Source: a virus
Taxonomy: Duplodnaviria; Caudoviricetes
IMG/VR virus record: IMGVR_UViG_3300022178_000338
Span: 1-28,306 of that record
Strand: one strand, 5' to 3'
DNA: 28,306 bases
Shown here: one piece after another, positions 1 to 28,306 of the stretch
Layout: every line of letters starts with the position of its first letter
Numbering within the stretch: the first letter of the stretch is position 1
The notes under the pieces: generated by a model
What the model was told of the DNA's origin: nothing
Database searches by the model: none
The model's input: the letters and a program-made list of their open reading frames with translations, nothing else
Made by a program: the position numbers and the translations under genes

Positions 1-578
1 GGTGTATCATATGTACCGGCTCTTTTATTAATACCTACAAATTCTCGCCCACTTGCACTATCACCAATACGACTTCTTAACGCCCTTATTTCAGCATTTG
101 TGGGACCGCCCTCTTTATAACCTACAATACCGCCCGCTGCCATACCTATATTCTGTGGGTCATTAGCTGCGATACCAGTTTCTGAAACCGTGTCTGTAAT
201 AACTTGTTCACCTTGAGAAGGCATACCTTGAGGTATAGCTTCTTGTACTATTTGTGCTGCTACGGTTTGCATTGGTGGTACAACAGGAGCAGGAGAACTT
301 TTACTCTTTATTGCGCCAAGCAGTTGATATGTTTCTACACCAGCTCCGTGCAGTTGATTAACTATATTTCCGTTATTGCTGGGGTCTTGCATATACTCAA
401 TAAGCGCGGCTTTATCTATTCTTTTTAAAGAATCCGCTACTTCAATTGGGTTTAGATACTGCCCTTGTTTAACAGGAGCTGTTTCTCTACGTAAAGCCTC
501 TTGACGATTAGATCGCCCTAGTCCACCCACCATATCCATTGGTCTATTACCTTGTGCTAGTCCCATTATTCCGTTCAT
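1..578 (-). CDS. Partial (runs off the left edge) internal virion / DNA-ejection-type protein; not in the ORF track
   Basis: ATG at 578-576 overlaps the upstream stop (TAATG). Hand translation is open to the window edge: MNGIMGLAQGNRPMDMGGGLGRSNRQEAL...QNIGMAAGGIVGYKEGGPTNAEIRALR... It follows a gp7-like ejection gene. Confidence 0.75.
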   Translation of the reverse strand, partial: MNGIMGLAQGNRPMDMVGGLGRSNRQEALRRETAPVKQGQYLNPIEVADSLKRIDKAALIEYMQDPSNNGNIVNQLHGAGVETYQLLGAIKSKSSPAPVVPPMQTVAAQIVQEAIPQGMPSQGEQVITDTVSETGIAANDPQNIGMAAGGIVGYKEGGPTNAEIRALRSRIGDSASGREFVGINKRAGTYDT

Positions 579-1861
579 TATGAGTTCCCCAACATTTTAG
601 CTAAACCAAGACCAGCCAACCCAGTACCGGCAATCTGAGAAGATAAGCTTGGAGGTGGCGCATAATTCGTAACTGTTGAACCCAAAGCAGAAGCGTTACC
701 GCGTAGAATATCAGATTGAAACTGTAATAATTTTCTTTGGTAGTCTTCTTCTTCTCTAAACACTTGATAATTAAGATCATCAATTTGTTGTTGTAGCATT
801 TGCTGCTCACCTGCACTTACAGCCTGTGCTTTAAGTCTTTCTAAATCTGCTACTTGTGTTCTAGCAGCCATAGTACCAGTAGCTTCAGCTCCGGTTAGTC
901 CTGTTTGTAGTCCTGTAAGGCCCAACTCTTTTTGTTGCCCTATAGCAAATTGTTCGGCCTGTTGCTCTCTAGCTCTTTGATCCATGTCGGCTTTTAATGT
1001 AGCTTCTTCAGCTGACATACCTGCAGCTCGATCTGCATTAAATTGTTTTTGTGCCGCTGTAAAGGCATTCTGTGAACCTTGAGCTTGAATTTTACCAAGT
1101 TGAGTGGCTAAATTTCTATCACCTTCACTAGACATTAGAGCCTGCCTGCCACCACCAAAAGTACCGCGTCCTAAACTACCTAAAGCCTGTTGATTTTTTG
1201 TTATATCAGCCTGTCTTCTAGCTTCGGCTAACTGAACATCAACAACATTTTGTTGATAAGGACTCATGTACTGTTGAGCCTGTTGATTACCAAAAGTGCT
1301 AGGAGCATTCATACCTAAGCTAGTAAGAGAACCAGGAGTATAATTTAAAGCATTTGTTATGCCTGTTTGAGCAGCACCCAAACCTAAATTAGTACCTTGT
1401 TGTAGACCTGCTTGAGAATTAGCAAGCCCACCGGGAGTTTGCAAGCCAGCCACTTGATTTTGTATTGCTTGCTGTTGATCTGTAAACCCAGCTATTCTTT
1501 CTCCTTCATAAGGAGTGTAGTCCTGTACGCCTGTAACTTGTCCTGCGCTATCTGTAGTATACGTCTGCTTACCCGCTTGCTTCATTAACTCTTGGTAGTA
1601 AGGTTCAGCGTACTCAGGTAAATTAGTAGAGTAGCTAGTAGTTTCTGAAGGCTTAGAAGAACCACCACCTTTAAATTCTAGTAACCCTGTTTTTGCATTA
1701 ATTGTACCCGAACCACCAACGGCTCTAAGTAATGCAACTTCAAAAGAGTTAACATGAGCTAATGCGGTATCACCCTCATCTCCCTTAGAAGCTATATCGG
1801 AATATAGATTCTTGAGCGCCCATACTTTAAATTTATTTGGTAATAGCTTTAGTACATTCAT
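578..1861 (-). CDS. Putative DNA transfer/ejection protein (P22 gp7/gp20-like position and composition)
   Basis: 427 aa, Gln/Ala/Gly-rich helical body, N-terminal GDTxLAHV...GGSGTINxxTGLxEF segment followed by KGGG, C-terminal hydrophobic GTGLAGLGLA. Lies immediately after a GNAT-like gene. Confidence 0.65.
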   Translation of the reverse strand: MNVLKLLPNKFKVWALKNLYSDIASKGDEGDTALAHVNSFEVALLRAVGGSGTINAKTGLLEFKGGGSSKPSETTSYSTNLPEYAEPYYQELMKQAGKQTYTTDSAGQVTGVQDYTPYEGERIAGFTDQQQAIQNQVAGLQTPGGLANSQAGLQQGTNLGLGAAQTGITNALNYTPGSLTSLGMNAPSTFGNQQAQQYMSPYQQNVVDVQLAEARRQADITKNQQALGSLGRGTFGGGRQALMSSEGDRNLATQLGKIQAQGSQNAFTAAQKQFNADRAAGMSAEEATLKADMDQRAREQQAEQFAIGQQKELGLTGLQTGLTGAEATGTMAARTQVADLERLKAQAVSAGEQQMLQQQIDDLNYQVFREEEDYQRKLLQFQSDILRGNASALGSTVTNYAPPPSLSSQIAGTGLAGLGLAKMLGNS

Positions 1862-1863
1862 TT

Positions 1864-2286
1864 TTATTTCCCTACTGGTAATTCGTATAATGTATATCTA
1901 GAAACATAACCATCGTTCTTCCACATTTTTTCCCAACCTGGTCTGCCATATGATTCTATTACATCGCAGTTATTATCTTTTGCAAAGTTTTGAAATATTT
2001 CCAAGCCCTTGTGCCCCCACTTCTTAAATTCATCTCCCCCTACAAAGTGCATAGTAAGAGTTTTTAATCTAGGGAACTCAATAATCTCAGTAACGCCAGC
2101 CCCATAAATTTTATCTTTATCAAATGCGATCCACAATTGTTGTGCGGTATCGGGTGCAGTTAAGTTATCTTTTATATCTTCTGCTAAGAACCTGCCATAA
2201 GTATACTCTGCGGCACGCTCCATATGTTTTTTTACTCTGGGCCAAATCTCATCAATGTGATCTGTTGGCACTAAAGAGATGTGCAT
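1864..2286 (-). CDS. GNAT-fold acetyltransferase-like virion assembly protein (P22 gp14 / T7 gp13 positional analogue)
   Basis: 140 aa with QQLWIAF, GAGVTEI, FAKDNNCDVIESYGRPGWEK; sits between internal virion protein genes as in podoviruses. Confidence 0.65.
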   Translation of the reverse strand: MHISLVPTDHIDEIWPRVKKHMERAAEYTYGRFLAEDIKDNLTAPDTAQQLWIAFDKDKIYGAGVTEIIEFPRLKTLTMHFVGGDEFKKWGHKGLEIFQNFAKDNNCDVIESYGRPGWEKMWKNDGYVSRYTLYELPVGK

Positions 2287-3632
2287 TACGCAAGTGCACC
2301 TATTCCATCACTCATTGGCATATACTCCTCTACATCAATCTCTTTAATTTGTTCTCTCTGACCTGTAGATGCTTCTCTAATATCACCTAACATTTTATAA
2401 AATTTTCTAGCTCCAGCTTCAGAAGAACCATTACCTGCGAAAGAAACAACGTCAGCAGGTACTACAAACTCTCCTTCAGATAATGCAGCGGGTTGTGTTT
2501 CATCAATAGTAGCTGCAATACTGTCACTCATTCCATCGCGTTCTGTTGACATAACTTCAGTTTCTGATCCTTCCATAACCGCTGGTACACCACCACCTTC
2601 TAAGTAACCACCATCAGCATAATTTCTTTTTCCTATGTAACCACCATTAGCAATTAATCTTAATCCAGTATCGTTACTTAAATCGAGTCTATCATTAGGG
2701 TCATACATACCATCTTCTATTTGCGTAAAGTCCATAGGTTGAGTTTCAAATAAGCCCGCCTGAACAGCTGGGCCTAGTCCCATAAGACCTAGCCTACCTG
2801 CGCCTTTAGCAGTTCCGTATTTTCCTTCGCCTCCAAGACGGTTTAATCCAGCACTAAAACTTCTATCTATAGGGGGAGCACTATTAGCTCTTATAAGAGA
2901 TTGCTGTGGTCCATAAGGGTCTAAAGATGATGTACTAGTTAGATAATTTGTGTTATTAGTTCCAACAACTGTGGGATCAAACGTATTACCCCCCATCAAT
3001 GCTGGAGCATTGGGATCAAAGTTTAACCCTTGTTCATATTGTGCTTGAGTTAAGCCTCCGCCGGGAAGATCCCCCACCAATCCTGAAGCATTGGGATTAA
3101 ATTTTAACCCTTGTTCATACCCTGCTTGATTCATAGAACTACCGGGAATACCAAATCTCTGTGTTCCTGCTCCTGGTCCTGATGGTAGTCCCGAAACAAA
3201 TTGATTAGTTGCTCCTGGCCCAAATGGGTCTGCAAAAGTACTGCCTGATATACCCTGATTTGTAAAAGCGCTGCCTGATACACCCTGAGATGTAGGAGCA
3301 TAATAATTTAACCCTTGTTCATACCCTGCTTGAGTTAAGCCTCCGCCAGTCGATGTGCCCGCAGTTGATGTGCTTGCAGCAGGTGCAGCGGATGCTGGGT
3401 TAAATGCATTCATTAAACTTCCACCTGACATACCCCCCAAACCGCCGGTAACTGCACCCATTAATGGATCTTCACCTTTTAAAGCAGCGATGCCACCCCC
3501 TGTAGCAGCACCAGCAAGTGCGGCCGTGCCCATACTACCTTTTGCTAACGCTGCACCACCAGGTCCAAAGAAAGCTCCAGCTGCAATAGGTATCAAAACT
3601 TCTGGACTAAAAATATCGCTAAACCAACCCAT
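2286..3632 (-). CDS. Putative internal virion/ejection protein with hydrophobic Gly/Ala N-terminus, internal repeats and a C-terminal DGMSDSI...LSEGEFVVPADVV domain
   Basis: 448 aa ORF; membrane-like N-terminal helices; low-complexity middle; IANGG/YADGG/YLEGG motifs before the C-terminal domain. Confidence 0.65.
   Translation of the reverse strand: MGWFSDIFSPEVLIPIAAGAFFGPGGAALAKGSMGTAALAGAATGGGIAALKGEDPLMGAVTGGLGGMSGGSLMNAFNPASAAPAASTSTAGTSTGGGLTQAGYEQGLNYYAPTSQGVSGSAFTNQGISGSTFADPFGPGATNQFVSGLPSGPGAGTQRFGIPGSSMNQAGYEQGLKFNPNASGLVGDLPGGGLTQAQYEQGLNFDPNAPALMGGNTFDPTVVGTNNTNYLTSTSSLDPYGPQQSLIRANSAPPIDRSFSAGLNRLGGEGKYGTAKGAGRLGLMGLGPAVQAGLFETQPMDFTQIEDGMYDPNDRLDLSNDTGLRLIANGGYIGKRNYADGGYLEGGGVPAVMEGSETEVMSTERDGMSDSIAATIDETQPAALSEGEFVVPADVVSFAGNGSSEAGARKFYKMLGDIREASTGQREQIKEIDVEEYMPMSDGIGALA
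3007..3347. repeat. Intragenic direct repeats: three copies encoding QA(G/Q)YEQGL plus a 30-nt-period tandem pair
   Basis: tttaacccttgttcata starts at 3022, 3103 and 3307; copies 1 and 3 extend to gcttgagttaagcctccgcc. ctgcctgata(t/c)accctga occurs at 3241 and 3271. Confidence 0.9.
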
Positions 3633-3678
3633 AATAAAACCTGTTAATCTTTGTTAATTATAACTATCGATTTTCTCG

Positions 3679-3707
3679 ATAGTACCATGTAGTGTAACAC
3701 TTATAAA
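3679..3707 (-). promoter_or_regulatory. Candidate sigma70-like promoter for the ejection-protein genes
   Basis: Minus strand TTTATA-17 nt-TACTAT with TGn extension, in an 83-nt intergenic gap; overlapped by two inverted repeats. Confidence 0.45.
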
Positions 3708-3715
3708 CCCTTTTG

Positions 3716-4063
3716 TTATACTGCTTGACCGCCACTAATCGTTACAGTACAACCTGTTGCAGAACCTTTAACTTCTATAGTATCACCAGGATTAAGAATC
3801 TGTAGTCCTGACCACTGTAAATACTCTTGTTTTGCTATGCTGTAATCAGCTATAACTGCATTACTTGTACCTGTTGTTGTTGCTTCAGGAACTATATTTA
3901 CTGATACGGTAATGGCAGCGCCACCAGACCCTGTTGTATTAGCAATCATAATATCTTTTATATAGGTTCGCGTATCAGTTGGTGACGTATAGATAACAAC
4001 ATAGCCGGTTGTTATAGCTGCTTGTGCTATTTTAATTCCTGTAATGTCTTGAAAATCAGCCAT
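3716..4063 (-). CDS. Small beta-rich virion structural protein (115 aa, start revised to MADFQ)
   Basis: ATG at 4063 is coupled to the previous stop by TAATG; ends ILNPGDTIEVKGSATGCTVTISG, typical of small phage tail-associated proteins. Confidence 0.7.
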   Translation of the reverse strand: MADFQDITGIKIAQAAITTGYVVIYTSPTDTRTYIKDIMIANTTGSGGAAITVSVNIVPEATTTGTSNAVIADYSIAKQEYLQWSGLQILNPGDTIEVKGSATGCTVTISGGQAV

Positions 4064-4248
4064 TAATAAACTCCTAACCAACCAAGAACACTATTACTTT
4101 TAATACTTCTTATTTCTTCTGCGTTTGCAGCGTCTAAAGAGTTAAAATAAATCCGTAGTTGGTTATTAAGTTGTTCTTGTGTACCTTGCTCATATTCAGT
4201 AGAAGGGTTAACTAAATTAGGTCCAGTCGGTTGTGTTATATCTGCCAT
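4063..4248 (-). CDS. Small hypothetical protein downstream of the tail nozzle
   Basis: 61 aa, tightly packed between neighbours; PxxEY...QLNNQLRIYFNSLD helix. Confidence 0.7.
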   Translation of the reverse strand: MADITQPTGPNLVNPSTEYEQGTQEQLNNQLRIYFNSLDAANAEEIRSIKSNSVLGWLGVY

Positions 4249-4249
4249 C

Positions 4250-6397
4250 TTAGCCTCTTAGTCCATCGGGTTTAGCATCAAGTCTTGTATCACCTAACTG
4301 CCACTGAGTTCCCAAAGTATTTGATGTTATTTTAAAACTAATTTGTCTACCCCTAGCTCTAAGAAAAACTTCATTAGTATACTGAGAAATAGTTCCTGCT
4401 GTGGTAACTACATTACGTGTTAGTGGAACCCCACCTACATCTGATACAGAGGTAGCTGCACCAGGAAACTTAGTAATGGCAACAGACATATCAACTTCTG
4501 GAGTAACAGCAGGATCAGAAGCGGTAAAATCAACGTCTGGTATTATCCGTTTAGTCAGCATATAAAACTCACCAGCATCTATATCAACAAAAGCAGACTC
4601 AATGTAAGCAGTAATAGGAAGAGACGTAGCTCCTAGTGGCTGCCCATCATCTGTTCCTCGTTCGTGGTTATATATATAACCATTAGCAGTCGCCAAAGGA
4701 AATTCATTAATTCCTGCATCAAGCCATGTTGTTCTATTAAGCTGTCCGTAATACCAAATTTTATCTCTATAATTATAAATAATATAACGATTAGCACTTG
4801 AGTTACCACTTGAACAGTAAAACCATACTACTTCATTAAATTCTTTATTTGACCCTGCATAAACGAGGCTTGATTGAACTCTATTAATATCTTCAAATAC
4901 ATAACGTAGTAGTGGACAAGGGAGTACATTGACTCGACCATCGTATTGGAAAAAGTTATCTGTACCCATCCAATAGGTAATGTTGTTTACCTCAACAACA
5001 GCGTTAGGCCCCATAATACTAGTAGAACTAGAAAGTAGCTGTAGTTTAAATACCTCGGCAGTACCTAAAAATTGCAGGGTATTTAGAGTACTTTCTGTCC
5101 ACACTAGCGTTTCCTGTCTTGTGTTAAGACCCGTAATAATTTTAGAACCTTCTTGTATTCTTAAAAATCCTGCAGAGTTAGCTATCTCAGGTTTCCAATA
5201 TTCGGGTTTAGGCCCTATATCTGCATTAACATCCGCCCAGCGAATAAGTAAAGGATCAAAGATACCCTGACTATAGTCATTGTAAACATAAGTTCCAACT
5301 GTAGTAGCATTTGATGCAGGAGCACTAAGCATTGTATAAGTAAATGTAGTTCCGCTTGTAACAGTTATTTGATAATCACCAAGATAATCTTTGGGTTGTT
5401 GTCCTGACATCGTCACGTAGTCACCCGTCTCTAAATTATGACTACTAGCTGTAGTTACCGTAGCTACTCTGTTTCCTGCAACGCGAGTAATACTATTAAT
5501 TGATATGCCTGCAGTATCAACTTGACTATATTCACTACAACCAAGAGCAAGTAAATGACCTGAAGGAGCAAAAAAGGTTTGTTCTGTTTTAGTTGGTACA
5601 GCAATTGCACCCGAAATACTACTTAATAAAACAGCTCTAGTAGTAAACCCAGCGCTAAAATCCCAATAAAAAATAGGACCCTCGTCATTTAGATTAAAAA
5701 TAAGATCATCATTAAAGTTGTCCATAAAGACAAGGCGAACACTAATAAGGGCGGGTGTAGCAGAACCCGAACCCCAAGTACCACGACCCCAAGTGCTAGT
5801 GCCCCAACCATAACCACCCACTGAAGTATCGGGACCAATGTTAATTTCAAATGCCGCGGTAATTCCTGTACCCCCTCCAGTTGCTGCAGAAGTTGCAGTG
5901 CCCGCGGTTGAGATACTAAAGCTATTTGCATTAATATAAGTTATTTCAAAGTTTTGATTTAGTTGGGCGGCGGTAACACCACCAACAGCAGCGGCGCCAC
6001 TAAAAGTAACAAAGTCACCATTTTGTGCTCCGTGTCCTGTAATAGCTACAGTAACAACACCAGAACCCGAAGTAGTAGTAAAACAATTATTTGTAGCAGT
6101 AGAAGTAAAAGTAGCACGAATAGGAGTAATGTCGTAAAGGGCTGTACCTGCTCGAATATATATTTTTTGACTTGTAGCTAGTCCTGTAAGTTCAATACCA
6201 GTAAAAGTAGAATAAACAAAAATTTTAACCGCTTCTCCTACATATCGGTCAAAAGTAGCTACCGTCCAGCCACCTATTTTTTCTGCGTAACCCTCTCTAA
6301 AACGAATTTTGTCTCCATCATACCAACCGCCCATAGAAGCTAAGTTACTTCGGTCTCGATTAATACCGGGGAGAAACTTTAATTTTGTTAGTGGCAT
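4250..6397 (-). CDS. Tail nozzle / tail tubular protein B (P22 gp10-like DNA stabilisation beta-propeller) with two inserted small beta domains
   Basis: 715 aa; MPLxKLKFxPGINR start, LIRWAD, YWMGTDNFFQYDG, EVVWFY, RARGRQ, C-terminal DGLRG; position before the ejection genes. Confidence 0.7.
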   Translation of the reverse strand: MPLTKLKFLPGINRDRSNLASMGGWYDGDKIRFREGYAEKIGGWTVATFDRYVGEAVKIFVYSTFTGIELTGLATSQKIYIRAGTALYDITPIRATFTSTATNNCFTTTSGSGVVTVAITGHGAQNGDFVTFSGAAAVGGVTAAQLNQNFEITYINANSFSISTAGTATSAATGGGTGITAAFEINIGPDTSVGGYGWGTSTWGRGTWGSGSATPALISVRLVFMDNFNDDLIFNLNDEGPIFYWDFSAGFTTRAVLLSSISGAIAVPTKTEQTFFAPSGHLLALGCSEYSQVDTAGISINSITRVAGNRVATVTTASSHNLETGDYVTMSGQQPKDYLGDYQITVTSGTTFTYTMLSAPASNATTVGTYVYNDYSQGIFDPLLIRWADVNADIGPKPEYWKPEIANSAGFLRIQEGSKIITGLNTRQETLVWTESTLNTLQFLGTAEVFKLQLLSSSTSIMGPNAVVEVNNITYWMGTDNFFQYDGRVNVLPCPLLRYVFEDINRVQSSLVYAGSNKEFNEVVWFYCSSGNSSANRYIIYNYRDKIWYYGQLNRTTWLDAGINEFPLATANGYIYNHERGTDDGQPLGATSLPITAYIESAFVDIDAGEFYMLTKRIIPDVDFTASDPAVTPEVDMSVAITKFPGAATSVSDVGGVPLTRNVVTTAGTISQYTNEVFLRARGRQISFKITSNTLGTQWQLGDTRLDAKPDGLRG

Positions 6398-6423
6398 ATT
6401 TTTATCTCATCACGTCTTACGGT

Positions 6424-6452
6424 ATTCTAACACCTACTTGCCCCAATGACGA
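6424..6452 (-). promoter_or_regulatory. Candidate extended -10 promoter upstream of the nozzle gene
   Basis: Minus strand TCGTCA-17 nt-TAGAAT with TGn extension (TGTTAGAAT). Confidence 0.4.
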
Positions 6453-6916
6453 CTACCGAACCAAAAACCTATAATACTAGCCACAATAGCCATTTCTTCA
6501 TCAGAGAATACAATATCCATTGCGGTTTGAAATTCTACACCAGACTTAATAGCCCAAATCATACCAGCAATATCAACAAAAAGAAGAAGAGAAATAAACA
6601 CATAAGTGATAATAGGACGCACAGAGGATCTAAGATTAATAACCCACTGGCTCGCGTTTTCAGCCATTCCCGTATCGTGTTTATATAAGTCTGTGCGTTC
6701 TTGGGCATAAGTTTGCATATTAACTTGATCGGTTTTAGATTCTTCAATTTTCTCTTGAGAGGCGAATCCTTTTGCAGCCATTGCCAAAGAGCGTTCTGTA
6801 GCCAGTCTAGCCATTTCTTGTTCATGCTTTTGATTTCCTTTTTCCTGAAAAAACTTTAGCACATTAGGCAGTCCTGATGTAGCAAAACCTAATATACCAG
6901 ATAACATAGATAACAT
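6434..6916 (-). CDS. Putative 3-TM holin (GTA-release holin-like)
   Basis: 160 aa; N-terminal amphipathic helix, coiled region, WVINLRSSVRPIITY followed by a TM, and C-terminal IIGFWFGSR; strong GGAGG RBS. Confidence 0.7.
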   Translation of the reverse strand: MLSMLSGILGFATSGLPNVLKFFQEKGNQKHEQEMARLATERSLAMAAKGFASQEKIEESKTDQVNMQTYAQERTDLYKHDTGMAENASQWVINLRSSVRPIITYVFISLLLFVDIAGMIWAIKSGVEFQTAMDIVFSDEEMAIVASIIGFWFGSRHWGK

Positions 6917-6927
6917 AATTTATCCTC

Positions 6928-7263
6928 CTAATAGTTTAACGGGTTTTCCAAAGCTTTAGTAATTTTCTTATCTATTCGTTCTTCTAGCTTATACATATCA
7001 GCAGATAGCTTTTCTATAATCTTAACTTGTTGTTCCATTGTCTGACGAATAGTTAAATTCTCTGCTGCAAACACTGCTACTTTTTTATCTACATCACTTA
7101 AATCTGGCGCAACATAACTTTGTATTTGTTCTTTCATATCTGTATAGTCTTTATAGAACTCAAAGCCACCCCACAAACCACCTATAATACTACCAATTAA
7201 AGGTATGATTAATAGTAGTTTACTACCACCTACTTTGACTCCCGCGTATTCTATCTCTGCCAT
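6928..7263 (-). CDS. Single-TM coiled-coil membrane protein
   Basis: 111 aa; LLLIIPLIGSIIGGLWGGF TM followed by a heptad-like helical region. Confidence 0.7.
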   Translation of the reverse strand: MAEIEYAGVKVGGSKLLLIIPLIGSIIGGLWGGFEFYKDYTDMKEQIQSYVAPDLSDVDKKVAVFAAENLTIRQTMEQQVKIIEKLSADMYKLEERIDKKITKALENPLNY

Positions 7264-8963
7264 TGTGTATTCCTTTGTGGATATTGTAAGTCTTCTAATT
7301 TTATAAAGTTCTTATCGTTTACAAACCATCTAGCAAAAGCATTATCAACATTCTCTTGCGGTGGATAAAAACTTGCTAAGTCTTTCATCTCTTGTTCAGC
7401 ATAATTAAAGTCTGGTACAAAAGATATAAGAGATAGTAATTGTTGCTGTACTACCACTTGTTGTTCTAAAGTAACTGCACTTTCTACTTTTTTAGTTAAA
7501 GCTACTGCTCTTTTTGATACAAGGGCTTTAAGTTTATCATTTTTTGTAGAGACTTGTTTTTTCTCAACCTTCTTCGGAGCTTGTTTGTTAGCAACTGTCG
7601 CCTCAATCGGTTGCTCCTCGGCTCTATCTTCTTGTTCATCAACAGGCTCTTCCCTTTCCTCAACAATTTCTAGTTCCTCTGGCTCTTCTCTCTCCTCTCT
7701 TGGTTCTTCTCTTTCCTCTGACTCTTGCTCTGCCTCAACAATCTCCTCGATAGGTTCTTCTCCCACCTCTGGTTCAAGCACTTCCATCTGTTCAGGTTCA
7801 CTAGGCTGTGGCTCAACAACGGCAATCTCCCTTTCTAGTTCTTGTTGCATCTCTACAGGCGCTTCAATAGGCTCTGGTTCTATCTGTATTATTTCTGGTT
7901 CAAATACCTGTGGCTCTTCGTATGTTGGCATTGTAAAAGAAGGTATACCTTCAATCTCATAACCACTAGCACTTGTAAAATCTGTCGTTAAATCTGGTTG
8001 CTCTAGTACTTCTTCAATTAATACTACTTCTGGTTCTGGCTCCGGTTCTACATACCCTGCACAAGTAGTGTCATACTGAGGGTCATACATACACTGTTGT
8101 TCTAGGTATGCTTCTTCATATCCGTTGCAATCTCTACTGTAGGTTGCATCTGTTGTACACTGGTCAAGAAAATAGGCTTCTTCGTACCCACTACAACCAC
8201 TATCGTATAATGTGTTTTGATTACACTCCGTGATATATAGCTGTTGTGCATACGCCTCTGCATATCCAGAGCATTGAGGGTCGTATAAAGCGTTTGCGGC
8301 GCAAAGAGTATTGAGAACATTAATACTATTCTGCTCATTACCATATGACTCTGGTACTCCCTGATACCCCGAAGGATAATAATAGTTTTGAATACCTTCA
8401 TACGAACCTGTATTTAAATCTCCTGATTCTCCTATAGCTATTGCATGGTTTTGTATGTTTACAGCAGTATAATCTACTGTGTACGAACCATCTTGCTTAA
8501 TCTGTAACTCAAAAGAGTTTAATCTACTAGCATTATAATATTCTGCTAGGTTTTTCCACCTGTAAGTCTGTTGTGAGGTATCACCTTCTGTAAATAACCC
8601 GCTGTTTTCTGCACCTAAATCTATTAAGTCTGTCCATAATGGGGCTATAGCATACCCATATCTACTAATATTCTGTTCGTTTTCAGCCATTGTTTGTAAA
8701 TCACGACCATTACAGCACCAGTGGCTTTCTACTTGACTATCTGTTGGATTACGAAAACCAACTACACCATTCGTAAACATATAGGAGGTTTCAAACTCCT
8801 CACCATAAAAAGGAAATACAAACTGTAAAGGTACTTCTGCATAGTGGTCATCATGTACAGTAGTATGATTAGGGCTAGTTAGCTTAACCTCATTACAGTA
8901 AGAATAGGAGCATAGCGAGAGTAACAGTACCGCTAGCAATCCAACCTTGACGCTCTCTGACAT
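7251..8963 (-). CDS. Exported protein: signal peptide, NIDO-like domain, 4x C-x9-C-x-G-Y repeats, Glu/Pro-rich stalk, helical C-terminus
   Basis: 570 aa; VGLLAVLLLSLCSYSYC signal-like N-terminus; VPLQFVFPFYG...TNGVVGF...IAPLWTDL resembles nidogen N-terminal (NIDO) motifs. The exact start codon is uncertain. Confidence 0.65.
   Translation of the reverse strand: MSESVKVGLLAVLLLSLCSYSYCNEVKLTSPNHTTVHDDHYAEVPLQFVFPFYGEEFETSYMFTNGVVGFRNPTDSQVESHWCCNGRDLQTMAENEQNISRYGYAIAPLWTDLIDLGAENSGLFTEGDTSQQTYRWKNLAEYYNASRLNSFELQIKQDGSYTVDYTAVNIQNHAIAIGESGDLNTGSYEGIQNYYYPSGYQGVPESYGNEQNSINVLNTLCAANALYDPQCSGYAEAYAQQLYITECNQNTLYDSGCSGYEEAYFLDQCTTDATYSRDCNGYEEAYLEQQCMYDPQYDTTCAGYVEPEPEPEVVLIEEVLEQPDLTTDFTSASGYEIEGIPSFTMPTYEEPQVFEPEIIQIEPEPIEAPVEMQQELEREIAVVEPQPSEPEQMEVLEPEVGEEPIEEIVEAEQESEEREEPREEREEPEELEIVEEREEPVDEQEDRAEEQPIEATVANKQAPKKVEKKQVSTKNDKLKALVSKRAVALTKKVESAVTLEQQVVVQQQLLSLISFVPDFNYAEQEMKDLASFYPPQENVDNAFARWFVNDKNFIKLEDLQYPQRNTQWQR
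8052..8303 (-). repeat. Four Cys-paired peptide repeats (22-26 aa period)
   Basis: CAANALYDPQCSGY, CNQNTLYDSGCSGY, CTTDATYSRDCNGY, CMYDPQYDTTCAGY; the first three are followed by xEAY. Confidence 0.9.
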
Positions 8964-9468
8964 CTTGTTTTGTTTCCAATATTATGGGTTCTGGTATTAA
9001 CTCAGGGTTTGCTTTCCATTTCTTAGCTGCTGCTGTACCTATCTCACCTAAGAACGGACAAGGAGTACCTGCCATACCCATTGCATCATAGACCCTTCTG
9101 TCTTGACATAAAACTGATACTGCTGCTACCTTCATACCCATATCGTATAAGGTCTTAGAAATCTTTAATCGTTCACAGTTCTCATCTCGTACTGTTTCAC
9201 CTGTAGACACACCTAAGATTTGTGTTTGTATTGCCCCACTGACCCCAGATGTACATATATCAGAAGAAGAACCACCCATAGAGGGGCTAATAGCAGAGGG
9301 AGGGGGCGATATAACTACTGTTCTACCCCTAGACTTAACTTCTGAATCAGAGTTAGTAGTGGTGTTTACTTCTGTTGCTGCATTGGCTTCACTAGGAATC
9401 ATTACACAAAGAAATAAGCCTAAAGCATATATAAAAACAATACCCCAAAAGATGTTATAGTCTTTCAT
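8893..9468 (-). CDS. Cys-containing membrane/exported protein with N-terminal signal/TM and C-terminal TM anchor
   Basis: 191 aa; IFWGIVFIYALGLFLCVMI...ANA signal-like; SPPPSAISPS, DICTSGVSG, DENCERLK, LCQD, GTPCP; C-terminal TVTLAMLLFLL. Confidence 0.75.
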   Translation of the reverse strand: MKDYNIFWGIVFIYALGLFLCVMIPSEANAATEVNTTTNSDSEVKSRGRTVVISPPPSAISPSMGGSSSDICTSGVSGAIQTQILGVSTGETVRDENCERLKISKTLYDMGMKVAAVSVLCQDRRVYDAMGMAGTPCPFLGEIGTAAAKKWKANPELIPEPIILETKQDVRERQGWIASGTVTLAMLLFLL

Positions 9469-10785
9469 CTAAGCAGTCCGTTTCCACATATAAACCACAA
9501 TAAACGGTTGGTAGTTAGCATTAGTAGTAGTACCATTAGTTACTGAGTGAGTGTGTGTATCAGATGTACTTGAATTGTTAGTAAACTGTAATCCGAAAGA
9601 TCCTGAAACACTGTTAGCATCTACATTTACAGCATCTGATTCACCCGTTGCTGGTATAGCTACAGGACCAGCAGAATTAGAAGTTTGTGTTAAACGAACA
9701 CTTGATAAGTTACCTTGTTTAGTTTGTGCTGCTGTAAGTGCTGTAGCACCAGTAGTTGTATTAACAGCAGGAGAATTAGCACTACCACCTGTTTCTCCTA
9801 GTGTATCCATTAGTGCGTTTCCTGCGTCTAATCCTACCAATACTCGTCCAGTACCAAATGCTTCCCATGTACCAAATCCAAGTAAACTACCCGGATTAGT
9901 AGATACACCTGCTTGTGTGTAAATAGTACCGACTGGATATAAAGCTAACTTACCTGCTAAAACAGCCGCATCAATGAGTGCAGTGATAGAAGCCGTAGTA
10001 GGTATTCCAGTCCAAGCGCTACCTGCATACTGTTCAACAGTCGATAAAGTTGAATTATAACGGAGCATACCTACCGCCGGTGTGGGTCTTTGTGCTGTTG
10101 TACCAACAGGAAGCGTAATAGAACCCGTACCGCTAAGTGTTAAATTGTTTGGGATAGTAGCTGTAGAAGCATTAAAAATAACTGAGTCGCCTGCAGCGTC
10201 TCCTAATGTAGTATTACCTGTATTAGTTAGCGTAGTAAAAGCACCCGTAGTAAAAGCACCCGTACTTGGGGTTCCGTCTCCAATAGGGCCTGGAGTTGCA
10301 AACCTAGCAACAAAACCATTACCCGAAACAGTACCCGAAGCAGATAGAGCACCGAAATCGCCCGTACCTGTAAAGTAATTGCTCGTCAAAACTACATTTG
10401 TTCCATCTTGATAAACAGAGCGAGAGTTACCTGCAGGCACTAAAATGCCTGAACCGCTTGCTGTTTTTACAGTCATTGCACTATTAGAAGCATTGTTAAT
10501 AATATAATTTTTACCGCCACTAAGCGTAGGAACAACCAAGTTTCCTGTACCACCACCAGAACCTGTTAGGTTTAATCGTAAAAATCTTGCCGGTTGGGAA
10601 GCATTAGAAGAAGCATTCCATGTCATTGTATCTGTAACACCTCCACCAGAAACAGCTACATTTACACTATTAGCAATAGGCTCTTGAAGGGCATACTGTA
10701 AATTAGTATTAGTTACGGTTCCCCACGTACCCGATTCTTCGCCGGTTCCTATGAGTGCTATGCCTAAATTTGAATAAGTAGTCAT
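9469..10785 (-). CDS. Tail fibre protein with C-terminal T4 gp10-like/tail-collar domain
   Basis: 438 aa; GEESGTWGTVTNTN N-terminus, LPVGTTAQRP...GMLRYNST, LYPVGTIY...NPGSLLGFGTW...GRVLVG...QPFIVVYMWKRTA. Confidence 0.75.
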   Translation of the reverse strand: MTTYSNLGIALIGTGEESGTWGTVTNTNLQYALQEPIANSVNVAVSGGGVTDTMTWNASSNASQPARFLRLNLTGSGGGTGNLVVPTLSGGKNYIINNASNSAMTVKTASGSGILVPAGNSRSVYQDGTNVVLTSNYFTGTGDFGALSASGTVSGNGFVARFATPGPIGDGTPSTGAFTTGAFTTLTNTGNTTLGDAAGDSVIFNASTATIPNNLTLSGTGSITLPVGTTAQRPTPAVGMLRYNSTLSTVEQYAGSAWTGIPTTASITALIDAAVLAGKLALYPVGTIYTQAGVSTNPGSLLGFGTWEAFGTGRVLVGLDAGNALMDTLGETGGSANSPAVNTTTGATALTAAQTKQGNLSSVRLTQTSNSAGPVAIPATGESDAVNVDANSVSGSFGLQFTNNSSTSDTHTHSVTNGTTTNANYQPFIVVYMWKRTA

Positions 10786-10810
10786 TATTTAATCTCTTGT
10801 TTTATTTTCT

Positions 10811-10839
10811 ATTATACCTATGAAGCTATTTTTTCCCAA
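10811..10839 (-). promoter_or_regulatory. Candidate sigma70-like promoter upstream of the 438-aa fibre gene
   Basis: Minus strand TTGGGA-17 nt-TATAAT (perfect -10), with an A-rich leader. Confidence 0.5.
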
Positions 10840-11186
10840 TCAGGAGTTTGTGGAGTGGTAATAGTGTTCCAAGCTGGTGTTTGTCCTTCTACTATTACTT
10901 GCCAATCTGGTACTTGAGGAGTAGGAATTATACCCCATACTAATACAACTCCTAGTACACCTGTAGCACTCACTCCCGTTACATTAACATTAGCATCTGC
11001 AGTTACAGTTACAGCGCCTAGAGCCGTAGTGCCCTGAACCCCAGTTACACTAACATTAGCGTCTGCAGTTACAACCACAGTTCCTAAGGCTGTAGTGCCT
11101 TGAACTCCAGTTACAACAACACTAATATTAACACCAGATTGAATGTCAGCTATAGCATTTTGACTAAAAGCATTAAAACCCAGCAT
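10818..11186 (-). CDS. Short repetitive fibre-associated structural protein
   Basis: 122 aa; about 2.7 copies of the 22-aa unit VTGVQGTTALGxVxVTADANVx, then Trp-anchored TPQxPDW repeats. Confidence 0.75.
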   Translation of the reverse strand: MLGFNAFSQNAIADIQSGVNISVVVTGVQGTTALGTVVVTADANVSVTGVQGTTALGAVTVTADANVNVTGVSATGVLGVVLVWGIIPTPQVPDWQVIVEGQTPAWNTITTPQTPDWEKIAS

Positions 11187-11260
11187 TAGATACTTGCTCT
11201 TTTAAGCTGAGTAACTACTGCTACTAACTGTCCTGCCTCATAATCTGTCATGTTAGACAT
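11186..11260 (-). CDS. 24-aa mini-ORF (MSNMTDYEAGQLVAVVTQLKRASI), possibly a truncated gene remnant; not in the ORF track
   Basis: ATG at 11260 preceded by AGGT; its stop overlaps the next ATG (TAATG at 11188-11184); fills the intergenic gap almost exactly. Confidence 0.55.
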   Translation of the reverse strand: MSNMTDYEAGQLVAVVTQLKRASI

Positions 11261-11270
11261 AAATAATTAC

Positions 11271-11576
11271 CTATGGTTTTGGGTTATCTGTTTTAACTTT
11301 AGCTATTGCAGTTGCCCAAGTAGTTGTACCATTAACACTGTCCCAATATTGCATATCTAATTGGTCTTGTACTGATGGGTATTCTAAAGACCTAGTACGC
11401 TGGTATGCTTTTGCATCATAAACTGCTTGTAACCTAATAACCTCTGCTGCTAGTTCATCTGATGTAGGCTCTGTTTGTTCTGAATCTAACCAATTTAAAC
11501 TACTTCCTGTTAGTGTCCACTCAGCATTAGGTTTTAAAGATTGTATTGCATCTCGTGTTTTAATTTCGTTTGCCAT
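11271..11576 (-). CDS. Tail fibre assembly chaperone-like protein
   Basis: 101 aa directly after the fibre; AIQSLKPNAEW...YQRTRSLEYPSVQDQLDMQYWD...VKTDNPKP. Confidence 0.7.
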   Translation of the reverse strand: MANEIKTRDAIQSLKPNAEWTLTGSSLNWLDSEQTEPTSDELAAEVIRLQAVYDAKAYQRTRSLEYPSVQDQLDMQYWDSVNGTTTWATAIAKVKTDNPKP

Positions 11577-13906
11577 TATCCTGCTACCTCAATTAAAGTA
11601 ATTGTAGAGGTTTGCGCTCCTGCATCATCTGCTTGAACAAAAAGACTTATTGGAGTATTTCCTGTAGACATTACAGTTTTATAAGTTGTTTGATCAGTAG
11701 TGCTAGGGCTATCTAAAAAAGAAGTGCTAATAGTACCAATCATGTTATCAGTAGTAGTGCCTGTATAAGCAGCAAATGTACAAAAAGTAATAATTGTAGT
11801 GCTACCCCTTACTAATTTTAAATTTAGCCAACTATTTCCGCTACGCTTACCACAACCAGCTTGCTCAACAAGAACTAAAATTTTACTTGATGTTGCACTT
11901 GGAGTTATATTTGCAGTTAAAGTTGTGTCAGTATCTGAGGTAACAGTGCTTATAACTTCTGTTGAAGTAGTACCTTGAACAACTTGTAATATTTTACCTG
12001 CTGCTGGTAATGCTGCACTTGTCCAAGCAGAACCATTAGAAGTTAAAACATTACCAGAAGTGCTAGGTGTTACATAACCTATTACATCATCATTAATCTG
12101 TACTCCAAGATTATCTCTTGCTGTACTTACATTTGCTAAGTCAGATAGGTTACTAGCTTTAGCTGCTGCATTATCTGCTTTAGTTCCTTGAGCAGCAGTA
12201 GCATAGGCACTGGCTGCTGTAGTAGCCGCTGTTCCTAATCCTAAAGATGTTCTGACTGTAGCACCATTTTCTGCTACCCAAGTAGAACCATTACCAACAA
12301 TAAAGTTACCGTCTGTTTTTGCTAAACCACCTATTGCTGTTAAATCGGCATCGTAGGCTTGTACATTAACACCTATCTCTACACCTAAATTATCTCTTGC
12401 ATCACTTGCAGTTGTAGCTCCTGTACCGCCTTTATTTAAAGCAATAGTACTTGCTGACCAAGTTCCCGCTGTTAAAGTACCAACGCCTGTAATCCCAGTG
12501 TACGAACCTGAAAGACGTGCCGCAGGTAAGGTACCACTAGAGATATTATCTGCATTGGTAGTGTCTGTTGTTGCACTCGTAGCTAACCCTGATATATCTG
12601 CAGCGGCTACTTGTTGCCAACTAGGGGCAGCGGCGGCGCTTCCGTTACCTTGTTCTTGTAAGTATTTTTTAGTGGTGGTTGTATTCCCTGCAAGTTTAGC
12701 TAGTGCTGCACTACCTGAAGCATAAATTAAATCTCCAAGTGTATAAGAAGTTAATCCCGTACCCGCATTAGCAACACCCAAAGCTCCTGATACTGCAGCT
12801 GATTGGTTTAATGCAACAGTACCCCATTCAAGTTGTGAACCACCTGAATTAACAACAAGCACTTTATATGCTGCTCCTAGACCCAGGGCACCCCAAGTAT
12901 TAGTTCCCGTACCATAGAGTAAATTACCCGTTGCTAATGAGCTTAATCCTGTACCACCTTTTGTTGGACCGACAACTCCAGTTAAGGATATAACTTGTCC
13001 TGTTACATTTATTGGCGCGGTTCCACTATAAACTGGCGTTGCAAAAAACTGAGCAAAAGTTATGTTTGTTGTACCAAAAGTAATTGTCCCTACAGTATTA
13101 CAAACAAAAGATTGACCCGCTCTAGTATTACCAGATGTTACAAATACATAGGACCCCTGTCCTAGTTTAGTTGGGGTGTTTAACCCAAAAGTGTTTGCAT
13201 CAGTAGATCGAGTTAATATCCAGTTTGATGAAGCTGAACCAATATTAGTAACAACATAAATACCATTATGAGCAGCGTTAGATTGTTGTTGTACTAAAAT
13301 TCTATCATTAGCAACCGCTGCAACGCCATCTATTACTAATGCGGCTTGGGTTCCACTATTAGTTAAAGTAGCGCCAACACCTGAAGAACCATTTGAGTAT
13401 CCGGCACTTAAAGCTCCAGTTGTTTCTAGTCTTACCGCAGTGTGGATATCTAAGCCCGCAGCAATAGAGTTATCTACATATTGTTTAGTGGTCGCCTGTA
13501 AGTTAAGTGTAGGATCTTGATTAAGTAAAACGGTACTACCAAAAGTAGTTGCTCCGGGAAGAGAAATAGAATTATCAGCAGCCTTAAAAAGCGATCTAGA
13601 GGCGGGATAAGTAACAAAAATTTCTTTCGTACCAGCACCGAAGTTTGTTTTATTATTTGAGTTAGACGAAGTATAGACAGTATCTCTAGTAACAGTACCA
13701 GCGCCAGAAGAAGAGAATGTACCTAAACCTACTTCCCATTCTGTTACTCCACTTTCAGTATTAGCGATAGCATAATAAACCGTGCTTCCGTTAGTAATAC
13801 CCGCAGCAAAAGACTGATACCCAGCAGGTTGAGCACCAAGCGTAATTGTGCCCGTTCCTGTTGTAGTAGTCTCTTGTTTTACTCTATCATTTAAAATGAG
13901 CGCCAT
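11576..13906 (-). CDS. Long mosaic tail fibre / receptor-binding protein
   Basis: 776 aa, Gly/Thr/Ser/Ala-rich; DRVKQETTTTGTG N-terminus, ATTKQYVD, repeated GGTG and ARDNLGV units, C-terminal GKILQVVQ...STITLIEVAG domain. Confidence 0.8.
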   Translation of the reverse strand: MALILNDRVKQETTTTGTGTITLGAQPAGYQSFAAGITNGSTVYYAIANTESGVTEWEVGLGTFSSSGAGTVTRDTVYTSSNSNNKTNFGAGTKEIFVTYPASRSLFKAADNSISLPGATTFGSTVLLNQDPTLNLQATTKQYVDNSIAAGLDIHTAVRLETTGALSAGYSNGSSGVGATLTNSGTQAALVIDGVAAVANDRILVQQQSNAAHNGIYVVTNIGSASSNWILTRSTDANTFGLNTPTKLGQGSYVFVTSGNTRAGQSFVCNTVGTITFGTTNITFAQFFATPVYSGTAPINVTGQVISLTGVVGPTKGGTGLSSLATGNLLYGTGTNTWGALGLGAAYKVLVVNSGGSQLEWGTVALNQSAAVSGALGVANAGTGLTSYTLGDLIYASGSAALAKLAGNTTTTKKYLQEQGNGSAAAAPSWQQVAAADISGLATSATTDTTNADNISSGTLPAARLSGSYTGITGVGTLTAGTWSASTIALNKGGTGATTASDARDNLGVEIGVNVQAYDADLTAIGGLAKTDGNFIVGNGSTWVAENGATVRTSLGLGTAATTAASAYATAAQGTKADNAAAKASNLSDLANVSTARDNLGVQINDDVIGYVTPSTSGNVLTSNGSAWTSAALPAAGKILQVVQGTTSTEVISTVTSDTDTTLTANITPSATSSKILVLVEQAGCGKRSGNSWLNLKLVRGSTTIITFCTFAAYTGTTTDNMIGTISTSFLDSPSTTDQTTYKTVMSTGNTPISLFVQADDAGAQTSTITLIEVAG

Positions 13907-13917
13907 ACTAAATCCTA

Positions 13918-14364
13918 TTAAGCTATACGAACAATCGCATTAGAAGCATCATTAGCTGGGAATACAATAGTGAAAGTACCATTAGTTGAAGTCTTATCTC
14001 CACCAAAATCTAATACCGCTACTGCTTTACCTCCCTCTGTACTGTTATAGATTAAAGCACCACAAGAAGTAAGGGTAGAATTGGCAAACGTAGCATTAGG
14101 GCTAAAATCAACAAATGCGGTTGTACCCGTAGAAGTAGGAGTTACATTTGTTAAAGTAAACCCTCCAGAAGTATAACCCGTACCGGTTACTTGGTCTGCT
14201 CCCATTTGTGAAAAATTAGTTGTAGCTGCACCAAAAGTACCTGAGATAGCTGCTTGGTTTCTAAATAGCGCAACTTTAAATGTATCTCCGCCGTTAGTAA
14301 AATTGTGTGTCCCAGTTAACAGTTCTACTTTGAACGAGGTACACATAGCCTGTGAAATTGCCAT
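13918..14364 (-). CDS. Conserved virion structural protein (tail-associated)
   Basis: 148 aa; MAISQAMCTSFKVELL...GTGYTSGG...GALIYN...AVLDFGGDKTSTNGTFTIVFP; lies between adaptor and fibre genes. Confidence 0.7.
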   Translation of the reverse strand: MAISQAMCTSFKVELLTGTHNFTNGGDTFKVALFRNQAAISGTFGAATTNFSQMGADQVTGTGYTSGGFTLTNVTPTSTGTTAFVDFSPNATFANSTLTSCGALIYNSTEGGKAVAVLDFGGDKTSTNGTFTIVFPANDASNAIVRIA

Positions 14365-14403
14365 AATTAAATCCCTACTCTAAATATTTTATTAATGTGT
14401 TTA

Positions 14404-15060
14404 TTATATAGATCCTCTACTACCTTTAACAGGAATACGCGCTTGACCGCTTCTATATGCGTCTCGTCTGTTTTTACCTTCACCTAAATTTTGAATTAAG
14501 TCCATAGCTTCTTTATATCTAGTCATATAGTTAGTAATAGTATCAGCATCAGCTTTCAAGTAAGTAGCCGCTTCCAACAAAGATCCATATAATAATGTAC
14601 TATCAAAATTATCCCCAAGCCAGCTAGTACCAGCAACAACAATGCTTTGAGGATAGTAATAATAATGAAGTTCAGCGCTGTAAGCAACATCTGGCGTAGC
14701 TCCTAATATAAAAGTTGTATCATCAAAAACCGCATAATACTCTGGTTTTTTTTGAAAAGCATCATCTGTATCGGGATATGATTCTCTAATAAAATTTACA
14801 TCTTTATTAAGAAGATAAGTATATTCGTTAGTAGTTGTATCTATAACAGCCAAACTAAAAGTAGCTAACCAATCAGAAGGAACATTAAGATATTTGTTTC
14901 CCGCTGTTATATTTCCCGTTACATTTTTACGTAAATCAGGTATTTGAACTGAATTAAATATACGCTGTTCCGCTTGTTCTATAAATAGATTAACGTCTAC
15001 AGTAGGATATTCATTTTCAGTATATGACTTAATCGCAGCAACTAACTCTGTATAGTTCAT
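14404..15060 (-). CDS. Head-tail adaptor / tail tubular protein A-like (second copy)
   Basis: 218 aa; MNYTELVAAIKSY...FIEQAEQRI...PEYYA...LLYGSLLEAATYLK; AAGGA RBS. Confidence 0.7.
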   Translation of the reverse strand: MNYTELVAAIKSYTENEYPTVDVNLFIEQAEQRIFNSVQIPDLRKNVTGNITAGNKYLNVPSDWLATFSLAVIDTTTNEYTYLLNKDVNFIRESYPDTDDAFQKKPEYYAVFDDTTFILGATPDVAYSAELHYYYYPQSIVVAGTSWLGDNFDSTLLYGSLLEAATYLKADADTITNYMTRYKEAMDLIQNLGEGKNRRDAYRSGQARIPVKGSRGSI

Positions 15061-15069
15061 TACTTATCC

Positions 15070-15246
15070 TTATGCCATCGGCCCACGAGCCATAGTACCT
15101 TTAGTAGCACAACCATTACCACGAGTTACTACACCAGTAGTTTTAATGTTTTTTTCTGGATACCCAGCTGTATTAGGTACAGGTACGTCTTGCGGTTGTG
15201 TAAAACCATCTACCATTTTAGGTTTTCTTTCTTCATTCTGTTTCAT
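15070..15246 (-). CDS. 58-aa small protein ending RGNGCATKGTMARGPMA; not in the ORF track
   Basis: AGGAG RBS upstream of the ATG at 15246; hand translation MKQNEERKPKMVDGFTQPQDVPVPNTAGYPEKNIKTTGVVTRGNGCATKGTMARGPMA; fills the gap between two genes. Confidence 0.85.
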   Translation of the reverse strand: MKQNEERKPKMVDGFTQPQDVPVPNTAGYPEKNIKTTGVVTRGNGCATKGTMARGPMA

Positions 15247-15255
15247 TGCTTTCTC

Positions 15256-15624
15256 CTAAGTTGTAGTAACCGTTACGGTTCCTATTTGTCCTTCTGCTAA
15301 TAAATAATTCTCTAGTCCTTTTAGTTGTAAAGGATTTGAAAGCCCTACAGGGTTCCACCCCCATTGTATATCTCTTGAGCTGTAAGGTCCCGCAATAACA
15401 AAACTCTTATCAGGTCTAGGATCTTGTATAGCCTGGGGATCAGTAACCGGATACATACCCTGTAAGTTCTGGGGTTGATCTGGGTTCCAACACTCAGGAC
15501 ACGCTAGTATTTGTGTTTTTGTAGTTCTTATAACTAAGCTTTTTAATTTTGTTAGCTTAAATTGAAACCCACAAATATCACAGTCTGCTATCGCATTCTT
15601 TTTACTAGCAAAAGCGTTACTCAT
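15256..15624 (-). CDS. Zn-ribbon (CxxC...CxxC) virion-associated protein
   Basis: 122 aa; CDIC and CPEC pairs, followed by DQPQ...DPQAIQDPRPD. Confidence 0.75.
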   Translation of the reverse strand: MSNAFASKKNAIADCDICGFQFKLTKLKSLVIRTTKTQILACPECWNPDQPQNLQGMYPVTDPQAIQDPRPDKSFVIAGPYSSRDIQWGWNPVGLSNPLQLKGLENYLLAEGQIGTVTVTTT

Positions 15625-15625
15625 T

Positions 15626-15976
15626 CTAAACCATTCTACCTTTGGTCCTACCGCGTATAGCTATACCATCACGTTTACACTTTGATGTAACCTTACCACC
15701 AGCTTTCATATAACCCATTTTGTTACGAACTTTTGTAGGTAACTTTTTTAATCCGGGATTAGCAGGTGATTTTAGTGCTCCACCAGCTTTCATATTCCTT
15801 ATTTCCTTTACTTTCTTCGGTTCATATTTTTCTACTTTTTTGCGGCGTTCTGCCTTTTTTTCTTTTGCATCTTTTACTGCTTCACGTGCCATATCATCTG
15901 GGTACATTTCTTTAAGTTCTTTTGGAGTCGGTTCTCTAAACGTAAATGTAGGTTTATTTGATTTTTTCTTTGGCAT
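15626..15976 (-). CDS. Lys-rich small protein with 2x MKAGG (116 aa; start revised to MPKKK)
   Basis: AAGGAG at 15989-15984 upstream of the ATG at 15976; the track start overlaps the adaptor gene. Ends KRDGIAIRGRTKGRMV. Confidence 0.8.
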   Translation of the reverse strand: MPKKKSNKPTFTFREPTPKELKEMYPDDMAREAVKDAKEKKAERRKKVEKYEPKKVKEIRNMKAGGALKSPANPGLKKLPTKVRNKMGYMKAGGKVTSKCKRDGIAIRGRTKGRMV

Positions 15977-15987
15977 TTTAATTCTCC

Positions 15988-16668
15988 TTATACGTATGAT
16001 TGTCTGGGTGCTAAAGATAATGTAGCTTTTTCTCTGTCTTCTGTAGAAGCAAGTAGCCACTGCTCTTCGTATTCTTGTTTTAAAAATTGTATCTTAGGTC
16101 CTGCTTCTGGAATCTTTAGTGATAGATAATAAGCAAGTCCAGCAACCATACAAGGTAAAAACCTAAAGGGTATATGCTGGGTATTAACGCCCGTGCCTGC
16201 ATCGTCAATTCTTTTTAAAAACCAATAAACAAAAGTATAACTTCCGTCATTTGGGATAGGCCATAAAGTTATTTTAGGAACCGCTGCCTGTCTATCTATA
16301 TAAACTTGTATGGGTCTGCCCGTGTCATTTTTACTAGGTATAGAAGCATAGGTAGGATTAGATATTCTAGATATAGTTATATCTGCTTGTGTTGTTCCCG
16401 TCCCTGTTCTAATAACCTGACTGATAAGATCAATAGTAGTTGTAGGTAGATCATATGTTGCAGTGTCTTGAACAAGAGGAATAGTAGCTTGTTCTACAGT
16501 CCAAAGATTAATACCCCGGTTAGCCCATTCAATAGTAAGTAAATTCAAACTGCGAGTAGCCGTTCTTAAATCATAGCCCGTTCTAAGTTCTGCACCGCAA
16601 CGCTCAAACGCTTCTTCTACTAGCAAGTTAAGATCAAGATTAAAGTTGTGCGTATTTGTCGTTGTCAT
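15988..16668 (-). CDS. Head-tail adaptor / tail tubular protein A-like (P22 gp4 / T7 gp11 analogue)
   Basis: 226 aa; LVEEAFERCG...RSLNLLTIEWANRGINLW...GRPIQVYIDR...WPIP...PFRFLPCMVAGLAYYLS. Confidence 0.7.
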   Translation of the reverse strand: MTTTNTHNFNLDLNLLVEEAFERCGAELRTGYDLRTATRSLNLLTIEWANRGINLWTVEQATIPLVQDTATYDLPTTTIDLISQVIRTGTGTTQADITISRISNPTYASIPSKNDTGRPIQVYIDRQAAVPKITLWPIPNDGSYTFVYWFLKRIDDAGTGVNTQHIPFRFLPCMVAGLAYYLSLKIPEAGPKIQFLKQEYEEQWLLASTEDREKATLSLAPRQSYV

Positions 16669-16949
16669 TATTTCTTACCTTTTCTTTTAAGTGCCGCTAC
16701 TCTACGAGGTTTACCCGCTGGTTGCCCAAGTCTTTTCTTTTGAGCTATACGCGATCTCTTTTGTGCAGGTGTCATCTCCCCAGATGTTTTTGGAGTTTTA
16801 GCCGAAACACGTTTAGAAGGTCTGCAGTAAGGCGTACCACGAGTCTCACCTTTTTTTCTACCACAAGCTTTACCTGTTCTTACGTCTTTCCAATCTTCTT
16901 TAAACCAGCGTTTTAAAGATGCGCCTTTTTTGGTTTTACGAACAGCCAT
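16668..16949 (-). CDS. Small basic protein (LKRWFKEDW...YCRPSKRVS; DUF5872-like from recall)
   Basis: 93 aa, very K/R-rich, TAATG-coupled at both ends. Confidence 0.75.
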   Translation of the reverse strand: MAVRKTKKGASLKRWFKEDWKDVRTGKACGRKKGETRGTPYCRPSKRVSAKTPKTSGEMTPAQKRSRIAQKKRLGQPAGKPRRVAALKRKGKK

Positions 16950-17356
16950 TATTTACCTGCTTTCTTTTTCCTGCATTTAGCAATAGCCCCAGAAGCATAA
17001 GCGCTAGGAAAGACTCTATAACTAGCCTTTACCTTTTTATAGCAAGCATCTTTTACACTCCCGCCCTTTTTTAGCTTAACAGATTCAAGAGTCTTAGCTT
17101 GTTTGGCGTGTGACTTAGAAGCTTTCTTTAAACCCTTTATGACCTTGTTAACTTTAGCGACTGCGCCGCCAGCTTTCATTTTAGTAGGTTTAGTGTGTCC
17201 ATAGCCTTTTTTCTTTAGCTCTAGATGTTTAGCCATAGTCGGAGCTTTAACTGCTTTGCCCGTCTTCTTATCATACATCATATGAGACTTAAAAACCTTA
17301 CCACCGGCTTTCATCTTTTTAGGGTTTATAATTCCCATTCCACGAGAGGCTCTCAT
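16949..17356 (-). CDS. Lys-rich protein with 2x MKAGG and LKKGG and a C-terminal CYKKVK...PSAYASG module (135 aa; start revised to MRASRGMG)
   Basis: ATG at 17356 lies 1 nt after the previous TGA; the track start overlaps the upstream gene. Confidence 0.8.
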   Translation of the reverse strand: MRASRGMGIINPKKMKAGGKVFKSHMMYDKKTGKAVKAPTMAKHLELKKKGYGHTKPTKMKAGGAVAKVNKVIKGLKKASKSHAKQAKTLESVKLKKGGSVKDACYKKVKASYRVFPSAYASGAIAKCRKKKAGK

Positions 17357-17357
17357 A

Positions 17358-17864
17358 TCACACCATTTTACCGCGAGTACGCCCACGTTTAGCTATACCA
17401 TCTGCGCGTTTAGATGCAGAAGAGGCTTTACTGTTTTTCTTAATATTTTTAACAACGCGCTTCTTTTCATCTTTTAGATTGCGTTTACCTTTTTTAGTAT
17501 AAGCTTTTTCAGCGTCTACTCGACCTAATTCTTCGAGTTCATTTTTTACGCTTCCGCCTTTTTTCATGCCGCCCATTGCAGCTTGTCTACGCCGCGCGTC
17601 CATAGCCATAGCCATTCTTGGGTCCATAGCGCGAGTACCGGCTCTATCAGCCATAGCCATACCGCCACCCATCATTTTCTTGACTTTGCCGCCTTTCATC
17701 ATTTTCTTGACTTTACCACCCATCATCATTTTCTTATTATACATCTTGCTCTCCTTAGAATATTCTTTACCCACAGACTGTGGAATGTTTACCTTTTTAG
17801 CAAACTTAGGGTTATTAGCCACCGCCTGCATTAGTTTAAGTTGCTTGGCGCTTTTAGCTGGCAT
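17358..17864 (-). CDS. Lys/Met-rich protein with tandem KKMMxGG repeats
   Basis: 168 aa; MPAKSAKQ...NPKFAKKV N-terminus, four motif copies, C-terminal RADGIAKRGRTRGKMV. Confidence 0.8.
   Translation of the reverse strand: MPAKSAKQLKLMQAVANNPKFAKKVNIPQSVGKEYSKESKMYNKKMMMGGKVKKMMKGGKVKKMMGGGMAMADRAGTRAMDPRMAMAMDARRRQAAMGGMKKGGSVKNELEELGRVDAEKAYTKKGKRNLKDEKKRVVKNIKKNSKASSASKRADGIAKRGRTRGKMV
17661..17735. repeat. 27-nt tandem repeat (about 3 copies) encoding KKMMxGG(KV)
   Basis: catcattttctt recurs at 17670, 17697 and 17724. Confidence 0.9.
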
Positions 17865-18085
17865 TACTTACCAGCCCACCAATATATAACCGTTGTAATT
17901 GCACTACCGATAGCACCGCAAAACCACATAGCCATTCTTCTACCACCCTTTATTTCAGATAACATAGTTTCAATATTATCAACAGCAATTTTTAGGTGGC
18001 GGATATCTTCTTTCACTTCGTCCATATCTTTTTGCATATGGTCAATAGCTACTGAATGTTCTCCTAGTTCACGTTCGGTACTCAT
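17864..18085 (-). CDS. Coiled-coil plus C-terminal TM protein (XhlA-like / holin-like), 73 aa, start revised to MSTERE
   Basis: Heptad region followed by KGGRRMAMWFCGAIGSAITTVIYWW; TAATG coupling at 18085. Confidence 0.65.
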   Translation of the reverse strand: MSTERELGEHSVAIDHMQKDMDEVKEDIRHLKIAVDNIETMLSEIKGGRRMAMWFCGAIGSAITTVIYWWAGK

Positions 18086-18384
18086 TAGCATTTCCACCTT
18101 TTTAATGATGCTGCTTTTCTAGTAGGACGACCTTTAGAATCTTTCATAGGGCCTTTCATACCAGACATTCGTGCACAAAAAGATTTACGGCGAGCCGCAT
18201 CCTTTTTCGTTTTGGGATTGGGTGCAGGAGCCTTGAGATTAGCTCCAGTTTTTCGATTATATTTGGCGCGACCTTTCGCAGTAAGACCCGCTCCTTTAGA
18301 AACGGGGAGCTTTTCGCCCCTTCCTACTGCTAAAGATACGCCTTTTTTTCTAGCTTTAGGTTTAGCTTTCTTTGCCGTTGCCAT
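18085..18384 (-). CDS. Small basic protein (GLTAKGR...RRKSFCARMSG...SLKRWKC; DUF6321-like from recall)
   Basis: 99 aa, K/R/A-rich. Confidence 0.75.
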   Translation of the reverse strand: MATAKKAKPKARKKGVSLAVGRGEKLPVSKGAGLTAKGRAKYNRKTGANLKAPAPNPKTKKDAARRKSFCARMSGMKGPMKDSKGRPTRKAASLKRWKC

Positions 18385-18387
18385 ACA

Positions 18388-18984
18388 TTACCCACAAAAT
18401 AGTGTGTAGTCAGTTATGTTAGTTGGTATTACTTCTGCGTAGTCATTAACCTGTCTAGCAGTTAAAATTCCTTGACCCGGTAGTTGTAGCTGTTCAACAA
18501 GTGTAGCGCCCGCAGGTGTAGAAATATTAAATATTGTATTTACCACAGAATCTACACTATTTATTCGCACAACAAGGCTTCCAGCTGCAGCGCTGCACAA
18601 TACATAAAAACCTTTTATGCGTGCTCTGGGTAAGAATAAATTTCCTGTTGTACCAACAGATACATCATTTGTGGATGCGCCACTTGCAACAATACTAGTA
18701 ATAGATGCAAAAGGAATTGTACCTGATACTGTAGTAGCGTTAGGTCCTGTAATAACCTCGCTAACATCACCGCTAGATATACTACCTACTCTACGCCCTG
18801 TTACAGTAAAAGTAATACCACGATCATCTCCATCTGAGGTAATATTTACTAAATAACCTGCCCCGTTTAACGCGGGGCTATCGGTTAACAACGTAAGAGT
18901 AAGAGCATCAGCTGCAATAGTTGCGGCAGCACGATAAGTAGTGTTACTTACCGTAGGGTTAATTGCCCAAATATCTCCGTCCAT
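18388..18984 (-). CDS. Beta-rich virion structural protein (head-associated, putative)
   Basis: 198 aa, Thr/Ser/Gly-rich; AGGA RBS; second gene after the capsid gene. Confidence 0.65.
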   Translation of the reverse strand: MDGDIWAINPTVSNTTYRAAATIAADALTLTLLTDSPALNGAGYLVNITSDGDDRGITFTVTGRRVGSISSGDVSEVITGPNATTVSGTIPFASITSIVASGASTNDVSVGTTGNLFLPRARIKGFYVLCSAAAGSLVVRINSVDSVVNTIFNISTPAGATLVEQLQLPGQGILTARQVNDYAEVIPTNITDYTLFCG

Positions 18985-19010
18985 AATAATTTCCTAGTCT
19001 ATTAAACTCT

Positions 19011-19469
19011 TTATGCTGTACGTGTAAGTGTGTAACCTGTAGCTGAACCAGGAGTTACTCCATCACCGCCAGTAAACATCAAAGTAAATTGAGCCATACC
19101 AGTAGCACCGTTGGCGACAACTAATCTACCAAAAGCAACTGCAGAAGCAGTGATAGTAGCGGCATCAGATAGTGATCCCCCAGTACCTAAAGCAATTGTT
19201 ACGTTGTTAGCCCCGCCTGTGTTATCTACTATAAAAGAAAATTGTTGGCCTCTCACTGCAAGCATTTGCTGAGAGATTCCTGTAACGCCGCCTGCTGTAG
19301 TAGTAATAGGAAGAGTAATAGTTGTTGCAGCTGCTGATGTGGATGTAATATATCCTACTTGAAGATTCTGTGCTGTAATAGTTGCTGTAGCATTGATTGC
19401 TACTGAAGGACCTGTTGGTACGAATCCGTTAGTTGAGGCAACGGGACCTGAAAAGGTTGATCTTGACAT
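19011..19469 (-). CDS. Putative head fibre/cement protein (152 aa; start revised to MSRSTFSGPV)
   Basis: GGAG RBS at 19481-19478 upstream of the ATG at 19469; Thr/Ala/Gly-rich; first gene after the capsid gene. Confidence 0.7.
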   Translation of the reverse strand: MSRSTFSGPVASTNGFVPTGPSVAINATATITAQNLQVGYITSTSAAATTITLPITTTAGGVTGISQQMLAVRGQQFSFIVDNTGGANNVTIALGTGGSLSDAATITASAVAFGRLVVANGATGMAQFTLMFTGGDGVTPGSATGYTLTRTA

Positions 19470-19477
19470 TTGAATTT

Positions 19478-19553
19478 CTCCATACAAAGTGAAGCTTATT
19501 AGTCGTGTATGCGTCTGCCGGGACAGTCTAATAAGCCGGATTTTTCCCGGAAT
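19478..19553 (-). ncRNA. Structured cis-RNA leader with interlocked helices; candidate Mu-gpT-DE-like RNA motif
   Basis: Three crossing complementary pairs: CCGGGA/TCCCGG, GCTTATTAG/CTAATAAGC and CATACA/TGTATG. It lies downstream of a gpT-like capsid gene. The family name is from recall and unverified. Confidence 0.65.
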
Positions 19554-19559
19554 ACTAGG

Positions 19560-19588
19560 ATACTACACTTATTAAAATGATTATACAA
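19560..19588 (-). promoter_or_regulatory. sigma70-like promoter immediately after the capsid terminator
   Basis: Minus strand TTGTAT (19588-19583), 17 nt, TAGTAT (19565-19560). Confidence 0.6.
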
Positions 19589-19591
19589 CAG

Positions 19592-19630
19592 AAAAAGAAA
19601 AACCCTGGTGGAGGATGACACCAGGGTTTT
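19592..19630 (-). terminator. Rho-independent terminator after the major capsid gene
   Basis: Perfect 12-bp inverted repeat AAAACCCTGGTG / CACCAGGGTTTT with an 8-nt loop, followed on the minus strand by TCTTTTT; starts 18 nt after the capsid stop. Confidence 0.9.
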
Positions 19631-19648
19631 CCGCCGAGCCAGTGCTAC

Positions 19649-20560
19649 TTATGCAGCACCTTGAGAACCCCACATACCTAGTGGGTCAGACCAACCAAAC
19701 GAGTAACGCTCACGAGCTTTGTAACGTACATTGCCTGTGTCGAAGTCGCCGTCCATAGAAGTAGTAAGCGGAGTTCTTTCGAAATGCTTCATACCGTTAG
19801 GAACATCAGTTGTAAGGAAGTACGCATCACCATCAGTTAAGAAGTGGTTTACAGTATATCCTTCTGGAATTGCACCGTTAGTACGTAGTGCGTTGATATC
19901 GTTATCAGCAGTAGCTACACGTAGCTCTGTATCTAATAGACGAGTCGCAACGAACTGCAACGAAGGTGGAATTACTAGTTTACGAGGTTTCGCTGCTATT
20001 AACAGTCCACGCTCATCAGTCCAAGCTGCAATTTGAATTACAGCATTTTCCAACGCTGTTTCGTTCAAGTCTGTAGCGACTGCTTGAGTGTTGCTGTTTA
20101 CGCCACCAGAAACTAATGGGTGGTTAGCATTGAACAATGACACATTATCTCCACCAGGGAAAGCTGCGTTGAAGCCATTGTTTAAAACGTTGGCTGCGCG
20201 AACTTGCTTAGTGTTTGCCATTGAGCGAGCAAGAGCTTTAGTGTAACGAGCTGAAAGAGAATCATATAGATTATCTTCAACTGCTTCTTCAGTAAGACTG
20301 AAGCCTAGAGCAATTGTCACGTGGTTATAACGAGCTGTGAATGCTTCTTGTGCATTATCGTATGCAATTGCTGCGCCTTCACCTTTAACAGGTGCTGCCG
20401 CGAAGCCAGCTAGTTTAGTTTCTTCTTCAAAGCTTCTGTCCGAAGATTCTGCTTCGTAGATTTCTTTGTGTTCTTCACCATAACGCGCATATTCTAAACC
20501 GAATAAAGCATTAAGGCCTGGGAGTAACTCTTTTAAGAGTTGAGCTCTTGAAATTGCCAT
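19649..20560 (-). CDS. Major capsid protein (HK97 fold; family often labelled Mu gpT-like)
   Basis: 303 aa; MAISRAQLLKELLPGLNALFG...KLVIPPSL...DGDFDTGNVRYKARERYSFGWSDP; AAGGAG RBS; codon choice suggests high expression; terminator downstream. Confidence 0.9.
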   Translation of the reverse strand: MAISRAQLLKELLPGLNALFGLEYARYGEEHKEIYEAESSDRSFEEETKLAGFAAAPVKGEGAAIAYDNAQEAFTARYNHVTIALGFSLTEEAVEDNLYDSLSARYTKALARSMANTKQVRAANVLNNGFNAAFPGGDNVSLFNANHPLVSGGVNSNTQAVATDLNETALENAVIQIAAWTDERGLLIAAKPRKLVIPPSLQFVATRLLDTELRVATADNDINALRTNGAIPEGYTVNHFLTDGDAYFLTTDVPNGMKHFERTPLTTSMDGDFDTGNVRYKARERYSFGWSDPLGMWGSQGAA

Positions 20561-20572
20561 GATTTATTCTCC

Positions 20573-21190
20573 TTAGATACCTGTTGAGTTATTGTAAGAG
20601 TGAACACCAGCATTAAACTTAACAAGTAAGTCAGTGAAGTCGTCACCTACAGCCGATGTTGGGCTGTCTACAAAATCAACAATACGGAAAGCAAAAGCTG
20701 CCGTAGTATTTGTTGTAGCTGTTACTGCACTAGTAGAATTACCTGTAGTGGTACTTCCTGTGCCAGTAGCTTGTACCGCTGCTAGATGAGTATTCTGACC
20801 TAAGTCAACTGCTGTTACTGCTGCGTCTGCTTGTGCCATAAAGACTACATCAGGATCATCAACAATGTATGCTTGAGCGTCTGATGCAACAGTACCTGAT
20901 GGCCAATATTGACTAAAGGTTAAGTTGCCTGTAACTGGGTCTGAGTAGGTACAACCCACAAATACACCAATTGTACCAGCGGGGAACGCTGCTGCTGCTC
21001 CACCACCGCCATTACCTGTAGTTACAACAATCTCAACTGTACCAGCGGCTACAATAGAAACTATTGAACCGTTGAAAATGTTGGTTGCATATCCACTAGC
21101 AATGGGTAGTAAGCGAGTAGAACCCGCATAAGGCGTACCACCAATGTGGTTTACGGCTTTAAGTCCGTAAGGACTAGCTGTAGATGCCAT
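20573..21190 (-). CDS. Capsid decoration/stabilising protein (putative)
   Basis: 205 aa, Ala/Thr/Gly-rich, GVFVGCTYSDP...AYIVDDPD; directly upstream of the capsid gene with a GGAG RBS. Confidence 0.65.
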   Translation of the reverse strand: MASTASPYGLKAVNHIGGTPYAGSTRLLPIASGYATNIFNGSIVSIVAAGTVEIVVTTGNGGGGAAAAFPAGTIGVFVGCTYSDPVTGNLTFSQYWPSGTVASDAQAYIVDDPDVVFMAQADAAVTAVDLGQNTHLAAVQATGTGSTTTGNSTSAVTATTNTTAAFAFRIVDFVDSPTSAVGDDFTDLLVKFNAGVHSYNNSTGI

Positions 21191-21217
21191 TTTCTTTCTC
21201 CATTAAAAGGTTTATTT

Positions 21218-21661
21218 TTAACCCCTTCCAAACTTTTCAGAACCTTCAGCAAACTTAGGCATTCTTGGATCGTTTTGATTCAGGTATGCTGCATCGACTG
21301 CTTCCGTCTGACTTTTAGTTTTATTATCAATATAAGCCTGACGTTGTTCCATTAGCTCTTTAGGAGCTTTACATAGTAATAAACCACCAATTTCAATATT
21401 GTTTTTATATTGTCCTTGGGGTTGAGTACCGGTTATAAGTTCTGGGTGCTCTGAATGTAGTACAGGTTCCCAGCCCTCACGCATTTTCGAAGATACGTTC
21501 ATGTTATCCGGTTCATTTAATAGAGAGACTCTAACCCAACGATATACCCACCCTGGCTTCTGAGTAAACTCAGGTAATAATGCCGCAGGTTTCCATACGC
21601 GTTCTTTTTTAGGGTCTTCTCTTACTTCAACTTCCCGATCAGTTCTTTTAACTTTATCCAT
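21218..21661 (-). CDS. Conserved head-module protein of unknown function
   Basis: 147 aa; PGWVYRWVR...KMREGWEPV...IEIGGLLLCKAPKE; GGAG RBS. Confidence 0.75.
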   Translation of the reverse strand: MDKVKRTDREVEVREDPKKERVWKPAALLPEFTQKPGWVYRWVRVSLLNEPDNMNVSSKMREGWEPVLHSEHPELITGTQPQGQYKNNIEIGGLLLCKAPKELMEQRQAYIDNKTKSQTEAVDAAYLNQNDPRMPKFAEGSEKFGRG

Positions 21662-22691
21662 TTGCGTTCTCCGTTTTTATCATTTCTCGTGCATATTGTT
21701 CCGGTGTCAACCTAAACTTTTTAGCCAAAGCTAATTGAGTCTTGGTTAGTCGTACTTTTTTAGGCGCGGTACTGCGCGTAGCCGGTGCAACAACATTCGA
21801 AGGTTTGCGTTGGGCAGGTTTAACCTCTTCCAACGAATTATCCCCAAAGTTCTCAGGGAATCGCTTTTGCATAGTATCATTGATACTACGGTAATATTCA
21901 TCAGAAGTGGGGTTTATACCGCTTTTGACAAGTTTTTCATGTACACCCAACGCCAACGCAGTCATCTCATCGTCTTTACCAAACCAAGGATTTGCATCTT
22001 GCCAAGCTTTTGCTTTAGCGTCTGGAGCTTGAGCATTTGGTTGTGGGGTATTTTGTTGAAAATCTACACTATTCTCAGGCTGTTGTACAGCTTTAAATTG
22101 TGGTTTTCTATCAACACTAGCAGATAATTTATATTGTGCCTCAGTCATTCTAGATTGAGCCTCAATAACCTTATCCGTATCTCCAACATCATAAGCCTCG
22201 CGATAGTCTCGTTTAGCTAGTGCCAGATCTTTTTCATGTGCTTCTCTAATTGCTTTTAAATAGTCTTCTTCACCACTACTGAGAGTAGTTTTCAAACCTT
22301 TATTTTCTTCTGCTACCTGACGCGCAAAACGAATAGCTTCTTCTCTTTCTCTATCAGCTTGTTCTTTAGCACGCCTTTCATCGTGATAAACTTTTTTAAG
22401 CTGCGCCATACGTTGTTTAACGCGATCAGAATAATCTTCTAAATTATCATTCTCTAGTTCGTCAACAATCTTTTGCGGTAAAGGTTCCTTCCCTTGATCT
22501 TCAAGAGGTGTATCATCTTCTTCCTCTATTTCAATTTCAGGTTCAGCTGCACGTGGTTTCTCTTGTACAACTCGCTCGACATCTGCGGTAGATTTTTCGG
22601 GTTTAGAAGCTTTGCTTTCTTCTGTACTAACTTCTACTTCTTCGCCCTCCATCTCTAATTCTTCCGGTATTTCATTTACTATCTTTGTCAT
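21654..22691 (-). CDS. Capsid scaffolding protein (start probably MTKIV)
   Basis: Acidic disordered N-terminus, long coiled coil, AKAWQDANPWFG, and C-terminal LTKTQLALAKKFRLTPEQYA helix-turn-helix; GGAG RBS before the ATG at 22691. Confidence 0.8.
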   Translation of the reverse strand: MTKIVNEIPEELEMEGEEVEVSTEESKASKPEKSTADVERVVQEKPRAAEPEIEIEEEDDTPLEDQGKEPLPQKIVDELENDNLEDYSDRVKQRMAQLKKVYHDERRAKEQADREREEAIRFARQVAEENKGLKTTLSSGEEDYLKAIREAHEKDLALAKRDYREAYDVGDTDKVIEAQSRMTEAQYKLSASVDRKPQFKAVQQPENSVDFQQNTPQPNAQAPDAKAKAWQDANPWFGKDDEMTALALGVHEKLVKSGINPTSDEYYRSINDTMQKRFPENFGDNSLEEVKPAQRKPSNVVAPATRSTAPKKVRLTKTQLALAKKFRLTPEQYAREMIKTENANG

Positions 22692-23160
22692 CTTGCTCTC
22701 CATTTATTGCACTGATAAATAAATCAGTGTTTCGATTGCCTTTAGATAAATTCCAATACTCAGGAACTACCTGAAGGTTTGTGAGACAATGTCTGCCCCC
22801 TTTGCTTAGTGGTACGATATGATCTACGTGCCACTTGAACTCAAACATCTCTTCGCGTAATTTAGCTAAAGAGTACATTTCTTTTAATATCCATTTATCA
22901 TCAGATGTATGAATATCATTTACTTTCTTTTGCGTTGCCTTTCTTGTTGCTTTATAAGCATTTACTTTTTCTGGATTAGCTTTTCTCCAAATACTTACAC
23001 GTATTCGTTCTTGTTCAGTATGTTTCTGGTAATAGATTTTATGGCTCTCTAATACCTTTTCTGAATTAGCCTCTTTCCAAGACTTTCTCCAGTTATATGC
23101 TTTTTCTCGATTCGCTTTATAGTAAGCTCTTCGTTGTTCCGCGCTTTTCCAGCCAGACAA
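22672..23160 (-). CDS. Free-standing HNH endonuclease
   Basis: WHVDHIVPLSKGGRHCLTNLQVVPEYWNLSKGN; basic repetitive N-terminus (xxANxEK); TTG start. Confidence 0.85.
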   Translation of the reverse strand: MSGWKSAEQRRAYYKANREKAYNWRKSWKEANSEKVLESHKIYYQKHTEQERIRVSIWRKANPEKVNAYKATRKATQKKVNDIHTSDDKWILKEMYSLAKLREEMFEFKWHVDHIVPLSKGGRHCLTNLQVVPEYWNLSKGNRNTDLFISAINGEQDDKDSK

Positions 23161-23162
23161 AA

Positions 23163-23615
23163 TTATGCTCTTGCATATCCACGAGGGTCACTAACCACAG
23201 CTTCTACAGTATCGTCATTAATAATACGAAACTCTTTACCGTGGATCTTTATGCGTGTTCCTGAATAAGCACGGGTAATTACAAAGTCACCTTCTTTACA
23301 CCAAGGACCAGAAGGAAATCTATCTTTATCTTTGTAAGCTAAATCACCCAAGGACATAACAAATAGAACAACCGTAGAATGTTCTTCAATTTTTTTAGCT
23401 CCATCAGCTTTTAGTATTCCACTTTCATAAGCGTCCTCAACTTCGGGCACAGCGCATAAAATACGGTAGCCCTTAACTTCAGGTAGTTGTTTAGCTAAGT
23501 TGTCCATTGCTTCTTCTTTTGAAACAGCTGCATCTTTTTTTGCTTTAGCTTTAGATTTAATTGGAGCGCCTCCAGGAGACACTAAAGTTTTTTCGCTCGT
23601 TGCTATTTTATTCAT
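23163..23615 (-). CDS. groES: Phage co-chaperonin GroES (Cpn10)
   Basis: GYRIL...ESGIL...G...KEGDFV...YSGTRIKIHGKEFRIINDDTVEAVV matches the Cpn10 pattern; carries an N-terminal extension. Confidence 0.85.
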   Translation of the reverse strand: MNKIATSEKTLVSPGGAPIKSKAKAKKDAAVSKEEAMDNLAKQLPEVKGYRILCAVPEVEDAYESGILKADGAKKIEEHSTVVLFVMSLGDLAYKDKDRFPSGPWCKEGDFVITRAYSGTRIKIHGKEFRIINDDTVEAVVSDPRGYARA

Positions 23616-23842
23616 TTGCTCACCACTGAATCAGTAGGACTAGATTCGAAATCTTCATCCTGTTCTTTGTTAGTTCTAAGTAGTTCAGATATAAAACTTT
23701 GAACCATGAGATACCCACGGACTTCTCCGCAGGCGTGTTGATAGCCACCGAAATCTTTAGCCTTTCCTGCACTAAGATCCTCTTGAATTATCTTTCGCCG
23801 TTCTTCAATTTGCGCTGATAGTAACATTAGCGTTTCTTTCAT
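23612..23842 (-). CDS. Small conserved protein between portal and GroES
   Basis: 76 aa; LSAGKAKDFGGYQHACGEVRGY; GAGGA RBS; ATGA overlap with groES. Confidence 0.75.
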   Translation of the reverse strand: MKETLMLLSAQIEERRKIIQEDLSAGKAKDFGGYQHACGEVRGYLMVQSFISELLRTNKEQDEDFESSPTDSVVSK

Positions 23843-23873
23843 TTTGCATTCCTCTAGTTGGTTTTTAAATTAA

Positions 23874-26420
23874 TTATTCATCTTGTTGAATTTCTGTATC
23901 TTCTACTTCAGTGTTACTGCGTAGTCTTTCTTCTTCTGCGCGTAACTGCATATCAAGCTCTTTACTTAAACCTTGAGCGCCTAACTCAGCACTTTTTAGT
24001 ACTGCTTTAGCCTCATTATTTTTCTGCTCCATTTGAGCTTCAGCACCAATCTTAGCGCCTACTATTGACTCTTGTGATTCTATTCTTTGTTTTTCTAATA
24101 TTAAGTCTCGCTCAAATCCAGACTCCATTTTATATTTATCAAACTCTAACTTAGCTTTATCAAGCTCAATATCTGCCATAGTTTTCTGAGCTTTAACTTG
24201 TGCTTCTTGTTGTTTGATCTGAAGCTCTGCTTGTTGCATTTGGATTAACGGGTCTTGCTGTTGTTGTTGTGCTTGCTGTTGTTGTGCTTCTGCTTGACCT
24301 TTCTGAAGCAGTTGCTCTCCAGCCCGTGCTACAAGACGAGATAGTTCTACCTCTACGCTTTCTGGTAATACTTCATCAGGAGCTGGTAGTGGAACACCAA
24401 GTTGTTCTTCTATTTGTTTACGATATTCAAATGCTATATGTTCAGCTACGTGTGCTTCCATCGCTGCAATAATTGCATTGGCTTTAGTACTCTGTCCTAT
24501 CATCTCACGAATCTTAGGATCATTTATAAAGGCCATGTGTGTAGTAATGTGAGCTTCCTGATCTTGGTATATAAATGCTTTAACGGGTTTGCCATTAATA
24601 AGGTTCATATTCTCTGTAACAGGGTTTGCTTCTTTTATATCTTCTTTATCGGGTATTAGCTTATCTATATTTTTAATGCCTAATACTTCTAACATCTGAC
24701 GGTTTAGTACGGGTAAGTCGTAGATGTCTGGGTTTGTTTGTGCAAGCTGCATAACCGCTTGATACTGCACTACTTTCTGCGCCATTGTTGCAGCGTTAGG
24801 ATCAGCAACGGGTACTAAGTTAACTTTATTGTAGTCTTCTTGTTTAGCACCGGGTGTACCTGTTGAAGGATCATACTGATAATCTGGATCTGTGTAGTCA
24901 CGAATAATATCTTTAAGTAATGAGAACTCTTTTTTCATAGAGTAATAAATACGTGCGTTAACCGCAGACATTACTTTGAGTGTTCTTTCTAATATAGCAA
25001 GTGTTGAACCTACAGGAGAGTTAGCTGACATATCAGATACTTTCATATCAGAAGCACTAGCGAACCTTCGCCCTTCACTGACAATCTTATCCATTAGTGT
25101 TGAAAGAACTTGGCTTGGCTCTTTATAAGGAAGTGGCATTAAGTTATCACGAATACTTCCTGAAGGCGCATCAACATCTCGCCATTCTGCTGGACCTATA
25201 GGAGTATCATCTCCTTTAATCCTGAGTCCTCTAGCTTTAAATCCGCCGGGTAGGTTAGAGAGTGTGCCAGCATCGACAAGTTGACGAAGGAGCATAGTCC
25301 CTGACTTCGCAAACCCCCCAACGAGATGTATTAAACCAAAGCAGTAAAAACCAAATCCGGGTATGTACCCATAATGAACAAAGTGTTGTCTACGCGCTTT
25401 TTGCTTGTCTTCTTGTTTCCAGTTACGGCGAACTGCTAGAATCTCAGTTGTACCTTTATCTATAGTTACAACATAAGGTAGAGCTATCCCTGTCTTCTCG
25501 CCATCGTCTTCATCTTCGTATCCTTCCAGATCAAGATCAACATTCATTTCTAGAATCTTATAGCGATCATCATTAGTCGCATCGAAACCCATTTGTTCAG
25601 CAATCTTTTTCTCTACTTCATCCAGATCGTAGCCAGGATCACCTAGCTCAATATCACGATAAAAACCCATCTGTTGTAAGTTGTGTAGTTCTTGTTTAGT
25701 TTTTCGCATTACGTGAGTAACACGCTCTGCTGTTTCTAAGTTAGAAGCACCATAAGGCACGACCATATCTTCAGCAGTAACAAATACAGATACTTGACGT
25801 TCTAATGCTGGATCATAATAAACTTTCTTAAACGCATTACCTGCAAGCCCAAGTCCCCATAACATTCTTTCATGCTCTGGGCGATACTCAGGCATCTTAT
25901 CCATGAGTTGATAGTTCATATTTTCTTGTACACGAGCAGCAGCTTCTAAACACTCTGGTGTTTCTTTACCAATAATAGAAGTCTTAACGGGCCCCGCTGC
26001 AGGGAACGTCTCCATCATAGTTTCTGCTTGGAACTTAACGAGTGCTTCAGATAAAAGTGGGTGATATACAGCGCAAGCCCCTTCCCAAGGCTCACTTCTT
26101 TGTTCTATTTTAAGTCCTAGTAATTCAAGACCATCAACATAAGTTTCTAGCCAATCTTTTCTTGAGTTAATGTCGTTAGAGAAATCACTCAGTAGATTTG
26201 AAGAAAGTTCTGCTAGGTATTGTTCTGGGAGTTCTTCTGCGAGGTTTGCTGAAAACTCTTCTTCGGGCATACGATCAGGATCAATGTTTATCTCCATATC
26301 ACCTATTTTAATATTGACCTCTTCAGGATCTTCGATCTCTATTTCAATGGCGGTTTCTTGTTCGCCGAGTTCTTCCATCCCTTTGGGTGCTTGGTATAAT
26401 CCTTTGTCAATATCAGCCAT
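23874..26420 (-). CDS. Portal protein (P22-like, with long Gln-rich C-terminal barrel)
   Basis: 848 aa after the terminase; HPLLSEALVKFQA, GNAFKKVYYD, GFGFYCFGLIHL, LRQLVDAGTLSNLPGG; coiled-coil tail. Confidence 0.9.
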   Translation of the reverse strand: MADIDKGLYQAPKGMEELGEQETAIEIEIEDPEEVNIKIGDMEINIDPDRMPEEEFSANLAEELPEQYLAELSSNLLSDFSNDINSRKDWLETYVDGLELLGLKIEQRSEPWEGACAVYHPLLSEALVKFQAETMMETFPAAGPVKTSIIGKETPECLEAAARVQENMNYQLMDKMPEYRPEHERMLWGLGLAGNAFKKVYYDPALERQVSVFVTAEDMVVPYGASNLETAERVTHVMRKTKQELHNLQQMGFYRDIELGDPGYDLDEVEKKIAEQMGFDATNDDRYKILEMNVDLDLEGYEDEDDGEKTGIALPYVVTIDKGTTEILAVRRNWKQEDKQKARRQHFVHYGYIPGFGFYCFGLIHLVGGFAKSGTMLLRQLVDAGTLSNLPGGFKARGLRIKGDDTPIGPAEWRDVDAPSGSIRDNLMPLPYKEPSQVLSTLMDKIVSEGRRFASASDMKVSDMSANSPVGSTLAILERTLKVMSAVNARIYYSMKKEFSLLKDIIRDYTDPDYQYDPSTGTPGAKQEDYNKVNLVPVADPNAATMAQKVVQYQAVMQLAQTNPDIYDLPVLNRQMLEVLGIKNIDKLIPDKEDIKEANPVTENMNLINGKPVKAFIYQDQEAHITTHMAFINDPKIREMIGQSTKANAIIAAMEAHVAEHIAFEYRKQIEEQLGVPLPAPDEVLPESVEVELSRLVARAGEQLLQKGQAEAQQQQAQQQQQDPLIQMQQAELQIKQQEAQVKAQKTMADIELDKAKLEFDKYKMESGFERDLILEKQRIESQESIVGAKIGAEAQMEQKNNEAKAVLKSAELGAQGLSKELDMQLRAEEERLRSNTEVEDTEIQQDE

Positions 26421-26434
26421 TAGTCTTTCCTTAG

Positions 26435-27961
26435 TTATAATGCGTATAATCTTTTATGTGCTCGACCTCTGAAGACCTGTCTTTCTTCTTCTTCATCGTT
26501 CGGTAATCTAATAAATCCGCCCTGCCTAAATCTAGCAAGTGCTAAAGTAGTGGAGTCTACCAAGTCATCGTTAGCTCCACTAGGAAAATCGTTACATTCC
26601 TCTATAACTTCATGTGCCCAGCGTCTATCTGGAGCCCAAACGACTCCACCATGAAACAAATCAGACACAGCATTCACCCTACTTATTTTATCTTGTCCTT
26701 TGCCTGGTGTAAACTCACCTACGGGAATACCCATTCGCCTAAATTCTTGGTATAAAGCTGCACCATTAGACTTTTTCTCTACAATGAACGCATCAGGCTC
26801 CCATTCACGGTACTCTTCTAGGCACATTTGCTTTAATTCAGGGAACTCTAGTCGCTGTTTGATTGAATTTAGCAAAATAATGTTATGGTTGTTAACTTCC
26901 TCGTTATAGAAGACACCCCAAGTGGTTAATGCGTTGTAATCCGCCCTATTATTGGCTTCCTGCGCCGCATCTAACGTCATTATTATAAATTCACAGGGTG
27001 GTGGGTTCTCTTCTTCCCATATATTCCACCATTCACGCTTAATTAGTGCGCCTTCTTCCGATACCGGGTTCTGCATATACTGCGCGTTCCAATATCTTAT
27101 GTCAATCGAGGCTCTTCTAGACTGTAATTCCTTTATGGGCCAGAACTCTGGCCACAATGATACCTCTTCTCCTTGTTTATCTTCTAAAATCGCAGGAAAC
27201 TCTACAACTTCCCAGTCATCTACGTCATCATTCTTAACCATTTGGTTTATTATCTGTCCTGTCAGGTCTAATTTAGACCATCGAGTCATAACAACAATAA
27301 TAGCACCACCAGGCATAAGGCGCTGTAACGGACCAGACTGAAACCATTCCCATGCAGGGAGAAAAACATCAGACTTGCCAAGCTTTGCATCCTGCTCTGA
27401 GTGCGGGTCGTCAATAATGAATAGGTCGGCACCCCTACCAGCCAAAGCACCACCAACACCAATTGCAAAATACTCACCATTAAAGTTAGTACCCCAACGA
27501 GAAGCGGATTTGCTGTCTGCTTGAAGTGATACATCCGGGAATACATCTTTGTACGGATCAGAACCAACCAAATTTCGAACCCTACGGCCGAAGTTAACAG
27601 CCAGATCCGCAGTGTGCGAAGCCATGATAATCTTTTTCGCAGGGTGTCTACCCAAAAACCACGCGGGAGCCAAGTATGATATAAGCTCTGACTTCCCGTG
27701 ACGAGGTGCGATGTTAACAATAACCCTTTTTCTTTTACCTTCAGCAATTTCTTCAAACAACTTAGCCAATCTCGCATGGTGTGCTCCTATTTTATAATCA
27801 GGATAAACGTGTTGGATAAAATCTAGGAAGTTTGCTTTGCCTTGTTCTTGCGTTACCTCTTTCTGATACTGTTGCAAAAGAGTCAGACTTCTCTGCCGTT
27901 CTTTCTCTGGCATATCCGGTAGCGCATTTTGTAGTAGTTCTAGATCCTCAACACTAATCAT
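26435..27961 (-). CDS. terL: Terminase large subunit
   Basis: Walker A APRHGKSE, Walker B LFIIDD, VMTRW coupling motif, RNase H-like nuclease residues (IMTLD, IVEKK, NDDLVD). Confidence 0.95.
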   Translation of the reverse strand: MISVEDLELLQNALPDMPEKERQRSLTLLQQYQKEVTQEQGKANFLDFIQHVYPDYKIGAHHARLAKLFEEIAEGKRKRVIVNIAPRHGKSELISYLAPAWFLGRHPAKKIIMASHTADLAVNFGRRVRNLVGSDPYKDVFPDVSLQADSKSASRWGTNFNGEYFAIGVGGALAGRGADLFIIDDPHSEQDAKLGKSDVFLPAWEWFQSGPLQRLMPGGAIIVVMTRWSKLDLTGQIINQMVKNDDVDDWEVVEFPAILEDKQGEEVSLWPEFWPIKELQSRRASIDIRYWNAQYMQNPVSEEGALIKREWWNIWEEENPPPCEFIIMTLDAAQEANNRADYNALTTWGVFYNEEVNNHNIILLNSIKQRLEFPELKQMCLEEYREWEPDAFIVEKKSNGAALYQEFRRMGIPVGEFTPGKGQDKISRVNAVSDLFHGGVVWAPDRRWAHEVIEECNDFPSGANDDLVDSTTLALARFRQGGFIRLPNDEEEERQVFRGRAHKRLYAL

Positions 27962-28306
27962 CTTTTATTACTTCGTGTTTCCCATTAATAACTTTGCTCT
28001 TTAGTGATTCTATCGTTTCTTTTAGTTCTTTCTCTAGCTCTTCACCACTCTTGGTAATGTGGGTGATCTCTGTTTTTCTTTTAAATGCATCGATGCCATC
28101 AATCTCACCTATCTTACTCCAAGCAGATATTCTTTCTCGTGATGTCTTAGCCATCGCTGCTTCTTGTAGGAGTCCGTTGACAACAGAAAGTTTAATATCT
28201 GCTAGGTCTTTAGCCACCATGTGACTAGTCTGTGATACTAGGCCCGATAAATAGGCAATTGTTTCGTTGGGGTATTCACCGAACTCAGGTTTTAACTCTG
28301 GGTTAA
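27954..28306 (-). CDS. Probable terminase small subunit (partial; frame is open to the right edge)
   Basis: Frame continues upstream of 28220 as NPELKPEFGEYPNETIAYLSGLVSQTSHM; RISAWSKIGEIDGIDAF helix motif; overlaps the terL start. Confidence 0.6.
   Translation of the reverse strand, partial: NPELKPEFGEYPNETIAYLSGLVSQTSHMVAKDLADIKLSVVNGLLQEAAMAKTSRERISAWSKIGEIDGIDAFKRKTEITHITKSGEELEKELKETIESLKSKVINGKHEVIKDD

What the first reader, a model, noticed from the sequence alone, without database searches (positions are those of the whole stretch)
6434..9468. Four-gene membrane/export cassette inside the tail module
Seen: between a tail fibre and the nozzle lie four consecutive genes that all have signal or TM segments. 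They are 191 aa (signal, Cys residues, C-terminal TM), 570 aa (signal, NIDO-like domain, Cys repeats, acidic stalk), 111 aa (TM plus coiled coil) and a 160-aa 3-TM holin-like protein. The first three overlap each other. Established: virion proteins assemble in the cytoplasm and lack signal peptides, and paired Cys residues point to the periplasm or surface. Inference: a phage-encoded envelope apparatus, either a non-canonical spanin/lysis system, a superinfection-exclusion or receptor-masking complex, or a surface adhesin altering the infected cell. This is a strong candidate for an undescribed system.
Basis: partly seen in the sequence, partly recalled or inferred. Interest (0 to 1): 0.8.

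Follow-up and report, generated by a model that had tools for sequence, protein, structure and literature searches.

The report
Mobile phage surface-display envelope trio
A marine phage carries three overlapping genes, shared by many unrelated aquatic phages and matching no described system, whose products are predicted to enter the host's envelope and likely build an outer-membrane ring that holds a swappable sticky protein on the infected cell; the fourth gene is likely an ordinary holin.

Summary
The four genes and their overlaps are real, but the unit is three genes: A (191 aa), B (570 aa), C (111 aa). Of 55 evaluable loci fetched with A alone, all 55 have B and C and 1 has the 160-aa gene, a likely GTA-type holin. 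The trio sits among very different neighbours, also in five cultured pelagiphages, so it is a mobile cassette, not a tail part.

A has a fixed-length, Cys-bracketed hairpin with a membrane-strand pattern and a predicted self-associating helical core (0.47 against control 0.00). Its bacterial relatives carry collagen-like N-termini and often an OmpA wall-binding domain. B has a swappable head (NIDO-like here), an acidic stalk and a conserved C-terminal domain. C is a membrane-anchored coiled coil ending in NPL.

Best reading (45%): an outer-membrane ring displays B, tethered by C. A spanin substitute is less likely: 14 of 45 carriers also have an Rz1-like gene, and two pelagiphages have neither. 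No function was tested, and the barrel was not seen in any model. This scan had already found the cassette in other phages; my literature searches found no paper on it.

The parts
8893..9468 (-). Gene A, 191 aa: predicted signal peptide, short Thr/Asn/Ser stretch, PPPSA linker, Cys72-Cys98 hairpin, helical core with Cys121/Cys137, Gly/Leu-rich C-terminal tail. PHROG 20531 (unknown function); no Pfam or NCBIfam hit.
9175..9255 (-). Cys-bracketed hairpin of A (25 residues between the Cys in 374 of 375 family members that show the 4-Cys pattern); one face Gly/Ser/Ala, the other hydrophobic; candidate outer-membrane beta-hairpin (inferred).
   Evidence: not confidently folded
9010..9174 (-). Helical core of A (residues 99-153, pLDDT mostly above 90); predicted to pack head-to-tail with copies of itself.
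   Evidence: no solved fold at Z 5 or more
8893..8963 (-). 71-nt dual-coding overlap: the hydrophobic tail of A and the signal-peptide core of B are read from the same DNA in neighbouring frames (same arrangement in 100 of 123 loci).
7251..8963 (-). Gene B, 570 aa: predicted signal peptide, NIDO-like head, four two-Cys repeats, acidic disordered stalk, conserved C-terminal domain. No Pfam, PHROG or NCBIfam family.
8298..8888 (-). NIDO-like beta-rich head of B (residues 26-222, pLDDT mostly above 90); replaced by other head classes in relatives.
8061..8303 (-). Four two-Cys helix-loop repeats of B (Cys 221/231, 247/257, 269/279, 291/301); copy number varies widely in the family.
7569..8051 (-). 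Acidic, Pro-rich stalk of B (35% Asp+Glu, 13% Pro), pLDDT below 50.
7281..7544 (-). Conserved C-terminal domain of B (about 85 aa; Y521, Y533, D540, R545, Q560, Y561 in 90% or more of 83 rows), the constant part of B; candidate docking domain (inferred).
6928..7263 (-). Gene C, 111 aa: one N-terminal membrane helix (net positive before, negative after, hence N-in predicted), heptad coiled coil, C-terminal NPL motif (92 of 99 family members).
6434..6916 (-). Gene D, 160 aa: likely GTA-type holin (PHROG 6637); a neighbour, not part of the conserved cassette.

Best explanation
Three overlapping phage genes travel as one mobile unit, and their products, predicted to be exported into the host envelope, likely form a surface-display machine: an outer-membrane ring (A) that likely holds a swappable binding protein (B) on the infected cell, likely tethered from the inner membrane by a coiled coil (C). 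Shown: the linkage, the dual-coded overlap, the domain layout, the head swapping, the hairpin pattern, the OmpA-fused bacterial relatives. Predicted by a model: head-to-tail self-association of A's helical core. Inferred: (1) A and B pass through Sec and gain disulfides in the periplasm; (2) several A hairpins close into a beta-barrel in the outer membrane, with the lumen lined by Gly/Ser/Ala so that an extended chain can lie in it; (3) in bacterial relatives that chain leads to the protein's own collagen-like or Asn-rich N-terminus and OmpA holds the wall, whereas in phages the cargo comes in trans as B, whose constant C-terminal domain stays in the periplasm bound to A or to the NPL tip of C while stalk and head face outwards; (4) late expression (it lies in the virion operon here) makes the infected cell stick to particles or neighbouring hosts before lysis, or shields it from other phages. 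The 160-aa gene is likely a separate holin.
For: Unit: B and C beside A in 55 of 55 evaluable loci, in five cultured pelagiphages of podovirus and T4-like type, among unrelated neighbours. Outer-membrane pattern: hairpin length fixed in 374 of 375; positions 3, 5, 7, 14, 16, 18 are Gly/Ser/Ala in 96-100% of 227 distinct hairpins; positions 8, 13, 15 are hydrophobic in 95-99%; charge is at most 4% at positions 1-18; in 34 bacterial hairpins strand 2 runs F-x-L-x-V/I-x-T-x-W. Topology: 9 of 45 bacterial A-domain proteins end in a Pro-rich linker plus an OmpA-type motif (2 of these scanned, both confirmed by NCBIfam), the layout of OmpA itself (own knowledge); their N-termini are collagen-like or Asn/Gln-rich repeats behind a signal peptide. 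Oligomer: four copies of A core score 0.47, best of 3 controls 0.00; the mark was reached by 20 of 30 solved homo-pairs and 1 of 23 single chains (rough here: own alignment, four copies); runs share at least 90% of contacts, pLDDT at least 63; each copy uses two different faces, as a ring would. Cargo: B heads fall into at least three large classes (37, 32 and 27 of 102), length 288-941 aa, only the C-terminal domain is constant; one pelagiphage head is annotated as carbohydrate-binding (CBM_4_9 only E 0.02). In about 25 loci three more exported genes sit between B and C, one resembling fimbrial subunits by language-model features (0.93-0.94). All named hosts among 50,697 phage records are Proteobacteria.
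Against: No model showed the barrel: the hairpin has pLDDT 51-76 in the monomer and no confident contact in the tetramer; covariation gave no clean hairpin register. This copy has Glu at hairpin position 19, on the would-be lipid face (charged in 36% of the family), and the alternation test gives only p about 0.02 with strand limits chosen after looking. A folded, disulfide-bonded B head could not pass a narrow pore, so the export step is unexplained. A's hydrophobic C-terminal tail would most simply anchor it in the inner membrane, and about 70 residues cannot span a periplasm; the tail is absent in pelagiphage copies. No contact among A, B and C was tested. A occurs without B and C in bacteria (0 of 33 loci) and in Ralstonia phage RSP15, so the trio may work differently from the bacterial protein. 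The ligand of NIDO domains is not known to me.
Confidence: 0.45

Rival explanations
1. Wholly periplasmic trans-envelope tether or sensor: A rings sit at a membrane, B's head binds peptidoglycan or another periplasmic ligand (doing in trans what OmpA does in A's bacterial relatives), and C links to the inner membrane. The complex braces the envelope of the phage-filled cell or passes a signal to the holin to time lysis.
For: Disulfide-rich folded heads stay most easily in the periplasm (own knowledge); C length 111-217 aa fits periplasmic distances; a holin-like gene or endolysin directly flanks the cassette in this window and in 4 of 30 loci, and lysozymes lie close in HTVC033P, CRP-207 and CRP-810. 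Earlier scan notes favoured this reading.
Against: Head swapping among unrelated classes and a 288-941 aa length range suit an outward-facing protein better than a binder of a conserved wall; fimbrial-like partner genes; most flanks are not lysis genes (a lower bound).
Confidence: 0.22
2. Non-canonical spanin: C acts as inner spanin and A as a hairpin-tipped outer-membrane partner (with its C-terminal anchor, like a one-piece spanin); together they fuse the two membranes after the wall is cut, B being a regulator.
For: C has the inner-spanin layout; overlapping genes as in Rz/Rz1 (own knowledge); holin next door; no lipoprotein candidate in the window, its closest relative or three cultured carriers, one doubtful one in a fourth (positive control 4 of 5); four A relatives have a lipobox-like N-terminus (L039, L041-L043).
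Against: A has no lipobox here; C hits no Rz family, while true Rz/Rz1 pairs 1-4 kb upstream of the cassette do in six loci; an Rz1-like gene occurs in 14 of 45 carriers, most of them fragments; HTVC010P and HTVC011P infect the same host with neither cassette nor lipoprotein candidate; bacterial relatives fused to OmpA suit anchoring, not lysis; a large variable B is not needed for fusion.
Confidence: 0.18
3. B is released, at lysis or before, as a soluble decoy, glue or virion coat picked up outside the cytoplasm; A and C only hold it until then.
For: Variable binding heads; long flexible stalk; position among late genes.
Against: The constant C-terminal domain and 55-of-55 linkage point to a lasting complex; stand-alone A relatives were not among the gel bands named for JWAlpha and RsoM2USA virions (passages of PMC3915230 and PMC8504454; abundant bands only).
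Confidence: 0.12
4. Ordinary tail components with misread hydrophobic N-termini.
For: Position between two virion genes in this window and its closest relative.
Against: Same trio in podoviruses and T4-like phages beside primase, terminase, capsid or glycosyltransferase genes; tail neighbours in 3 of 30 loci; conserved signal-like N-termini and Cys pairs.
Confidence: 0.03

Closest known systems
Two-component spanins (lambda Rz/Rz1; T4 PseT.3/PseT.2; PHROG 739 and 812) and one-piece spanins (T1 gp11; recalled)
   Same: Late, overlapping envelope genes; an inner-membrane coiled coil (C); a partner with Cys pairs; a holin nearby.
   Different: No lipobox on A here, no Rz-family hit, a third large variable protein, and true spanin pairs beside the cassette in other phages.
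Pelagiphage curli / type VIII secretion cluster (CsgG, CsgF, CsgA/B, FecR; PMC9599517: abstract and part 2 of 3 of Results read)
   Same: A multigene exported cassette moved between pelagiphage podoviruses and myoviruses, proposed to build a surface structure through an outer-membrane ring.
   Different: No CsgG, CsgF or curlin hit for A, B or C; A would give two strands per subunit and its cargo is a folded head on a stalk, not amyloid.
Trimeric autotransporter adhesins and OmpA-type proteins (recalled)
   Same: Signal peptide, repeat-rich N-terminal part, oligomeric membrane anchor with a lumen of small residues; in bacterial relatives a Pro linker and an OmpA wall-binding domain.
   Different: No YadA-anchor hit; a two-strand Cys-bracketed hairpin followed by a helical domain instead of four C-terminal strands; in phages the cargo would come in trans.
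Chaperone-usher pili (Csu/SCPU, CS1)
   Same: The six-gene variant adds a fimbrial-like subunit and a candidate chaperone.
   Different: No usher-sized gene in the cassette, and the window's version lacks these genes.
PHROG 20531 (A, unknown function); PHROG 6637 and Pfam PF11351 GTA_holin_3TM (D)
   Same: A is a member of PHROG 20531 (E 2e-14); D of PHROG 6637 (E 3e-23), whose Mosig member passes the PF11351 cut-off.
   Different: PHROG 20531 has no assigned function; D itself scores below the PF11351 cut-off.

Membership tests
Two-component spanin | Inner-membrane protein with N-terminal helix and periplasmic coiled coil | tested here: met
   C: hydropathy 9-27, charge bias, heptad pattern; architecture only
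Two-component spanin | Outer-membrane lipoprotein partner with a lipobox | tested here: not met
   no lipobox candidate in the window; the scan found 4 of 5 control spanins
Two-component spanin | Sequence match to Rz/Rz1 families | tested here: not met
   A, B and C hit no lysis PHROG or Pfam, whereas control pairs do
Two-component spanin | Complements an Rz/Rz1 mutant | not testable with these tools
   bench test
Curli / type VIII secretion | CsgG pore, CsgF and curlin repeats | tested here: not met
   no Pfam or NCBIfam hit for A, B, C; A's modelled core is all-helical
Trimeric autotransporter | C-terminal four-strand anchor (YadA type) | tested here: not met
   no Pfam hit; two-strand hairpin followed by helices
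Trimeric autotransporter | Oligomeric outer-membrane barrel carrying an N-terminal passenger | tested here: inconclusive
   pattern fits and self-association is predicted, but no barrel was modelled
Chaperone-usher pilus | Pilin, chaperone and usher genes | tested here: not met
   the window has none; in the six-gene variant a pilin-like lead only, no Pfam hit, no usher-sized gene
NIDO domain (PF06119), head of B | Score above the Pfam cut-off | tested here: not met
NIDO domain (PF06119), head of B | Remote homology to NIDO proteins | tested here: met
   head profile hits 3 of 3 bacterial NIDO proteins, reversed controls none
GTA_holin_3TM (PF11351), gene D | Profile match | tested here: inconclusive
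   D 11.1 bits, cut-off 24.8; its Mosig relative (E 2e-23 to D) 25.8 bits
GTA_holin_3TM (PF11351), gene D | Forms lethal membrane holes | not testable with these tools
   bench test

The most novel reading that the evidence does not exclude
A founds an undescribed class of outer-membrane translocator: a ring of small subunits, each giving one disulfide-stapled beta-hairpin, used by proteobacteria to display collagen-like proteins and taken over by thousands of aquatic phages, among them HTVC023P-type SAR11 phages, to put a swappable adhesin or a pilus on the infected cell and so choose where, and beside which new hosts, it bursts.
Probability: 0.3. Interest if true: 0.9.

Novelty: categorically new. 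Interest (0 to 1): 0.68.

Why it matters
The cassette is very common: about 2,700 stored IMG/VR stretches match A (an estimate), 7,923 of 8,000 scored proteins and 1,791 clusters at 50% identity. It has no Pfam or NCBIfam family and no solved relative, and it is present in cultured SAR11 phages, so it can be tested. If it displays an adhesin, many ocean phages would change the stickiness of their hosts before lysis by a route separate from the curli cluster already described, which bears on host finding in dilute water and on particle formation. The A domain would also be a new membrane anchor of proteobacteria. If it works in lysis instead, it would bear on how phages without lipoprotein spanins cross the outer membrane.

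Tried and rejected
Sequence searches of solved structures with profiles of A, B, the B head and two accessory proteins: nothing under E 0.1. Fold searches: A best Z 3.4; B no Foldseek match at E 0.001 or better and best Z 7.0 from scattered helices (whole chain; the head was barely tested); viral library only uncharacterised proteins. These absences do not show a new fold. A against the hairpin-like accessory protein Z: only the signal peptides align, so paralogy is not claimed. Covariation in the hairpin: no clean register. RNA runs: four contig sets were laid; two cover nearly the whole 15 kb and may hold DNA, so they are not used as evidence of expression. WhiB as a marker of actinobacterial phages: 0 of 40 carriers, mostly fragments, weak. 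A-B-C contigs in bins labelled Actinomycetota or archaea were taken to be misbinned phage DNA; not proven. HTVC019P as a third non-carrier control was not fetched. Lysis-gene adjacency: 4 of 30 loci, with a crude ORF pick that included antisense frames. Literature: eight full-text searches showed no paper on this cassette in their listings; only Creative-Commons PMC papers and bioRxiv are held and I read no supplements, so an annotation table or proteome list could mention these genes.
Full report
Setting. The window is a 45%-complete virus record holding the virion operon of a phage whose capsid protein is 65% identical to that of pelagiphage HTVC023P. The host is unknown. All genes run on the minus strand. 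I call the four genes A (8893-9468), B (7251-8963), C (6928-7263) and D (6434-6916).

Observation. Export could only be judged from pattern and conservation. The tail of A and two of the three supposed helices of D fall under my hydropathy cut-off. The head of B is a remote NIDO relative: no Pfam hit, but a head profile hits 3 of 3 bacterial NIDO proteins at 24-39 bits, and reversed controls not at all.

The unit is three genes. One search kept the best 80 of 595 confirmed matches to A, so the sample leans to close relatives. Of 78 loci fetched with A alone (L020-L097), 55 had 3.3 kb or more downstream; all 55 had the C-terminal domain of B and a C gene, 1 had D. Five cultured pelagiphages (HTVC115P, 023P, 202P, 033P and the T4-like Mosig) have the same order. 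Profiles found A in 5 of 5, the B domain in 4 of 5, and C by profile or by NPL ending in all 5. Among more distant loci the profiles lose B and C (14 and 15 of 20 contigs in genome bins). Neighbours vary freely: among 118 flanking ORFs of 30 loci, tail genes appear in 3 loci and endolysin or D-type genes in 4. The hydrophobic tail of A and the signal core of B share DNA in neighbouring frames in 100 of 123 loci, which locks the two genes together. D belongs to PHROG 6637. It scores under the GTA-holin cut-off, its Mosig relative scores over it, and another relative precedes an endolysin. D is therefore a likely holin and a chance neighbour.

Protein A. The family is very large and has only an unnamed PHROG. 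Its helical core folds confidently and has no solved match. Four copies of the core are predicted to bind: score 0.47, best of 3 controls 0.00; 20 of 30 solved homo-pairs and 1 of 23 single chains reached this mark, counts that hold only roughly here; runs agree in at least 90% of contacts, pLDDT at least 63. The confident contacts lie in residues 94-142 and join two different faces, which suits a ring or a filament; the hairpin has none. Of 459 sequences, 375 show the four-Cys pattern and 374 of these have exactly 25 residues in the first loop. One face is Gly/Ser/Ala in 96-100% of 227 distinct loops, three positions of the other face are hydrophobic in 95-99%, and charges are nearly absent over 18 positions. 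From my own knowledge this is the pattern of outer-membrane strands around a narrow lumen. Against it: Glu at position 19 in this copy, p of only about 0.02 in a test whose limits I chose after looking, and no barrel in any model.

Bacterial relatives. The genome scan returned 39 loci of distant A relatives, mostly in Alphaproteobacteria and some on megabase contigs. None of 33 evaluable ones has B or C. The proteins have a signal-like start, collagen-like or Asn/Gln-rich repeats, the A domain, and in 9 of 45 a Pro linker and an OmpA-type domain (two confirmed). Six loci have two such genes in tandem, the second with OmpA. This puts the C-terminal side of the A domain next to the wall and suggests that the N-terminal repeats are a displayed passenger. 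Named hosts of phages with A are all Proteobacteria.

Proteins B and C. B ranges from 288 to 941 aa. Its heads fall into three large clusters and a few singletons, the repeats vary in number, the stalk is disordered, and only the last 85 or so residues are constant. C is an N-in membrane helix with a coiled coil of variable length, and it ends in NPL in 92 of 99 members. In about 25 loci three further exported genes lie between a short B and C, one close to fimbrial subunits by language-model features (a lead only).

Is it a spanin? C looks like an inner spanin, but no gene here hits an Rz family and no lipobox was found. Six loci carry a true Rz/Rz1 pair 1-4 kb upstream of A, and 14 of 45 carriers hold an Rz1-like gene (one family tested). 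In favour of the spanin idea, four cultured podovirus carriers have no convincing lipoprotein. But HTVC010P and HTVC011P, recorded on the same host, have neither lipoprotein candidate nor cassette, so lack of spanins is not tied to the cassette. Two non-carriers are a small control.

Mechanism. I give 45% to surface display through an A ring with C as tether, 22% to a periplasmic tether or lysis-timing sensor, 18% to a non-canonical spanin, 12% to a released decoy or glue and 3% to tail parts. The open steps are how a folded head gets out and where A's tail sits. No contact among A, B and C was tested.

Comparison and novelty. The cassette fails the tested defining features of spanins, curli secretion, trimeric autotransporters and chaperone-usher pili, although it may work like a display system. 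The nearest described parallel is the pelagiphage curli cluster (PMC9599517; abstract and part 2 of 3 of Results read), which uses other proteins. Of PMC8504454 and PMC3915230 I read keyword passages only; stand-alone A relatives are not among the few virion bands they name. Eight searches showed no paper on the cassette; supplements were not read. Earlier notes of this scan describe the same trio in other phages and the bacterial family of A. These are AI notes, not independent support. The parts of them that I could see did not mention the oligomer prediction, the hairpin statistics, the OmpA fusions or the non-carrier control.

Noticed in passing
L059:2457-3729 and about 25 other loci: Six-gene variant: three exported genes (165 aa fimbrial-like, 125 aa candidate chaperone, 135 aa with a Cys-bracketed hairpin and coiled coil) between a short B and C.
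   Followed up: partly
L149, L152, L154, L156, L158, L171 (about 5200-7700): Bacterial tandem pairs of A-domain genes, the first mostly collagen-like, the second fused to OmpA; a possible mixed ring.
   Followed up: partly
L039, L041-L043 (gene A): A relatives with a lipobox-like N-terminus plus the hydrophobic C-terminal tail, the layout of a one-piece spanin.
   Followed up: no
L086:8356-8844 and 28 other loci: A 160-aa PHROG 32327 protein with a C-terminal membrane helix is the commonest neighbour of the cassette (29 of 105 loci); absent from this window.
   Followed up: no
L189-L191 (G001) and the window: No endolysin hit in the window and no lipoprotein candidate in the window or its closest relative (45% and 73% complete); the relative's ORFs were read by eye only for an endolysin.
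   Followed up: partly
L200-L211, L220, L221: Six cultured SAR11 podoviruses have no convincing lipoprotein candidate, so how they cross the outer membrane is open.
   Followed up: partly
window 15626-18384: A run of small Lys-rich genes (DUF5872, DUF6321, MKKGG-like repeats) between the capsid and adaptor genes, and a 77-aa XhlA-like membrane protein at 17864-18097 that may be a second holin.
   Followed up: no
window 23163-23615 and 22672-23160: Phage GroES co-chaperonin next to the portal gene, followed by an HNH endonuclease.
   Followed up: no
L218 (Mosig), minus strand, start near 2886: A 164-aa lipoprotein candidate with a glycine-zipper-like stretch in the T4-like pelagiphage.
   Followed up: no
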